In this document: in pieces, positions 1-64,000 of the stretch
Layout of the letters: every line of letters begins with the position of its first letter
How positions within the stretch are numbered: position 1 is the stretch's first letter
Assembly: GCA_937625935.1 (NCBI GenBank)
Contig: OW569373.1
Coordinates: forward strand, 310,001 to 374,000
DNA from: Tetramitus jugosus
Lineage: Eukaryota; Protista; Heterolobosea
Length of the DNA stretch: 64,000 nt
Direction: 5' to 3'
Position numbers and translations under genes: made by a program
Notes under the pieces: generated by a model
Database searches by the model: none
Seen by the model: only the letters and a program-made list of their open reading frames with translations
What the model was told of the DNA's origin: nothing

Positions 1-350
1 GTCGTTCCCAATCCACCATTCAATTTCAACACGACGAGCTTACTGAGCAATTGCTTGACATAGGCATCGTCTTGTGCAATCTTGGCAGCGTACTTGCTGT
101 GCACTTGACTCTCATAGTTGAGAACAGTCTGTTCAGTTGGAGATTCAACACGTTCCCACTGGATAGAGTGAGCTTCTGGGTTGTTGAGTGCTTGGAGGAA
201 CCGTTTGTGCATTCGCTCAAAATTGATCATGGTTTGCTCAAATTCCTGTCTGAGCTTTTGATCATGGTGCTGAGCAATGGTGCTTGTCAGTTGTTGGACA
301 TGTTGGGAGACGGTGCTACCTACATGATGAACATCAATTTGTTGTGTCAT
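1..350 (-). CDS. UGP1: UTP--glucose-1-phosphate uridylyltransferase (UDP-glucose pyrophosphorylase), 5' part; runs off the window
   Basis: Not in the ORF track. Manual minus-strand translation from ATG 350: MTQQIDVHHV...IQWERVESP...KQLLSKLVVLKLNGGLGT, the UGPase KLNGGLGT nucleotide-binding motif. Confidence 0.93.
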   Translation of the reverse strand, partial: MTQQIDVHHVGSTVSQHVQQLTSTIAQHHDQKLRQEFEQTMINFERMHKRFLQALNNPEAHSIQWERVESPTEQTVLNYESQVHSKYAAKIAQDDAYVKQLLSKLVVLKLNGGLGT

Positions 351-617
351 GGTTTTCTTTGTTGGAAATGGTCGTTTCTATGGTACACTACGAATATATT
401 TGATTTTTGCTGTTATTGTGATCTTGGGGTCAAAAAATCACAACAATTCTTTTTCAATGAATTTTCTCTTTCAGGTGGTGTTTTTTTTAGCGTTGGGGAT
501 GTGACGTGTGTCGCTAAAAATATGGTGTGTTATGTCTTGTTTTGTCAGAGACAAGGTCGATTTACGACAGATGAATTCTTGAGTGGAACGGGTTGGTGCG
601 CAGGAGGTGGATAGATA

Positions 618-2768
618 TCACTTGGATGGTCTTGATGAGTACTTGAGAGATGATTTGGTTTGAATAGAGCTATGATTCTTTGACTTGTTGGCAGAAGGAA
701 TCAGCAATTGTTGTGCTACTGAATTTCGAATCATTCTTTGCCGTCTTTCTTCTCGTTCCACTTGCTCCTGTTGTTTCACCTGTAGTACTCTGAAAGCTTG
801 GGTACTCTCAAAACTATGAGTATGCTTGAAACTTTGAGAAGCTGTTGTGTTGGTGACTAAGTTGGCTGTGTTGTAGAATGTGATACTCTTAAATGGTAAG
901 TGTCGTTTGTGTTCTTTTCTCAATAATGTCACATAGTCTCCTGATAGGTAAGAATTGGAGAATACTCCTACCTCTTCTGTATTTTGATCCTGAATACGCT
1001 TTCTTTCTTTCACTTGTTTGAACGTTTTGGACTCCAAACAACCAAGCTGACATCCAGTCCAAATATCAATTAAATCAACAAAGTTTTTGGTGACTACGAG
1101 CATTGTTGGAATTTGATCGCTGATAGAGATGGTCTCAATGCTTTGCTCGTTGTGGTAGTACTTTACCTGTTTCAATAAGGTGTGATCTTTCGCATTGTGA
1201 ATAAATATTATGTTATCCTTTGCTATCGATATGACTAACTCGTTTTTGTAGAACCTAATATGTGTTATACAAGAATTGTGTTTCGTCAGATGTCCTTTTA
1301 CTGCACCAATACTTGTATCCCACAATACTAAGCTCCCATTATCATATCCGGTACACAACATTCGATGCACACTATCAAGACCAACTTCAACAACTCGATT
1401 CAGTTGATGAATTAATTTTTCATCCCTCTCAGCGGCTAGAGTACCAATTAAGAACATTTTGGAATCATGCCACCACACAATAATATCCTTAAGTATATTT
1501 TGCTGGATCGCTTGCTCGTTGTAGATATCTCCACTCCAACTCAAACTATTCATTGTTTGTGCTTCACTTCTTAGAATGAAAGAACATCTATATATTACGT
1601 TTGCTCTTCTACTGACGTTATTCGTATGTGAGCGATCCAAATTGCCCTCAAATCCCATGGAAAATGACGGTGTGATCTTCATACTCCATGCTAGACTCCC
1701 AGTTAATTGAATATTAGAATCAATATTAATACATTGAACACTTCCATCAGAATATGCGATTGAAAGATACTTTGCATTTGTTGAGATAAATAGGTCGCTA
1801 ATAGCCTTCTCTGTTTCTCCACGACAAGCATTGTAAATAATTTTCTCTGCACAATCAACAATGTGAATCCAATAAGCGCGATCTCCCTTCAATGAAGTTG
1901 CCACAACGAAAGCTTTTTCTCCAACGAGGGTAATATTTGCGCTAGTACTGATGCAAAACTTACTGTTCGATGATTCTTCTAGATCTGTTACCAATCGGGC
2001 ATATTCTTCATTGATAAATTCTTCTTCTACCGAATGATCTACTGACTGTTTGGATTTTGCACTTTTGACTCTTTGTTTCTTTGAGCTTGTTGGTGTCTTG
2101 CTGCCACTCGAACTCGGAGGAGTTTGTTTCTTGCCATCTGATATTTTCATTGAGTTATTCACAGCTATATCCTCCTTCTTGATCGAAACACGATATACCA
2201 ATTTGGAGCATAGGTAGCACTCTCTCTTGTTTGAGAGGTAAGGATTCTCTAAAGCCACAAGCCTGCCAAACCGAGTCATCAACATTATCATATTTTCTGA
2301 GAATGAGGCAGTATCAATTATAGAATCAAGTTTCTCGAAGACATCCACAGACTGAACAACTTCAGTACTATCTACTTTCTTACTATCCTTCTTTGTGTTC
2401 AGTTTTAATTTTGGATTCGACTTCTTACTATCGGTGGCCGATTCGAGAAGCATCTTCTTGTGAGCAGGGGTATCGATTGAGTCCTCATAACTACTTGCAC
2501 TTAGTAAAGGAAGTAAATCTCTCCTCATATCAAACTCTATTTTATCTTCACACTGACTAGTGTTGTAGTTTCTCAACCGTCCATCCTTTAAGAGCTCCTC
2601 TTCTCTCTTTGCACTCATCTCGATATGGATGTTCAGTGGATTGATAATGTCATTCTGTACTATTCTATTCAAGAACCGATAAGGTTGAGGTAATCGATCG
2701 ATGATGGATTCTGAGTCCACCATATCATGGGGACGCCTCCGAGATAACAACGACGAATGAGGTTGCAT
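618..2768 (-). CDS. WDR93: WD40-repeat protein, WDR93-like (cilium-associated)
   Basis: N-terminal LPQPYRFLNRIV resembles the WDR93 LPQPYRMINKLV motif; WD repeats (LCTGYDNGSLVLWD, KHNSCITHIRF). Confidence 0.7.
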   Translation of the reverse strand: MQPHSSLLSRRRPHDMVDSESIIDRLPQPYRFLNRIVQNDIINPLNIHIEMSAKREEELLKDGRLRNYNTSQCEDKIEFDMRRDLLPLLSASSYEDSIDTPAHKKMLLESATDSKKSNPKLKLNTKKDSKKVDSTEVVQSVDVFEKLDSIIDTASFSENMIMLMTRFGRLVALENPYLSNKRECYLCSKLVYRVSIKKEDIAVNNSMKISDGKKQTPPSSSGSKTPTSSKKQRVKSAKSKQSVDHSVEEEFINEEYARLVTDLEESSNSKFCISTSANITLVGEKAFVVATSLKGDRAYWIHIVDCAEKIIYNACRGETEKAISDLFISTNAKYLSIAYSDGSVQCINIDSNIQLTGSLAWSMKITPSFSMGFEGNLDRSHTNNVSRRANVIYRCSFILRSEAQTMNSLSWSGDIYNEQAIQQNILKDIIVWWHDSKMFLIGTLAAERDEKLIHQLNRVVEVGLDSVHRMLCTGYDNGSLVLWDTSIGAVKGHLTKHNSCITHIRFYKNELVISIAKDNIIFIHNAKDHTLLKQVKYYHNEQSIETISISDQIPTMLVVTKNFVDLIDIWTGCQLGCLESKTFKQVKERKRIQDQNTEEVGVFSNSYLSGDYVTLLRKEHKRHLPFKSITFYNTANLVTNTTASQSFKHTHSFESTQAFRVLQVKQQEQVEREERRQRMIRNSVAQQLLIPSANKSKNHSSIQTKSSLKYSSRPSK

Positions 2769-2857
2769 TCTGAGCTTCTGTAGTCGATCGTTGAAATGCT
2801 GTTGTAGGAAAAATTTTGATCGAACGAGAGACAGGAATGAACAGCATCTGGCTGACG

Positions 2858-4267
2858 TTAAATAGTATTTACTTCAATAATAACGTGAGCCTTATCCTCT
2901 ATTGAGCTATGTTGCATCACAAAATCGTTCAAATCGGCGATCATCTCGTTCCTGTTCTCATCCATTTCGAGTAACTGTATTTGACTGACGTCTAGTTCTT
3001 GTGCATCATCCATATACTCTTTTATATACCCTTTAACGATGCTCATTAGTTGATCGTAAGACATATTGCTTGGGGCAGGTGATTTGAAAATACGATTCGG
3101 CTGGTCGTCACCAAATCTAAAATCCAAATAAATATCGAGTGGATGTTCACTATGAGGATCAAATATTGGAGAATTATTCCTCGTCTTTGAAGCCTTCTTG
3201 TTTCCTTTCACTTTCTCTTCATTCTTTTCTTCTCGCTTTCTTTTCTTTTCCTTCTTTGTGCTCTTTTCTGGAATTACACTGTTGTAATTATCGTCATCCG
3301 ACTCGCTATTGGCCTTCCTCTTCTTCGACACCTTATATGTCTTCTTGCTTGTAGAAGTGTGGTGATTTATCTGCTTCGATTCATCGTCATCGCTCTCACT
3401 CTCCTCTGAATCATCTATTGTTTCAATAGCCTGTTCTTCAGGAGCAACAATTGACAGCTCATCCTCCTCTGATTCTTGATTGTCCAAAGAGTCCTCAGAG
3501 TCTGAACTCGATTCACTCTCTGCTTTTTCTTCCTCTTCCTCTTCCACTTGCATTTCTTCTCCCTTGATCTCATCAGCCTGATTATTATCATCTGACTCGG
3601 AATCAGAGTCTGAATCCTCCAAAAATTTGAACGTACTCATATCTGTCTTCTCGTACTCTCGTTTCTCTGCCAACTTGCGCCCAAAATCGACTTGAATCTC
3701 TGCTACTTCCTCCTCATCCGAGTCAACAACCTCCTTGCTCACAAATCGATCGTTCTTCTCCTTCTCACGAAGTGCCGCTTTCAATGCCAATTCTCTTCTC
3801 TTCACTAACTCTTCTTCTTCTCTCTTCTCCTGCTCCTTCTTCTCTTCCCTTTCTCTCTTTAGTCGTTCCATTCGTTCAATTTGACCTTGTTCAGCCAATT
3901 GCTTGATTCGTTCAATCTCAATCAACCGATTCTGTTCTGCAATCTTGAATCTCTCCTTTTCCTCTGCCAATTTCTGCAATCTCTGTCGTTCCCTCTCTTT
4001 CTGCATTTCTCTTGCTTCCTTTTCTTTGCGCAATTGTTGCTGTAGCTCTTGTTCTTGTCGTTTCATGTTCTCTAGTCGTTGTTGCTGGGCAGTCATCATG
4101 GGTTTACTGACATTGTTGTGGATACTTGGATCGGTCACTGTCGTCGTTGTAGTTGTTGGTTCATTGTTGTTGCTATTGGTCGTTGTGGTGTTTGGAGAAG
4201 CGATAATGATGGGTCGTTTTGCACTTGGTCGTCTCACAAGTTGACTCACTAGATCCTTGTCGTTCAT
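2858..4267 (-). CDS. Hypothetical protein: coiled coil, acidic tract, basic NLS-like segment, small globular C-terminal domain
   Basis: Long ORF with E/K/R coiled coil, DE/S-rich tract, KKEKKRKRE. Start chosen at ATG 4267 because ATG 4369 is only 1 nt from the XRCC2 stop. Confidence 0.7.
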   Translation of the reverse strand: MNDKDLVSQLVRRPSAKRPIIIASPNTTTTNSNNNEPTTTTTTVTDPSIHNNVSKPMMTAQQQRLENMKRQEQELQQQLRKEKEAREMQKERERQRLQKLAEEKERFKIAEQNRLIEIERIKQLAEQGQIERMERLKREREEKKEQEKREEEELVKRRELALKAALREKEKNDRFVSKEVVDSDEEEVAEIQVDFGRKLAEKREYEKTDMSTFKFLEDSDSDSESDDNNQADEIKGEEMQVEEEEEEKAESESSSDSEDSLDNQESEEDELSIVAPEEQAIETIDDSEESESDDDESKQINHHTSTSKKTYKVSKKRKANSESDDDNYNSVIPEKSTKKEKKRKREEKNEEKVKGNKKASKTRNNSPIFDPHSEHPLDIYLDFRFGDDQPNRIFKSPAPSNMSYDQLMSIVKGYIKEYMDDAQELDVSQIQLLEMDENRNEMIADLNDFVMQHSSIEDKAHVIIEVNTI

Positions 4268-4370
4268 GATGCAAATTCTTCTTTTTTGTTTGTTGATGGT
4301 GGTGGGTAGAATTTGTTGTTGTGAAAATTCAAGTTTTTGTTGATGCTCAGTTTTTTGGTGGTCATACATT

Positions 4371-5633
4371 TTACGATGGATCAATTTCCTCCTGGTCAAA
4401 TGTGACACCGTGGTTGGCAATTTGGAACCGATAGAGCTTTGAAGGTCGAATGGGCTTGGTCTCAATCTTGTTGAATGCTGTTGTGTTGGATACAATGGGG
4501 CACAATGCAGCTAAGAATCCGTTGTGTGTCGCTCTTTCATCCGCATCGAGCAATAATCTATACTTGACACCTTCTCGCCACGCATTTGGCATGACCTCGC
4601 GATGTATGAGATACATCTCCTCTATTATCCGTTGATCTTCGCTGAGATATTGTCTGTTTCTTTCATTTTGTTGCAGAGCTTCTCTTCGATAGGATCGACG
4701 AGACTCTTTTGGAAATAATTCTCTCACGGTAGCAAACAGTGGAATGTCATAAAACTTGGTCAGTCGAACAAGTGCTTCACATGCCTTGTCCCAATCTCTC
4801 TTTTGATAACTGCTCTTGTGAGAAAATGTACTTGTTAATGAGTCTACTATTATACAACCATATGGTGATTTGGTGGCAGAGATGCCTATTGTCGAAGAAG
4901 CAGCAGAGATGTTGTCGCTTGAAACTGATGAAACAGTATCCTTTCCTACTGATAAAAGTGACTCAATCGTCATCCAAAATGCAAATGCATTCTGTGGTCG
5001 AATCACCTTGACTCTCGATATCGTATCGTGCACAAATTTTGAAAAATCGTCATCATCGGTAAAAATTGTTGCAAAGTGCTCATCGTACTCTTGTTGAGAG
5101 ACCACTTGATCGAATCCAATTGCATTTTCTGGGTGTAATCTCATTATTCTTGCTCTCTTTTCCTGTATTTGTGCCATGACAATCACATAGATACGCTCCT
5201 CGAGCATCTGCACCAATTGAACTTCATCAAATTTGAAATCCATGTCAAAAAACAAGACATTGTACTGTCCAGAATCACCACTCGACAATGACTCGTGTCT
5301 AAATATCAAATTATTTGCTCCCAAATTCTCTTCACCATCCAACATCAATTCTTCTTCATTTTCACTTGTTGTTCTTGATTGCGATTTCATCGTTGTCGTC
5401 ACAAGTGGCATAATACAGTTCAAACATGCAGTAAGACATAACTGAGATGCTCCACAACCTTGATTTCCATAAATTTCGACAATGTCACCTGGTTGAATGC
5501 CTGTACTTCCACTGAATGAACACTGGTCTAATGGATCGATGCCAGTGTAGAGAGGCTTTTGATGTTTTCTCGTGAGAAACGTGAGAGCAGTTTCGTTTGG
5601 TGTTAAAAGTTGTAAAAGTTGTTCGAGATCCAT
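4371..5633 (-). CDS. XRCC2: RAD51 paralogue, XRCC2-like
   Basis: ETALTFL, TGIDPLD, GDIVEIYG, CLNCIMP, VLFFDMDFKFD and Walker B IIVDSL follow the XRCC2 layout; first ATG at 5633. Confidence 0.8.
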   Translation of the reverse strand: MDLEQLLQLLTPNETALTFLTRKHQKPLYTGIDPLDQCSFSGSTGIQPGDIVEIYGNQGCGASQLCLTACLNCIMPLVTTTMKSQSRTTSENEEELMLDGEENLGANNLIFRHESLSSGDSGQYNVLFFDMDFKFDEVQLVQMLEERIYVIVMAQIQEKRARIMRLHPENAIGFDQVVSQQEYDEHFATIFTDDDDFSKFVHDTISRVKVIRPQNAFAFWMTIESLLSVGKDTVSSVSSDNISAASSTIGISATKSPYGCIIVDSLTSTFSHKSSYQKRDWDKACEALVRLTKFYDIPLFATVRELFPKESRRSYRREALQQNERNRQYLSEDQRIIEEMYLIHREVMPNAWREGVKYRLLLDADERATHNGFLAALCPIVSNTTAFNKIETKPIRPSKLYRFQIANHGVTFDQEEIDPS

Positions 5634-5977
5634 TTGTTTTGTCTGTTGTAGGTACAATCAACAACTTTTGTTGTTTGTGTTAAGGAAAGCTTTTTCGCTG
5701 TTCTTGCGATTTTTCGATATCGAGTAATTTCTGGAAGTTCACGGAAGGGATTGAAGTTTTTTTGATCGAGCGTTACCTGTCGCGTTTTTGTGCCAAAATT
5801 TTTACCAACTTCGCGCTCAAATGCATCGTTATGCATTTCGCTGGTAAAGCTTTTGGCCTAAGTCCCCATACCATCACTTCTAAACTAAAAACAATAACAA
5901 CAATCACAACGACAACAACAAACCAAACACTAACACGATCTCTTCTTCGGACCAACAACAACCCTCATCTCTTTATC

Positions 5978-6829
5978 ATGCAAGTCTTCGCCACCACAGA
6001 GCCACAAACTACAATCCTAGACCAACAACAAGCAGAAGCAACATCAGCAACAACAACAACAGCTCTTACACAAAACAACAACAATGACACCAACAACAAC
6101 AACATCAACAATAGCTCTGTACCATCATTTGCCTCACCATTCAAAGGCCCAAAGATTGCTTGGAAGAAACAATTCAAGAGATCAGGAACCAACAACAACA
6201 ATAGCAACAATAACAATAGCTCTGATGCATCAGTCACAGAGTCAAACTGTCCTTCTAATACCTCACCAACGCCGCAACACACGGAACAACAACAAGCGAT
6301 CCAAGAGGTGAACAACACTGATAAGAATGAACTGAATCCAGGCTCTAATTCTCCACCTGGTGGCATTACTCAAGTTCAACAAGATAGCACGACCTCGACC
6401 ACGGCGAATATGACTCTAACCGTGAAGCAAGAATCGCAAGAAAGCACAACTACGATGAACAACATGACTACTACGATCAACTATCGAAGTGATCCTGCAA
6501 CTCCTGCAAGGAAATCAATCAAGAGGAAAGTCATCTCTCCTTGTGCTAGCATTCCAAGCTCTGTTGTGACTCAAGACTCATCATCCAATGTCGCTGCTGC
6601 CAACATCATTGTGACCAGCATTAGTGAAAACAAGGAGAATAGAGTTCCATTGGCCAGAGTGATAAACTTTTCCTCTGATTCTGGTGCCTCGCGATTCACC
6701 ATGAAACAATCACCAGGTTTTACGAGCCCAAGAGAACGGAAGTTGGCAAAGCGGGTCAGTGTCAACCGAGTGGATACAATCTCACAGAATTTGTCTACTT
6801 CAAAAGTAGCTCTCAAATTTGTCTTTTAA
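5978..6829 (+). CDS. Intrinsically disordered protein with KEN box, D-box and CDK consensus sites
   Basis: N/T/Q/S-rich ORF; KEN-RVPLARVIN at 6632-6667; SPFK, TPARK, SPRERK. Alternative ATG at 5831. Confidence 0.65.
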   Translation: MQVFATTEPQTTILDQQQAEATSATTTTALTQNNNNDTNNNNINNSSVPSFASPFKGPKIAWKKQFKRSGTNNNNSNNNNSSDASVTESNCPSNTSPTPQHTEQQQAIQEVNNTDKNELNPGSNSPPGGITQVQQDSTTSTTANMTLTVKQESQESTTTMNNMTTTINYRSDPATPARKSIKRKVISPCASIPSSVVTQDSSSNVAAANIIVTSISENKENRVPLARVINFSSDSGASRFTMKQSPGFTSPRERKLAKRVSVNRVDTISQNLSTSKVALKFVF

Positions 6830-7158
6830 GACGTGGCACAGTCTTAAAACTGGCAATAATAAAAGATGTGAACACACAAGGAGCAAAGACGCACAAAGGA
6901 GTGCTCGTCTCTGCTCATTCCTTGAAAGCAAATTTGAAATTCCTTGTTATAAAAAAACCAACGGACACTTGTCATTTCAAAGATACCGCACTGGCGCCAA
7001 GAAAATTCACCCATTCTCCGCTTGCCCAAAAATTCGATTTGGTGACTGTATCACAAAAAGCAACTAGAAGCAGGTGATAATAAGCACAAACGAACAACAC
7101 GCGCCAACAAAAACTAGACACCCATCCCTCTTTCGATTGATCCATTGTGCGAGTATTT

Positions 7159-8823
7159 ATGAATACCAACAACGAGAACAATCAACCTCATAGCACAATA
7201 CAGTCCTCAAACAACAACAACGACAACAACAACAACAATAACAATAACACATTGTCCTCTCAACAACAACCACAACCACAACAACCACAATACGTAGCTA
7301 CGTCTTCTGCGATTCTCAACAGAACACAATCACAACAACTCAAATCTAGAACATCACCCTTTGGTAGCTCCAACAACCTTCTCTTTCAACAAGAACATCA
7401 GGAACGAGAACAATTCGACGAATACGAAGATTCCACTTTTCAGAGCATTTCCATTGATAACGACAACAATCATCATCATCACCATCATCCACAATATAGC
7501 ATGTTTCGATCGACTTCTTCCCCTTCATCCAATCTCTTATCAAACCACAATAATAATAATAACATGAACAATAATAGCAATTCCATTTCATCTGTTCTCG
7601 GTCAATTCGTCAGTGACAAATGGAACAACAACAATAACAACAATTCAAGCAATGGTGATTTGTTGCCTGGTTTCGATGCAAGTATATCGGCACAAAAGAG
7701 TGCTTCACGACTCAAGAAAATTGTCATTGTTTTGTTGTGTGCATTGGCTCTCATGTTCATTTATCATGTCAATTCTCTCAATGGCTTGACTGGTACCACT
7801 GCTGCTGGCAACACAAAAATTTTTGATTTTCAAGATTTGGAAGACAGAGACAAATTCTCTGTTCGCTCCGAAGATGACTCACGGAGTGATTATCCAATTG
7901 TGCTCTGTGCTGATCGTGATTCCTATTCTTTCAATTCCAAGTCTCATGCATGGACATCTCTATTGATTGAAGGTACATTGAAGAGAGATGCTGACACTGG
8001 TATGTACACGGCTCATTTTCCAAAGGATCCAACAACAGGTCAAGTGCAAACTACTCCACTCGAAGGTAAATTGGCCGAGGGAAAACGAGGATTGGAATTG
8101 TCTGAACTCAAGAGATTCAATGGTCGATTGTACACTGTGGATGATCGTACGGGTATTGTCTATGAGATTATGGATAAGGACCCAAAGACGAACAAGAGAA
8201 AAGTTGTGGCACGATACATTTTGAATGATGGAGATGGTCATACGGACAAGGGATTCAAATCCGAGTGGGCCACTGTCAAGGACAATAAGCTCTATGTCGG
8301 TAGCATTGGTAAGGAGTGGACAACTGGAACAGGAGAGGTCATTAGTCACAATCCAATGTATGTCAAGAGTATCGATCTGAACGGATCCATCAAGAGTATC
8401 AATTGGGTGAAGCAGTACACTGCGTTGAGAGATGCAGCAGGTGTTCCATTCCCTGGCTACATGGTTCATGAATCTGCAGAGTGGAGTGATTTCTATAAGC
8501 GATGGTTCTTCCTACCAAGAAGAGTGTCAAAGCTGTCATACGATGAAGTCAAGGATGTGAACCGTGGTTCTAACATTATGATTGCTGCATCAGAAGATTT
8601 CAAGAGCATCAGTATTAAGAGAATTGGTGATCTTACACCAACAAGAGGCTTCTCTTCATTCAAGTTCATTCCTGGTAGACCTCGTGAGATTGTAGCGATT
8701 AAGTCAGAGGAAGTTGGAGAGAAGATGAGCAGCTATATCACAGTGTTTACTACAAGTGGCAAGATTTTGTTGCCAGAGACATTGATTGCCGAAGAAAAGA
8801 TTGAAGGTATCGAAATTGAATAA
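7159..8823 (+). CDS. CANT1: Calcium-activated nucleotidase / apyrase (CANT1 family), type II membrane protein
   Basis: GRGLELSEL-like (KRGLELSEL), DDRTGIVYEI, GFKSEWATVK, GSIGKEWT, HES, RWFFLPRR, RGFSSFKF, KSEE, KIEGIE; single TM after a poly-Asn cytosolic tail. Confidence 0.95.
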   Translation: MNTNNENNQPHSTIQSSNNNNDNNNNNNNNTLSSQQQPQPQQPQYVATSSAILNRTQSQQLKSRTSPFGSSNNLLFQQEHQEREQFDEYEDSTFQSISIDNDNNHHHHHHPQYSMFRSTSSPSSNLLSNHNNNNNMNNNSNSISSVLGQFVSDKWNNNNNNNSSNGDLLPGFDASISAQKSASRLKKIVIVLLCALALMFIYHVNSLNGLTGTTAAGNTKIFDFQDLEDRDKFSVRSEDDSRSDYPIVLCADRDSYSFNSKSHAWTSLLIEGTLKRDADTGMYTAHFPKDPTTGQVQTTPLEGKLAEGKRGLELSELKRFNGRLYTVDDRTGIVYEIMDKDPKTNKRKVVARYILNDGDGHTDKGFKSEWATVKDNKLYVGSIGKEWTTGTGEVISHNPMYVKSIDLNGSIKSINWVKQYTALRDAAGVPFPGYMVHESAEWSDFYKRWFFLPRRVSKLSYDEVKDVNRGSNIMIAASEDFKSISIKRIGDLTPTRGFSSFKFIPGRPREIVAIKSEEVGEKMSSYITVFTTSGKILLPETLIAEEKIEGIEIE

Positions 8824-9041
8824 AATCAACAAATTGAACAGTTTAAGTTAATAATATCGATGTTCTTGATGCTTGCCTTGACATCAAATTATGGTATCAA
8901 GTACCATACATGTTGTTTCTAAGCTCTGTAATCCCCGTCTGAAACAACCGAGATCAAAGAATAGAGCAGCTGTGCTGACCCATGAGCGATTCTTCTTTGG
9001 CCATTGAGCCCAAGTTTTGTCCTGTGTAACAGTTCTCATTT

Positions 9042-9638
9042 TCACAATTGACTAATCAACTCGGACGAACACTGATCCAACACTTGCAATGCCTTTTTCA
9101 CCACTACATCTTCCACATTACCACTCCATTCCTGATTTTGTTTTCTGGCCTGGACAGCTCCTTGCAACTGCTTCATGTGCTCTGGTCGCATCACCACACT
9201 TGTCTCATTGTTCAACAATGATAAATTCTCTTGAGGTTCATCTTCCTTGAAAGACCTCAAATAGTGCATGGCTCTCTCATATCCCTTGATTACACCAAAC
9301 AATTTGCCTTCTTCCATTCCTTGCATCATGCCCTGTTCAAAACCAACTTGTCGATGTTCATCAACAGCTGTCTCTATTCCTTCTCTGTAACCTGCATTGT
9401 GCATCTTTCTCTCCAAATGTTCAAACTCGTGTTGTCTCATTCTTCTCTCATAGCGCAATGAACTCTTGCTCATGGATTCGCCCTCTGATCCAGAGTCTGA
9501 ACCAAAAATGTCGTCATCATCGAGAGATGACATGGAGTCTTCATTGGATGCATCGACAGGAGCATCATAAAACTCTGTATCATTGAGATTGTCGTTGATT
9601 GTGAGCTTTTGTTCCATTTGCTTCTCTACAGTGTCCAT
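9042..9638 (-). CDS. YAE1: Yae1-family protein (Fe-S delivery adaptor for ABCE1/Rli1)
   Basis: GX3 repeats GYREGIETAVDEHRQVGFEQGMMQGMEEG preceded by acidic DDDIFG segment. Confidence 0.8.
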   Translation of the reverse strand: MDTVEKQMEQKLTINDNLNDTEFYDAPVDASNEDSMSSLDDDDIFGSDSGSEGESMSKSSLRYERRMRQHEFEHLERKMHNAGYREGIETAVDEHRQVGFEQGMMQGMEEGKLFGVIKGYERAMHYLRSFKEDEPQENLSLLNNETSVVMRPEHMKQLQGAVQARKQNQEWSGNVEDVVVKKALQVLDQCSSELISQL

Positions 9639-9709
9639 TTCTTGGCGGGTAAATATTGCGTTGTTTCTGCGTTTTTGATCTTTTGGAGGAAAAATTTTGG
9701 TGAATGGCT

Positions 9710-9979
9710 TTATTCGCTGCTTTTATTTGCTTCAGCTTCAAATTGAGTTGGTGTCCAACATTTTTTGAAGCTCAAGGCATGAATACCCTTCAATTCTTCC
9801 TTGATACTCTCATTGACCAGTCTTTGTCTTTCTAGGAGCTTTAGACCTTCAAATTTTGGAGAAACAATCAAAACACGAAACATGGCACCACAACCACCTG
9901 ATTCATCCACCACTTCTACATGTGGAGCTTCTAATCTTTCCTTTAAAATATTTGTCAAGTCTTCTGCTGCAATTGGCAT
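9710..9979 (-). CDS. BOLA2: BolA-family protein, probably cytosolic BolA2
   Basis: DESGGCGAMF, IVSPKFEG, LLERQRLVN, IHAL; no targeting presequence. Confidence 0.88.
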   Translation of the reverse strand: MPIAAEDLTNILKERLEAPHVEVVDESGGCGAMFRVLIVSPKFEGLKLLERQRLVNESIKEELKGIHALSFKKCWTPTQFEAEANKSSE

Positions 9980-10181
9980 GTTTTACAATCTAGTCTAAAA
10001 GGGAACTCTTTTTCTGCAGAGAAGGAAATTTCGTGTTTGTTTTTCTTCTTCAAGAAGTTGCTTTTTGTTCCGCCGGCCGAAACATCTTTTCAGAAAAATT
10101 GCCAAGAACAGTTGCCAGACGAAGTTTTTGACATTCCTTCCTAAACACACAAACAAGACATTGTTCGTTGCCAATCATAAG

Positions 10182-11024
10182 ATGAATAATACTTTGCCTC
10201 TTCACACAACAAAGGTAGCTGGTATGCATCAGCGACCACATGGCCCCACAACTGAAAAACAAGCAAGAAAGCGCTTTTATTTTCACACGTTTCTCCTACT
10301 GTCCATCTTACTGGTTTGTCTGTTGATACTGCACTATCAGCCACGATACGGTTCAGAATCCGGACCATTGGCAACGACAAACAGCAAAAACAATGGTGTC
10401 AAGAGAAATGTTTTCTTTGATTTTGGTGCTAATGAAGGTGATTCACTTCGTTCTTTTACGAGTGATGACAGTGCCATGGGTGGTGAAGGGTTGACCGGCA
10501 TGGGAAAGCTTGGAAAATGGGACTTGTGGGGCTTTGAGGCCAACCCCGTTTTCACAAAACAATTGAAACAATTGGAGCAGCACTTGTCATCGATCAAGAC
10601 TGCTGACGGAGAGAATCAGTATCGCGTCTTTATGAGAACAGAATCTGCGATTACGACTCAGAATGGAAGAGTCACCTTTTTCTTGGACACTGTGAATGAA
10701 CGGGCAAACTATTGGGGTTCTTCGTTGTTGGCTCAACACAGAGACGTCATGGCAAGTGGAAAGAAGGGCGTTACGGTCGATGGATACGCGATTAGTGAGT
10801 TGATCTTGAGCAAGTATAGCAAAGATGATTATATTGTGGTGAAGATGGATGTCGAGGGCAGTGAATTTGATCTGTTAGTCGACATGATGAAAACAGGTGC
10901 GATGCAGTATGTGGATGTGCTGCTGTGTGAGTATCATGACGATCTTGCACCACTTCCTGGATATAAGCAAGTCTTGATGCACATGATCCAAAAAATGGGT
11001 ATCAAGCAAGTTGACTGGAGATGA
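10182..11024 (+). CDS. FkbM-family SAM-dependent methyltransferase, type II membrane anchored
   Basis: FFDFGANEGD, GFEANP, VVKMDVEGSEF, CEYH motifs; N-terminal TM segment. Confidence 0.85.
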   Translation: MNNTLPLHTTKVAGMHQRPHGPTTEKQARKRFYFHTFLLLSILLVCLLILHYQPRYGSESGPLATTNSKNNGVKRNVFFDFGANEGDSLRSFTSDDSAMGGEGLTGMGKLGKWDLWGFEANPVFTKQLKQLEQHLSSIKTADGENQYRVFMRTESAITTQNGRVTFFLDTVNERANYWGSSLLAQHRDVMASGKKGVTVDGYAISELILSKYSKDDYIVVKMDVEGSEFDLLVDMMKTGAMQYVDVLLCEYHDDLAPLPGYKQVLMHMIQKMGIKQVDWR

Positions 11025-11361
11025 GTCTCGATAGCATGGCTCATTCGCTCTACTGTCGTTGTATAAAATTCACGAACAATCTCAATCAAATACAACGAAA
11101 TTTCCAAAACAAGATATCCGATTAGACGATTCGGTTGTCGTTACCATAGGTATGGAGTACAATGACCAAAAAATTCAGACTGTTGAACCGATCGTCGCGT
11201 TCAACCAGGAATAGAATGGAGGTTTCCAGTGTTACTGATCCAACTTTCCATCTTGGGAGTACTCCGGTACATTTCTCGGTACCGAAGATTCTCATCCACA
11301 GCACCACCCATGATTATAATTTGATCTGTAAGATACAATCACTTCTCTCCAACAAACTGCT

Positions 11362-12300
11362 ATGACATTCAAAAAAGAACCCAGTTATCAACGACTTGTG
11401 TCCCTCTCTGTATGCTGTTTGGTCATCAGTGTGCTCTTATCGTTTGTGTCGACGCAAACCAACACCGGTATAGGTTACAAGCAACTGAACAATGTGATAT
11501 CTGTGGCGATCAGAGATGGAAGAAACGCTGGTGACTTCAAAACAATTGAACTTCCTCATATCATTCTCGCTCCCACCATGACCAAATGCACAAGAGAGTT
11601 AAATGATGTGAATGTGATGGATCCTCCTTCATTTCAAGGTGCACTTGCACGAGTTTACAAAACCGGTGTGCTTAGAATAGGAGTCACAACAATCAATGAT
11701 CCATCAGTGTTTTTCATCAATAGTACAACTGGAGCTCCTCAAGGATACAATGCTGATGTGGGTTGGCTGGTGACAAATCACGTGGGTCTTATTCTGGGAA
11801 AGAAAATACGTCCTTCCTTTGTCGTCTACAACTTTACATCATACTTCAATGATACCCTTAAACTCCTCAAGAACAGTGGAACGGTTGACACAGTGATGGA
11901 TGTTTCATTCCTGTCCTCCAGAGTACATTTCACAGATTTCTCCTGTAGTTATTCTGATTCGAACTCTTATGCCGCCTTCAGAGATGCTTACACGGCATTA
12001 CCAGCTGGTGTTCCCACTCCTTCAAAGATCAATGATTTGAATAGACCTGAAATACGAGTGGCAGTTGTCCCAGGAACTGCTTACGACGCGGCAGTCGATA
12101 GATACTTGCCACTTGCCCAAAAAGTTTTGTTCAGTGACGACAATAGTGTATTTGATGCCGTAGGAACGGCAGCAGATATTACCTTCTATTTGTTGGACAA
12201 CGTGGCTCGTTACAACAAGGTTCATAACAACCGGTTGGCAATGTTTGAAGGAACTCAAGTTCACTTTGCTGGAGGTCTTGCCTTCATCACAGTAAAATAG
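11362..12300 (+). CDS. Secreted type-2 periplasmic-binding-protein fold (SBP family 3, amino-acid-binding-like), copy 1
   Basis: Signal peptide; LARVYKTGVLRIG, GYNADVG, SSR..DFSCSY, DLNRPEIRVAVVPGT. Confidence 0.82.
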   Translation: MTFKKEPSYQRLVSLSVCCLVISVLLSFVSTQTNTGIGYKQLNNVISVAIRDGRNAGDFKTIELPHIILAPTMTKCTRELNDVNVMDPPSFQGALARVYKTGVLRIGVTTINDPSVFFINSTTGAPQGYNADVGWLVTNHVGLILGKKIRPSFVVYNFTSYFNDTLKLLKNSGTVDTVMDVSFLSSRVHFTDFSCSYSDSNSYAAFRDAYTALPAGVPTPSKINDLNRPEIRVAVVPGTAYDAAVDRYLPLAQKVLFSDDNSVFDAVGTAADITFYLLDNVARYNKVHNNRLAMFEGTQVHFAGGLAFITVK

Positions 12301-12518
12301 AACACTAGTACATAAGCAGCAAATACACACAAATACATCATTCCATTCCTTTCACATTTAGAGCAAAATGGTGGAGACTGACAGTTCTATCTCAGTGAAA
12401 CATCGGGTGTTGGTTTCTGAGTTTACTCAGAAGACTATTTAAGGCTACATGTCCGCCACATTATTTTTGATCAAACTCATCCCATTCGGGCAATACAACC
12501 ACAGCTCAACAAACCGAC

Positions 12519-13439
12519 ATGAACCGGCCACTTGCTTTGATAGCTTTTTTCTGTTGGATTATCATTGTGCTCTTATCCTTCGTATCAACGCAAACCACCA
12601 ATAGAGCCTATTGTAACAAGCAACTGAACACTGTGATATCTGTAGCGATTCGAGACGGTAGAAACTCTGACGACTTTAGAACGATTGAACCTACTCAGGT
12701 CATTCTTCCTCCCACCATGACCAAATGTATCAGACAGTTGAATGAGGTTGATGTGTCGAACCCTTCTTCATTTCGAGGAGCACTTGCACGAGTTTACAAT
12801 ACCGGAGTTCTTCGGATTGGTGTTACAACCATCAATGAGCCATCGGTGTTCTTTATCAACGAAACAACTGGGGTTGCACAAGGATACAATGTTGACGTAG
12901 GCTGGCTGGTGACAAATCACATGGGACTCATTCTGGGGAAGGAAATACGTCCTTCATTCGTTGTTTACAACTTTACGTCATTCTTCAGGGACACACTCCA
13001 GCTCCTCAAGAACAGTGGAACGGTTGATACAGTGCTCGATGTTACATTCTTGTCCTCCAGAGTACATTCCACAGATTTCTCCTGTGCTTACTCTGATTCG
13101 AACTCTTATGCTGCGTTCCGAGATGCGTACATGGCATTGCCGGCAGGAGTTCCCACTCCTTCAAAGATCAATGATTTGAATAGACCTGAAATACGGGTTG
13201 CAGTTGTTCGAGACACTTCTTACGAAGCGGCAGTCGATAGATATTTGCCACTTGCCCAAAAAGTTTTGTTCAGTGACGACAATAGTGTATTTGATGCCGT
13301 AGGAACGGCAGCAGATATTACCTTCTATTTGTTGGACAACGTGGCTCGTTACAACAAGGTTCATAACAACCGGTTGGCCATGTTTGAAGGGACTCAAGTT
13401 CACTTTGCTGGAGGTCTTTCATTCATCACAGTAAAATAG
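12519..13439 (+). CDS. Secreted SBP family 3-like protein, tandem copy 2
   Basis: Paralogue of 11362-12300 with the same motifs; 3' part nearly identical at DNA level. Confidence 0.82.
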   Translation: MNRPLALIAFFCWIIIVLLSFVSTQTTNRAYCNKQLNTVISVAIRDGRNSDDFRTIEPTQVILPPTMTKCIRQLNEVDVSNPSSFRGALARVYNTGVLRIGVTTINEPSVFFINETTGVAQGYNVDVGWLVTNHMGLILGKEIRPSFVVYNFTSFFRDTLQLLKNSGTVDTVLDVTFLSSRVHSTDFSCAYSDSNSYAAFRDAYMALPAGVPTPSKINDLNRPEIRVAVVRDTSYEAAVDRYLPLAQKVLFSDDNSVFDAVGTAADITFYLLDNVARYNKVHNNRLAMFEGTQVHFAGGLSFITVK

Positions 13440-13679
13440 AACACCAGTACACAAGCAACATCATTTCAATCAATAGTTCTATTCCACTTTTATCGAATAA
13501 GCCTGTTTTGATCTAAGGAGGATCAAAGGATTATTTCTTGCTACCTCATGAAACCTCCATTGGAATAATGAGAGGTTTCCCTTACAAAGATTAATTCAGG
13601 CGAAATTATCCGCTCTTGGGAATGTCCATCTCAACTTTGTCCCACTCGGGGAATACAATCACCGCTCCCACAAACCGCG

Positions 13680-14606
13680 ATGAAAGGACCACTTGTATTG
13701 ATAATTGCGTTCTGTTGGGTTATCATTGTGTGCACATCCTTTGCATCAATGCAAATCAACAACAAATTTGAGTCCCGAGGTGCCAAACAACTGAACAATG
13801 TGATATCTGTGGCGATACGAAACGGGAGAAACGCTGGTGACTTCAAAACAATTGAACCTTCCCAGATCCTTCCTCCTCCCACAATGACCCAATGTGTCAG
13901 AGAATTGAATGAGGTTGATGTGTCAAAACCGTCTTCATTTCAAGGTGCACTCGCGAGAGTTTACAACACCGGTGTGCTTAGAATAGGAGTCACAACAATC
14001 AATGATCCATCAGTGTTTTTCATCAATAGTACAACTGGAGTTGCTCAAGGATACAATGCTGATGTGGGCCGGTTGGTAACCAATCACATGGGTCTTATTC
14101 TGGACAAGGAAATACGTCCTTCCTTTGTCGTTTACAATTTTACGTCATTTTTCAGCGACACACTTCTCTTTCTCAAGAACAGTGGAGAGGTGGACACAGT
14201 GTTAGATTGTAGATTCTTGCCAGCTAGAATACCCTTTGCTGATTTCACCTGTGACTATTCGGATTCATATTCATTTGCAGCGTTCCGATATGCTTTTACA
14301 GCATTACCTGCCGGTGTGCCCCCTCCTTCAAAGTTAAATGATTTGAACAGACATGAAATACGAGTGGCAGTTGTTCCTGGCACTTCTTACGAAGCAGCAG
14401 TCAAAAAGTTTTTGCCACTTGCCCAAATCGTGTATTTCAATAAGGACAAGGATGCATTCGATGCCGTAGGAAAAGCAGCAGATATCACTTTCTATGAGTT
14501 AGACAATGTGGCCGTGTACAATCAGCAGAATGCGGACCAATTGGTACTCGTAGAAGGGACAGAACTCAAAATTCTTGGAGGTCAATCCTTCATTACAATG
14601 AAATAA
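13680..14606 (+). CDS. Secreted SBP family 3-like protein, tandem copy 3
   Basis: Paralogue with the same motifs; C-terminal half more divergent. Confidence 0.82.
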   Translation: MKGPLVLIIAFCWVIIVCTSFASMQINNKFESRGAKQLNNVISVAIRNGRNAGDFKTIEPSQILPPPTMTQCVRELNEVDVSKPSSFQGALARVYNTGVLRIGVTTINDPSVFFINSTTGVAQGYNADVGRLVTNHMGLILDKEIRPSFVVYNFTSFFSDTLLFLKNSGEVDTVLDCRFLPARIPFADFTCDYSDSYSFAAFRYAFTALPAGVPPPSKLNDLNRHEIRVAVVPGTSYEAAVKKFLPLAQIVYFNKDKDAFDAVGKAADITFYELDNVAVYNQQNADQLVLVEGTELKILGGQSFITMK

Positions 14607-14789
14607 ACTACAAAAAACCAACAATATTTCAATCATTGACGACGTCCCCAGATTCTTTCATCTATTGTAGACATCATTCCTACTGTCTTGTTTTGAGATC
14701 GGACTTGTTATCGGATGACAGCATGCTAAAAAGACCGAATCACACGACACGAAATAATTGACTTCTTGCCAGGTTCGCATGTTGTTTTT

Positions 14790-17627
14790 ATGACACGATT
14801 ACCACAGACACATTCACAAAACAACAACACCATGACCCTACCACCACCATCGAATGATCATGACAACAATATTACCAACATGAGCGATAGTAGCTTCAGT
14901 AACAGCACAAGTGTTGACGGTCTTGATGACACGAGCAGTCAAATCTCACTCTTGCCCCATCACTTGAGCAATTCTTCTTCCATGGTGTCCATTGCCGATT
15001 CTTCTCCAAGTCCTTTGCTTTTCTCACCCAATTTCGGCGACAACCAAACAAACATGACAGTCAATGTTGATCCATTGAAGCCCACCTGTGAAAAGAGCGA
15101 AAACAATGAAATGACGGGACAACAACCAACAACAACACCAGTCAACGAAGAAATGGTTCGACTCGATATCGGACAAGAATTGCTATCACCAATCACAACA
15201 TCATCTTCGACATCATCTTCTACTACCACTAACAACAACCATAACAACAACAATAATGAAGCAGTGATGATTGACATGACAATGGTCGATGCCATCAACG
15301 AAGCTTCATCCAACAACAACAATAACAATCCATCATCCTCCATCTCATCATCAACAATAGTTGGTGAATTAGATATGGACTCTGTGTTGACTCATCCAAA
15401 ATTATTACATCAACTCATGCATCAACAACAACAACAAACAAACAACACTCCGTCCATTTCACCTTTACTCACATCATCACCTCGAAACAATAACAATAAC
15501 AACAACAACAACAGTAATAACAATAGTATGGATGGATCAGGAGTAAACAATAACAATCAAACAAAACAACAACAACAACCTGAATTAACAAAGGCAGCAT
15601 CACTCAAGAATTTGTTGACCACTAAAGGTGGAGAAACGAGAAGAATGTCATCTCCATCTTCATTTTCCATGCGTAGTAGCAGTAGTAGTAGTAGTAGTAG
15701 TAACGACATTTATAATAAGAAACATCATGGCGATGGTGAGAATGATAATGATGACGGTGAAGGTGAAGGTGAAAATGAGGAAGCGCATCGAATGAAACAT
15801 TATTCAATGACACCTCCTCATCAGCCAATTGAAGGTGGTGTGATTGCAAGTGGTGGTAGTGATCAGCAGCTCGATGCCATTATCAGTGCAGCCGAAGAAA
15901 AATTGCAACGTTCTTTACCACGGACGTCTTCTCTGTTGAAAACGAGACACAATATTACGTTGCCTAGTGAGGACAATCGACGAAAACGAAGATTTCAACA
16001 ATTGTTTCATGCACAGTTTCTGAGAAAGGCAGAGAGAAGGAATTCGGAGGCAGTAGCAGCGGCATCCAATCATACGGCAATCAATGGAGACAATTATCAA
16101 GCATCTGTGAATGATTTAGAAAAACAAACGCCGACGACAGCAACGTCAACAATCATGGACGATTCGTCACCATTGGCACTGCAGAAACGAGGTGGAAAGT
16201 GTTCCTTGTTGATGCGAGATGTGGCTCAGGGAGTGAACAAGGTTGTGAAGCAGATACGATACGTGTGTGTTGGTGAACCGGCGAAAAAACTGTATGATTT
16301 GGGTGATTTTGATCTCAAGTCGGTCAAAGTGATGATTATTGATTTGGTGTATGCTTTGATATGTTTTGGAATGCCAATTTATAGAGTGGATACGCATTTG
16401 AAGGAGATTTGTATGACGTATGGAGTGAGTTGTTATCTCGATGCGACCAATTCTGGATTTCTCATCACGTTTGCTGATTCGTATGACACAGAGGACATTG
16501 ATACGAGATATATTCGCATTACGTCCGGTTGTTGGGATCTGAACAAGCTGTGTGAGTTGGATGATGTCGCGTATGAGATTGCTTCGAATCGAATCAATGT
16601 TGCTGATGCTCAAAAGAAGATTAAGAACATTATTAGTGCAACACCAATCTTTGCGAGCAATCTCTTTACTTTATTTTCATATACGGTTTGTGCTGCTTGC
16701 TTTGCTATATTCCTTTCTTGTCGATGGCAAGAGGTGCTCGTGGCTAGTATTGCCGGTTTTGCTGTCGCTGTATGTGACATTGTGATTGGAGCATACTTGC
16801 CGACATTGGCTCCCATAGGTTCGGTGGTGGATGCTCTCGTTTCTGGATTGTTGGCATTGGCATTTAAAGGCATATTTAATACCTATGGCTATCAAATGCA
16901 AGTAACAATAGTAGGCATATGTGGTGTGGTGATTCCTCTTCCTGGCCTGTCTATTACGACAGCGATACAGGAAGTTACTTCGAGGCAAGTACGGAGTGGT
17001 TGTCTTCGGTTCGTGAATGCCTTTTTCTGTTCGATTCAATTGGCAGCAGGTCTCATGATTTCAAGAATGATTGAGAAGGAGATTCCTTTCAAAGATGTGC
17101 CTGTTGTACCGTTTGTTTATCCAAACTGGGCCATGGCACTTATCATTCCGTGTGCGGCCATCGGATTTATGATATCGCTGCGTGCACCTCAGTATCTATT
17201 AGCTACATTGTTTGTGATCGCCAACTGCTTCATTGCGTACTTTCTCCCAGCAAAACTCTCCACCGTGTTGCGCCCTGAGCTTGGTGCATTTATTGGAGCA
17301 TTTTGCGTTCAAGCCGTGTCTAAAGTTTATGGTTGGATATCGAAGCATCCTCCAAGTGTTGTTACCAGTTGTTCAATTCTATTGATGGTCCCAGGATCAG
17401 TTTCAGTCAGAGGCTTAAATGCTCTTATTGACAGTGACTTGACGCAAGGTGCAACATTGATATTACTCATGTTTCAGATTGCTCTTGGGTTGGCTTTAGG
17501 TCTCATCCTAGCCAACTTTTGCTTCTCTTGGATAGGACATCGAGGCGGAGCAAGCTTCGAACTGCTGCCAAAGCGGCTCCAATATCTGAGGCGAACAAAA
17601 TCAACTGGAAATAGCAAGCAAATATAA
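14790..17627 (+). CDS. ThrE/Prm10-family threonine/serine exporter-like membrane protein with long disordered N-terminus
   Basis: ALICFGMPIYRVD, DLNKL, LPGLSITTAIQE, SGCLRF, ILLMVPGS; about 10 TMs. Alternative ATG at 14832. Confidence 0.88.
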   Translation: MTRLPQTHSQNNNTMTLPPPSNDHDNNITNMSDSSFSNSTSVDGLDDTSSQISLLPHHLSNSSSMVSIADSSPSPLLFSPNFGDNQTNMTVNVDPLKPTCEKSENNEMTGQQPTTTPVNEEMVRLDIGQELLSPITTSSSTSSSTTTNNNHNNNNNEAVMIDMTMVDAINEASSNNNNNNPSSSISSSTIVGELDMDSVLTHPKLLHQLMHQQQQQTNNTPSISPLLTSSPRNNNNNNNNNSNNNSMDGSGVNNNNQTKQQQQPELTKAASLKNLLTTKGGETRRMSSPSSFSMRSSSSSSSSSNDIYNKKHHGDGENDNDDGEGEGENEEAHRMKHYSMTPPHQPIEGGVIASGGSDQQLDAIISAAEEKLQRSLPRTSSLLKTRHNITLPSEDNRRKRRFQQLFHAQFLRKAERRNSEAVAAASNHTAINGDNYQASVNDLEKQTPTTATSTIMDDSSPLALQKRGGKCSLLMRDVAQGVNKVVKQIRYVCVGEPAKKLYDLGDFDLKSVKVMIIDLVYALICFGMPIYRVDTHLKEICMTYGVSCYLDATNSGFLITFADSYDTEDIDTRYIRITSGCWDLNKLCELDDVAYEIASNRINVADAQKKIKNIISATPIFASNLFTLFSYTVCAACFAIFLSCRWQEVLVASIAGFAVAVCDIVIGAYLPTLAPIGSVVDALVSGLLALAFKGIFNTYGYQMQVTIVGICGVVIPLPGLSITTAIQEVTSRQVRSGCLRFVNAFFCSIQLAAGLMISRMIEKEIPFKDVPVVPFVYPNWAMALIIPCAAIGFMISLRAPQYLLATLFVIANCFIAYFLPAKLSTVLRPELGAFIGAFCVQAVSKVYGWISKHPPSVVTSCSILLMVPGSVSVRGLNALIDSDLTQGATLILLMFQIALGLALGLILANFCFSWIGHRGGASFELLPKRLQYLRRTKSTGNSKQI

Positions 17628-17659
17628 ATTACGAGAGTATGAGAAGTATAATACACTTT

Positions 17660-19782
17660 TTACAACAGATATGTTATCCTATTTTGAAATCGTTGAATGT
17701 ATCCTTCGAGCATTCTCTGATCTGTCTGATTCGTAATGTGGTCACAGTGCAACCTCAAGTACTCGAAAATAAACTTTGACCTCTGGTACATGCTGACGCA
17801 AGAACGTGCTTGCTCGGGACTCGAGTCCCGGTTGGACCATTCCACATAGGCCGACTGCTTAGCTAGCTTCAAAGCATAATGATACAAAACATCTTCGGCA
17901 CATATTTGAGTGATTCTTTCTGTGCCATTGTTTGGAGTTGAGTTGATTCTATTTGTCAGAATGTCTGCTCTTTCCAAGAAGTCGTCAAATTGCGCTTGAA
18001 CCCACGTCATGCTGGCATTGAGTCGATCATCATGCGGTGGCGAGTTTTTCTGCAAATAAATGTGCAAATCCAGCAACAGATCCAAGGATCTACTGTACAG
18101 AGCGAGTGCCTCGATAGGCTTATGGAACTTTTCCTTCAAATAGGCTGCCTCGGCGATGGCCCATGCTCGTTCACATGCGGTTTGAACCTCGTTGGCCAAT
18201 ATCACATTTTCACACGAGAAGCTCGATAGATCCAAAATATCCGATGGATATTGAATATCACCAGATGGCGTAATGTGTAGAGAGGACTCCAGTTTTCGAA
18301 TAGATACACTCGTATGACTCGGCACAATGACATATTGAGCATCAACGTCCTGATCGTTATTGCTGTTGTGAGACTTTCTGATAGCCGAGGCAAACGTATT
18401 GTCCATATATTGGTTCGTTGTCTTTGGTGGCACCGCATCGTTGGTGCCGACTGGAGCCAAAGTATCAGCATCAGCCCTTGCAGCACTGTCCGTCGTCACT
18501 CCTTGATTCACTTCGCTGGATGTCTCTCCTCTGGAAGCACTGCTGCTCTGATGAGAGTTATTGCTCGTGTGACTACTGCTATTGTTGTGAGACACTGACA
18601 CTGCACCATTGTCCCTTGAGCTCATGGATGCACTGCCATCTTCAGAATTCTTGTTCACAACAATAGAGGACACGACATCGGCTCTGAGCGATTTCAGAAG
18701 AGACGATGATGGATCAGGTACAATGGTCATCTGAGATCGTTGCACAAAATCAGGTTGATTCTTCAAATCCAAGTAAGGATGATTGAAAAAGTCTTCAAAC
18801 TTCATTCGTTGCTCAGGATTGACTTGCAACAGACCTTGAAGCAAATGGAGAGCACCTTGCGACGCAACATTGACCGGATAACTCAATCTTGTTTTCAAAA
18901 TGACGCGCAACAAGTCTGGCATCGATGTAGCCATGTACGGTGCTCGACCAAACAACATTTCATAAAATATGGTACCGACGGACCACAGATCCGCACGTGC
19001 ATCATACCTCTTTTGAGCGAGTACCTCTGGGGCCATGTACAATGGTGATCCACACAGTGTCGATGCCATGTCATCCGGCTTCACTTCACGTGCAAATCCA
19101 AAATCAGCAATTTTCAATGTGCCCATCGCATTGAGCGTGCTGCGTTGATCGAGCAACAGATTAGCAGGCTTGAGATCTCTGTGAATCAAGTTGAGCGATG
19201 TGAGAATGTGCAAACCATATGCCAAATCAATGAGAAGCTTCTTGGCAACTGCTTCGGGCAATGGTCTTCTCTGTTCGGCCATAAAACTCTTCAAATCACC
19301 ACCCGTGCACTTTTCCATGATCAAATAATAATTTCTTCGACTCCTCTATTGTATTATCATCGCATCACATCATCAAATAACAGACAACAAACAGACAGAT
19401 TTCAAATCAACAAAATAAAATGTCAATCAATCACACATCACGTTAAAGAACACACAACACATCACCATACCTTTTCTTCAAACAATCGAATAATGTTATC
19501 GTGACGAATCTGTTTCATAATACAAATCTCCTGTTCCAAATTCTCCATTAGCTTATCATTCAATTTGCTTCGTTCAATGACTTTGATGGCCACGGGAGTA
19601 TTTTCCTTTTTTTTGAAACCGTCGTGAACAGCAGCGTAGGCACCTCTACCAATAATACCCTTCTTGAGTAGAATGTATTCACCAAGTGATTTGAAATGAG
19701 AGGGTGATGGTGCTCCTCCCGAACTGTTACTGGGAGACCGCGAATGATGATGTTGTTGTTGTTGTTGCATGGGAGAAGACAT
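17660..19782 (-). CDS. ATG1: ATG1/ULK autophagy Ser/Thr kinase; exons 19782-19471 and 19345-17660
   Basis: IGRGAYA, VAIK, HRDLKPANLLL, KIADFGFAR, TLCGSPLYMAPE, ADLWSVG; C-terminal MIT-like region (EALALY). Phase-0 intron GTATGG..AATAG 19470-19346 joins FEEK|RSRRNYYLIMEKC. Confidence 0.92.
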
Positions 19783-20268
19783 TTTCTCGCACTAGTGTAT
19801 AGCTTTGTTTGCTTGTTTGCTTGTTTTTGAGTTGTTTTTGTTATCAAGAGTATTGGTTTGTTTGTTATGTGTTTGTTGTGTGCTAGTTCCAATAAGAGAG
19901 TTTTTTTTGTGGTTGTGGTTGTTGGATAATGGACCACAAGGTCGGGTGACAGTTCGTTGTTTTGTCCGAAAATAAAAATTTTGTCCGACGACAGCCAGCA
20001 AATGTAGAGTGAAGTTGAATGGGCAGTAGAAGCCTGGAAAACACTCGGCTGTGAAGGATGGTTTTGGGAGCTTATTGCTTGTTTGATACTTGTGCAAAGG
20101 CAAAAAAATGCGGGTTCAGAAGGGAAGCTATTTTTCAGTTGCGTTTATGCTTTTTGTGTTGCTCTTGTTTTTTTGGATGGTTTTGTGGGACTTTAGGAAC
20201 TCCGACGCAGAAGTTGTAAAGAATAAATTTAGATTTCTGCAGGAATGTGACAGATCAAAATCAAGGAG

Positions 20269-21750
20269 TTAGTGCGTGGAGATGAAGATGGAGATGTCTG
20301 AGAAGCGTGATGAGTGAAGGAGAAGTTTGGTTTTGAAGTGATTGGCAATCTTAGTCTCTGGTGGCTCCATGGCGTAAAATATGGTGTGATGAGAACCGCA
20401 GACGACCTGTGGCTTCAAGCCCTTTTTCTTCCACTCTTCCAGTATCGGGCTTCGTATTCTCCGAGGTGAGCTCCACGTGACAGTATGCCCCAATCCTAAT
20501 TGTCCCAGGGTATTGTCACCAGCACTGTAGAATATGTTGTCTTCAGTTTGAAAAATGGTGTGTTCTGTACCACACTTGACAGACCGAATCGTTGCAGGAG
20601 GCGAAAGCTGAATCTTTGAAAACTCAAGTACCCAGGGAGTCATACTACACAACCCTAATTGACCCTTGTCGTTTGTTCCACAACAATACACTTCTTTCAA
20701 CTCGTTTGTGATCACAGTAAAATGGGCACCACAGGACGCATCGATGGCTTTACCATACTTGAAAGGTATAACCTGTGGCGTGTCTACGGACAGCTGAGAA
20801 CTATGTAGTCCCAGTTTTCCAAAGGTAGGACTCCCACAACCGAACAGGGTTCCTCTTTCCGAAAGAAAGATGGAATGCTCGATTCCACAAGCGATATGCA
20901 CAATCCTTTCATCTCGCAAAGTCAGTACCTCCTGTATTGGGTAGTACACGCGCTGGCAGTGACCTAAACCCAAGTTACCACAAGAGTTCCTACCAGACGC
21001 ATACACCTTTCTGGATTCTGTCAAGTAGAACGTATGAGAACCCATTGAGGAACAAAATATAGAGGTAACCGGTTCTTTCAACATGTTGAGATTCTTCATT
21101 GGCCGAAATTGATGAATTCTTCTGACCGAGTCTGGAAAGCCCAGCTGGCCAGCTGAATTGGATCCCGAGCACATCCATGTCATATTGGACAATAACAAAA
21201 ATGCATGCTCCTTTCCACACACAACTCTTAGCATGTTACAATCACTGTCAACTGTCACAGCAGATACAGTCATTACATTTGTTTCCTTATGTAAAAAATC
21301 TTCCATCGATATAACAGATTGATCTTCACTCACCAGTTTTCTCGAATTATCGCTATTCTCGTTCGGAATTCCCAAGTTGGAATAATCATTCTGACCACAT
21401 GCCCACAGTAAATGTGGATCTTTGGTCAAGAAGAGTGAGAATTTGGCACCACATCCTATATCCAGAACTTCTGGTTGCTTTGCTGAAAAGAATTGCTTTC
21501 GCAAAATGTCTTCCTGGTGTAACATCTGTAAAGGAAGAGGCAGAGCTTTTTGGAGGGAACTCGTGTTGAACTGAAGCGGAATAATGTGCTTTGACATGGC
21601 CGGTGCTCTCTCATACCCTACACCGAGTTCACCACATTTATTGGCTCCACATACTCCAATCCATTTATCATTCATTATTAGGGTGATATGCTTTCTACTT
21701 TTCGAGTTTGAACTTTTGATTCCCAGATCAGATTCATTCATTTTATGCAT
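20269..21750 (-). CDS. RCC1-repeat beta-propeller protein
   Basis: Repeated GxNxxGQLG and CGxxH(T/S) motifs; ends in RFSDISIFISTH. Confidence 0.9.
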   Translation of the reverse strand: MHKMNESDLGIKSSNSKSRKHITLIMNDKWIGVCGANKCGELGVGYERAPAMSKHIIPLQFNTSSLQKALPLPLQMLHQEDILRKQFFSAKQPEVLDIGCGAKFSLFLTKDPHLLWACGQNDYSNLGIPNENSDNSRKLVSEDQSVISMEDFLHKETNVMTVSAVTVDSDCNMLRVVCGKEHAFLLLSNMTWMCSGSNSAGQLGFPDSVRRIHQFRPMKNLNMLKEPVTSIFCSSMGSHTFYLTESRKVYASGRNSCGNLGLGHCQRVYYPIQEVLTLRDERIVHIACGIEHSIFLSERGTLFGCGSPTFGKLGLHSSQLSVDTPQVIPFKYGKAIDASCGAHFTVITNELKEVYCCGTNDKGQLGLCSMTPWVLEFSKIQLSPPATIRSVKCGTEHTIFQTEDNIFYSAGDNTLGQLGLGHTVTWSSPRRIRSPILEEWKKKGLKPQVVCGSHHTIFYAMEPPETKIANHFKTKLLLHSSRFSDISIFISTH

Positions 21751-21798
21751 CGCTCAACGTTTCATATTCGAAGTTGAAAAGACGAGTCAACACAAAAA

Positions 21799-23211
21799 AT
21801 GTCATCAACATCACAAGAGAAGAAGGATGATGACCATGCATCGACAACTCCCCGACTCAACCAAGTACGAAACAAGAATAAAAGAAGACGAAAACCTTCA
21901 CATAATCAACCGAATAGTAGTAATGGTCAAATAAACAAGAACAATTCTGCATTTCATCGGAGGAACAAGAGATTACAAAAAGATGATCAAAAGAGAGTAG
22001 TGGACAAGAGAGAGGGAACAAAGAGACGAAAATTTGAAGTCTTTCCGATACTTGAGCTCGCCACCGATGTTCAAATTGAAATTTTAACATTCTTGTCCAT
22101 ACGTCATCGAATGGATTGCGTCCGTCAATGCAGCAAATATTTTTACGCGTTGGTGGAATCGTCGGTGCAGTGTGTGGGACATGCTGTTGGTTTTAATCAA
22201 AAAGCGACAGAAGATTATGTTTACATGCGATTGGATCAGATTAGTAATTTGCTTCGTCACGAATGGATCAAGGAACACGTTGTTTCCTTGCATTTGTCAA
22301 ACATGTTGGATCGGAGTGTTAAAAAGTTGGATTCCAAGCGAATTTTAAGTCTTGCGAGTGGTAATATACCTTTTAGTCAATTTAAGCAGTTGAAGCATTT
22401 TGTGATGACTGAAACATTCAATTTGATCGATGTTGATGTGTTGTGTGATGAGTTGCCTCGATTGGAGTACTTTCAAGTTCCAAGATTGTTCTCTGAATTG
22501 AGTCGAGATAAAATTGTTCCGAACAATAGTGTCAAGGCACTTGTCTTGACAGCTCAGTCGATAGACATCCATTTAGTCGACTATATCAGACACAAGTTTT
22601 CTAATCTTGAGTATTTAGAGTTGGAGAGTGGATCGAATCAAAACATTGAGGAAGCAAGCATCACTTTGTTTTCGACACAGTACCCTAGCCCTCCGATTCC
22701 ACGCATTACTCTCAATTCTCGTATTGTGCAATCAACGTCGTGGCTAACAAAATTTTGTCAGAACGGTGCTTCATGTCTTGTAGAGCTCAATTTGAAAAAT
22801 ATAGGTCACAGCGACATGGATGACATACGGCCATTGCTTCATATGGCTCAAACAGGACAATTGAAGTGTGTATCATTCGGTGAATGTTCCGAGCTGGATG
22901 ATTATGAGATTGAGAGATTTCTGGTGCTCGGGTGCAGTGTAAACATTCATCTCGTTTGTTTTGAGTATGGTGCTGGTGGGCAATGTCCATGTTCAGGTCG
23001 AATGATGGATGATATCTACTATGCTCTCAATCTGCGGCATGAGAGTGAGAACAAATCGTTGAGACAAGTTGCCAAACTTCGAAGCAAATATCCTGGTTTA
23101 TTTTTCGTGAGCAATGAGAAGAGTCTGGGTAATCCTGTTCACAACAAGATGAAAAACATTATGTCTCGAGTGACTGGTCATTCATGGAATCACATCCTTT
23201 GCACCCAATAA
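21799..23211 (+). CDS. F-box protein with LRR-like C-terminal region
   Basis: F-box ILELATDVQIEILTFLS..VRQCSKYFYAL; LxxL repeats (FKQLKHF, LPRLEYF, FSNLEYLEL). Confidence 0.78.
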   Translation: MSSTSQEKKDDDHASTTPRLNQVRNKNKRRRKPSHNQPNSSNGQINKNNSAFHRRNKRLQKDDQKRVVDKREGTKRRKFEVFPILELATDVQIEILTFLSIRHRMDCVRQCSKYFYALVESSVQCVGHAVGFNQKATEDYVYMRLDQISNLLRHEWIKEHVVSLHLSNMLDRSVKKLDSKRILSLASGNIPFSQFKQLKHFVMTETFNLIDVDVLCDELPRLEYFQVPRLFSELSRDKIVPNNSVKALVLTAQSIDIHLVDYIRHKFSNLEYLELESGSNQNIEEASITLFSTQYPSPPIPRITLNSRIVQSTSWLTKFCQNGASCLVELNLKNIGHSDMDDIRPLLHMAQTGQLKCVSFGECSELDDYEIERFLVLGCSVNIHLVCFEYGAGGQCPCSGRMMDDIYYALNLRHESENKSLRQVAKLRSKYPGLFFVSNEKSLGNPVHNKMKNIMSRVTGHSWNHILCTQ

Positions 23212-23285
23212 ACCAAACCTGCTGAAAGGACACCGACTTCAGCTGTCACCGATCAGAAACACAAAACCACAAAAAAACGAATCAA

Positions 23286-24887
23286 ATGGAACACGAACAA
23301 CCACTCACAACAACAGAGACAGATGGTGCCACTAGCAACAACATTCCCATCGCGCCATCTGCTCCAATTGTAGATCAACAGCCAACCGAAAAGCAATCCA
23401 TCTTCAGAGGCATCCCCTACACTCTCATTCCAAAGCACCAAGCTCAGAAAACCATCTTCAATCGGGAGAATTTTATTGCCGCCACCGACTCATTTACGGA
23501 ATCGATGGATCAATTTCCTTTTGTGAGGGATCGACTCATACAAAGCTTTTCCAAACAGGCACCACCAACGACACCTTCAGTCAACCAACAAAAGGTTGCG
23601 CGCCAAAATGCTTCTACGACCAGTCGCACACTCTTTGAACATCGACGATCAATCAACCTTCAAATTGCCCTTCGAAAATTTCAAATCAAGTATAGCTTAC
23701 AAAAGTTAGTGTTGGCATTCAAGGAAATGGACACTTCTGTGTTCAGTCATCCTGATATGATCCAAATGTTTTGTGAAACAGCGTTCACAAACGAAGAATT
23801 TGAAACTGTTGCCAACTATTTGACTGGAATCAACAATCCAACATCTGATTTGAGTATTGCAGATCAGTTTTGTATCAAATTGATACAAAATGATTTGTCA
23901 TTCCATTATCAATTAAAGTGGTTGTTGTGGAGTCGTTCGTTTGAGCTGGAATCAAGAGTCGTTGGTGTCAAGAAGGACATATCAACAGTGAAATCAGCGT
24001 GTACAGAGCTGTTATCAAGTAAAGCTTGGATTCAGTTGTTGTCCATTGTGATGGGATTGCGTCAGTATATGGTTACTGATGTTAGTCTTGCGAACAAGGG
24101 TCAAAGCAGTCGGAATCGTGCAAGTGGTTCACTGCAACATGGCTTTGAGCTCAAAACATTGAATTCTCTCAAGATGATCAAGGGAAATCAACAAAAATCA
24201 AGTTTGTTGAACGAATTGGCATACATGATCCAGTTGATGCATCCAAGATTGGTGCACGATGTTTTGTTCGAGTTGAGTACTTTGTTGAGAACAGAGAAAT
24301 TTGATTATTACTTGTTTTTGCAGCAGTGTAATGAACTGTTTCGGTTATCTCAAATCTATGAAACAGTGTTGAGAGATATGGAGAAGGACGTTGTTCATCA
24401 TCCAAAATTCTATGAATGGATGTTGGACTCCCACAACATACTATCACAGTTCGGTTCTATCGTCTCAGACATCAAGCAGGAGTTTGATAGTATGAGCTCT
24501 ATGATTCAAGAGTGCGCTGTATTGTATCATATGACTGCATTGCTCAACACCAAAGAATCCTCGGGCGGTGGACATGAGAACTATACAATCATGAACGAAT
24601 TCAAGCTCATTATTTCGTTCTTGAAAGATTTACTATCCATTTGTAGTAATATCCGGAGCACTTCAAGTCCATTGATCTTTTTACCACAATTGTATAATAT
24701 CTGTCCGAACATCCAGAACAATCGAGCTCCATTCTCTGATATTGAAATTGTATGTCGAACAGAGGAACCCAAACCAAAACGAACCATATCTCGAATGCAG
24801 TACAATATGATGAAAATGAAACAAGATAGTAATCCATTAATCGCGCAGTTACTTGAAGGAATCACAGAAGATATGTTAATAGATTAG
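23286..24887 (+). CDS. Divergent formin FH2-domain protein lacking a poly-proline FH1
   Basis: RRSINLQIAL, LSIADQF, ACTELLSS..LLSIVMGLRQYM, HGFELKTLNSLKMIKG..SLLNELA follow FH2 knob/post motifs. Confidence 0.8.
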   Translation: MEHEQPLTTTETDGATSNNIPIAPSAPIVDQQPTEKQSIFRGIPYTLIPKHQAQKTIFNRENFIAATDSFTESMDQFPFVRDRLIQSFSKQAPPTTPSVNQQKVARQNASTTSRTLFEHRRSINLQIALRKFQIKYSLQKLVLAFKEMDTSVFSHPDMIQMFCETAFTNEEFETVANYLTGINNPTSDLSIADQFCIKLIQNDLSFHYQLKWLLWSRSFELESRVVGVKKDISTVKSACTELLSSKAWIQLLSIVMGLRQYMVTDVSLANKGQSSRNRASGSLQHGFELKTLNSLKMIKGNQQKSSLLNELAYMIQLMHPRLVHDVLFELSTLLRTEKFDYYLFLQQCNELFRLSQIYETVLRDMEKDVVHHPKFYEWMLDSHNILSQFGSIVSDIKQEFDSMSSMIQECAVLYHMTALLNTKESSGGGHENYTIMNEFKLIISFLKDLLSICSNIRSTSSPLIFLPQLYNICPNIQNNRAPFSDIEIVCRTEEPKPKRTISRMQYNMMKMKQDSNPLIAQLLEGITEDMLID

Positions 24888-24950
24888 TGCGATATCCATA
24901 CATAATAGAAAACGAGCAAAGAACAAGCATATATGTTAAAAAATATATGT

Positions 24951-26021
24951 TTAGTTAAACTCCTGAACATCTTTCATAATTTGCTGTACATCAATATATC
25001 GTGAGAAAACTTTGAGGAGTTTGTCAACCTTTGCTTCATCTTCCGAATTCATCTGGAGAAGTTCATGCTTCTTGGCACTCTGATTCTCAATCATGGGATC
25101 ATTCCTGCTCATTGCAATTGACATGCATGTTTGTTTCACGCACGTCACGTCTTGATGCTCTACGAGTCCGTGCTCCATTGGTATGAAACCGTACACCTTG
25201 ATATCACTTCTCACATGCTGCGCAAAGTAAATCTCAACATCCTTCTTCCTCTGTTCGTACAAGTCTTGAGGCACCTTGTTGAATATGACACCGATTACAC
25301 GTCGACGACGACGGAAACTACCATCGTGATCCGCAATTGTCATTCTCTGCTGTTCCTGCAAATCAAAATACTCCATATACAAACAGTTCAAATTGAACAA
25401 ATCGATCGCATTGCCCAGCGAACCACTCTCAAAATTAATAATTAACAAAACAGGTGCACTCAGCTCGTGAGCCACTCTCGCATTCGAACAACCAATGACA
25501 CTACCCACACTGGCATAACCAATTCCATCCACAATCACCCATTCACTCCTCAATGCCTCCACACTCTCCACCACCTTCTTTATTCTACTATTCTCCGATT
25601 CTCTGACCATATCGATCGACGGCATGAGTTCTGGGCTCTGTTCACGCTGCACTTCCGACGTATAACCATTGTAGTAAATGATGGGACCCATTCCAGTGAA
25701 TGGCAGCTTATGAGAGTAACAGTACTTCCAAACAGGTTGTGTATCGATGCATTGTGTGCAAGGTTTAATGTAACCAATGGGAGCTACTAGATTTTTCTTG
25801 TCATCGACTTCTGGTTGCACTTCTTGTTGTTCTTGTTGTTGTCTTTGCAGTAGCACTTGATCTCGGATCATGGCAATGAGGGAGAGGCAAATGGAAGATT
25901 TTCCACAGTGACTCTTGTCACCTGCAATAAACAATCGCAGTTGGTTCATGATGTTGGGATGTTGTTGATCAAAGTCTTCTTGTTTTTGTTGTTGTTCGTT
26001 GATCTCGGCTTTGAGCTTCAT
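24951..26021 (-). CDS. BioD/CobQ/Pta-N-terminal-like P-loop NTPase (AAA_26-like)
   Basis: IAGDKSHCGKSS, IGYIKP, VIVDGIG..SVGS..SNARVA, GVIFNKV; first ATG at 26021. Confidence 0.75.
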   Translation of the reverse strand: MKLKAEINEQQQKQEDFDQQHPNIMNQLRLFIAGDKSHCGKSSICLSLIAMIRDQVLLQRQQQEQQEVQPEVDDKKNLVAPIGYIKPCTQCIDTQPVWKYCYSHKLPFTGMGPIIYYNGYTSEVQREQSPELMPSIDMVRESENSRIKKVVESVEALRSEWVIVDGIGYASVGSVIGCSNARVAHELSAPVLLIINFESGSLGNAIDLFNLNCLYMEYFDLQEQQRMTIADHDGSFRRRRRVIGVIFNKVPQDLYEQRKKDVEIYFAQHVRSDIKVYGFIPMEHGLVEHQDVTCVKQTCMSIAMSRNDPMIENQSAKKHELLQMNSEDEAKVDKLLKVFSRYIDVQQIMKDVQEFN

Positions 26022-26109
26022 TTTCACCGCCAAATTCTAAAGCCAATTTTGTTCGACGTTTTTCGGAGTTTTTCGGAGAAGAAATAAACAAAACTCAAAC
26101 AGATTGAGA

Positions 26110-27135
26110 ATGCTGCAGTTGCAATTGGGTGCCAAAGTCAAGACGATATCAAAGCGTTTCTTTTCATGCACATGCATGCCTCGTGACAGTAATCAAGAAG
26201 AGAGCTTCAATCCACACAATCCAAATCCCATCTTCTCCGCTGGGACAGTTTCTCCGTTTACTCCGGTCCCCGATCATATTGTAAAGCCAAAGTATTACAC
26301 GACGGGACAAGCCAAATTTCATAACAAGATTCAATTGGTCAAGACTGAGGAAGAAGTTGTTGCTATGCGTGAGGTCTGTGCTCTCGCAAGAAAAACACTC
26401 AACTATGCAAGGAGTCTGGTGCGTGTCGGCATAACGACAGATGAAATTGATAGAGCTGTGTTTGAGTTTGTTGTGAGTCACAATGCCTTTCCATCGACTC
26501 TCAACTATAACCATTTCCCCAAGAGTGTGTGCACAAGTGTGAACAATGTTATCGTTCATGGCATACCGGATGATCGAGCCCTGATGAACGGTGATATCAT
26601 TAACATTGATGTGACAGTGTATCTCAATGGCTATCACGGTGATTGCAATGAGACGATATTTGTTGGTGAGGGTCATACGGAGCAAGTGAAACAATTCGTT
26701 GAAGTCACGCGACAGTCTCTGTACAATGCGATTCAAGTGTGTGGTCCTGGTGTCTACATCAATAAGATTGGAGAAACGATTGAGAATACGGTGAAACCTT
26801 TTGGGTATGCTATTTTGGAGGAGTTTACAGGTCATGGAGTTGGCAAGCATTTCCACAGCTATCCTACTGTGAATCATTACAAGACAAAACGGATTGAGGC
26901 AGGTCCGATTCAGATGTTTAAGCCTGGTATGACATTCACGATTGAACCAGTGATAAACATGTCAAGCAAGAGGTGGCGCATGTGGAAGGATAAGTGGACT
27001 ATTGTGACAGCGAATGGAGACATGTCCGCCACTTGGGAACACACACTGATGATTACCGAAGAGGGAGTCGAGGTTCTAACGGCGAATGAAGGAGAACAAC
27101 GATTCTACACACTTGAACACAACGTCAACAATTAA
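26110..27135 (+). CDS. METAP1D: Methionine aminopeptidase type I, mitochondrial (MAP1D-like)
   Basis: FPKSVCTSVN, HGIPD, DIINIDVT, GYHGD, GHGVG, FTIEP, EHT; basic presequence. Confidence 0.93.
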   Translation: MLQLQLGAKVKTISKRFFSCTCMPRDSNQEESFNPHNPNPIFSAGTVSPFTPVPDHIVKPKYYTTGQAKFHNKIQLVKTEEEVVAMREVCALARKTLNYARSLVRVGITTDEIDRAVFEFVVSHNAFPSTLNYNHFPKSVCTSVNNVIVHGIPDDRALMNGDIINIDVTVYLNGYHGDCNETIFVGEGHTEQVKQFVEVTRQSLYNAIQVCGPGVYINKIGETIENTVKPFGYAILEEFTGHGVGKHFHSYPTVNHYKTKRIEAGPIQMFKPGMTFTIEPVINMSSKRWRMWKDKWTIVTANGDMSATWEHTLMITEEGVEVLTANEGEQRFYTLEHNVNN

Positions 27136-27211
27136 GTAAACAAGTAGAGCGCTCTAAAAAGCAAGACCATTTTCGTTCGTGGTGCAATGCCGACGTTGCC
27201 TATGATGTATT

Positions 27212-28111
27212 CTAACCTTTGTGACATTCGATAGCTATATCAGTCAAGTGACCCATTCGGGAGGCTTCATACAATTTAAGAAAATGTGCTCCCCAACAAG
27301 GGGTGGAGTCAGAGACAGAAGGAAATCGTTTCCACTAGAGCCCGTTCTGTGGTTGAAATATGGAAGCAAAACTAGGTGCAATAAGGACATGAGAGTTGAG
27401 CATTGTCCAGTGCAAGGTCAAGCAATCCAGGATACAAAATAAAAGTTCTGTTGTCAGATCCCTTCAAGACAAATATCTTAACCGCGAATAACAACTCTTT
27501 GACAAGGGGAATCTGCCGAAAGGGAGGGTGATTGCCCAGTGGTTGTAACTTTCTGCCCACCATTCCTTTTCCTGCTCAAGTCGAAAGTCGAAAATTCCTA
27601 CCACCATATCAACAACTTTTCCGCAACTTAAGTGAACCATAGTAGCATTAGATCGAGCATCCGGGTGAGAAACCGAATGAAATTTGATCCATGTTTTGGA
27701 AGTATGTCGTATCGATGCAGATCATTCGTTGGTTTACCAGGGAAACCACCAAACGTAAACAAACATGTTGTCCTCCGCAATAAGCATCATCAGTACTCAA
27801 TGGTTCGGTTGCCGCACAATACTCTAGACTCGGATAATCTCCTCCTTGTTGAGAATCTTGTGGAACGGTTGAGTCAACTCCTTTCTCAAAGGATCACACA
27901 CCCTTAGAGCCTGTTCTGGAGTGAAAAAGGAAATATCAGATCCTCCATACCAATACGCTTTTCCTCCACCAGATACGATTGTGTGATTGAATCTGAGGTT
28001 TTAAAACATAAGAATACATCTGTATACTATCATCCATAGCTCATCTCATGACTTGCGCAACATCATTGCTCCATCACTCCTTCCACTCCATACTCTCCAC
28101 ATCCAACTCAT
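27212..28111 (-). pseudogene. Kelch-repeat pseudogene with several frameshifts and stops
   Basis: Minus-strand fragments in shifting frames: RFNHTIVSGGGKAYWYGG, LFTFGGFPGKPTNDLHRYD, SKTWIKF..PDARSNATMV, YGGRN, KVTTTG; ends HFLKLYEASRMGHLTDIAIECHKG*. Confidence 0.72.
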
Positions 28112-28126
28112 TGACGAATTTTTGGG

Positions 28127-28138
28127 TTTGGCGCCAAA
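28127..28138. promoter_or_regulatory. Palindromic E2F-like element TTTGGCGCCAAA in a divergent promoter
   Basis: Perfect 12-bp palindrome matching TTTSSCGC on both strands, between the Kelch pseudogene and the F-box-Rab gene. Confidence 0.4.
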
Positions 28139-28246
28139 ATGGCCTCTACTTAAAATGTTTGTAAGAAAAAAGTAATTCGAGTTGGAACGAATTCTTGAGT
28201 TCCTTCCCCTCACAAAACCAGCCAAACAAAAAAACCATAATCGAAC

Positions 28247-29275
28247 ATGACTGTCGCAGCACTGAGCTGGGATGAGCTCTCCCAGGTTCTGCTCTTTCTC
28301 CCAGCGTCCGACGTGTGTCACTATTCGCAGACCAATTCCACTGCATATGACTGTATCCTATCCAACCAAGACTTGTGGTCAGTGCTCCTGCAGAGAGACT
28401 TTGCTTCCATAATTGAACAATTGAAGCAACCACAAACAGCAGCTATGCAGAGTATCGCTGCAGCCAGCAACATGGTGGTGGATCAAGCCTGTTGTGACGA
28501 AATGAAGAATTACGTGTGCTACTACGTGCGATTTTACCAATTTCCGTTCGATCGAGTCGAAGCCAGGTCCATGTACGATGAAATGAGCAATCACACGATT
28601 TCCAAGGTTTTATTCGGTGTGGCATCCAGTCCATTGAATCTGTTGGTGATGAACACTTTGAAAAACGGACAACTCGATAAACCACAGAATGGAAACTATC
28701 CCGTGATCGGTATCGATTTCATGCTGGCGTGTATGGCTTCGAGACAGCCAAAGGTGACTCCAAACTTTACAATTCAACTTTGGCAGATTGGTCCAACACC
28801 AGAGAGATTTCGAACTATTTCAAGGGCCTACTATCGTGGTGCTCAATGCATGGTGATCACAGTAGACACTCAACATGCATGGGAAGAAGATTATTCTACC
28901 GATCATCCATACAGTTCTTACGGTCCGAATTCTTTGTCGAGAGCTCTGGCAGCACTTAAAGAGAGTCAACCAGCTTTACATCTTGTGCCACCAAGGCCTT
29001 GCAAAGGTGTGTTGATTGTTGGTGTCGGTGTTTGGTCAGAAGAAGCACCCATTTCAAAACAGAGATTCCTCAATGATTGTGCTCGAGTGTTTGATATTTT
29101 GCCTTTGGAGTACTTTGAGTTGACCGGCGATAATGCCCCAGTAATGTCAGATATTATAATGAGACGTTTTTATGCATTCCATCAACAGGCTGCTCTGGAA
29201 GATCCAGAAATGGTTTCCACTCAACCGAGAGCACAACAAGAAGCGCCTCCACAATCGAGATGCATCTTAAGCTGA
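28247..29275 (+). CDS. F-box fused to a degenerate Rab-like domain with C-terminal CAAX (CILS)
   Basis: F-box LSWDELSQVLLFLPASDV..DLWSVLLQRDF; Rab motifs IGIDF, IQLW, ERFRTISRAYYRGA; no GxxxxGK, DxxG or NKxD. Confidence 0.85.
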   Translation: MTVAALSWDELSQVLLFLPASDVCHYSQTNSTAYDCILSNQDLWSVLLQRDFASIIEQLKQPQTAAMQSIAAASNMVVDQACCDEMKNYVCYYVRFYQFPFDRVEARSMYDEMSNHTISKVLFGVASSPLNLLVMNTLKNGQLDKPQNGNYPVIGIDFMLACMASRQPKVTPNFTIQLWQIGPTPERFRTISRAYYRGAQCMVITVDTQHAWEEDYSTDHPYSSYGPNSLSRALAALKESQPALHLVPPRPCKGVLIVGVGVWSEEAPISKQRFLNDCARVFDILPLEYFELTGDNAPVMSDIIMRRFYAFHQQAALEDPEMVSTQPRAQQEAPPQSRCILS

Positions 29276-29336
29276 GCAATAAGCGAATTTGTAACACAAC
29301 GTAAAATCTGGAACAAAAAGTATCTCAAAATGCGAT

Positions 29337-29409
29337 CTCCTCCAGTTGGGCTCGAACCAACGACCTGCAGGTTAACAGCCTGACGCTCTACCAACTGAGC
29401 CATGGAGGA
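29337..29409 (-). tRNA. trnN-GTT: tRNA-Asn (GTT)
   Basis: TCCTCCA TG GCTCAGTTGGTAGAGC G TCAGGCT-GTT-AACCTGC AGGTC GTTGGTTCGAGCCCAAC TGGAGGA G: 73-nt cloverleaf, A and B boxes, downstream T-tracts. Confidence 0.96.
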
Positions 29410-29704
29410 ATTATGTTAATTCTCCGAATTAGCAGACGTCAGTCGAACTGCGAGAAAAGCAGGAAAAACGGGATAACATGTCTGGTGATTGGAATACGGC
29501 AACAGCCGTTATGCAGTGTGGACCACTGCACGGAAGGGCTCACCAAGTGTGAGAGAGTCCGTCATTACTGGCAATGGTGTCTCTCAGTCAGCTTTGCAGC
29601 GCTGGCCGATGAATTCAAACGGAAATAAACGGAGGTTTATTATGAGAGTTTTGAATAGAGTGGCAAGAGATTCTCAGTTGTATTCGGGTTCAGATAAATG
29701 CTGT

Positions 29705-31229
29705 TCATTTGATAATGTATTTTTCGATGACAGGAAGGTAGGATACCAAAGAAGACGCCATTACTGCTTGTTTGTAGGATACATGAGGATCGACTAGGAT
29801 ATCAGCGCTTCGACCATTCTTAGTTGGAGGCTTTCCTCCCATCGTCCTCAAAACGTTGGAGATTGGATTTTTCAGCCTGTCTTGAGCGAGAATAACCTTT
29901 CCTAAGAACTCACTTCCCGATGTCAGAAGAGGCCCTGCACCATATCTCGGTTGACCCGTGCCCAGGAAGTAAATGTTTCGATATTCGGGAACAAACATGC
30001 CAAATATCAATTGCGGGACATTGTCAATGGTCTCCACATACGATTTCAATAATGGTATACTATTGTAGTAACCAGTACAACAAACAATCATATCTACTTC
30101 AATAGAAGTACCATCTACAAAATTGACAGTTTTTCCACCAGGAAAGCTCTCAATGTCAGAGTGTGGTGCTATGCTGCCCAATCGAATATAATGCAACAAT
30201 TCAGAGTTGATGGTTGGATGGTGCTCAAACAATCTATGATCTGGTTTTTGTAATCCATATTTTTCATAGCGACCAAACACGACAAATGTTAGGAACTCCA
30301 AAAGAAGCTTCTGCAACCAGAGAGGTATATATGGACGAATCAACTCAACTGTTGGCACTCCCAGAATGGATCTAGGAATGAACCAATAACCTCTCCTGAG
30401 AGAAATATGAGTCTCCTGTGAGAATCGAGCACTCTCAACAGATATATCACATGTAGAGTTACCACCACCAATCACCAACACTCGCTTTCCTACCAATTGC
30501 TCAGGTTTCTTGTAATCTTTGGAATGGATCAACTCACCAGTAAATAATTCTTGTCCCGTGTACTTTGGCATTCTGCGATCCCAATGATGGCCGTTAGCAA
30601 TGACAACCCTTGTAGACAAGTGTTCTTTCCGTGCCTGTTGCCAAGTCCCTGATAGTCACCTTCCATGTCTTTCCATCATCTTGAGCCACCAAATTCGTTA
30701 CTTCACTCTGAAAAGAAATGTGTTGTCTCAAACGAAAGAAATCACAATAGTCATTCATGTACTTGACCATTTGTTTCGCACTGGGAAAGTCAGGATAGCT
30801 CTCAGGCATTGGCCAATCCTTGTACTCTGTTGTTTTCTTGCTGCTAATAATGTGTACCGTATCGTACACACCATTGTACCAATTTCCACCAATCTGAGCA
30901 TTTCGTTCGACAGCATCAAACGCAATGTGATGACGTTTCAATGAACCACAGACTGCCAAGCCAGAAAATCCAGCACCAATCACCAAAAACTTGTCCTTTG
31001 TGTCCAGAGCTTCATCTTTGGAAGCTTGATTCTTGTCGGCGGGCTCCTCTGTCCTCTCCTTTGCTTTAGCTTCTAGGTCTTCTTCTTGTTGCTTTTTCTT
31101 CACCAGATAGTGCTTGTAGCGATGATGAGACTGTATGGGATCACTCCAGTAGAACAGTACATCTGACCAATAGATAAAATAGAGAGCCAGTGCCAGAACA
31201 CCAACAGAAACAACCACCGCCAAAAACAT
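29705..31229 (-). pseudogene. Flavin-containing monooxygenase (FMO) with N-terminal anchor, split by one frameshift near 30610 (pseudogene or assembly error)
   Basis: GAGFSG, GGNWY, YPDFP in 30594-31229; VVIANGHHW, FTGELIHSKDYK, GGGNS, CTGY in 29705-30619. The YKG-VVIANGH junction is out of frame. Confidence 0.8.
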
Positions 31230-31439
31230 GATCCAAGTTCTTTGAGTTTGTTTCTGGCGGGAGAACTCACAGACGGAGAAATAGGAGAAAATATGTCGGA
31301 CAGTCCCGATAGTTCAAATGCATTCCCGGCTTGTCAGAAATAACATCTCGACTCCAGAAAAGCTTCTCTCGTGTATGTGATTCGAAAGATAACTTTGCCA
31401 TAAATCCCATAAACTCAACACACTCGTCGTTACAGAACC

Positions 31440-32982
31440 ATGTCATCCGCATGCATTGATATTATCGCTGTCAGGCAACCTGATGGATCCATAAAGACCT
31501 CTCCGTTCTTCGTCCGATTCTCTAATGCTTCTCCACGAACGCAAGTTGTAACGATTCGTACAGTGTCTCAACCTAAAAGTCAAGATGTCAATCCAGAGAA
31601 AGAGGAGAGCTCGAACTATCCAATTGCTCCTGATGTTTCGCGAGTAGATCACCCTCAAAACACCATGGAGAGTTTTATTAACAGATATATGTCAAATCCT
31701 ATGAGCTCAGGATCTCCGGTCTCTACTAACCTGCCCTTGTCAAAGCAAGATATAGAATCAGATCACCGTTGTGACTCTCCTCAGCAGGTCTCATCCCCTC
31801 TATCCCCTGAGTCCATATTGGAGACTGTGCAATCGGAACAATGTTTTATGCTGGAGAAGGGTCACTACTTTCCATCTTTCTTTACCACCAAAGGACTTAT
31901 GAATCAGGAGAGTGTCTTGTTCACTTCACGGAGAGCAAGCCGAAAATTAAGCATGCTGAAGCAACCTCAACAATTCCAGAACGAAGGTACAGATTGCCTT
32001 ACTCCTACTCCTGACTCTTCCGACGTTGAGTCTAGTCCTAGCACATCATCTAGTCCTATGACGCCCACTAGGAGTAAGCTATCATTCTCTGATCGGTGGA
32101 TCAGATCAATCGAAAGCGAAGCTCCCTCGTACGAACAATTGTCACCAACAAGTCAATTTGTGGTATGTTACACTTTATCTGATGCTCTTTATACTTCAGG
32201 AATCTAATGAAATTATTACCAGGAATTGTTGCATTTGTCAGAAGACGTGACACACATTGAGTTTGTGGCCAATGGAGAAACAATTCAAGGCAGAATATTT
32301 CTTTGGAACTACAATGACCAAATTATTATATCAGATGTAGATGGAACCATCACAAAGTCTGATGTCATGGGTCAATTGAAGACTCGGTTGGGACTGGACC
32401 ATACACATAGTGGCATAGCTCGATTGTATTCAAGATTTCAACGACTAGGATACCGAATTATGTATCTCACAGCGAGACCGATCACTCAGTTCAAATTTAC
32501 ACGAGATTACATTGACAATATCGATCAACATAGAGAAAGAATGCCACTAGGACCAATTATCTGCACCCCAAACACACCATGGAACTCAATTGCCCGAGAA
32601 GTGATTATTCGAAGGCCGGAAACATTCAAAATCCCAATTCTAAGTGCAATCAAAGTCCTTTTCTTAGATAATCCTTTTGTAGCTGGCTGGGGCAACCGAG
32701 TGAGTATGTAACATTCTAATCATCTATTTAGTCTTGACAAATCTCCTAACACAAATCTTCCACGCTCTAGCGGACTGTTTCAGTTATCGATCTGTAGGTG
32801 TGAGCCCTTCGCTCTCATTTCAAGTGAATCCAAGGGGCGAAATCCAAGTGCACTCTACCAATTCGCACTTTAAGTCCCATTCAGCTTTCGAATCAGTTTT
32901 CGAAACTATGGGTCTGTTTCCTATCGTGCATGATATTTCCTTGACCAAAAATCCTGCCTCTAATCCAGAGTTTCATTCCTAA
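31440..32982 (+). CDS. PAH1: Lipin/Pah1 phosphatidate phosphatase; exons 31440-32162, 32223-32703, 32771-32982
   Basis: N-LIP IDIIAVRQPDGSIKTSPFFVRF; catalytic ISDVDGTITKSD; YLTAR; spliced GWGNRVTDCFSY. Introns GTATG..AG at 32163-32222 and 32704-32770 keep the frame. Confidence 0.9.
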
Positions 32983-33586
32983 ACAGAGCATGGAATTCTA
33001 ATTTGCCATGTATTGTCGTTGTAAAGCTTTGACATCTGTTGTATCTGTGTGACGACAGGCGTTGGTATAAATATTCAAGCTCAAGGCCTTTGAAAAGTAA
33101 AAGTCGCTTGAAAATGGTTCCACTTTTGTTATCAGATTGGAAGCATAAACTTGTTTCTCTTCATGTTTGACACAGCAAATCCGTTGTTGACGTGGTTCCA
33201 AAGCACTTGCATATTCGGACAAATCCAAGAATAGTCATTTGTGCCGCAGACTTTTCTTGATTGGGAAACTTGACGCTTCCAAACACTCCAATAGCTCCCA
33301 AATCCACTCTTCCAAACGACCCAGCGAGAAAAGTGTGCGCCCACTCTACCAACTCTAAGAATACGAAGCAACAAGAAGCACAATAACGAGAGAGAAGGCC
33401 GTATCATCAGCTGGTACAACTCACAACAACATCAACAACATCCTTCCTCTCACACACTCACCAACAACACCAACATCAATACTTGATCAAAATTTGTCCG
33501 TGTGTGCAAAGTCGTCAGAAGAAGAAAAATCAACTACACCTTGAGAGAGAGAGACAGAACCAAGATATCCATTTTTCTACCAAGTG

Positions 33587-36481
33587 ATGCTCTCACTTTT
33601 TCCTCAACTCCAATTTTATCAACATGTTGACAATCACAACACCATCAACAACAATAATAACAATAGCAATGATACTTGTTGTTGTTGTTGTTGCTGTTGT
33701 GCTTGTGATTGTCAATCATCCTTTGATGAAGAATCAACAACAACAAGAACAACAACAACGATCACAACAACAATAATCACCATCACATCAACAACAACAT
33801 CAACAATCACAGCATGTGTTCAACGGACAAAACAAGCACTGTTCACAATCATTCACACACTATCTATTCTAGTATGGTCCGTCATTGTGTACTATCGGCG
33901 GAACACTCGACAACAACAGTACAATGATAACACAACAATCATCAATCATCATCACACTCGTATTGCTAATAATAATAGGAATAGCAGTAATAGTCGGAGT
34001 AGTAGTCGTTTTTATCAATTTATTTTAATGATTTGGATGTGCATGTTACTCATGTTGATACTGATGAATCATTTCTCTGCTGGACAATGGAGTGTTCATG
34101 CACATGATGATAATTCAAACACTGCTGGTAGTGCTGCGAGAAAAATGAAAGTTCACGAACAACAAAAGTACAGTCCTCTCAATTACTATATGCACATACC
34201 GAGTATGTTGTTGTTGCGCAGTGACACCAATGTGAATCGATTGGAGGCATACAAGGGAGTCTTGTGCCCACCAGCTCTCTTTGCTTTTCATCCTGTTCAA
34301 GCGAATTCTAGACCTGTTTTAACAGAGTATCCCACAATGGATCGTCCATTTCCAGTTTTGCAGAATGACGATAGTGGTAGTAGTGATAGTGGTAATAATA
34401 ATAATGATGATAATAATGATAATGATGATAGTGAACCTCCTAGCAAGCGTAAGCCATCTGGATCCGCATCGCCGTCACCCTCTCCATCTCCATCTCCATC
34501 AACGTCTACCTCACCCTCTCCATCTCCATCACCTGAACCTGAACCTTCTATATATGCATCTCCTTCATCATCTTTGTCAGAATGTCCTGAACCATCAAAT
34601 TCCGATACGCCATCACCCTGTTCGAGTAGTAAGCTCGATGAAGATGAAGACGAAGGGGAATATGATGACGATAGTGCACTCATTCATCAACCTGTGACGA
34701 ACATGAATATGATGCTGACTGAATTTGGAGATCAGACTCAACCAGTGCAACTCTTGTCATCGCATCCATGTTTCAATCAACACTCGAAACCAACTCTCAC
34801 AGCTCTTGTCAACGATCAGACGTATCGTGTCTCTTATGTTGCTGCCAACGCAGGAACAATCGACTACTCTCTTCATGTTTTTGATTATGGAATGAAGGAG
34901 AATGGAGGGTTGGTTCAATCGAACAAGTACTATCCTGAGAGTACGACTGGAGCACCGGATCTGAGCGCTCAAGGCATTCCCTTCTCCTGTCCCAATTGTG
35001 TTGAAGTGATATCGAAACGAGCACAGGCATATGCCGTACCATCCGCTCTCATGAATCGAGATGGAACATTGTTGCGCAGAAACAACATTAGTAACTCATC
35101 GGTTCTGTTCTATTTGGCCAATGCAGTTGATGTTCCAACAAGTCGCAGATCTATTGATCTTGTGATGCGCTCTTTTGAGTACAGTGACAAGATGATTACC
35201 AAGACGGATAGAGTAGTTGTGTCCTCGGTCGATCTAGGCGTCAAAAAATCGACACATTATGCAAATGAGCTAAAATGGAGTGAGATGAACACTCCCTTTA
35301 TCTCAATCGCTTCATCAAAACACTTTGAAGGGCAAGTGGACAGTCAACTGAACGCTCTGATTTATTCCTTCTCCAAATACAAGTACATCAAGGATATCTC
35401 ATCGAATGAGCTGGATTTCCAAGGAATCTCGTATCAGTGGTACTCTCTCAAGGATCCGAGCAAGTTGTCTGCGCCAGTGCTAGTCGATCCATTGGGTATT
35501 ACGGGCAGTGTTCAATTCGTACATCAGAGTCATGTCGTGTTCGCTTATTGGAGAACATCTCAGGAAAGCAACTTTATTGACGTTGTGTACACATATTGTC
35601 ACTACTTGAATTGCTCGAGTACAATTCAGACGAATCAAGTGGTATTGGCTACGATGAGACAGAATGTGTTCCGAATGACCAATCCACCTCACATCACTGT
35701 TGTTTTAAACGACACCGATGTGACCCGTTCCAAGGTGGTTATTACCCACCTGAGAGGTGCTGTTCTATATCATGTCATATGTGATTCGATTGATTGCTCA
35801 TCGTACTATAGAAAGAGTGCAATTGTTCCCAATTTCCCAAACAATTACGACGACAATATGCGTGTGGAGATTATTGGAGCTCAATTCTATCACTACAACG
35901 TATGGAATCGAACGACCAATATTGCAATGATTGCAACTGGAGTGTCTCATCCCCTTCTAGGCGTTACTGTGTATGTGACTCCCATCTCGAACCACACTGC
36001 AATCAAGAATCAAGTCTTCTCAGAGTGTACGTACTCGGCAGGAGACATGTGTCTAGCAGCACAGAACATGTTTCATTACTCTACTGATGTGTGCCAATCC
36101 CCAGATTCAGTGAAGCGAAAAGTAGATTTAAGAATCATAGCAATTGTTGCATTAGGTGTTGTGTGTGTTGGTCTGGTGGTTGTCATTGTAATCGCAGTGT
36201 TCCTCGTGCGTAGACTGTTCCTTCGAAGGAAGAGCAAGTCTCTCGCATTTGTGCCATCATCACTCATACAAACAATGAACACAAGCAGTACCCTGGGCAC
36301 AAATAATCGTCATTTCAACTGCGTGCCCTCTCAACCAAAGTTTGCTCCTCCTTCTTTGGATGACGACTTGGCTGCTGAGCAATTGACTCTTGATATTGAA
36401 CTGGGTGCCGTGAGCAGCAGAGTCGAGAACAGAATTCGGAATGAATCGAACTCTGCTCCTGCACCTCAAGAATTTCAATAA
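33587..36481 (+). CDS. Membrane-anchored surface protein with Ser-Pro repeat linker, unknown function
   Basis: Hydrophobic segments near the N-terminus, (SP)n tract, Cys-containing ectodomain, C-terminal TM followed by RRLFLRRK. Confidence 0.75.
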   Translation: MLSLFPQLQFYQHVDNHNTINNNNNNSNDTCCCCCCCCACDCQSSFDEESTTTRTTTTITTTIITITSTTTSTITACVQRTKQALFTIIHTLSILVWSVIVYYRRNTRQQQYNDNTTIINHHHTRIANNNRNSSNSRSSSRFYQFILMIWMCMLLMLILMNHFSAGQWSVHAHDDNSNTAGSAARKMKVHEQQKYSPLNYYMHIPSMLLLRSDTNVNRLEAYKGVLCPPALFAFHPVQANSRPVLTEYPTMDRPFPVLQNDDSGSSDSGNNNNDDNNDNDDSEPPSKRKPSGSASPSPSPSPSPSTSTSPSPSPSPEPEPSIYASPSSSLSECPEPSNSDTPSPCSSSKLDEDEDEGEYDDDSALIHQPVTNMNMMLTEFGDQTQPVQLLSSHPCFNQHSKPTLTALVNDQTYRVSYVAANAGTIDYSLHVFDYGMKENGGLVQSNKYYPESTTGAPDLSAQGIPFSCPNCVEVISKRAQAYAVPSALMNRDGTLLRRNNISNSSVLFYLANAVDVPTSRRSIDLVMRSFEYSDKMITKTDRVVVSSVDLGVKKSTHYANELKWSEMNTPFISIASSKHFEGQVDSQLNALIYSFSKYKYIKDISSNELDFQGISYQWYSLKDPSKLSAPVLVDPLGITGSVQFVHQSHVVFAYWRTSQESNFIDVVYTYCHYLNCSSTIQTNQVVLATMRQNVFRMTNPPHITVVLNDTDVTRSKVVITHLRGAVLYHVICDSIDCSSYYRKSAIVPNFPNNYDDNMRVEIIGAQFYHYNVWNRTTNIAMIATGVSHPLLGVTVYVTPISNHTAIKNQVFSECTYSAGDMCLAAQNMFHYSTDVCQSPDSVKRKVDLRIIAIVALGVVCVGLVVVIVIAVFLVRRLFLRRKSKSLAFVPSSLIQTMNTSSTLGTNNRHFNCVPSQPKFAPPSLDDDLAAEQLTLDIELGAVSSRVENRIRNESNSAPAPQEFQ

Positions 36482-36605
36482 AGACAAACTAACAAACACT
36501 CCTCGATTAATTTTACCAAAAGCATTTTCATTCAGTTCCATGTGATCCATAAAATTGAGATCAACAAACAAACTCAAAAAACCTAAAACATCTTGATCAC
36601 AAGCC

Positions 36606-38111
36606 ATGTCATTGAGGTTGTTGTTCGCCACAAGGAGGCTTTCATCGATGACCAAGCTCTCGTCACGATCTGTAGTTGACCTTCAACCGTGGTCTTTACG
36701 CTGTGGTCCCCTATTGACTGCATCAGCGAGTTCTTCATCTGGAATGAGGTTGTTTGCAACGGATAATAGGAATGCACCTCTCAAGATTAAGGCCATTTCA
36801 TTTCCCTCAACTCAAGAACAGGAGAGTGTTCAAACAGTGTTTCGGCAGTTTGCAGGAAAGTCCTTCTTGTCTCCTCATACGTCACTGAAGCCAGGTGAAC
36901 TCCAGAGGTATTATGTACCATTCTGGTTGTTTGAATTACATGTGAGAGTAGTGTTTGTGGGTCGATTGGGCACAAAGATTCATCGACGTGTGGGAAAGGA
37001 AGTGATTGAACAGATTCGTTGGACTCGAACACCGCCACTTACGTTTGATCACCAATTCGATAACGTCTATTGCTATGCTTCGACAGTTTTCGAGCGAAAG
37101 ATGGTCGAGAAAGCAGTAGCGTCAGGAATGAAGGTACCTGCTAGTCAATTGGAAAGAATGTGCGATCAAATACCACTCAAGAGCAGTGGTTATGAAGTGG
37201 ATGTGTATACGCTTGATTCGGATAGTGCCTGGGACTTGAGTCGCTATCGTACGATCGAGCCGCAGCTCAAGGAATTAGCAAAGAACATATTGTGGAACCA
37301 TTATCCTGGATATGACCAGTATGAAATCGAGAGCATGAACTTGCAATTCCTGGGCAAGATCACAAATGAGTTGGTATACTATCCGATCTATGTCCATACA
37401 TATCCGTTCTTGAATCTGTTCTGGCGCTCTGAGCAGTTGAGAGCTTTTGCGGATGCTCTTCATTTATCGCCTCAGAACGTCACAGGCTATAGGCACTATG
37501 GTTTCGTACGAACATTTGGAATCTCCTTGTTTGCAGGCAGTGTTTCTTACACGTTGTTTGATTTTGGAGTAGATCTGGCACATTTTTATCCAATCGTAGT
37601 GGCAATATCTGGAGTTGTTGGTATGCTTGCTCTCTATTCTCCCATTATCTTGAAGTACTTTCACCATTTTGATCGTGAGCGTGTTAATCGATTCATGGCG
37701 TCGGCTCAGATGAATCGAGATTACAAACGAACAGAAGGTGGACGGTACTATGAGTATGCGGAGCAAGAACAACAACAAAGCTACTATGACTACAACAGGA
37801 GCAGACAACAACAGCGGCAACAGAGTCAAGGCTACTCTTCCTATCAAGCGGGAGGTATTGAAACAGAAATTAAGCAGGGAAAGGACTTCTATACCATTCT
37901 GGGATTAGATCCAAAGAAGAGAGACTCTTACACTGACGCGCAGATTCAAAAAGCGTACAGAACAGCAGCTCTAAAGTATCATCCGGACATGCATCCCGAT
38001 CCAGCAAAGAAGAAGCAGATGGAAGAAAAATTCAAGGAGGTGAACCAGGCGTACATCATCCTGCAAGACACGACATCGAGAAGACAATACAACACATATG
38101 GTAAAAGGTAA
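36606..38111 (+). CDS. Probably mitochondrial membrane protein with C-terminal DnaJ J-domain
   Basis: Arg/Ser-rich presequence; two TMs; DFYTILG..IQKAYR..KYHPD..FKEVNQAY. Confidence 0.85.
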   Translation: MSLRLLFATRRLSSMTKLSSRSVVDLQPWSLRCGPLLTASASSSSGMRLFATDNRNAPLKIKAISFPSTQEQESVQTVFRQFAGKSFLSPHTSLKPGELQRYYVPFWLFELHVRVVFVGRLGTKIHRRVGKEVIEQIRWTRTPPLTFDHQFDNVYCYASTVFERKMVEKAVASGMKVPASQLERMCDQIPLKSSGYEVDVYTLDSDSAWDLSRYRTIEPQLKELAKNILWNHYPGYDQYEIESMNLQFLGKITNELVYYPIYVHTYPFLNLFWRSEQLRAFADALHLSPQNVTGYRHYGFVRTFGISLFAGSVSYTLFDFGVDLAHFYPIVVAISGVVGMLALYSPIILKYFHHFDRERVNRFMASAQMNRDYKRTEGGRYYEYAEQEQQQSYYDYNRSRQQQRQQSQGYSSYQAGGIETEIKQGKDFYTILGLDPKKRDSYTDAQIQKAYRTAALKYHPDMHPDPAKKKQMEEKFKEVNQAYIILQDTTSRRQYNTYGKR

Positions 38112-38137
38112 ATTATTGGTTTAATGTCTTGGATATT

Positions 38138-40087
38138 CTAAAGCCTAATGCTGTAGATCTGATCGGCCATGAGCTGTTTCACGTGATCCATAACATTCTG
38201 CTTTACTTGTGCAGAAACAAGTGGCAAACCCTCCATCCAAATTTTTTGAAGAGTGCGAGAGGATAACAAATGGTAAACACTGTCTTCAGTGAGCTGCTTG
38301 TTGCGTGACAAGAGAACTCTCTGCAAAGGACTATCGAGTAACACTCGAGCTCCTGTATCTGTGATACGATTGCCAATCAAACATACTTCCAAGAGTCGAG
38401 ATTGAGTCATTTGTTCACGATCTTGGAAATTGTCCAGTATGAATCGATCGGTAATGTTACACTCATTCAACGATAGTCTCTTCAATGCCAAGCAGGACAA
38501 TAAATGAGATGCTCCTTCATCTCCCAAGTTCGCATTATGATCCATTTCCATGCTCCACAAACGAGTAGCGCTGTCAAATTGTTTGGCCAACCAAAGCGCT
38601 CCATCGCTGCTTATACAATTTCTTTGCAGTTTGATTCGTCTCATATTGGGGCACAACCCCATATACTCCTTGCTTAATCCCTGCAAGCTAATCTTGTTGT
38701 CACACAGACTGATGGACATGAGCTCTGGACAGGCCTTCAACATACCCACCAATCCCTCGTCAGTAATACCGCATGACTTCATATAGAGCAGTTTGATAGA
38801 CTTGGACACGAGGTTGGCCACACCAATGGCACCCAAGGAACCAAGTTTACAACCACTCATATTCAGATGCTTCAATTTGGGAAGAACAAATTCGTTCTTG
38901 CTAGTTGCACTGATCAGTTTGGTCAGACGTGAGGTAATTTTTGGGTTGACTGCCAATGAAAGCTTTTCGAGTGAGGCAAATGATCCATGAGCATACGTGT
39001 TGGACTCAAAGAGACAACTTGCCAGAGCACTGGTCAATGAGCAACCAATGAGCTTCAAACTCTTCAAAAAGGGATTTGCAGCCAAATTTTGCAGAGTCTT
39101 TCGATCAGCAAACGTGCATCCACTCAAATTCAATGATACCATGGCTTCATTTTCACAAAAAGAATCCAAATCTGTTGCCTTAATCATCTGATTGGACAGA
39201 ACTAGAGTCTGAATACTTGAGTGAGAGAAAATTGATCGTAAATGACCACCAAGAACCAATCGAAGATCCACCATTTGTTCAGCAACCTTGGTGCCCAATG
39301 TATTCAGCTCTAAATAGCTCAAGTGATGCCAATGATCCTTTAGAACACCTGCTAGGTCAAACAATGGAGGAAGTGATGAGACTTGCATCACTTCATCCTC
39401 TCCATTTTCATTCTGTTGATTAGTTGCCAGTGCTTCAGCTTGACGTTGCAATTCTATACTCTGTAGCTCAGCATGCATTTCTGCATGCTCACCACTGAGA
39501 GAAAGCATACGAATAGTGATGTTTTGGAGCTGATCAAACATGGACAAGTGATCCAAGTCTTCTTCAGTGGCCACATGAGAAGAAAAGTGCTGTAGCTTTG
39601 GCTTACAATCATCCAATGATTGGATAAGCAAGGAGCTACTCTTGATTTGTTGGGACTCATTCTCTAATCTCACCAACTTCCAGTTCTCTCGTAGAGCAGA
39701 GAAAATGGCGGGACAATGATCAATGTCATCCAATCTTACGCTCAAATGAGCGGCATTCTTGAAAATACAGGAAAAAGAATCTTGAGCGCTCATGGCGCGA
39801 TTTTCATTTCCCGTCGTAGAAGCAGCGCCTCTTCGAATGGAAAAATGACAGTACAAAAAGTGAATTTCACGATTTGGATCGTCAGCAAAGTAACCATACA
39901 AAAGCTTGTATGCATTACTCTTGAGTTCGTTCACATGAGATTGGTCTATTCTCAAATAGGAGAGAATATAGAGAACCAAGTCAGCACTTAGCTCTCTCCA
40001 ATCAGCATTGTAGTTTGTGTTTGCTTCTCCGCTTGAAACAACTGTTTCAAGGGATTGCGTGTTTTCTTGTGTAGTGTGTAGCGACAT
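38138..40087 (-). CDS. F-box / RNI-like leucine-rich-repeat protein
   Basis: WRELSADLVLYILSYL; repeated LxxLxLxxCxI(T/G)DxG. Confidence 0.85.
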   Translation of the reverse strand: MSLHTTQENTQSLETVVSSGEANTNYNADWRELSADLVLYILSYLRIDQSHVNELKSNAYKLLYGYFADDPNREIHFLYCHFSIRRGAASTTGNENRAMSAQDSFSCIFKNAAHLSVRLDDIDHCPAIFSALRENWKLVRLENESQQIKSSSLLIQSLDDCKPKLQHFSSHVATEEDLDHLSMFDQLQNITIRMLSLSGEHAEMHAELQSIELQRQAEALATNQQNENGEDEVMQVSSLPPLFDLAGVLKDHWHHLSYLELNTLGTKVAEQMVDLRLVLGGHLRSIFSHSSIQTLVLSNQMIKATDLDSFCENEAMVSLNLSGCTFADRKTLQNLAANPFLKSLKLIGCSLTSALASCLFESNTYAHGSFASLEKLSLAVNPKITSRLTKLISATSKNEFVLPKLKHLNMSGCKLGSLGAIGVANLVSKSIKLLYMKSCGITDEGLVGMLKACPELMSISLCDNKISLQGLSKEYMGLCPNMRRIKLQRNCISSDGALWLAKQFDSATRLWSMEMDHNANLGDEGASHLLSCLALKRLSLNECNITDRFILDNFQDREQMTQSRLLEVCLIGNRITDTGARVLLDSPLQRVLLSRNKQLTEDSVYHLLSSRTLQKIWMEGLPLVSAQVKQNVMDHVKQLMADQIYSIRL

Positions 40088-40345
40088 TTTTGATATTGTA
40101 AAAGTGTAAAGTGAGTCATAAACAATTGTTGATTTTCATGTTTTTGATTCACTTTGCTGTAGTTGTTTTTTTCTTAATAGATCATGTTTGTTGTTTTGAT
40201 TGTTGTTGATGCTATTGCTTGTGTGAAAAAGTGGGATGACTTTATGGGTGCTGCAAAGTGCATTCCCAGGATGGAACTTCATCCTCGACCTGTACAAAGC
40301 GGTGACGTCATCTACGGGAAAAAAAGTTCGTCAAAAAAACTCTCT

Positions 40346-42235
40346 TTACATTTCAAAACTTTCTGTGTGAATGTGGAATCGTGTGCCCCATGCAACCTCA
40401 ACTTCACGACATGCACTTAAAACGTCGATCACCATGGATCCAGGTCCACAAACAACAACAGCAACATTCTTGCAGCGACCAACGCTCTTGGTTTGCCTGC
40501 GAATAATTTTCTCCCATGAGGGACGTCCAGCGATATAATCGGTTCGGGTTGGATCAGCTCCTCGTGTGACATAAGTTGTCACATGTTCTCTCATTGGCAA
40601 CAATTCAGGCAAGAGCTTTAAGTACTCTGGAGATCGAACAACCCATGTTAAATAAGTGTTTGGATTGTGGGCAGCGCAGTACTTTGTGAGTGAATTGACA
40701 GCAGTGATACCAATTCCACCAGCAAACAACAGAATGAGATCATAGTGTTCAACTGCTTTTGGTTGATTGAGAGGAATTGTGAGAGCACCGAATGGCCCAT
40801 CAAATCTTGCCATGACACTCACAGCCTTGTCCGTGTCTGATGCCAACCAATTGAGCTGTCCTGACCACGCTTCACTTGCACCTCCAGTCTCCTTAATGTC
40901 CAATCGCAACTCGATGGTAGACATGTCTGGCATGGAAACATCTGTGATTGAGAATGGATGACTCTCCCATGCAGAAATCTCCCAGACCCACAGATTGATA
41001 AACTTTCCAAGACACAGTTGCTTTGCCTTTTGTTCCAAGATGCGCAAAGGATCTTCGTTCAACAGACCACTGCCCTCATTAATCGATGCATCACTACCAG
41101 AGAGAATCAATGAACGATCACAGGTCAATATAGCAGTTGTCACACCAATATGTTCATGTGCCTTGATTTCACATTTTCGAACACTGACAAAATGATGACC
41201 AAACGACATGCTCATCACGCTCCAATTGGTAGCAAATGACAAGTATCGTATCAACACATCTGATCCATAGAGAACAATACCAGCGCCCGTGAAAGGTATC
41301 ATGAGCTTGTATGGCAAGTGCAAGTGACCAAAGATGAACACTATGATTGCGAGTACCACGTGACAGAATTGAAACGTGTTCCACAAGTGCCTTCGAATGA
41401 ATGGCAGAGACAAAATGGTCAACAAAATCATTGCCAACCACGAAATGATACCAGCCAAAATGTTCACCTTGATAAACAGATTCTTGTTCCAGACGAAAAG
41501 GCTGGTAAACTTGTCTCTCCGGTAAAACTCTGCCGCATAGAGAATGGCATGCAACGTGAGCAAAAGAATGTTGGAGAACCCTAACATGCGATGAAATCGG
41601 ATGGCTCTCTCATATGACACATTGAATATCCATGTCCAGACACTGTGTCTCGACACTGGCATCAAAATGAGAGAAAAGTTAAAAATGGTGGCATAGCCAA
41701 ACCCCTTTGCAACCTTGTTCAGCATGGTGTGAGGCTTACGCTCAAACACCAACCCATAGAAGAACCATGAGAACACACACGCGACATAAATTACCAAGAG
41801 ACACATTTCACCGACCGTAAATCCAACCAAATCGTTCACAACGGATGAGCGACTGGCGGGTAAAATATTTCTCTTAAACAGCCAATAATAGAGAGAAGAT
41901 TTGGCGCTTCGGTGTGACCTAGCAAATTGACTAATGATGAAACCTGACACAACAACAAGTCCCAACAACGAACCAGATACAATCCAATGAAATGGTGGTA
42001 TATCTGACCGTGAGAGTCTTCCACTATAAGTTCTTGTATTATTATTGTTGTTCTTGGCCTCCAAAAGTGATGTCATGTTTTCTTGATTGATATTCGACAG
42101 AGATTGCTGCGAAAAAGCTGTCGGAGTCGTAGTACTAGTGGAGAGAGATGCATGTGATATGACAATCAATAGCATGAGAGCACATAGCATAACATGCAAT
42201 GAAAATGATGCTTGGAAAAACCGCCGCAAAACCAT
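40346..42235 (-). CDS. Ferric reductase / NOX-family transmembrane oxidoreductase
   Basis: RFHRMLG..LH heme ligands, IRRHLWNTFQFCH, FAD motif HPFSI, DGPFG, NADPH motif AGGIGIT, CGP, terminal HTESFEM. Confidence 0.92.
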   Translation of the reverse strand: MVLRRFFQASFSLHVMLCALMLLIVISHASLSTSTTTPTAFSQQSLSNINQENMTSLLEAKNNNNNTRTYSGRLSRSDIPPFHWIVSGSLLGLVVVSGFIISQFARSHRSAKSSLYYWLFKRNILPASRSSVVNDLVGFTVGEMCLLVIYVACVFSWFFYGLVFERKPHTMLNKVAKGFGYATIFNFSLILMPVSRHSVWTWIFNVSYERAIRFHRMLGFSNILLLTLHAILYAAEFYRRDKFTSLFVWNKNLFIKVNILAGIISWLAMILLTILSLPFIRRHLWNTFQFCHVVLAIIVFIFGHLHLPYKLMIPFTGAGIVLYGSDVLIRYLSFATNWSVMSMSFGHHFVSVRKCEIKAHEHIGVTTAILTCDRSLILSGSDASINEGSGLLNEDPLRILEQKAKQLCLGKFINLWVWEISAWESHPFSITDVSMPDMSTIELRLDIKETGGASEAWSGQLNWLASDTDKAVSVMARFDGPFGALTIPLNQPKAVEHYDLILLFAGGIGITAVNSLTKYCAAHNPNTYLTWVVRSPEYLKLLPELLPMREHVTTYVTRGADPTRTDYIAGRPSWEKIIRRQTKSVGRCKNVAVVVCGPGSMVIDVLSACREVEVAWGTRFHIHTESFEM

Positions 42236-42538
42236 GGTTTATATCTGTATATGATGTGTGGTATAAAGATATAGCTTTTGATGTGTTTTTGTTTGTTGAG
42301 AAGGGAAGAGTGGTAGTTGTGTGGAATTAAACTTCTCAGAGATGGTGGTCACAACCTGGTGAAGAATACCCGAACTGGACGACTGTCGGCTCTTACTGAA
42401 CGTGTTTTTTTTCTTTTTGTGTGAATTTCTGAATTTCACAGGCAGGGGATCAGTTTTTGTCTCATCGGATAAATCGGGATTTCCTTTGAAAAATAGTCCA
42501 ATCAAAAACAAACAAGAAAGGACAACGGAGAAATCGAA

Positions 42539-43393
42539 ATGGTGATTGCATGGATTGAGGACTTGTTGTGGCAAGCATTCAAGGACATGCCTATGATTCC
42601 ATTGTGCATCAGTTGCTTTGTTGTGTTGAGTGTGTATTTACTGCGGGAAATATCGTTGCATTCTCCCTATGCAATTTCCCCGGTGGATGTCATGGAGAAA
42701 TATGTGAGACAATTGTACATGATCATTTTGTTTATTTCGGTGCCTGTGATGACCTTGCTATTGTTCATTCACTTGTTTATCATGAATGAGAGTTCCATGC
42801 TTGGACCTTCGGCGCAAAATTTTCATCATTTTGTCCTGCTATCCTCTTTGGCGCTCTTTTTGTTCGGCGTCTATCTGAAATCGCAAACTGGCGCCAACAA
42901 AAGTATTACCCCGAATACAATCTACGGTGGGCCATCTCGCATCGCGCAGCAAGAACAAACTGATGATCCATTTGTTGGCTTAGCTTATCCTCTGCTTCAA
43001 ATTGGGATACACGCCTTGATCGTTTGGGTCTTGGCAAACAAGGCGCCACAATCTTCATCGATACAACGAAGTCCAAGTTCTACCTGGAGATACACTTCCA
43101 ACATGATTCTCTTGTTTTCCATGTTTTTGTTGCTGGTTAAGCTTCGAAGTTGTGCCAGAGTATTGCAAGAAGATATCCACTCTGAGGAGGAACAAGTTGA
43201 GATACGAGAGGAGGACGAACCAGAGAGAGAACAGAGTCAAGATTTTCTTTACAATAAGATTCAAACCATATCGACAAATGATACTCGCGATGATCTTTGG
43301 GGTCACTCTGCTAACAACGAATACAAGACTGATTTCCAGGTTGTGAAGCCAACCACAGTTCGTACCAATATGATTCGTTTCAATAGTCAATAA
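42539..43393 (+). CDS. Multi-pass membrane protein, unknown function
   Basis: 284-aa ATG ORF with about five hydrophobic segments and an acidic tail. Confidence 0.7.
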   Translation: MVIAWIEDLLWQAFKDMPMIPLCISCFVVLSVYLLREISLHSPYAISPVDVMEKYVRQLYMIILFISVPVMTLLLFIHLFIMNESSMLGPSAQNFHHFVLLSSLALFLFGVYLKSQTGANKSITPNTIYGGPSRIAQQEQTDDPFVGLAYPLLQIGIHALIVWVLANKAPQSSSIQRSPSSTWRYTSNMILLFSMFLLLVKLRSCARVLQEDIHSEEEQVEIREEDEPEREQSQDFLYNKIQTISTNDTRDDLWGHSANNEYKTDFQVVKPTTVRTNMIRFNSQ

Positions 43394-43435
43394 CTATTGC
43401 AAGCGAGTGAACAAAAAGCGAAAAATTTCTCTTTA

Positions 43436-45095
43436 TTACTTCATGACAACTAGTTTGGCATTGAGTAGTTTGGCTTCCTCGAGAGTTGCTGTGTCATCTG
43501 AGAGCACCACAGGTGGAAAAGCCGTTCTTAACTGGAACGACGTTCCTTGAATATAGGGTTGCAGGTATCTCTTGGCATCTCCAATGGTTTCATCGGCCCA
43601 CATGGTCATTGTATAGGTGCTACCATTATATACACTGACTTTTAGTACTGTCTTTCTGCGATCCGGACGCAACTCACTGTACCGTTCACAATCTGTTGGA
43701 ATTGTAAAGTTATCATGAGTTGGATCACTGTTACCTTCTGTTGTTACATTTGTTGGATTCTTGATCATCTGTTGAATGTCTGATCGAATGGGAATTACTT
43801 TTCCATTGCGTATCACTGATTTTGGTAATTGACTCAAGAAGGTATCTGAGTTCATTTTCTCCAGAGCTCCTTCATACTCACTCTTCGTTCTCAGATAGTC
43901 GACATCTCTAATGTTGGTATTCTTGTAATCTGATAGCTTGTGATCCATCTCAGTATTTTTCGTGTAGAGCTCTGTGCTTCTGTCTATGGGCACGAGTGTT
44001 ACTCCATCCGGATGTTTCTCCTTGAACTCATAGGGAAAGTAGCCATCTGCAACATCATTTAAGAATGCTCTCGTTATATCCCATTTATAAGGTCGAAAGG
44101 ATCCTTCATCCACTACAATGCCATTACTGTAGAATACAACATTACACTTCGGTTTCATTGCAATTTTCTTCACATTACCTTGTCCACTATAAATGATACT
44201 CCCTTCTTGGTCTGATAGTAGAGAATTCAATTCTTTAAATTTTCGCTTCACGACCTCCATATTGAGTCTAGGTGGGGAATTTTTAGGAGTTGAGGATGTT
44301 GGACTTTGTGACGGGGTATCCTCACTAGCGAAGGAACCAATATCATGAGTCTCTGTATCCTTATTCGAATGATGGATCTTTGGTAACACAACAGTTGATG
44401 GATTTTGCTCGAAGCGGATTGGTAATGGAGGAGATGATCGAATCTGTTCGTCAGTCGATGAGTGCAGAGGAGACGTTACCTTCTTTCGATCTACTCCCTT
44501 TCCCGGTTCCCTCTTTCTCCACTTGTGCGGTAGCTCCATCAAGTTCATGTATTCGATCATTTCGTTCATTGTTTGAACTAATGAAGTATGCTTCTCGTTT
44601 GACTCATCCCTCAACGACAGTATTTGATTCATTAGGTCAGCGATAAGGATGTCCTTGTCGGCCACACTTTGCCTCTGAACTAGCAACTCATTCTCTAAAG
44701 ACTTGATTCGGTTCATAAAACTCTTCATTAATTCCATATCTATTATCAATCAGTTAAATAGGACGACTTCAATATACAGTAGGAACAAAGAACCTTAACC
44801 TACCTGTTGCGATTATAGAGCTCTCAGAAGGTACTTTTTCAAGTTTCTCTGAACTACTGGAGCTAACCGAACTCTTAATATTACCCAGCACTCTCTTTCG
44901 TGTTATGTAGTCCATATCAGAGTTGTGTCCATTCACTGAGTGCCTCGAGGGAAAGACAGATGGTTTCAACCTGGCATTCAAGTTCCTTCGGTTCACTGCC
45001 ACACTGTAGTGCTGATTATTGTACAAATTCTTGTTCACCTGATCTTCAATACTATCCTTCTTGTCATTGTTTTTGTGATAATCCTCATATCCCAT
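43436..45095 (-). CDS. UBXN11: UBXN11-like p97 cofactor (coiled coil, SEP, UBX); exons 45095-44804 and 44739-43436
   Basis: FYSNGIVV..FRPY..FLNDVADGYFPYE, FLSQLPKSVIRNGKVI, UBX ETIGD..FQLRTAFPP. Phase-1 intron GTAGG..TAG 44803-44740 gives TDMELM. Confidence 0.88.
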
Positions 45096-45240
45096 GGTTT
45101 CTCCTCCACTCTCTAATCAATCGAGCCGTAAATGTTGCGTACACTGGTTTTTTCTGGCCCAGAACACCGCCGGCTGCCAATCTCTCTCGCGACTTCACAA
45201 TTGTCGAACAATGTCGTAAAGTAACGTTGTGAAATTTTTA

Positions 45241-46569
45241 TTATTCTGCACTGGATGAAGTGGAAGTAACAGCCAAGAACAAGGAATGAGCTCCATCAAT
45301 TGTTCTATCCACGACTTGCTTCTTGAGCCAGCCCTTGAGACCTCGTTGCCAACAAAAGGCAATAACCGATGTCGTAAAGAGTGCAGGCAAATGACCCAAC
45401 GTTCTCCAGAACAAGGCAGTCGCCGTCTCATAATTCACTTGTCTCTTGAACTGAATCGACGGTTTCAACAACAAGTAATAATTGATCGGAGTGGACAGTG
45501 CGGCAAACCACCACGGTAACACACCATAATAAGGCAAAGCATAACACATGGGAAACAGTGCAGCAGAGTGCAACAGGGCTTGTGTGGCTGCGTGTTCAGG
45601 ATTGGAAATGCTCAACATTTCATAACCTGCACGACTATAGTCAAATTTGCACTTGTATCCAATGGCCATGAAATGAGAAATTTGCCACAAATACATGACA
45701 CCAAACAAGAACAATCCAGATGGATCACGAACATCATTTGTCACTGAAGCACTGCCCATGAGAGGTGCCAATGAACCATTAACCGTTCCAATCCACGTAT
45801 TCAACCAATGAACAACCTTTAGAGGCGTATACACACCTGCATAAATGACAATATTGGCCACTCCGAGTGCACAAGTCAATGGATTATTGAAACGATACAA
45901 TAGATAACTACCACCGACTCCCGTAATGATTGCCTGCAACAGTGCATGACCCTTTGAGATTCTGCCTGTTGGTAAAGGACGATTCCGTGTTCTAGTCATA
46001 ATCTTGTCCCTATCCACTTCATACAACTCGTTCAATGAGTTGGCACAGGCAGCTTGCAGAAACGTACCAGTAGTCAATGCGAGTGTACTCTTCCAATCGA
46101 GAACATTACCTCCTGATGCATAATAACCACCCAATGTAGTGAAAACGACAAGTGAACTCAATCGTGTCTTCCATAGTTCATAGTAACATCGAACGTAGTG
46201 TCTAAAAACGGATGAATTTTTTTGTGTGTCGATTATGATGATTTCTTCCCCATTGATTTTTTCTTCTTCATTGGTAGTTGTTGTTGTGGAAAGGTCAATG
46301 ATTGATTGTGAATTTTCTTCAACAATTGATGATAGCTCTGGTTCAGATGTGTGATGTGCTTGTTGTTCTTGTTGCAATAATTGTTGTTGTTGTTGTTGTT
46401 CGATAAGAAGAAGCTTTCGTTGTTTTCGTGTCAATTCAAGTGATTCTTCCCATGGACAAGGTGGTTCTTCAATCACAATTGTTGTAGTTGTTGATTCGTT
46501 ATTGTTGTTGTTGTTGGTTGTGCATTCATCTTCTGTTGATGTTGATGTTGGTGGAAGTGTGGTGGACAT
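45241..46569 (-). CDS. COX10: Protoheme IX farnesyltransferase (heme O synthase)
   Basis: ELWKTRL, NELYEVDRDKIMTRTRNRPLPTGRI, YTPLK, WIG, WQISHF, DYSRAGY. Confidence 0.95.
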   Translation of the reverse strand: MSTTLPPTSTSTEDECTTNNNNNNESTTTTIVIEEPPCPWEESLELTRKQRKLLLIEQQQQQQLLQQEQQAHHTSEPELSSIVEENSQSIIDLSTTTTTNEEEKINGEEIIIIDTQKNSSVFRHYVRCYYELWKTRLSSLVVFTTLGGYYASGGNVLDWKSTLALTTGTFLQAACANSLNELYEVDRDKIMTRTRNRPLPTGRISKGHALLQAIITGVGGSYLLYRFNNPLTCALGVANIVIYAGVYTPLKVVHWLNTWIGTVNGSLAPLMGSASVTNDVRDPSGLFLFGVMYLWQISHFMAIGYKCKFDYSRAGYEMLSISNPEHAATQALLHSAALFPMCYALPYYGVLPWWFAALSTPINYYLLLKPSIQFKRQVNYETATALFWRTLGHLPALFTTSVIAFCWQRGLKGWLKKQVVDRTIDGAHSLFLAVTSTSSSAE

Positions 46570-47194
46570 GGTAATGGTGATGAATGGGTGGTGCTTGAAT
46601 GTGATGTGAGAAGATGGTTGCAGAGAAAGAAAAAAACAGCGAATGTCGGTAGGGGAATTTTGTGTGAAAAAGTTGTTCCTGGTCCTCTTTGAAAAAACGC
46701 TGCGATGTCTCCGTTTGGAATCGATCACACATTGTAAGCGGAGAATATGAAACACCAGACTCCTTCCCGGGAGCGTTTAAATTGTGTTCTACAATGTGTA
46801 TCGCGATTGTTGTCCATTGCAGTAGATAATCTCTCAACGGCTTCCACTCCAACAGTTGAAAGTTCTGTTGTAAATTCCGAGGAGAAACCAGAGTTACCAA
46901 AGTTCCAACGATATCATTTCTTGTTCGACAAACGCTTTTCTAATGTTGGGGTCATGCACGAATCAATCAGGTTCGCGTGAGTAAGAAATTCATAAGAACG
47001 AACACGACTGACACCTTATTTCGGTGCTACAAGTAAAGAATCCAAAGATATTACTCAACTCAGGTATTTCTCCTTGCAGAAGCAGAAAATTAGATTCCCC
47101 CAAGTTCGCTTTTTCCAATGAGCAATCTGCCCAACAAAACTTCTATTTAGATCAAACAACAAACAACGTAGAGAACGAATCATCACAACAAGAG

Positions 47195-48991
47195 ATGGAC
47201 CAGCAATCATATCACCAAGATGTTGTACCAAGTTGGGTGCAGACACAACACAAGACTTTTACTGCCTGGGCAAACTCAAAGCTACAGACGAACCATGACC
47301 ACGAGCACAATTCGGCTCTCAAGTCAGCTTACACTGGCCCGATGAATGACTTGATCTCTGGATTTCACACTGGTGTCAATCTTTGTCTGTTGATTCATTA
47401 TTTGACTCATGCAGACTTTGCTTTTGAGAAAACTCCAAAATCTCAATTCCAATTCCTGTCCAATGTTCAAATGGCACTTGAAACACTTCAGAAGAACAAT
47501 CCAGATGTTCACTTGATTAGTATTGATGCAAATTCGATTGCACATGGTGATTTGAAGCTTGTGTTGGGCCTTGTGTGGCAATTGATTGTCGCCTATGAAG
47601 CAAAGGATTTGAAGGATCATTATCACCAGCAGTACTCACCCCGCAGTCAAAAGGAAAATCCAAATGGTCAAATCAACAAACAACAACCATTGTCTAAGAA
47701 GGATCTTCTTTTACAATGGATTAACTCAATTTTGCGCCAAGCAAATTCTCCCGCCACCATCACCAACTTTACAACGGATTGGACAAGCGGAGACAATTTG
47801 ATTCAGTTTACACAAGCCGTGAAAACACTGTTCCAAAAGCAGGGAATAGTATTGGATCCTCACGAGACAATGAGTTGGGAGCCATTGAGACGTGCAACAA
47901 CTGCATTTGATTTGCTAAAGTCGCATTTGAACATCCCAGTGATCATGTCACCAGAGGACGTTGTCAATGCACCTGACGAGCTCTCACTCATGACCTATTT
48001 CCTCTGTGCCAGAGCTGTGATTAATGACAACTTGTTGAATACCTCCGATGGATCATCCGGTGTCATGGCAGCCAGGCAACAATCCTCACCAAGTTCTTCT
48101 TCCACTCATCAGGCTCCGAACTTTGAAGTTACAGAGTTTAGCATGAAAAATGTTGTGCCACCTTCGACATCTATTAATCCTCCTCCTGCTGCTAGTACTA
48201 CTGTCCGTCCTCCTGTTGCCGTCGATATCTCTGTTCCTATTCCAGACCATGTACCTACACTGGACATCAAAGCTCCTCCTCAATTCCCATCATCTGAAAC
48301 CACGATCCATGATACCACAAGATTATCGAAGAACGAGTATGATGATAGAGTGTCACCAAGAGCTGAAACGGTGATTGTGAACCATCACCACCATCATCAC
48401 AATCACGTATCGGACAACAGAGTCACCAACAATGCCTATAACACGTACAATGACCAAGTCGAGTATCCTGACGTGCCACAGGCTCAACAAGAGAATTTTT
48501 ATAGTGAGCAGATGAGTCAACTGAGTCTGAATGATTCAATTCCAACGGATGGATTATTGGGCTTGCCATATCCACAACAAGATGTTGCACCATATCCACA
48601 AGATAACGCACCCTATCCATCGAATGGAGTTGCTCAGGCAGACAATTTTGTTGCTCCTCAGTATGATCAGTATCAATACGATCAATATTCAATGGAGCAA
48701 CAGCAACAGCAACAGGTATACTATGGTGCGCCACCACCTGCTCAAACATCTCAGTATGGATATGACATGACGGCATACTCGAGTACCACGAGCAGCACAA
48801 CCTATTATCAACAAGGTTTTCCTCCTCAACCCTATGCTCAACCACAATACTATGGCGCAACAGGTGTGCAACCAGTTTATACTCAGGTAGCTCCACCACC
48901 ACAAATGATGGTCGGTTCTAGTGTAACAACAGTTCATGTTGTTTCAAAGAAGAAGTTCAAGAAGATGGCCAAGCATGGTAACTTTTACTAA
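47195..48991 (+). CDS. Tandem calponin-homology actin-binding protein with Pro/Gln/Tyr-rich tail
   Basis: WVQTQHKTFTAWAN, GDLKLVLGLVWQLI, LLLQWIN, ITNFTTDWTSG, PDELSLMTY. Confidence 0.9.
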   Translation: MDQQSYHQDVVPSWVQTQHKTFTAWANSKLQTNHDHEHNSALKSAYTGPMNDLISGFHTGVNLCLLIHYLTHADFAFEKTPKSQFQFLSNVQMALETLQKNNPDVHLISIDANSIAHGDLKLVLGLVWQLIVAYEAKDLKDHYHQQYSPRSQKENPNGQINKQQPLSKKDLLLQWINSILRQANSPATITNFTTDWTSGDNLIQFTQAVKTLFQKQGIVLDPHETMSWEPLRRATTAFDLLKSHLNIPVIMSPEDVVNAPDELSLMTYFLCARAVINDNLLNTSDGSSGVMAARQQSSPSSSSTHQAPNFEVTEFSMKNVVPPSTSINPPPAASTTVRPPVAVDISVPIPDHVPTLDIKAPPQFPSSETTIHDTTRLSKNEYDDRVSPRAETVIVNHHHHHHNHVSDNRVTNNAYNTYNDQVEYPDVPQAQQENFYSEQMSQLSLNDSIPTDGLLGLPYPQQDVAPYPQDNAPYPSNGVAQADNFVAPQYDQYQYDQYSMEQQQQQQVYYGAPPPAQTSQYGYDMTAYSSTTSSTTYYQQGFPPQPYAQPQYYGATGVQPVYTQVAPPPQMMVGSSVTTVHVVSKKKFKKMAKHGNFY

Positions 48992-49042
48992 AGATATTGT
49001 AAATCGATGTATATTTTTTGAAAACAATAAGTTTATTACAGT

Positions 49043-50146
49043 TTACATTCTAATTGCCAATCTTGTGCCAATTTGGCCCTCACACTTGGACAAGAAGAAT
49101 TGAGGTGAATAGAGCAGGGAAGGCTGATCAATTATCAGAGGCAACTTACTCTTGCCCATCTTCTTCATATATGGGTACATCTTCATCATTTCCTTGTGGA
49201 ATTGTTTTCTCTGTTTCGCTTCTATTGTGTTCACATCGTTCATACTTGCCACAACCATTAAACAAGACCGTATTATCATATTTCTCATTGTTTGTTTTTC
49301 ATCCGTGCGTTCTTCATTGTTGTCACTGGTATTATGACGAGTTACTTGTCTCAATTTGCTAGCAAATGTATTGCGATCACGTGTCGGCTGCCCTGTTCCG
49401 TACTGTAGAGGTAAAACATCCTTTACATAACTAAGAACAAATTCATAGAAATTGTCCTTGTTCTTCACTCCAGAGAACATCATGGAGAAACTGCAACAGA
49501 ATTCTGTTTTGATAAGATTAACATTGGTGTCGATTGCACCTGCGAATCGATGTCTATAGGTTGAATCGTGTTCGGCTTTGAAGGTGTGTTCTAACCTTCT
49601 CAGAATACTCATATCATTCATTGGCAGAAATTGAATCATTTTCAAATGATCCAAAACAAATGTGACATCTATTATAGAGGTCAACAAACGGCTGCACTGG
49701 TCAACGTTCTTCGCAGTTGACATTTGTTGTTGCTCAACCAAGGTATTGGTCTTCTGAGCAGATTCTTTGCTTTGATGCATAGTAATTACACGATGTAGCA
49801 TCCTTGGAGCAATTTCGTTTCCAATCAATTGCATAAAAGTCATCCACTCGATCATTGTGTCGTATGTCTTAGCTAACACCTTAATATTGCTTGTCCTTTC
49901 ACGTACAAGTACAGCTTCGTCAAACAAGTTTGAGTAAGGGACGAACAAGCTCGTGGAATAGTTAAGGAACCAATTTTTGTATTGGTCACTCTTCTCTTTC
50001 ACATATTGTTCAATGCAATGGAGAGTTATGGCTTGATAACTGTGGTTGACCTGGTAAAATCCTTGAAACAATGAAGGGATATCCAAGAAGGAACAAATGT
50101 GGAAGAAAACGTCTTAGCAGAGATGGATCGAACTTGAATTATTCAT
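49043..50146 (-). pseudogene. F-box + CYRI/FAM49(DUF1394)-like protein with in-frame TAA at codon 11
   Basis: ATG 50146 is in frame with the 49043-50086 ORF: MNNSSSIHLC*DVFFHICSFLDIPSLFQGFYQVN (F-box). IIDVTFVLDHLKM..NDMSILRR resembles CYRI ILHFTLRFDELKM..NDFSYYRR. Confidence 0.68.
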
Positions 50147-50498
50147 ACTAGTATGTTGGTGTGCTTTGCTTGTTCAAAACGAAACCTATGTGAATCCAAG
50201 AGGCAACCCTACAAATGTAGGTCATTTGCCTGGTGGATAGTTCTGGCTCAGTTCTCGAGAACAAACGGAGAACTTGGAATTCTTCCAGACAGAGGGAATC
50301 GAATGTAAGTCTCCGTTCATTTTTCACCGCTCATTTTCTCCGGTGAAGCTAAGCTGTGAAGCCACGTGTCGTTATTGGCTATCCGACTGTCATTCTCGGA
50401 TTGAAGGCAACCCAGGTCGACACCTAATCTTGGTTCCTTGACACAGAAACAAAACAAAAGAAACGCCAATTGTTGAAAAGAGCCAAGATTCATTTAAC

Positions 50499-51068
50499 AT
50501 GTCAGACACAAGAACAGAAAAGGAAAAGATGACTGCAGGAGAGATGTACGATCCTCGTGACCCAGAGTTGAGACGAGCCAGCCAAAATGCACGTCGTCTC
50601 ACCCGAAAGTTCAACGACGAAGAAGACGTTGCTGCCAGGGAAGAAACTCTGAAAGAACTTGTGGGTCATCATGGTGCCAATAGCTACATTGAACCACCGT
50701 TCCGTTGTGACTATGGCTTCAATATTTCCTATGGTGAGTCTTTCTATGCCAATTTTGGTTGTATCATGCTCGATATCTGTCCAATTAAAATTGGAAAGAA
50801 TGTCATGTTAGCACCCAATGTGCAGTTGTATTCGGCAACTCATCCAATCGATCCAGTGGAAAGAAATTCTGGTAAGGAGTACGGAAAGCCAATTACCATT
50901 GGAGATTCTGTCTGGATTGGAGGAGGTTCTATTATCAATCCTGGTGTAACCATTGGTGAAGGAACCACGATTGGATCTGGTTCTGTCGTCACAAAGGACA
51001 TTCCTGCATATGTGGTCGCTGCTGGCAATCCATGTAGAGTCATCAAACATCTAAAGAAGGAAGAATAA
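50499..51068 (+). CDS. maa: Maltose O-acetyltransferase-like sugar acetyltransferase (left-handed beta-helix)
   Basis: [52 protein letters not shown]. Confidence 0.93.
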
Positions 51069-51143
51069 AAAACCAGTTGTTTTTGTTGGGGTTGTATTCA
51101 CCGTTTTGTAATTGAGTTTTCCCGTCCATTTTGCCGCCCAAAA

Positions 51144-51860
51144 ATGCAACAAACGATCGCCCAGAAAAGTGTGTTGCTATTGCTCTACACTTTGTTTGTA
51201 CGACAACAGGATGAACGTCAATCCATCTGGAAAATTGATCACTTGAAAACACTCTTGTTTCACAGCATGAACAATGTGTTGTTGTTGAAGTGGAATCAAC
51301 AACAACATGCCACAGAGATCGCTGATGATGACACAGTGGTGGTGCAAATGCTTGCTGAAATCAAGCCCGAACTAGCAAAGAGACTCCTTGGGATCTATCA
51401 AAGCTTTTTGAGTCACCTGGACAAGCAGACAAAGAGAGACAACCAAGTGAGTAAAGCTATGTCACGTCACCAAACACATCCATTTGACGATCGTCATTTG
51501 TTGTTCATTCAATTGTGGTACTTGCGCATGTCAGAGAAGCAAAAGAGGAGAGTGAGAGCTTTGGCAATTAATAATATCTTGTTTGTCAATCATGAAGCAA
51601 AAGAGCATGACGATGACCAAGCAACAATTGTCGAAGAGAGTTCGACATCATCGTTGCTTGTCGCTCTTATTTTGCTGTACAATGGCGACAACAGAGCTGT
51701 CATACTGAAGGAGATGATGGATCGACTCGAACAGAGCCATACAACACCCAAGGGTCTGGTTTTACAAGAGCAACGGCTACAAGAGTTCCAGCATCGGTTA
51801 CTGATTCAAGTTTTGTTGTACCGATTTACGACAAGTTCTCTCGAGGAGTTGGCAACGTGA
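51144..51860 (+). CDS. Hypothetical alpha-helical protein
   Basis: 238-aa ATG ORF filling an otherwise empty interval; no motif recognised. Confidence 0.55.
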   Translation: MQQTIAQKSVLLLLYTLFVRQQDERQSIWKIDHLKTLLFHSMNNVLLLKWNQQQHATEIADDDTVVVQMLAEIKPELAKRLLGIYQSFLSHLDKQTKRDNQVSKAMSRHQTHPFDDRHLLFIQLWYLRMSEKQKRRVRALAINNILFVNHEAKEHDDDQATIVEESSTSSLLVALILLYNGDNRAVILKEMMDRLEQSHTTPKGLVLQEQRLQEFQHRLLIQVLLYRFTTSSLEELAT

Positions 51861-52172
51861 ACATGGGAACACCAAACCTGAACCTGTACTCGGGGTCATT
51901 TTAGGGACAAAACGATTGTTGATGATTCAATCAAAATATGACCTTGGTGGCCATTTTTTAGTCAAGAAAGACCACCGAATCCTCCCTTTACTTGTCAAAG
52001 TTCCTTAACTGTCCAAATACCAATACTCATGCATCAGCTCACCGCTGCCCGGCAGAGGACAAAATTCTTATGATTGGACTGCTTAATCTCACACACTTTC
52101 TGTTGGATGACCCAAGGGTAAGGGTTCATCCACCGTGAAGAAAAAGTTCAACATCTATACTACAACTTTGCT

Positions 52173-55100
52173 ATGCAAGCTCACCAAATGATCATTCCTC
52201 TGACCCTCCTCTCGCTGTTATTATGTTTATTGCTTCTGAGCATGTCCAGTGTTGTGTCAAGCCAACATCTGGAAAAGGTGTTTGAGACAAGTATTGATCC
52301 TAATATATCAGTGAACATCAACGATAGTATTCGGATTTCAACGAAAGTCAACTCCAGTGGGAAGAACATGGAACAAGTGATGTGGAGTGTGCAGTACATG
52401 GTGAATCATCAATTACCACAATTGGAGCTCAATGTTGATCCATATGTATCGGGTGACAGAAATTTAACACTGTGGATACCACCTTCGCAACTCATTGTCA
52501 ATACTACCTACTCTGTTGTGTTTCGGTACGGTGTTCAGAAAAATAAGAAGAAGCCCTTGGTGTGGGAACAGAGAGGTCCTCTCATATTCCGAACAGGAAA
52601 TCCACCAAGAAAACCAAGTGTCATAGTAACTCCTTCAAAAGGAACGGTGGACGATGTATTTCAAATTGAAGTGCAACCTGATAGTGGCGACTGTGGAGAC
52701 AACAATGCGAATCAATGCTCTTTTGCCTTGTCATTTGAAGACAAGTTGGCTAAAATGACAGTATTTTTGTTCTCATTTGATGACCCAGGATCGCGTAGTC
52801 CCAATTTTACCTCATTGCTGCCTCAGGGTTTTTCGAAAGATGGTCGATTGACTCTGACAGCTCATGTCAGGAATTTACGAGGTGAATCTTCGTTTTCAAG
52901 TACAGTTGTGGGTGTGTTGCCAAGTGTTTCCTTAGCCCATGGCGGGGGTCTCCCACCAACCGAGAGCATTACTGCGGGCGAGGGAACTGAAGAGTTTGAA
53001 TTGAATATGATCAATATCGTTCGTAAGGTTGACTATATTATGTTGAATGATACGCTAGCCCATATATACATGGACGAAACCAAACAATTGTTGAACACGA
53101 TAGTGAAGTCCACTTTCAAAAGGTTTAAGAATGATCAAGGAGGAAAGAAAATCAATCAGAAGCTTTCCCTTTTGCGGTCGGTTGCACAGTTTTCTTCATT
53201 ATTCTCCAGTGACAGCAAAAAAGATGCTCTATCAATGATTAATACTATTCTCCAAGTGGACATGACCGAGCAGAGCCAAAATAGTACGGTTGATACCTAT
53301 CTTTCATCTATCAACGCAATAGCAGCAACTGTATCTGATATGGCCCCTAGTTCATTCGGTGAAAGGATATTATCAAATCTAACAATGACTTCTGTTCGAT
53401 CTCTAGAAAGATCTATCATTCGCTTCTCATATCCCGATGGACTCAAAACTGTCCTTTCCACCTCGTCATTTTCAATGGCTGTGCGAAAGGTGTATGACTT
53501 GAAAGAAGATTTGATGACGCAAGTTGATTCTTCTCATACTGTTCAAGTACCTACTGATATCTATTCGGTTGTCGGGTCTCCAACAGTATCGTTTGCTTTT
53601 ACGCGATATTCATCACATATCAATCCCTATGCCTGGTCGAATAGTACTAGGAATATGACCAGTTCGATCATTGATGTGAAGATTGGAGATGAGGATGGGA
53701 CCATCATTCCCGTGCGAAACCTAGCAAAGCCCATTCTTATCACATTAGAAGTTAATCACGAGGTAGATAATTACGAATGTAGGTACTGGAATGACACTGT
53801 GCAAGACTGGAAGAGTGATGGGTGTATTTTTGTTTCTCGTACAGGGTTGTCAGTTACGTGCGCTTGTACTCATACGACCAGCTTTGCGGCTTTTGTGCTC
53901 GATGAAGTCAAAATCTCTGGCACAAAAAGCAAGACATCTCATTATCTGGTTGGTATAGTATTTAATTCGATCTACAGCATATTTTGTATTGTCCTTATTG
54001 CGATTCTTATCTTGATCCGAAGGAGTCAACCTGTAAAGTCTCGATTTGTCGCTCCATTTATTGGACTCACTGCAATTCTTATTGATTGCACTTTCCAAGG
54101 CATCATAAGAAATTCATTACGGTTGTCCAATCAATCTTGGAAGGTAATTGACAGTTTTGGGTATGTGATAATGCTAACTGCAAATCCATTGATGATTACT
54201 GCTATGGCAGTGTATGTATGGCAGCATGTGAGACACATTTGTATGCAACATATATACTACCTGATGTGTGTGCCCAGAGGTGAATCTGGTCAACTAAATA
54301 TGATCAGAATTTTTAAGATTGTTTGTTCCAAGCTGGTGTTTGCCTCGATTGTTGGTTGTGTATGGTTGTGCTCCACTATGTACTTTGCCATAATAATTGG
54401 ATCGTTGAAGCAAAACTATCCAAGAGCTCTCATGCTAACTCAAGTAATTTCTTATGCGAGTATTATGTTAGCTCTAGCACTCTGTTTGATGTCAAGTATC
54501 ATGGCAGATTGGTTGCTTGCTTGGAAGAGTGGTAGACTGGGTTTGTCGAATTGGGAAGAATCTGTATCGGAGAGTGGTGCTAAGAAATCTACTAATGCTA
54601 TATCTTCTCAGTATTCCGTTTTCAATATTGTTTCTGACATTGATCCGTTGCATTTCCGCAGGGAGAGCATTATTATTTGTGCTACTATGCTTGTGTTATT
54701 GACAGCATTTTGTTTGGGTATTGGATCTACATTGAAGACTGGTCTAGAAGTTGTCGTAATAGTGTTTGATTTACTTCTAACTTTATTATCCATCTTGGCT
54801 TTTGGCGGATATGTTGTGCTTTCTGCTTTGTATCAGAAGATATATCGCTCATGTGGACCTGCAAGCAAGTATTCGCTGATGTCGTCTGACGAAGGATGGA
54901 CGACATTACTTTCGGTTTTGACGAATCCATTTGGTCATCACCTCTTCACAAAATTTAGTCAGCAAGAGTTCGCATTGGAGAATGTGCTGTTGTACGATAA
55001 GTTAGAGAGCTTGAAAACAAAGAGAGAGACAATGACAACAGATGAGCGCAAAGAAGAATTGCTCAATCTCAACAAGAGCTTTGTCGACGAAAAAGGATAT

Positions 55101-55331
55101 CAGTCAGTCAATCTAGATGGTCCAACAAAGGTTCGTGTAAGAGCTGTACTGGAGAAGTCGAATGTCTCCAGAGAAGATTTCGATGACATCTTGTCCCTTC
55201 TGATGACAGGAGTCATGATGAATTTATCGGATACATTGTATCGGTTCAGCAGCACGCAATCCTTCCAAATCTTCCAGAGATGCATCCAAAGAGAACAAGA
55301 ACTTGTTGCTGTAGTCAACAATGAACCATAG
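52173..55331 (+). CDS. REJ-like/GAIN(GPS)-7TM-RGS receptor
   Basis: Signal peptide; REJ-like region (PPRKPSVIVTPSKG); GPS CRYW..WKSDGC..TCACTHTTSFA; about 7 TMs; RGS FTKFSQQEFALENVLLY..VNLD..NLSDTLYRF. Confidence 0.9.
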   Translation: MQAHQMIIPLTLLSLLLCLLLLSMSSVVSSQHLEKVFETSIDPNISVNINDSIRISTKVNSSGKNMEQVMWSVQYMVNHQLPQLELNVDPYVSGDRNLTLWIPPSQLIVNTTYSVVFRYGVQKNKKKPLVWEQRGPLIFRTGNPPRKPSVIVTPSKGTVDDVFQIEVQPDSGDCGDNNANQCSFALSFEDKLAKMTVFLFSFDDPGSRSPNFTSLLPQGFSKDGRLTLTAHVRNLRGESSFSSTVVGVLPSVSLAHGGGLPPTESITAGEGTEEFELNMINIVRKVDYIMLNDTLAHIYMDETKQLLNTIVKSTFKRFKNDQGGKKINQKLSLLRSVAQFSSLFSSDSKKDALSMINTILQVDMTEQSQNSTVDTYLSSINAIAATVSDMAPSSFGERILSNLTMTSVRSLERSIIRFSYPDGLKTVLSTSSFSMAVRKVYDLKEDLMTQVDSSHTVQVPTDIYSVVGSPTVSFAFTRYSSHINPYAWSNSTRNMTSSIIDVKIGDEDGTIIPVRNLAKPILITLEVNHEVDNYECRYWNDTVQDWKSDGCIFVSRTGLSVTCACTHTTSFAAFVLDEVKISGTKSKTSHYLVGIVFNSIYSIFCIVLIAILILIRRSQPVKSRFVAPFIGLTAILIDCTFQGIIRNSLRLSNQSWKVIDSFGYVIMLTANPLMITAMAVYVWQHVRHICMQHIYYLMCVPRGESGQLNMIRIFKIVCSKLVFASIVGCVWLCSTMYFAIIIGSLKQNYPRALMLTQVISYASIMLALALCLMSSIMADWLLAWKSGRLGLSNWEESVSESGAKKSTNAISSQYSVFNIVSDIDPLHFRRESIIICATMLVLLTAFCLGIGSTLKTGLEVVVIVFDLLLTLLSILAFGGYVVLSALYQKIYRSCGPASKYSLMSSDEGWTTLLSVLTNPFGHHLFTKFSQQEFALENVLLYDKLESLKTKRETMTTDERKEELLNLNKSFVDEKGYQSVNLDGPTKVRVRAVLEKSNVSREDFDDILSLLMTGVMMNLSDTLYRFSSTQSFQIFQRCIQREQELVAVVNNEP

Positions 55332-55553
55332 TTCTGTTCCAGTGCAAGTATGAAGAAGTTTTGACTGTGAATTGTATCACGATTGGCCGCAACGTTTCGC
55401 TCCGGATAATTTTTTTGAGGCAAGTTCCAAGTCCGAGTTGGAACAACGAATACCGAACAAAAACATCATCTCCGGTGTCAAATAAAACAAAATACCGCCA
55501 AAACCAAAATCATCAAGCCAAAACAACAACAACCGCAATCAAAAACATTTCTC

Positions 55554-58500
55554 ATGAATTATTATGCACTCAACAGTATCAACAACCATCTAGACACTGA
55601 TCTCCTATTCTTCTCATCAGAAGCACCTCGACCACCACCACCACCATTCATCAACAACACTCATCAAAACAACAACAATACACATATAGCCAAAAATTTT
55701 GATGTGGCAACAGGTGGAATTGCATCTACAGTCATCATCAACATTGTTCTCTGTGCTATACTATTCATCTTATTCTCATGTTGTCTCAGACCATGTCTAC
55801 CACTGTTCAATCTCACTAAAAAGAGACGATTGATGAGAAAAGTGACCCAATATGAGAATGAAGTTGTTGGAGAAGTGACTAATATTATCAATAGTAGTCG
55901 TTGTCGTCGTCGTAGAGGAGATAGGTCAAGAGTTGAAGTCATTGTCAATGATGATGAAAATGATGATGAAAATAGGGATGAAAAAGTTGATGGTGAAAAT
56001 TTTGAAAATGATGAAACGAAAATTTCTTCTGTGATTGGTGCAGTCGATTCTAGTAGTAGTAGTAGTAGTAGTAGTAGTCAAAAGGATGTGTCATTGATGA
56101 TGAATGATGTGATTGATGTGACAACGTTGAATTCAACAGTGATGATCAATGGTGGTGCTGAAGATGATGTAGATGAGTTTGTTGAACCTCGTGTATCGTC
56201 GTCGTCGTCATCATCATCATCACAATTGTCAGTGGTGATACCTCGCATTCAAATACCTACTTCTCATTCTCTATCACCACTGTATGAAAATGGTCAGAGT
56301 GATTTAGTAGAGCAAGGTGAAAATAATGGTGTTGAAAATGAAGAAGAAGAAGATGAAATTCAGCCATTGTCTGTGGTCGATCGAAAGAGTACTGTTGTGT
56401 CAGCGGATCAGTTTAAAACCTTGTTGCATTTTTATGAAATTAATGATGAAGACAATGAGCAGAAGAAGAAGAAGCAAACGACAGTTGGTGACGATGATGT
56501 GACTATGGCAACTGAGAGCTCAATCGATGTCGCTTCACCTGTGAGTGATGACAATAACAGTGGATCATTGGTGCGCAATCTAGGACAAAAATTCAAACGA
56601 TTCTTGATCCAGAGCACACCTGAATTCCTTCATTCTTGGATTCAGAGCTGTGTCCATGTGATCATTTTCATGCGAGAGCTATTGAATTATATTTGGTTGG
56701 TTCTCGTGTCATTTTTTTCACGAAAGCACAATAATGATGACATGAGAATGTTGTGTCAGCAGTATAGTAGAGATGTTGCAGTCTATCTCCTGTTTCAGAA
56801 GCATATCATCTTGGCATTGACGATTTGTACGTTTATGGCAACTGTGGTACTGCTGCCGTTGCACTTGACTGGTCGGGAGCCCGTGTACAATTATCACTAT
56901 GAGTTTGGAAACTATAATTTAACGCAGGAGGATTATCCATTGCTGCGTACTTCAATTTCCATGGTTCTCTATTCACCACCAAAGATGTTTGTTCATGTGA
57001 TGCTCTGTGTGATGTTTGTCTTGGTGTTTGCCTTTTTTATGCACTCGTTCCGAGTGAGTGATGTTGTCACACGTGAACACTTTGTCGAAGAACAGTTGTA
57101 CCTGAATCAGAATTCATCATCTGATCCACATGGAAAAAAGTCAAAAAAGAAGACTAAATTGGTGAGTCGATACAGTGTACGATTGTACAATTTGCCTTCA
57201 GACTTTACGAGCACGGGTCAGTTTGATCGTATGGTGCGAGAGGAGTTGTGTCCCGACTTGAAAGTGTTCCGAACGATACTGATATTCACTGTGAACGAGA
57301 GAATTAAAATGCAAAACAAATACAAGCACTATGCAGAGGAGTTGGAGCGTTACGTCTATCTTCGTAGAGTGAAACACAAGAGTTCGCTGACATGCTTCTG
57401 TTCATTCAAGTATGGAGCTCGTTACCTGGATGCAGTTGAGTACTACAAGGAAAAGATGGAAGAGATGGAGCAAAAGATGAATGAATGGGATCGAAATTAT
57501 GCATTGGTTCAAAATGATGAATATGACAAGTCGGATATAGAGATTCAACCTGCAGGATATGGATTTGTTGTGTTTGAACGACCGAGAGATGCCATGGAAT
57601 GCCTCAGTCGTTACTACAAAATTGGTACCGTGACAAAACCGATTCGTAGCAACTCGTCCTCCGTGCAAACACCTGATAGTGTACTATCTCCTGATTCAGA
57701 TATACTTAGAAATATAGCATTCTCGGTGAGTACTGCTTACGAACCAGATGACATCAACTGGGACAACATGCTGACCTTTACTGGATGGTCTGACAAATTA
57801 CGTAACTGGGTGATTCGAATTGGAATTGTTTTTATCTTCTTGTTCTGTACCAGTCCTCTCGCTGGATTATCAGGATTTCAGAGTGTTTTGAATATTCCAT
57901 TCATTAGTTCTTCCATTTCACGAATCAAGGAAAAAACTGGTAATTTTGGAAATGTAGTGTTTCAATATCTGCCAACACTATTCATGCAATTGTTTGCAAT
58001 ATGTATGCCATACGGCCTATGGTTCCTCTCTGATTTCGCAAAGTATAGATCCAAGAGCAGATATAGACGAAAGCTCATGAAGCTCATGTATATGTACCTG
58101 GTGTTAACCACATTGTTGATGCCCAGTATGTTGCTCACTGGACTCGATGCCGTTATTACCTACTTCAAGACAGAATCTTCCATTAAGCGCATGTTCCAGA
58201 ATATGTTTCTACCTGCGAGTGGTGCATTCTTCATCAATTATATTTTGCAGTGCATGCTGCTCAAGAACTTTGGAGATTTAATTCGTGCAGGCAACATTAT
58301 GCGATACTTCTGGGGCATTAGAAAATATCCAAACATTACTCCAAAGATGCAACTAAAGGCCTGTGAGTTGTCCATGTTCTACTTTGAGTATGAATATCCG
58401 TACATGGTGTCTGCTGTGGCGATCATGTTGTGTTATTCAGTGTTCAGTCCTGTGATTCTACTGTTCGGTTGGGGCTATTTTGCACTGAAGCACTTGATTG

Positions 58501-59051
58501 ATCGCTATGTCATCATGTATATCTATGGTCACAAGGAACAGGGTGCTCGAGGTGTTTTGTCCTTTGATTTCAGAGCGCATCGAAAACAGACGGACATGAT
58601 CGTTCGACAAATGGTCATGAACTTGTTTATCTTTGTGTTTGCCATGACCATATTTTTTGGAACAAGAGTTCATGCATTGTCCGGTTTGTTGCCTCATGTC
58701 ATCATCTGTGCACTCCTATTGATGGTCATATTTATTGTCATGTTCTTTGAACATATCAAGAGTGTTTCGTTCCTTGAGTTCTTAAAGTATCAAGTGGCTC
58801 GTTGCTTTGGATACAAGTTTGTGAAGCCTGTCACAACAACAGTACCATTCATGACTCCATCTACTCCCGAAACAGAGACGAACATTGAGCTTGATTCACC
58901 CTCGACAGATCCATCGACTACTCTCAACATAACAACCACCATCAAACAATTACCTGAAGATCCAGAAGAGAGCATCTGTGATATCCCACACTTTATTCAC
59001 GCATATGAACCTCCATTGTTCTATCCATCAAGCGGGAGAGAGAAAATCTAA
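55554..59051 (+). CDS. OSCA/TMEM63 (CSC1) mechanosensitive cation channel
   Basis: DVAVYLLFQ, VLLPLH, YSVRLYNLP, GYGFVVF, AYEPDDINWDN, YLPTL, GAFFINYI, YSVFSPVIL, KHLIDRY. Confidence 0.92.
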   Translation: MNYYALNSINNHLDTDLLFFSSEAPRPPPPPFINNTHQNNNNTHIAKNFDVATGGIASTVIINIVLCAILFILFSCCLRPCLPLFNLTKKRRLMRKVTQYENEVVGEVTNIINSSRCRRRRGDRSRVEVIVNDDENDDENRDEKVDGENFENDETKISSVIGAVDSSSSSSSSSSQKDVSLMMNDVIDVTTLNSTVMINGGAEDDVDEFVEPRVSSSSSSSSSQLSVVIPRIQIPTSHSLSPLYENGQSDLVEQGENNGVENEEEEDEIQPLSVVDRKSTVVSADQFKTLLHFYEINDEDNEQKKKKQTTVGDDDVTMATESSIDVASPVSDDNNSGSLVRNLGQKFKRFLIQSTPEFLHSWIQSCVHVIIFMRELLNYIWLVLVSFFSRKHNNDDMRMLCQQYSRDVAVYLLFQKHIILALTICTFMATVVLLPLHLTGREPVYNYHYEFGNYNLTQEDYPLLRTSISMVLYSPPKMFVHVMLCVMFVLVFAFFMHSFRVSDVVTREHFVEEQLYLNQNSSSDPHGKKSKKKTKLVSRYSVRLYNLPSDFTSTGQFDRMVREELCPDLKVFRTILIFTVNERIKMQNKYKHYAEELERYVYLRRVKHKSSLTCFCSFKYGARYLDAVEYYKEKMEEMEQKMNEWDRNYALVQNDEYDKSDIEIQPAGYGFVVFERPRDAMECLSRYYKIGTVTKPIRSNSSSVQTPDSVLSPDSDILRNIAFSVSTAYEPDDINWDNMLTFTGWSDKLRNWVIRIGIVFIFLFCTSPLAGLSGFQSVLNIPFISSSISRIKEKTGNFGNVVFQYLPTLFMQLFAICMPYGLWFLSDFAKYRSKSRYRRKLMKLMYMYLVLTTLLMPSMLLTGLDAVITYFKTESSIKRMFQNMFLPASGAFFINYILQCMLLKNFGDLIRAGNIMRYFWGIRKYPNITPKMQLKACELSMFYFEYEYPYMVSAVAIMLCYSVFSPVILLFGWGYFALKHLIDRYVIMYIYGHKEQGARGVLSFDFRAHRKQTDMIVRQMVMNLFIFVFAMTIFFGTRVHALSGLLPHVIICALLLMVIFIVMFFEHIKSVSFLEFLKYQVARCFGYKFVKPVTTTVPFMTPSTPETETNIELDSPSTDPSTTLNITTTIKQLPEDPEESICDIPHFIHAYEPPLFYPSSGREKI

Positions 59052-59125
59052 TTCGCACTAATAATTGAATCGATAAAATGTATTGCAAACTTTTTCTAAC
59101 ATTCAAATGACATATTTATTGAATC

Positions 59126-62100
59126 TTATGCAGCTAATTCCGCTTCACTACTTTCTACTTCGGTTTCGTCTGTCTTCCTACGCACCACTCGATAACCGAC
59201 GATTAAAGCAAATATCAGACAAAGAGCCATGAGAACAAGAACAGACAAGCATGCCAGAACAATGAGAACGATTGCCCAGACAGGAAGACCGGTTTGTTTC
59301 TTGGATTTATCACCACAACCACAAGGATTTGTGCAAGCAACTGCACCATCATCAGAAACAGCATCTCCAGAGTCTGATTGAACATAGTCGAGAGAAACTG
59401 CATGAGCAACTGGTTTGGTGCAAGAACATGTCACAACTCTCTTTCCATTCGGAAGAGTCACGCCAGAATTGGTTGAACTGGTTCCTGTGGAACAAACAGA
59501 TGTATCATTTTGCCATGTTCTCGTATTGTTGTCAAAGAATTTGCACACATAGATGAATGATGTGTTTCCTTGATTCAAATTCTCATTCACTCCCATTGAA
59601 CTTGTCACAACTGGTGTTGGGTATTGGTCGAATAGCTCTCCGTTGTCACTGAACACTCGAACTGCAACTACGGGTGATACAAGCTTTGTGTTACACAAGC
59701 TGGAGTATTGCTGTGAGGGGTTATCAAAGATTTCTCCCTGAGTAAAGACTGACGAGTCACTACCCTTCAAGTTGTTCAGTATTGGCTTTGTATCTACATT
59801 CACTACTACTTGCTCTGATTGGTCTGTGTTTGGCACAGGAACCTCCATCTCAACTCCATCATCTGTACTGTTGACCCTTACAGCAACGATCTCCACTGTT
59901 TGAACAGAAAAATCGAGAGTATCACCTTCTGATAAGTTTTCTCTCAATCTTCCAGTGGTTGAGTCAAGAAGATTGGATGCCGATACAATTTGTTCAATTG
60001 AGCTGTTAGCGTTGGTCATAACTGGGACAATATTCTTCACTGCAGTTATAGCGAGGTCAAGAGTTGACTGATCGCCAACGTGCTCATCCAACAATCCAGA
60101 CAAAATACCACTTGTAGTGATAGAAGTGTCTTCTGAGAAATATTCTGAAACCCCAGAGAGAGTCGAAATCAGTTCAACCTGTTGTTCCTTAGGAATAGAA
60201 TCACCTCTTTCCAAAATAATATCAATGACCGAGCCCACGATGCTTTTTGCTTGAGTAGGATCCATTGATGATGCTGATTCAACAACTGATGCAACAACAG
60301 CTCCTGCTTGGGAAGCTAGGAAGGTCGAATTTGCTCTAGCGAGTTCATCTAATTGGGAGAGAATGAGGTCATGCACCTCATTAGGGGCTTGATTAGTCAC
60401 GTTAACTCTTACAAAGTGGTTAGTGGTTGCGACTTCTCCTGATTCAGTCTTGGCTTGTGCAAACAGTTGAAGAGTTCCAGTGACAGGCATTACGACACTC
60501 AAGCTTGGAGCAGATGAGAATGAGTTCAACATTGTATCAACTCCATTTCTTCGATATCCAAATCGATACAACATGTACCTAGAAGTATCGACGGCTGTCC
60601 ATCCATAGGTATTAAGTGTAAACTTATCTGTCAACATGACACCACTAGTACTACTAACAGTCAAAACACCTCCAACTGGTGGAGCACTAACTGTAAATCG
60701 CATCGTTTTTGATATGGAGTTGTTTCTAGCATTGTTGGAGTTCACAGACAGTTCGTACTGCTCACCGAGTGAGAGTACATTTGGTCTCAAAGAAATGGTT
60801 TGCATTGAGGAGGTTACTCTATCACTGAGAAGCTGAGTAATATTGAGAACATGGCCACTTTGATCCTTGATGGTCCAGAACAAACTAAAGTTGGAAGCGA
60901 GCTCTACTGGTTGGAGGTAGGCTGTTGCTTGGAGAGAATTTGAACGAACAAAGAATCCCGCATCATTCAGATTGATCTGAATGTTCATCGAGAGTCTTGT
61001 CTCACAATTGGCGCCATCATATCCAGAGTTACATCGACATAAGTCTGGTGATAAACACTTTCCATGAGAACTACAAACAGAAGAGTCACTGGATGGCACA
61101 GAGAAACATTCCGGCACAGTGCAATTGGCTCCCTGATATCCTGCATAACACTTACAAGTATTCGCGCTGACACATTCACCTTGACCAGAACATACTTCTG
61201 GATTGGAACCATTCAAACCAAAGCAGAACGGAATGCTACAATCATAGCCACTATAATCTTGCTTGCACTGGCAAATATCTGGTGCTTCACAAACTCCATG
61301 ACCACTGCAGGCATCTCGTCCGGATTTACCATAACAATAAGTTTCATTTGTTCCACTAGAACAATCATCCCCGTAGTGTCCTACTTCACAAACGCAATGA
61401 TCTGGAGCTGTACAGTTTCCATAAGCAGAGCATACAGAAGAATCATCAGCTGGCCAATGATAGCAGACTGGATTTTGACATTCTTCACCTGTGAAACCTG
61501 TATTACAGAAACAGAAGTCTTTTGCAACACATTGGCCGTGTCGAGAGCAAACTTCTGAAGATGTGGAACTAATGTTGAAACATGTTGCAAGAGAACAATC
61601 AGGACCAGTCCAGCCATCATCACATTGACAATTGTTTGGAGAAGAACATGATCCTCGGCCAGAGCAGGCTGAAAGTTCATCAGCTTCTATTCCAAAACAA
61701 ATAGGATACTCACACTCAAGTCCAGAGTAGCCATCAGAGCAGGAGCACTTGTTCGCGATCGAACATTCACCATTACCGCCACATACTTCTGTACCGTTAG
61801 TTAGATTAGATTTTCCGAAACATACTGGTACTTCACAGTTTCCTCCTGTGTACCCATTTCTACATGTACAAGTATCGAGTCCTGTGCAACTACCTCGACC
61901 AGAACAAACAGAAGAGGAGTCAGTCGAGTTGATATTTCCACATGTTGTCTGTTCACAATGATCTCCAAAATATCCATCAGAGCAATCACAGGCATAGAAA
62001 TCTTGAGAGCAGTTTCCTCTGCCTGAACAGTAGGAAGTGGAAGGAGCATTTTCTATTTGGCAGTGATCATATTGGCAATTATTTCCATAAGTTCCGTTGA

Positions 62101-64000
62101 GACAGATACACTCATCAATACCAATACAGTATCCACTTCCTCCACAAACACGTTCATCATCTGGATGCAAGCCATTGCAAGTAACCTCCTCGCAATTGCT
62201 TCCGGCATAACCATAATCGCATGAACAAGTATCATGGGCGACACACTGACCATTTCCAGAACACACTGATGAGTCGTTTGATGGAGTTGAGTGGCATGTT
62301 GTAATTGAACAGTCCTTTCCTGAATAGAATGGATCGCACTCACACTTATCCACACCAACACATGAACCATGGTCACTGCAAGCTCTGATAGAGTCTGATC
62401 TCTTGCCGAAGCAGAGAGGATAAGAACAATCAGCTCCTTGATATCCTGGTGCACAACTGCAAGTGTTAGGACCGTAACATGTTCCACTTCCTGAACAAGC
62501 AGCACTATCAGTCGAATTCACTCCAAAACATTGAACAACACTGCAATCTGCTCCAGCAAATCCTGGACGACAGACACAAGTGTCCAGATTGGCACATGAA
62601 CCATGTCCGGAGCATACCAGAGGACTTCGTTCATTAATTCCATAACAAGTCTTTGATTCACAGTTGACTCCTGCGAATCCTTCCTCACATTTACATGTAT
62701 TGGGTCCAATACAGCTTCCCTTTCCACTACATGCTCCTGCAGTGTTGCTCGCAACTTGGAAGCAAGCCATTTGTTCGCAATTGGAGCCAATAAAACCAGG
62801 AGAGCAGACACAAGAATCTTTGCTGGCACACACACCGTTTCCATTACACACGCTAGGATCCGTATTGTTCTTTCCGAAACAGGTTGTGAATTGACATCGA
62901 TCACCACTATAACCTGAAGGACACTCACACTTATTGGGAGCAGTACATGAGCCATGGCCTGAACACACAGCACTAGAGGTGCTTGCAAGTCCGTAACAAA
63001 CTGGAAGTGAGCAACTTGCTCCAGTATATTCTGCAGAACATTCACATTTGTTAGGTCCTACACAAGCTCCCTGTCCACTACACACACGTGAATCTGTTGA
63101 ATTCACTCCATAACAAGTTAGTGTTTCGCATTCAGTACCCACATAACCAACGTTACATGAGCATCTATCATGTTGAAGACACGATCCGTGGGAGCTACAC
63201 ACAGACTGATTAAGGTTGTTAATTCCGAAACATGTTGTCTGCTCACATCGATCTCCAAAGTATCCATCTGCACAAGAACATTCATTTGGTGACAGACATG
63301 AACCAACACCACTACAGACAGCAGAACTAGTAGCCACAATACCATAGCATACTGGTTGACTACAATCCTGCGATCCATACCCAGGATTACAACTGCAAGT
63401 ATTTGCACCAACACATGTACCTCGACCATAGCATGCTTCTGGATCAGAAGCATTTAAGCCAAAGCAGTATGGAACACTACAATCAAAGCCATTATAATCT
63501 TGATTACACAGGCAAGAATCTGGTGCGTCACAAACACCATGACCACTGCAAGCTACACTTCCGAACTTACCATAACAAATTGCTGACTGACAATCATTTC
63601 CTGTGTAGCCAAAAGCTGGATCACAAGAGCACTTGTTTGGTGCTGTGCAGTTTCCACGGGTATTACATACCTCATTATTGTCATGAGCAATACCGTTACA
63701 AAGGATCAACTCACACTCATCACCATCGTATCCAGATCTGCAAGCACAAGTATCTGGCGCATTGCAAGTTCCTCTTGAGGAACATACCGTTGGATCTGTG
63801 TTGTTCTTTCCATAACACTCAGTTAGTTCACAATTCTTTCCAGAGTATTGAGGAAGACACTGACAGACATCTGGAGCAACACATGTTCCTCGTCCGGAGC
63901 AAACATTGGTATCTCCACTCGTCTTACCAAAACATATTGGAAGTTCACAAGTCAATCCTTTGTATCCATCGGTACAAGAACAAATATCTGTTGCAACACA
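59126..64000 (-). CDS. Large single-pass surface protein: tenascin-like EGF array, REJ-like, degenerate GAIN/GPS, TM; 5' end outside the window
   Basis: More than 20 repeats of C(F/Y)G..VCSGxGxC...CxC..GY.G.xC; PPVGGVLTVS..G..LTDKF; CKFFD..W..C..TCSC; C-terminal TM. Confidence 0.9.
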   Translation of the reverse strand, partial: CVATDICSCTDGYKGLTCELPICFGKTSGDTNVCSGRGTCVAPDVCQCLPQYSGKNCELTECYGKNNTDPTVCSSRGTCNAPDTCACRSGYDGDECELILCNGIAHDNNEVCNTRGNCTAPNKCSCDPAFGYTGNDCQSAICYGKFGSVACSGHGVCDAPDSCLCNQDYNGFDCSVPYCFGLNASDPEACYGRGTCVGANTCSCNPGYGSQDCSQPVCYGIVATSSAVCSGVGSCLSPNECSCADGYFGDRCEQTTCFGINNLNQSVCSSHGSCLQHDRCSCNVGYVGTECETLTCYGVNSTDSRVCSGQGACVGPNKCECSAEYTGASCSLPVCYGLASTSSAVCSGHGSCTAPNKCECPSGYSGDRCQFTTCFGKNNTDPSVCNGNGVCASKDSCVCSPGFIGSNCEQMACFQVASNTAGACSGKGSCIGPNTCKCEEGFAGVNCESKTCYGINERSPLVCSGHGSCANLDTCVCRPGFAGADCSVVQCFGVNSTDSAACSGSGTCYGPNTCSCAPGYQGADCSYPLCFGKRSDSIRACSDHGSCVGVDKCECDPFYSGKDCSITTCHSTPSNDSSVCSGNGQCVAHDTCSCDYGYAGSNCEEVTCNGLHPDDERVCGGSGYCIGIDECICLNGTYGNNCQYDHCQIENAPSTSYCSGRGNCSQDFYACDCSDGYFGDHCEQTTCGNINSTDSSSVCSGRGSCTGLDTCTCRNGYTGGNCEVPVCFGKSNLTNGTEVCGGNGECSIANKCSCSDGYSGLECEYPICFGIEADELSACSGRGSCSSPNNCQCDDGWTGPDCSLATCFNISSTSSEVCSRHGQCVAKDFCFCNTGFTGEECQNPVCYHWPADDSSVCSAYGNCTAPDHCVCEVGHYGDDCSSGTNETYCYGKSGRDACSGHGVCEAPDICQCKQDYSGYDCSIPFCFGLNGSNPEVCSGQGECVSANTCKCYAGYQGANCTVPECFSVPSSDSSVCSSHGKCLSPDLCRCNSGYDGANCETRLSMNIQINLNDAGFFVRSNSLQATAYLQPVELASNFSLFWTIKDQSGHVLNITQLLSDRVTSSMQTISLRPNVLSLGEQYELSVNSNNARNNSISKTMRFTVSAPPVGGVLTVSSTSGVMLTDKFTLNTYGWTAVDTSRYMLYRFGYRRNGVDTMLNSFSSAPSLSVVMPVTGTLQLFAQAKTESGEVATTNHFVRVNVTNQAPNEVHDLILSQLDELARANSTFLASQAGAVVASVVESASSMDPTQAKSIVGSVIDIILERGDSIPKEQQVELISTLSGVSEYFSEDTSITTSGILSGLLDEHVGDQSTLDLAITAVKNIVPVMTNANSSIEQIVSASNLLDSTTGRLRENLSEGDTLDFSVQTVEIVAVRVNSTDDGVEMEVPVPNTDQSEQVVVNVDTKPILNNLKGSDSSVFTQGEIFDNPSQQYSSLCNTKLVSPVVAVRVFSDNGELFDQYPTPVVTSSMGVNENLNQGNTSFIYVCKFFDNNTRTWQNDTSVCSTGTSSTNSGVTLPNGKRVVTCSCTKPVAHAVSLDYVQSDSGDAVSDDGAVACTNPCGCGDKSKKQTGLPVWAIVLIVLACLSVLVLMALCLIFALIVGYRVVRRKTDETEVESSEAELAA

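Follow-up and report, generated by a model that had tools for sequence, protein, structure and literature searches.

The window analysed here, a stretch of 64,000 nucleotides from contig OW569373.1 of Tetramitus jugosus, contains an intact RCC1 propeller gene, a formin gene, and the decayed remains of a Kelch gene (Table 1). An initial annotation had described a peptide in each of them, and all three are present: as read from the sequence, the RCC1 protein ends with HFKTKLLLHSSRFSDISIFISTH and a stop codon, the Kelch relic with HFLKLYEASRMGHLTDIAIECHKG and a stop at positions 27212–27214, and the formin carries PFSDIEIVC. The RCC1 protein matches the Pfam RCC1-like domain (PF25390/PF00415; 213 bits, above the cut-off) and thus belongs to the propeller family.

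Table 1. Features of the window related to the three peptides (positions in the window).
Feature	Position	Strand	Remarks
Spacer of 486 nt from the RCC1 stop to the ATG of the next gene	19783–20268	-	No recognisable BTB remainder
Intact RCC1 propeller gene, 493 aa	20269–21750	-	ORF; ends in the tail
RCC1 tail, residues 462–493: linker, helix 468–478, RFSDISIF, 5 residues, stop	20272–20367	-	
FSDISI, strand motif in the RCC1 tail that resembles B1	20287–20304	-	Aligns with the D position in strand B1 of BTB
FSDIEIVC in the formin gene (23286–24887)	24732–24755	+	Between FH2 and a DAD-like C-terminus
Decayed Kelch copy (pseudogene)	27212–28250	-	Several stops and frame changes; 68–78% identity to DNA paralogues
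Tail of the Kelch relic, HFLKLYEASRMGHLTDIAIECHKG, still open	27215–27286	-	Genome-wide match to the Kelch-tail profile, E 6.9e-5

The view that the three peptides share one motif family holds for the RCC1 protein and the Kelch relic but not for the formin, whose peptide is best read as a chance match and not as a member of the tail family. The formin has an FH2 domain (Pfam, 93 bits, residues 78–414, above the cut-off), and its motif lies past this domain in an internal position, with 45 residues after it. The motif is not accompanied by a K-L-[YFL] helix and is unmatched by the profiles of Kelch tails, RCC1 tails, and 35 tails described below. When the pattern [FLM][CST]D[IVLM]x[IVF] was tested on the 47 long ORFs of the window, with the expectation obtained by shuffling, two occurrences anywhere in the ORFs were observed versus 1.39 ± 1.13 expected; occurrence of the motif anywhere in an ORF is therefore at chance level. 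For the last 16 residues of the long ORFs, the expectation is 0.033 per window, and the one occurrence observed is that in the RCC1 protein.

The tails of the RCC1 protein and the Kelch relic are copies of one lineage-specific C-terminal module. It comprises about 22 residues: an amphipathic helix ([K/R]-L-[Y/F/L]..Q..) leads through a turn into a short strand ([L/F][C/S]D[I/V]x[I/V]), after which 0–9 often acidic residues precede the stop. Far from being an orphan peptide limited to three proteins, the tail ends at least 38 proteins of this genome, of which about 27 belong to the RCC1 type, 10 are intact Kelch proteins, and one is a TPR protein; this agrees with its earlier description as portable. 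The RCC1 carriers are small proteins with a single propeller, and all intact members of the small Kelch family have the tail at their end. The spacing between helix and strand is constant across the RCC1, Kelch, and TPR scaffolds, and an alignment of 35 tails contains no gaps across the core.

Genome-wide scans yielded 16 matches with a profile of Kelch tails (A2) and 35 with a profile of RCC1 tails (A4), about 20 of which lie just downstream of small RCC1 ORFs; each of the two profiles also recovers the family of the other (E 5e-4 to 0.1 and 0.05 to 3). These scans bear out the enrichment of the motif at C-termini, since all inspected matches with the tail core end no more than nine residues from the stop; the exceptions are one fragment that lacks the core and one weak match of unclassed type. 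Word-based protein searches with the RCC1 tail region or with one Kelch member as query returned no matches.

The Kelch relic conforms to the definition of the tail family, and its tail is by far the top match in the window (22.5 bits) to a profile made from 35 tails encoded at other loci of the genome. The intact paralogue L063 matches PF24681 (93 bits) and PF24981 (63 bits), both scores exceeding the cut-off, and is thus a Kelch propeller of the KLHDC2/LZTR1 type. The other members of the family are 34–38% identical to L063, its first member, and L, H, D, and I are constant in the tail throughout the family. The RCC1 tail of the window conforms to the definition in part: it has the position and the strand motif of a family member, but it is only a weak second-best match in the window to the 35-tail profile (3.6 bits) because its helix lies two residues closer to the strand. 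It is therefore a divergent member of the family.

The reported likeness of the peptide to the first helix and strand of BTB domains, which spans about 20 residues, was supported by several comparisons. An hhalign comparison of the tails with the BTB alignment of this genome placed them in the register of helix alpha1 and strand B1 (P 1.1e-3). In a BTB profile derived from the genome itself, 21 of 23 tails align no further than position 36; the median score of the tails is 4.1 bits, whereas control C-termini reach 2.0 bits at the 99th percentile. As in the long-form BTB/POZ domain (PF00651; element nomenclature after Stogios et al. 2005, PMC1257465), the N-terminal alpha1–B1 pattern includes the conserved Asp that starts B1. 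Unlike this domain, which spans 95–120 residues, the tail has only about 22, occupies the C-terminus, and shows a fixed spacing.

The arrangement of the tailed proteins, with the last propeller strand followed by a short linker, a helix, and an h-[C/S]-D-h-x-h strand, resembles that of the RCC1–BTB proteins RCBTB1/2 and IBTK and of the Kelch–BTB–BTB protein LZTR1. The genome's own RCC1–BTB–BTB and LZTR1-like proteins have the same order of elements. With the RCC1–BTB–BTB protein L079, the RCC1 tail forms a colinear alignment at the RCC1-to-BTB junction (BLASTP E 0.005), and the junctions of the LZTR1-like proteins share the layout of the tail. ZnF-UBP–BTB proteins with the motif LCDVRFVW were also considered as ancestors of the RCC1 tail and rejected, as they have no RCC1 domain. 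The similarity of the Kelch family to the Kelch–BTB proteins of the genome is limited to the level of the repeats; the ancestor is therefore only tentatively placed, and a direct descent of the family from the LZTR1-like genes was rejected.

Alternatively, the tail may be an independent C-terminal motif, perhaps a signal for targeting or turnover, that came to resemble alpha1–B1 by convergence. The strict C-terminal placing of all inspected cases with a tail core would fit such an origin, as would the modest statistics of the comparison with BTB domains and the fact that the tails resemble one another more than they do the N-terminus of any true BTB domain. However, convergence does not readily explain the colinearity of the tail with real RCC1–BTB and Kelch–BTB junctions in the same genome. 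Moreover, the final residues are not conserved in the 35-tail alignment, which disfavours a C-end signal, and the tail does not fit the BC-box consensus, so that we regard this explanation as rather improbable. Inspection of the 35-tail alignment revealed no register that would fit a BC-box ([STP]-L-x3-[CSA]-x3-[AILV]) or a PIP-box.

The rest of the BTB domain is absent, as already pointed out in the initial annotation. The inspected proteins with a tail core stop 0–9 residues past B1 and thus lack the complete core of about 95 residues (B1–B3, A1–A5). The Pfam BTB model (PF00651, gathering score 20.5 bits) matched neither the RCC1 protein nor the formin, the bare tails, or six other tailed proteins, and its 82 matches in the genome all fall outside the window and away from the tails. 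Conversely, profiles A2 and A4 matched none of the 82 true BTB domains, and a profile of the BTB N-terminus alone did not separate the tails from the background of ORFs in the window. By contrast to propeller–BTB receptors of Cullin-3, the tailed proteins stop in the B1–B2 hairpin and lack B2, B3, A1–A5, the Cul3-binding surface, and BACK. The region that would make them Cullin-3 adaptors (the BTB surface and the 3-box) is missing, and the suggested link between the tail and Cullin-3 is not supported by this analysis.

These truncated ends could be functionless leftovers of decayed BTB genes, or an annotation artefact caused by an unseen further exon. In favour of such a neutral relic, the Kelch copy in the window is a pseudogene, and the long 3' spacer (486 nt) of the RCC1 gene contains, in frame and directly past the stop, a faint BTB-like stretch (best score 3.6 bits, E about 1.3, against the genome's own BTB profile). 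However, purifying selection acts more strongly on the tail core than on the propeller blade next to it: among 18 RCC1 paralogues, whose synonymous sites are near saturation, pN/pS is 0.29 for the tail core, 0.64 for the adjacent blade, and 0.60 for the linker. The same ending is also retained beyond this genome, in a homologue from assembly GCA_037189345.1 (P0244) with an overall identity of only 34%.

The possibility of a hidden exon was addressed with three metatranscriptome-like contigs of spliced cDNA from paralogues (L072, L080, and L116), in which introns of 65–70 nt are absent and the tail is present. In L072 and L080, the stop right after the tail is also kept. L116 has lost its stop in this strain variant and reads 17 residues further; the position of the tail at the very end is therefore not absolute. 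A further contig (L117) encodes a complete ORF of 451 aa with the tail at its end. No BTB core was detected in a three-frame scan of 1–1.5 kb downstream of 13 tailed genes, which, together with the genome-wide Pfam scan and the spliced contigs, argues against a downstream BTB exon; this possibility was rejected. The explanation of the tail family as relic or artefact is thus largely refuted, and we consider it very improbable.

Structure prediction with AlphaFold2 indicates that the tail is not an integral part of the propeller. The RCC1 protein is predicted to form a seven-bladed RCC1-like fold, with pLDDT values mostly above 90, and both the RCC1 and the Kelch propeller close without the tail; its role as a closing strand was rejected on these grounds. 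At the sequence level, the ring of the RCC1 family is already complete with the N-terminal strand and the last strand (HTLLY). In the models, each based on an alignment with few tail-bearing rows, the RCC1 tail forms a helix (residues 468–478) with a pLDDT of about 53 that falls to 39 and remains undocked on the propeller, and the Kelch tail (pLDDT about 35) has a helix but no docked strand.

Together, these observations suggest, with a probability of roughly 55%, that the tails of the RCC1 protein and the Kelch relic represent a discrete, lineage-specific C-terminal module that originated from a BTB junction and would serve as a handle for docking to a partner, and that the formin resembles it by chance. 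The tail would have descended from the junction of propeller–BTB proteins (RCBTB/IBTK-like and LZTR1-like) by a cut in the B1–B2 hairpin and would therefore consist of helix alpha1 and the first core strand B1 of a long-form BTB domain. It is probably unable to fold alone or to pack on its own propeller, and most likely folds upon binding of a partner, which may be a protein with a BTB fold, a further tail, or a different kind of partner.

If the partner were another tail, the tails might pair by helix–helix contacts and a two-stranded sheet into dimers or mixed oligomers, or else gate their own propeller, with neither a BTB partner nor a ubiquitin ligase involved. Helix alpha1 is a main contact in the dimers of long-form BTB domains (PMC1257465), the fixed spacing and the similarity across families would suit a common pairing geometry, and the 40 inspected BTB matches yielded no partner. 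AlphaFold2 shows no fold-back of the tail onto the propeller, which argues against gating, and self-association or autoregulation as a whole appears unlikely.

If the partner were a BTB-fold protein, the tail could, as the initial annotation proposed, provide alpha1–B1 in trans, completing a core or entering a domain swap, and thereby create exchangeable Cullin-3 receptors. This scenario is compatible with the alpha1–B1 likeness of the tail, its predicted lack of structure in isolation, and the nature of its carriers, which represent three types of scaffold that act as substrate receptors elsewhere. RCC1–BTB proteins such as IBTK, for instance, are Cul3 receptors (PMC4447969). Many BTB domains of the genome also contain a long low-complexity insert exactly in the B1–B2 hairpin, which could act as a hinge loop in swapping. 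However, the search for BTB proteins that lack the N-terminal element, as proposed in the initial annotation, came up empty: each of the 40 inspected matches (the 30 best loci and 10 with a start at or beyond position 19 of the model) possesses a B1 strand of its own, after which a low-complexity insert follows, and a core truncated at its N-terminus was not seen. Furthermore, the tail profiles match no true BTB domain, and the contacts to Cul3 are located elsewhere in the BTB domain than in alpha1–B1. A plug-in BTB domain of this kind is therefore doubtful. The parallel with three-dimensional domain swapping and donor-strand complementation, in which a helix–strand piece completes the fold of another chain, is purely hypothetical for the tail. 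A more specific form of the plug-in model, in which the tail is a new type of adaptor box, namely the donor half of a BTB fold that enters BTB-fold partners by strand complementation or by swapping via the long B1–B2 hinge loops in the BTB proteins of this organism, and in which about 40 RCC1, Kelch, and TPR scaffolds are interchangeable receptors for a single ligase or assembly platform, is likewise not probable.

As a shared handle for docking or assembly, the tail might couple many different substrate-binding scaffolds to one machinery, in the fashion of F-boxes and SOCS boxes. F-boxes and SOCS/BC-boxes are short boxes that occur on many unrelated scaffolds and dock on an adaptor with a BTB fold (Skp1 or Elongin C). 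The tail may be similar in that a single short box is found on many unrelated interaction scaffolds, but its sequence fits neither consensus, so that the likeness is one of analogy and not of membership. KLHDC2, KLHDC3, and KLHDC10 combine a Kelch propeller with a C-terminal BC/Cul2 box, and the Kelch family of this genome matches the KLHDC2-type Kelch model of Pfam.

A BTB fragment that is too small to fold alone and that selection has maintained as the ending of dozens of otherwise unrelated interaction scaffolds bears the signature of a shared docking handle. Literature searches on partial BTB domains with RCC1, on Naegleria, and on Heterolobosea retrieved no BTB-derived docking handle. If a partner is found, the tail would define a new kind of wiring for substrate receptors and show that the two halves of a domain can be encoded, and used, separately. 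For the annotation of heterolobosean genomes, it offers a simple motif at the C-terminus by which about 40 proteins without an assigned function can be grouped.

The end of the RCC1 gene is the same in a Logan contig that is 97% identical to the gene in the window. The 3' spacer that follows is unusually long, and a related strain has indels within it.

The initial annotation had reported a BTB-N-terminal-like peptide in an RCC1 protein, a Kelch relic and a formin. Reading of the window sequence confirmed that all three peptides are present as written, and the observation is part of a real, much larger phenomenon in the genome (G000) of this intron-poor protist (26.35 Mb, 56 contigs). The RCC1 protein and the Kelch relic, a pseudogene copy, carry a C-terminal module of about 22 residues (the "tail"), consisting of a helix, a turn, and a [L/F][C/S]D[I/V]x[I/V] strand shortly before the stop. 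By contrast, the formin motif is treated as chance because it is internal, lacks the helix pattern of the tails, is matched by neither tail profile, and belongs to a motif that is no more frequent among the long ORFs of the window than expected (2 observed vs. 1.39). The formin scores 7.3 bits against the BTB profile, driven by an eight-residue match alone; its C-terminus resembles a diaphanous autoregulatory (DAD) motif. No BTB domain was detected in the RCC1 protein, the Kelch copy or the formin, and none of the 82 Pfam BTB matches in the genome lies inside the window.

Features of the window and of other loci in the genome (positions refer to the window unless a G000 contig is named)
Feature	Location	Strand	Description
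Spacer past the RCC1 stop	19783-20268		486 nt
RCC1 ORF	20269-21750	minus	493 aa; C-terminus ..HFKTKLLLHSSRFSDISIFISTH, stop TAA
Formin motif PFSDIEIVC	formin 23286-24887	plus	downstream of FH2 domain, 45 residues remaining after motif
Formin C-terminus	24800-24884	plus	..NPLIAQLLEGITEDMLID
Decayed Kelch copy	about 27212-28250	minus	reading frame interrupted by several stop codons and frameshifts; C-terminus ..HFLKLYEASRMGHLTDIAIECHKG, stop TAG
TPR protein (L083)	G000:C26:432300-433900		469 aa; tail ..KMLNQSFQGRFVDLTVVTVE; only non-propeller carrier seen
RCC1 paralogue (L033)	G000:C7:605747-605821		reference for cDNA contig L116
Orphan tail fragment (L065)	G000:C42:17306-17350		Kelch family
Orphan tail fragment (L067)	G000:C11:389228-389281		Kelch family
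Gene pair (L074, L102)	G000:C27:153277-157639		tailed RCC1 gene and LZTR1-like Kelch-BTB-BTB gene

A DNA search with the Kelch relic recovered five paralogous loci encoding intact Kelch proteins, with a main exon of about 290–380 residues that is separated by one short intron from an upstream first exon of about 80 residues; each of them terminates in the same tail (e.g., ..KLYETSLHRHLCDITIECQS). When a profile of six such tails (31 positions) was scanned against the genome in six frames, it recovered the relic of the window (E 6.9e-5), further Kelch members, including the single-exon paralogue L063, and also RCC1 proteins that terminate in ..KLLAAQQRGKLCDITVVW and similar sequences. The reciprocal scan with a profile of five RCC1 tails yielded 35 matches, about 20 of them just downstream of small RCC1 ORFs (400–500 aa), and cross-matched the Kelch tails (E 5e-4 to 0.1). 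In 26 of the 28 profile matches read, the stop follows 0–9 residues after the tail; the exceptions are a fragment without the strand and a weak match (E 0.3) with 19 further residues. Other carriers among the matches read are one TPR protein and three divergent RCC1-like proteins. Thirty-five tails from outside the window align without gaps across their core, and the 82 true BTB domains are matched by neither tail profile. Altogether, the carriers comprise at least about 27 RCC1, 10 intact Kelch and 1 TPR genes, plus fragments; this is a minimum, since scoring in the scans was limited to first-look candidates. The family alignments were built from main-exon ORFs, with the exons of two-exon genes left unjoined. 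Two short orphan fragments of Kelch-family tails were also encountered; one of them (L065) shares the flank downstream of the gene at locus L051 and is therefore a segmental copy of its 3' end. In one case, about 400 nt separate a tailed RCC1 gene from an LZTR1-like Kelch-BTB-BTB gene in head-to-head orientation, which is possibly a coincidence.

The tail is more strongly selected than the neighbouring propeller blade. Among 18 RCC1 paralogues with nearly saturated synonymous sites (pS about 0.67), pN/pS is 0.29 in the tail core (16 codons), 0.64 in the last blade and 0.60 in the linker. Kelch-family members share 34–38% identity with L063 and show no variation at four positions of the tail. 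The profile of this family, run exhaustively with HMMER against 1.84 billion representatives, returned strain variants and only one distinct homologue (P0244 from GCA_037189345.1; 34% identity), which terminates in ..PRKLHSMAQQRLMCDIVIDFSA. A locus of the same assembly (L073, JBBCKJ010104578.1) is the only Kelch-family homologue clearly from a different genome; word-based searches found no other relatives.

The tail is a conserved, expressed C-terminal module that occurs on three classes of scaffolds with no BTB remainder behind it. The absence of the rest of the domain, already claimed in the initial annotation, was corroborated by Pfam BTB, which reports nothing near any tailed gene, and by a profile of the genome's own BTB domains, which scored at most 3.9 bits in three frames across 1–1.5 kb downstream of 13 tailed genes. 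At locus L053, the ATG of the next gene lies about 65 nt past the stop. Public "metagenome" contigs with 94–100% identity to the genome (L072, L080, L082, L115–L117 from JGI dataset 3300026424, L118 and L119) provide useful expression evidence for this organism. Contigs of this and related JGI datasets are cDNA-like, and several lack the introns of the genome and are therefore transcript-derived: the 65–70-nt intron of the Kelch genes is missing from L072 and L080, and the intron of the RCC1 gene is missing from L116. L072 and L080 retain the tail and its stop and then continue colinearly with the genome, and L117 contains a complete ORF of 451 aa with the tail at its end. For the RCC1 gene of the window, the evidence for this end is a single colinear Logan contig (97% identity). 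In L116, a related-strain cDNA contig, the tail is kept relative to the RCC1 paralogue L033, with a Cys replaced by Tyr, but the stop is lost and 17 residues are added.

The spacer past the RCC1 stop in the window is long for a compact genome and has indels in a related strain. Directly past the stop, a faint BTB-like stretch in frame (3.6 bits, E about 1.3) might be a decayed BTB remainder or nothing at all. In another Logan contig (L081), 329 nt of locus L052 are missing, with the region upstream of exon 1 running directly into mid-exon 2; alternative splicing, a deletion in the strain or a misassembly could account for this.

The tail is equivalent to the core strand B1 together with the preceding alpha1 helix of a long-form BTB domain, as these elements are named by Stogios et al. 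(PMC1257465). The proposed likeness to this element held up in profile comparisons: hhalign aligned the tails with exactly the alpha1 and B1 part of 24 BTB domains of the genome (P 1.1e-3), 21 of 23 tails matched N-terminal positions of the genome's BTB profile, and the tails scored a median of 4.1 bits against it, compared with a 99th percentile of 2.0 among 128 control C-termini. The genome also encodes an RCC1-BTB-BTB protein, and the C-terminal 43 residues of the RCC1 protein in the window align colinearly with the stretch of it where RCC1 passes into BTB, as far as the SDVSL strand (E 0.005); the Kelch-BTB junctions of LZTR1-like proteins have the same layout. However, the tails are not reported by Pfam BTB and do not stand out in the window against a BTB profile restricted to the N-terminus, and the similarity of the Kelch family to Kelch-BTB genes is restricted to the repeats. 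We consider descent of the tail from a BTB domain probable (about 70%); it presumably originated from propeller-BTB junctions.

AlphaFold2 built both the RCC1 and the Kelch propeller without the tail, which is therefore not their closing strand. The propeller of the window's RCC1 protein (mostly pLDDT above 90) ends at residue 461; in the tail, residues 468–478 are modelled as a helix (pLDDT about 53), and FSDISIF is left unstructured. In L063, the single-exon Kelch target, residues 332–362 have a pLDDT of about 35 and contain one short helix and a strand of three residues. Few alignment rows behind these models include the tail. With this caveat, the tail seems to depend on a partner, and it presumably serves, in a partner-dependent manner, as a handle for docking or assembly. 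Candidate modes of action are self-association, the split Cul3-adaptor model of the initial annotation, in which the tail would dock in trans on a BTB core, or something else. BTB proteins without their N-terminal element, as the split-adaptor model had led us to look for, did not emerge: when the regions upstream of 40 BTB matches were read (the best 30 and another 10 starting at model position ≥19), the B1 strand was present in every one, and therefore no acceptor core was found. Pfam BTB matches start late (about position 20) because many true BTB domains (L010, L015, L019, L020, L025, L094 and others) carry low-complexity inserts of 15–60 residues in the B1-B2 hairpin. The tailed proteins terminate at the same hairpin, a site where the BTB domains of this organism tolerate a break or a hinge.

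What the first reader, a model, noticed from the sequence alone, without database searches (positions are those of the whole stretch)
28247..29275. F-box fused to a prenylatable Rab pseudo-GTPase: candidate integrated-decoy SCF adaptor
Seen: an N-terminal F-box, then a Rab-like domain that keeps the interaction surface (switch I IGIDF, interswitch W, switch II ERFRTISRAYYRGA, as in Rab1/Rab8) while the nucleotide-binding motifs are lost (P-loop region reads KVLFGVASSPL, DTAG reads QIGP, no NKxD), ending in CAAX CILS. Established: F-boxes bind Skp1-Cul1; Rab switch regions bind effectors, GEFs and GAPs and are targeted by effectors of intra-amoebal bacteria (e.g. Legionella DrrA/SidM modifies Rab1 switch II). 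Inference: a membrane-tethered Rab mimic that baits Rab-binding proteins, host or pathogen, into SCF ubiquitylation.
Basis: partly seen in the sequence, partly recalled or inferred. Interest (0 to 1): 0.85.

Follow-up and report, generated by a model that had tools for sequence, protein, structure and literature searches.

The report
F-box, dead Rab-like domain, lipid anchor
This is a real, expressed gene for a membrane-anchorable F-box protein built on a Rab-type GTPase fold that has lost every nucleotide-binding motif. It is one of at least 22 copies in this protist genome, the architecture has been reported in Naegleria, and the "pathogen decoy" idea has no specific support.

Summary
Window 28247-29275 (+) is an intact, intronless 342-aa ORF. 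It has an N-terminal F-box, a conserved linker block, a Rab-fold domain and a C-terminal CaaX (CILS). The Rab-fold domain keeps the Rab family motifs (IGIDF, QLW, RFRTIS, YYRGA) but has no P-loop, DxxG or NKxD.

The gene is functional:
- Soil metatranscriptome contigs cover the coding region and not its flanks.
- dN/dS against a 97%-identical relative is 0.32.

It is not a singleton. The 26-Mb genome holds 22 full-length paralogues plus about six decayed copies. First-stage notes s1-541666 and s1-553484 flagged the same family on other pieces of this genome.

A model of the F-box with the genome's own Skp1 passes its test (ipSAE 0.84, best control 0.02). Cullins and prenyltransferase subunits are present.

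Among paralogues the switch regions are the least conserved structured part of the G domain. The most conserved parts are the F-box, strands beta4 to beta6 with helix alpha4, and the CaaX. This copy is a slow-evolving member that keeps the ancestral switch II.

Herman et al. 2021 (PMC8296547, supplement) already describe expanded F-box + Rab-like + CaaX genes in Naegleria.

Best reading: a farnesyl-anchored Skp1/SCF adaptor with a nucleotide-independent Rab-derived recognition domain. The decoy function remains untested speculation.

The parts
28220..28246 (+). short 5' leader
   Evidence: Two independently assembled environmental contigs (L026, L027) and the metatranscriptome contig of X2 all begin at window 28220, 27 nt before the ATG. 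No RNA-run depth lies upstream of 28185.
28247..29275 (+). complete intronless CDS, 342 aa plus TGA stop
   Evidence: the ORF listing. Collinear with 21 paralogues without gaps that would suggest introns. dN/dS 0.32 against the 97% identical relative L026. RNA contigs cover it.
28259..28402 (+). F-box (res 5-52): LSWDEL..VLLFLP..DV....QTNS..YD.I.SN..LW..LL.RDF
   Evidence: Pfam F-box E 0.048 and F-box-like E 0.073 in this copy; homologues pass the gathering score. Family profile hits cyclin F, FBXL3, KDM2A/B, beta-TrCP, FBXO4, FBXL2 and FBXL5 on their F-boxes. AF2 gives three short helices plus a long one. Skp1 complex model ipSAE 0.84 against best control 0.02, with contacts at residues 1-34 and 50. 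Second-tier conservation among paralogues (SP 3.21).
28403..28489 (+). variable linker (res 53-81)
   Evidence: Least conserved stretch (SP -0.05). pLDDT below 50 at residues 63-74.
28490..28558 (+). conserved family-specific block (res 82-104: CCDEM..Y.C.Y.RF..FPF.RV), helix plus short strand preceding the G domain
   Evidence: SP 3.40 among paralogues. C83, Y89 and P100 are at least 90% conserved in A3. Helix 84-97 and strand 101-104 in the model. Its function is unknown.
28589..29197 (+). Rab-derived pseudo-GTPase domain (res 115-317), full b1-a1-b2-b3-a2-b4-a3-b5-a4-b6-a5 topology
   Evidence: AF2 secondary-structure order. Foldseek top 50 are nearly all Rabs. phmmer against PDB returns Rabs only. 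Pfam Roc E 7e-4 and Ras E 0.18.
28604..28636 (+). degenerate G1/P-loop site (res 120-130, KVLFGVASSPL): no GxxxxGK[ST]
   Evidence: Regex over 32 family members: 0 of 32 have a P-loop.
28703..28720 (+). switch I / RabF1 (res 153-158, VIGIDF)
   Evidence: Aligns to the IGIDF/IGVDF of Sec4 and Rab30. Variable among paralogues.
28775..28801 (+). beta3 end with invariant-type Trp (W179) and G3 remnant (QLWQIGPTP in place of the canonical Rab Q[IV]WDTAGQ, as in the Sec4 and Rab30 alignments)
   Evidence: W179 is at least 90% conserved in A3. No DxxG in any member.
28802..28843 (+). switch II with RabF3/RabF4 (res 186-199, ERFRTISRAYYRGA)
   Evidence: Near-identical to Sec4, Rab1 and Rab8 switch II. 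Most conserved region against distant homologues (SP 3.04) but among the least conserved across paralogues (SP 1.16).
29015..29038 (+). former G4 site rebuilt as family motif IVGVGVWS (res 257-264), replacing NKxD
   Evidence: Highest conservation block of the family (b5+G4 SP 4.35). Motif table.
29111..29134 (+). former G5 site rebuilt as YFELTGDN (res 289-296), replacing ETSAK
   Evidence: SP 3.88. Motif table.
29198..29260 (+). variable, predicted disordered C-terminal tail (res 318-338); no polybasic run and no upstream Cys
   Evidence: pLDDT below 50 at residues 323-342. SP 0.79.
29261..29272 (+). CaaX box CILS (res 339-342)
   Evidence: 18 of 22 paralogues end in C-[IV]-[LMIV]-[ST], 13 of them in CILS. 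Distant homologues end in CIIC, CIIN, CILQ, CIIS or CVVS. C339 and S342 are invariant in A1. Prenyltransferase alpha-subunit repeats lie at 3 loci in the genome.

Best explanation
The gene encodes one member of a lineage-specific family of at least 22 copies. The proteins have three parts: an N-terminal F-box, a Rab-derived small-GTPase fold that can no longer bind nucleotide (a pseudo-GTPase), and a C-terminal CaaX box.

The most likely mechanism has four steps:
1. The CaaX cysteine is farnesylated (X = Ser). With no second membrane signal, this tethers the protein to endomembranes.
2. The F-box docks on Skp1, and through it probably on a cullin-RING ligase.
3. The nucleotide-independent Rab-like domain acts as a constitutive protein-recognition module.
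4. Partner specificity differs between paralogues, because the switch I/II face is what varies, while the F-box, the beta4-alpha5 half of the fold and the anchor are held constant.

The window copy is a slow-evolving member whose switch face still looks like Rab1/Rab8/Sec4, so its ligands may be proteins that recognise that face.

Shown here: an intact, expressed and constrained gene; the Rab fold; loss of all G motifs; a conserved CaaX; F-box likeness; a passing Skp1 interface model; and the ligase and prenylation machinery in the genome.

Inferred: farnesylation, membrane location, SCF assembly, which face binds targets, and ubiquitylation of those targets.
For: Gene status:
- ORF and motifs.
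- Expression: contigs of three soil metatranscriptome runs cover 28220/28235/28242 to 29227/29417. They give zero depth on the flanks 27900-28184 and beyond 29440. A run that matches the window exactly where its contigs lie uniquely (X19, library type not on record, taken to be DNA of the source organism) covers everything.
- Constraint: dN/dS 0.32 overall and 0.05 in the conserved core against L026.

Fold and motifs:
- Rab fold.
- No P-loop, DxxG or NKxD in 0 of 32 members.

F-box and machinery:
- F-box.
- Skp1 (L028, 168 aa) with residues 1-62: ipSAE 0.84, best of 3 controls 0.02. That mark was reached by 51 of 78 solved complexes and 2 of 108 mismatched pairs. The three runs agree in at least 96% of contacts and the partner pLDDT is at least 79. 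The interface uses the C-terminal helices of Skp1.
- At least 8 cullin genes and prenyltransferase alpha repeats at 3 loci.

Family:
- 22 full-length paralogues plus decayed copies. All form one clade (98/96 support).
- Conservation pattern.
- CaaX conserved in 18 of 22 copies and in distant homologues.

Precedents:
- Prenylated F-box ligase acting at membranes: FBXL2 (PMC9988375).
- Atypical GTPase domains as cullin adaptors: RhoBTB3 (PMC3812982).
- F-box + GTPase fusions in Naegleria, interpreted as 'GTPase-dependent ubiquitination' (PMC8296547 supplement).
Against: - No experiment shows Skp1 binding, prenylation or any substrate.
- The complex model can pass 'from memory' because Skp1/F-box complexes are solved. 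It shows likeness, not binding.
- The F-box of this copy is below the Pfam threshold and lacks the usual Leu-Pro start (it reads LSWDEL).
- The higher variability of the switch face could be relaxed constraint after loss of nucleotide binding, rather than diversified specificity. Its replacement rate between near-identical counterparts (0.075 per site) lies between the core (0.039) and the loops and linker (0.094-0.106).
- The strongly conserved beta4-alpha5 half may be the real common binding surface.
Confidence: 0.55

Rival explanations
1. First reader's reading. The protein is a membrane-tethered Rab mimic, an 'integrated decoy'. It baits Rab-binding proteins, especially effectors of intracellular bacteria that modify Rab1 switch II, into SCF-dependent ubiquitylation.
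For: - This copy keeps the Rab1/Rab8/Sec4-type switch I, interswitch Trp and switch II, including the Tyr that aligns with the AMPylated Tyr77 of Rab1b (alignment; PDB 3nkv title).
- The family is expanded, shows birth-and-death (decayed copies) and varies most on the switch face. An arms race could produce this pattern.
- Herman et al. also guessed a role 'at the organism-environment interface'.
Against: - No data link the gene to infection.
- Most paralogues have drifted away from any real Rab switch sequence, which is the opposite of mimicry.
- Switch regions are not preferentially conserved between near-identical counterparts.
- The Ser that aligns with the phosphocholination site preceding the Tyr pair is Ala here (alignment; the site assignment is from my own knowledge).
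- Without nucleotide the switch conformation may not resemble either Rab state.
- A Ras-type farnesyl CaaX would not necessarily place it on the membranes where Rab1 acts.
Confidence: 0.08
2. The F-box works outside a ubiquitin ligase, or on the protein itself. One option is a Skp1/F-box complex with a direct membrane-traffic role. From my own knowledge, yeast Rcy1 is an F-box plus CaaX protein and a Rab effector that acts in a non-SCF Skp1 complex. The other option is that the F-box only sets the protein's own rapid turnover, as the authors proposed for the trypanosome FYVE/F-box/GTPase protein TbFRP.
For: The TbFRP authors link its F-box to rapid proteolysis of the protein itself (PMC3593210). 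The Skp1 model says nothing about cullin recruitment. The most conserved surface, beta4-alpha5, is common to all paralogues, as expected for a shared non-substrate partner.
Against: At least 22 paralogues with a diversified face are easier to explain by many targets than by one trafficking step. The genome has many cullins and several other F-box/GTPase fusion families, which points to a ligase theme.
Confidence: 0.2
3. The domain is still a nucleotide-regulated switch that binds GTP, ATP or another ligand in a non-canonical way, as RhoBTB3 binds ATP. On this reading the rebuilt G4/G5 motifs form a new pocket.
For: The former G4 and G5 positions are the most conserved motifs of the family (IVGVGVWS, YFELTCDN). 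That would be odd for a pocket that is simply dead. RhoBTB3 is described as a Rho-related ATPase (PMC3812982).
Against: The P-loop Lys and Ser/Thr, the DxxG Asp and Gly context and the catalytic Gln are all absent in every one of 32 members. No known small G domain binds nucleotide without a P-loop.
Confidence: 0.05
4. The gene is a decaying, functionless relic of a Rab gene.
For: All G motifs are lost. The family contains several frameshifted or stop-ridden copies.
Against: The ORF is intact and RNA contigs cover it. dN/dS is 0.32 overall and 0.05 in the core. The F-box, the beta4-alpha5 half and the CaaX are strongly conserved across 22 paralogues and across distant homologues. The fold is predicted with confidence.
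Confidence: 0.03

Closest known systems
Naegleria divergent Rab-like genes with N-terminal F-box, one subgroup with CaaX (Herman et al. 2021, BMC Biol 19:142, PMC8296547, Additional file 4 and Table S8)
   Same: Same three-part architecture: F-box, Rab-like domain, CaaX. Same lineage-specific expansion with disrupted copies ('birth-and-death'). The same genome-wide habit of fusing F-boxes to Rab, Rho and G-alpha domains. An F-box + Rho-like + CaaX family is present here, and first-stage notes report F-box in G-alpha.
   Different: Orthology to the Naegleria genes was not shown. Exhaustive searches returned only environmental sequences and no NCBI Naegleria protein. The supplement text I searched does not mention loss of nucleotide-binding motifs. 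At least one N. gruberi F-box Rab-like sequence printed in Table S8 still has a GxxxxGKT P-loop, whereas 0 of 32 members here do. The window GC of 41.8% and the genome size of 26.35 Mb suggest, from my own knowledge of Naegleria genomes, a different organism.
TbFRP of Euglenozoa (FYVE + F-box + Ras-like GTPase; PMC3593210)
   Same: An F-box placed N-terminal to a small-GTPase domain, in a protein that carries its own membrane-targeting device. The function of the F-box is unknown and is thought to involve ubiquitin-dependent turnover.
   Different: Membrane targeting there is by a PI3P-binding FYVE domain, not a prenyl group. The paper calls the C-terminal domain a Ras-like GTPase rather than a dead fold. 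It is a single gene, not an expanded family. No sequence relationship was tested here; my candidate hits P0021, P0024 and P0025 turned out to be tandem multi-Ras proteins.
RhoBTB proteins (atypical Rho domain + BTB, Cul3 adaptors; RhoBTB3 in PMC3812982) and Rab40 (Rab + SOCS box, Cul5 adaptor; own knowledge)
   Same: A small-GTPase-fold domain built into the substrate-adaptor subunit of a cullin-RING ligase. The GTPase domain is atypical in RhoBTB. RhoBTB3 acts at the Golgi.
   Different: Different cullin-docking module (BTB or SOCS box instead of F-box) and different GTPase subfamily for RhoBTB. Rab40 is, to my knowledge, a working GTPase. No CaaX-only anchoring combined with complete loss of G motifs.
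Prenylated F-box proteins: human FBXL2 (PMC9988375); yeast Rcy1 and Legionella AnkB (own knowledge)
   Same: F-box plus C-terminal CaaX, giving compartment-specific action on membranes. To my knowledge, Rcy1 works with Rab GTPases, and AnkB is a bacterial F-box/CaaX effector farnesylated by the host.
   Different: Their recognition modules are LRR, ankyrin or other repeats, not a Rab-derived fold.
Bona fide Rab GTPases of the Rab1/Rab8/Sec4 group
   Same: Fold, RabF1-F4 motifs and the hydrophobic Phe/Trp/Tyr triad of the effector face.
   Different: No G1, G3, G4 or G5 motifs. A Ras-type CaaX instead of CC/CXC. A 114-residue N-terminal extension carrying an F-box.

Membership tests
F-box proteins (Skp1-binding SCF receptors) | Sequence matches the ~45-residue F-box profile | tested here: inconclusive
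   This copy scores PF00646 14.1 bits (cut-off 20.5) and PF12937 13.3 bits (cut-off 24.3). Full-length homologues P0018 (22.2) and P0028 (21.5) pass PF00646. With the family profile, 12 of 14 PDB hits are F-box proteins aligned on their F-box, best E 0.012.
F-box proteins (Skp1-binding SCF receptors) | Binds Skp1 through the F-box | not testable with these tools
   Prediction only. ipSAE 0.84 against best control 0.02 with the genome's own Skp1, on a canonical interface. The tool warns that such a pass may reflect memory of solved complexes.
F-box proteins (Skp1-binding SCF receptors) | Skp1 and cullin partners exist in the organism | tested here: met
   Skp1 at 104.6 bits in a 168-aa intronless ORF. 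At least 8 cullin-domain genes.
Rab GTPases | Small-GTPase fold | tested here: met
   AF2 pLDDT 81.7 with the canonical strand and helix order. Foldseek top 50 are nearly all Rabs, probability 1.00.
Rab GTPases | Rab family motifs RabF1-F5 (IGVDF, KLQIW, RFRSIT, YYRGA, LVYDIT; motif definitions from my own knowledge) | tested here: met
   IGIDF, IQLW, RFRTIS and YYRGA are present; F5 is only partial (MVITVDT).
Rab GTPases | G1-G5 nucleotide-binding motifs (GxxxxGK[ST], switch I Thr, DxxGQ, NKxD, SAK) | tested here: not met
   None present in this protein or in any of the 32 family members. It is therefore not a Rab GTPase but a Rab-derived pseudo-GTPase.
Rab GTPases | C-terminal CC/CXC geranylgeranylation motif | tested here: not met
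   Ends in CILS, a Ras-type CaaX with X = Ser.
Pseudo-GTPases (G-domain folds without nucleotide binding) | G fold retained while residues needed for nucleotide binding are absent | tested here: met
   Actual absence of binding needs biochemistry.
Heterolobosean F-box + Rab-like + CaaX expansion (Herman et al. 2021) | N-terminal F-box extension, divergent Rab-like domain and conserved CaaX | tested here: met
   description.
Heterolobosean F-box + Rab-like + CaaX expansion (Herman et al. 2021) | Lineage-specific expansion with disrupted copies | tested here: met
   22 full-length copies. Two copies are split by a frame change (C29, C36) and one is cut short by a stop (second copy of the C26 tandem pair). 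Three loci carry stop-ridden remnants (C30:53.6-54.2 kb, C21, C17). All own-genome copies form one clade.
Heterolobosean F-box + Rab-like + CaaX expansion (Herman et al. 2021) | Orthology with the Naegleria genes | tested here: inconclusive
   No Naegleria sequence was retrieved. Motif strings of the distant homologues were not found in Table S8, which lists most genes by accession only.
Integrated decoys (bait domain fused to a response module) | The bait mimics a host protein that pathogens target and is bound or modified by an effector | not testable with these tools
   Only the resemblance of this copy's switch face to Rab1/8 is shown. Family-wide the face diverges from Rabs.

The most novel reading that the evidence does not exclude
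The family of at least 22 genes is a diversifying, membrane-tethered ubiquitin-ligase surveillance system. Each paralogue presents a nucleotide-free Rab-like face as bait. The rapid turnover of that face and of whole gene copies reflects an arms race with Rab-targeting effectors of intracellular bacteria or giant viruses. This would be a protist analogue of integrated-decoy immunity.
Probability: 0.07. Interest if true: 0.85.

Novelty: new member of a known kind. Interest (0 to 1): 0.4.

Why it matters
Fusing a cullin-ligase docking motif to a small-GTPase fold is a rare way to couple membrane identity to ubiquitylation. RhoBTB, Rab40 and TbFRP are the few studied cases. This family offers a natural series of at least 22 variants with three constant features: a fully dead G domain, a farnesyl anchor and an F-box. 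What varies is the former effector face. That makes it a convenient system for asking what a nucleotide-free Rab fold can recognise.

The work here adds several things to the one-paragraph description in the Naegleria literature:
- the pseudo-GTPase status;
- the conservation map, with a variable switch lobe and rebuilt, conserved G4/G5 sites;
- a passing Skp1 interface model;
- evidence of expression in soil.

It also shows that the attractive decoy reading rests on one slow-evolving copy, not on the family.

Tried and rejected
1. A first AF2 run with 11 sequences gave pLDDT 61.7. I replaced it with a 32-sequence alignment.
2. I looked for TbFRP-like relatives among the long hits P0021, P0024 and P0025. 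They are tandem multi-Ras proteins, not FYVE/F-box proteins.
3. I tried to name the organism and the sources of the homologues. Only JGI sample numbers, one NCBI assembly accession (GCA_037189345.1) and coded run names came back. A Naegleria species already in NCBI is unlikely, because no NCBI Naegleria protein was hit.
4. I tried to tie the distant homologues P0026, P0028 and P0030 to the Naegleria Table S8 by short motif strings. There was no match.
5. A profile search with A3 in the 5.8-billion-protein set added nothing beyond the single-sequence searches.
6. Region-wise dN/dS on close pairs is underpowered, with 0-3 changes in the 30 switch codons. For the window copy, 0 of 30 switch residues differ from its near-identical counterpart P0038, against 13 of 312 elsewhere. 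That difference is not significant.
7. The intact F-box GTPases fetched from the genome (L030-L035, L038) are Rho/Rac-like, not Rab-like. They are a parallel family, not the progenitor of this one.
8. I rejected a pseudogene reading and an ORF-by-chance reading.
Full report
**What is there**

Window 28247-29275 (+) is a single open reading frame of 342 codons. An in-frame stop lies two codons upstream of the ATG.
- KVLFGVASSPL at residues 120-130, where a P-loop should be
- IGIDF at 154-158
- Trp179
- QIGP at 180-183, in place of DTAG
- ERFRTISRAYYRGA at 186-199
- no NKxD
- CILS at the C-terminus

A tRNA-Asn(GTT) gene lies on the minus strand 61 nt after the stop.

**Is the Rab likeness real?**

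Yes. phmmer against all PDB sequences returns only Rab proteins (Sec4, Rab30, Rab1, Rab8, Rab43, Rab35, Rab3, Rab7). E-values go down to 1e-4, always over residues ~150-210, which span switch I, beta2, beta3, switch II and beta4. Pfam sees the same stretch weakly (Roc E 7e-4, Ras E 0.18).

An AlphaFold2 model built on 32 family sequences has mean pLDDT 81.7 and pTM 0.71. It shows the full small-GTPase topology b1-a1-b2-b3-a2-b4-a3-b5-a4-b6-a5 at residues 116-317. Its 50 best Foldseek matches in the PDB are nearly all Rabs, with probability 1.00 and target TM-scores of 0.6-0.74.

The Rab family motifs RabF1 to F4 are recognisable. The nucleotide-binding motifs are not. None of the 32 family members has GxxxxGK[ST], DxxG or NKxD. 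The domain is therefore a Rab-derived pseudo-GTPase, not a Rab.

**Is the N-terminus an F-box?**

Very probably. This copy is below the Pfam thresholds (14.1 bits against 20.5), but several lines support it:
- Full-length homologues pass the threshold (P0018 at 22.2 bits, P0028 at 21.5 bits).
- A profile of 27 N-termini finds F-box proteins in 12 of its 14 PDB hits, each aligned on the F-box: cyclin F, FBXL3, KDM2A/B, beta-TrCP, FBXO4, FBXL2, FBXL5.
- The model shows the expected short helices.
- The genome encodes a canonical 168-aa Skp1. Folding it with residues 1-62 gave ipSAE 0.84 against 0.02 for the best of three controls. That mark was reached by 51 of 78 solved complexes and 2 of 108 mismatched pairs. 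The runs agree in at least 96% of contacts and the partner pLDDT is at least 79. Contacts lie on the C-terminal helices of Skp1.

The complex model supports likeness to known Skp1/F-box complexes. It does not prove binding. At least eight cullin genes and prenyltransferase alpha-subunit repeats at three loci are present.

**Is the gene alive?**

Yes.
- Two environmental contigs (L026, L027) are about 97% identical at the DNA level and encode a 96%-identical protein.
- dN/dS against L026 is 0.32 overall and 0.05 over the conserved core.
- Eight soil metatranscriptome runs hold the sequence. In the three I laid, contigs cover 28220/28235/28242 to 29227/29417. Depth is zero on the intergenic flank 27900-28184 and beyond 29440.
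- One further run (X19) matches the window exactly where its contigs lie uniquely and covers the whole stretch. Its library type is not on record; I take it to be DNA of the source organism.
- Three assemblies start at the same base, 28220, which suggests a 27-nt leader.

These are assembled contigs from a close relative, so strand and abundance are not shown.

**It is a family, not a one-off**

The 26.35-Mb genome contains 22 full-length paralogues at 35-68% identity, dispersed over many contigs, with two tandem pairs. Two further copies are split by a frame change (C29, C36) and one is cut short by a stop (second copy of the C26 pair). Three more loci carry stop-ridden remnants.

Eighteen of the 22 end in C-[IV]-[LMIV]-[ST], thirteen of them in CILS. 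All own-genome copies form one clade (98/96 support). Its sister is a group of environmental sequences (P0018, P0013, P0041), and P0026, P0028 and P0030 lie outside. The window copy has one of the shortest terminal branches, 0.16.

The distant members share the whole architecture. They have an F-box, a conserved RDF motif, a P-loop-less Rab-like domain with IGIDF and GPERFR..YYRGA, and a CaaX ending (CIIC, CIIN, CILQ, CIIS, CVVS).

First-stage notes s1-541666 and s1-553484 describe the same family on other pieces of this genome.

Three comparisons bear on this.

| Comparison | Switch I/II | Reference |
|---|---|---|
| Across the 22 paralogues (mean BLOSUM pair score) | 1.17 | 2.75, rest of G domain |
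| Query against six distant homologues (same score) | 2.23 | 1.15, rest of G domain |
| 14 paralogue / near-identical environmental counterpart pairs (replacements per site) | 0.075 | 0.039 G core; 0.046 F-box; 0.094-0.106 loops and linker |

Across the paralogues only 2% of random blocks score as low as the switch columns.

The best-conserved parts among paralogues, by the same score, are:

| Region | Score |
|---|---|
| beta5 with the rebuilt G4 site (IVGVGVWS) | 4.35 |
| beta4 | 3.97 |
| alpha4 | 3.94 |
| CaaX | 3.92 |
| beta6 with the rebuilt G5 site (YFELTCDN) | 3.88 |
| block at residues 82-104 | 3.40 |
| F-box | 3.21 |

Against distant homologues, switch II alone scores 3.04. So a Rab-like switch II is the ancestral state and survives in a few slow copies such as this one.

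In the third comparison seven pairs, including the window copy, show no change in the 30 switch residues, and others show 3-6.

The family as a whole therefore does not keep the Rab effector face. It keeps the scaffold and lets that face vary. For this copy alone the data are too few to decide: 0 of 30 switch residues differ, against 13 of 312 elsewhere.

**How it most likely works**

A scaffold made of the F-box, the beta4-alpha5 half and the anchor is held constant, while the former effector lobe varies among many paralogues. That is the layout of a family of substrate receptors.

The most likely mechanism is this. The CaaX is farnesylated, by the X = Ser rule of established prenylation biochemistry, as in H-Ras. 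The tail has no polybasic run and no extra Cys, so endomembranes are the default location. The F-box docks on Skp1 and probably on a cullin. The nucleotide-free Rab fold binds targets constitutively.

All steps after 'the motifs are there' are inference. Rivals are:
- a non-SCF Skp1 complex, or self-turnover as discussed for TbFRP;
- a non-canonical ligand pocket formed by the conserved ex-G4/G5 motifs;

**Comparison with what is known**

Herman et al. 2021 (PMC8296547, Additional file 4) report the following for Naegleria gruberi and N. fowleri:
- one subgroup with a conserved CaaX;
- disrupted copies indicating birth-and-death evolution;
- F-boxes also fused to Rho, Ran and G-alpha domains;
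- no functional prediction beyond a likely role 'at the organism-environment interface'.

This genome shows the same habits. I verified a second family of F-box + intact Rho/Rac-like GTPase + CaaX (CILC) at seven loci. First-stage notes report F-box in G-alpha.

The architecture is therefore already described. What that text does not state, as far as my searches of it show, is the complete loss of nucleotide-binding motifs and the conservation pattern found here. One N. gruberi F-box Rab-like sequence printed in Table S8 still has a P-loop.

Orthology between this family and the Naegleria CaaX subgroup could not be tested. Exhaustive protein searches returned only environmental sequences.

Other functional analogues:
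- TbFRP, with FYVE + F-box + GTPase
- RhoBTB3 with Cul3, and FBXL2 with its CaaX
- Rab40, Rcy1 and Legionella AnkB (from my own knowledge)

**Verdict**

The gene is a new member of a kind already noted in heteroloboseans, with added detail on its pseudo-GTPase nature. Interest is moderate.

Noticed in passing
window 29336-29410 (-): tRNA-Asn(GTT) lies 61 nt downstream of the stop codon on the opposite strand. It is conserved in the related environmental contig L026. One metatranscriptome contig (X2) runs from the F-box gene straight through it, so the 3' end of the mRNA may overlap the antisense tRNA gene.
   Followed up: partly
G000 loci L030:652-1722:+, L031:573-1679:+, L032:689-1693:-, L033:643-1692:-, L034:671-1663:+, L035:676-1659:-, L038:664-1620:-: A second family has an F-box (LPDDV.L.IL.FL; Pfam F-box or F-box-like above cut-off in L031 and L038). 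It also has an intact Rho/Rac-like GTPase (Ras family E about 1e-37; P-loop and NKxD present, DTAG altered in three copies) and a CaaX ending in Cys (CILC, CIVC, CVMC, CVIC).
   Followed up: partly
G000:C34:118146-118244 (-) (L029): A second Skp1-domain match (58 bits) lies inside an 877-aa open frame. It may be a Skp1 domain fused into a much larger protein.
   Followed up: no
G000:C30:53644-54166 (+) (L025), same contig as the window but outside it: A decayed copy of the F-box/pseudo-Rab family with several stop codons. Further remnants lie at C21:369946-370221 and C17:409224-409391. Frame-split copies lie at C29:424251-425215 and C36:68156-68946.
   Followed up: partly
window 29414-29491: One contig of run X19 joins 29414 to 29491, skipping 76 bases (ends GT..TT), just beyond the tRNA gene. 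It could be a deletion polymorphism or an assembly variant.
   Followed up: no
window 29705-30619 (-): The next gene downstream is a flavin-monooxygenase-like ORF that the ORF listing starts at a TTG. A first-stage note (s1-554813) reports a frameshift at its 5' end.
   Followed up: no
P0033 (environmental protein, 455 aa): A weak F-box-like N-terminus followed by a fully intact Rab-like GTPase (Ras family E 4e-42) and a long low-complexity tail without CaaX. It shows that F-box + working Rab fusions also exist elsewhere.
   Followed up: partly
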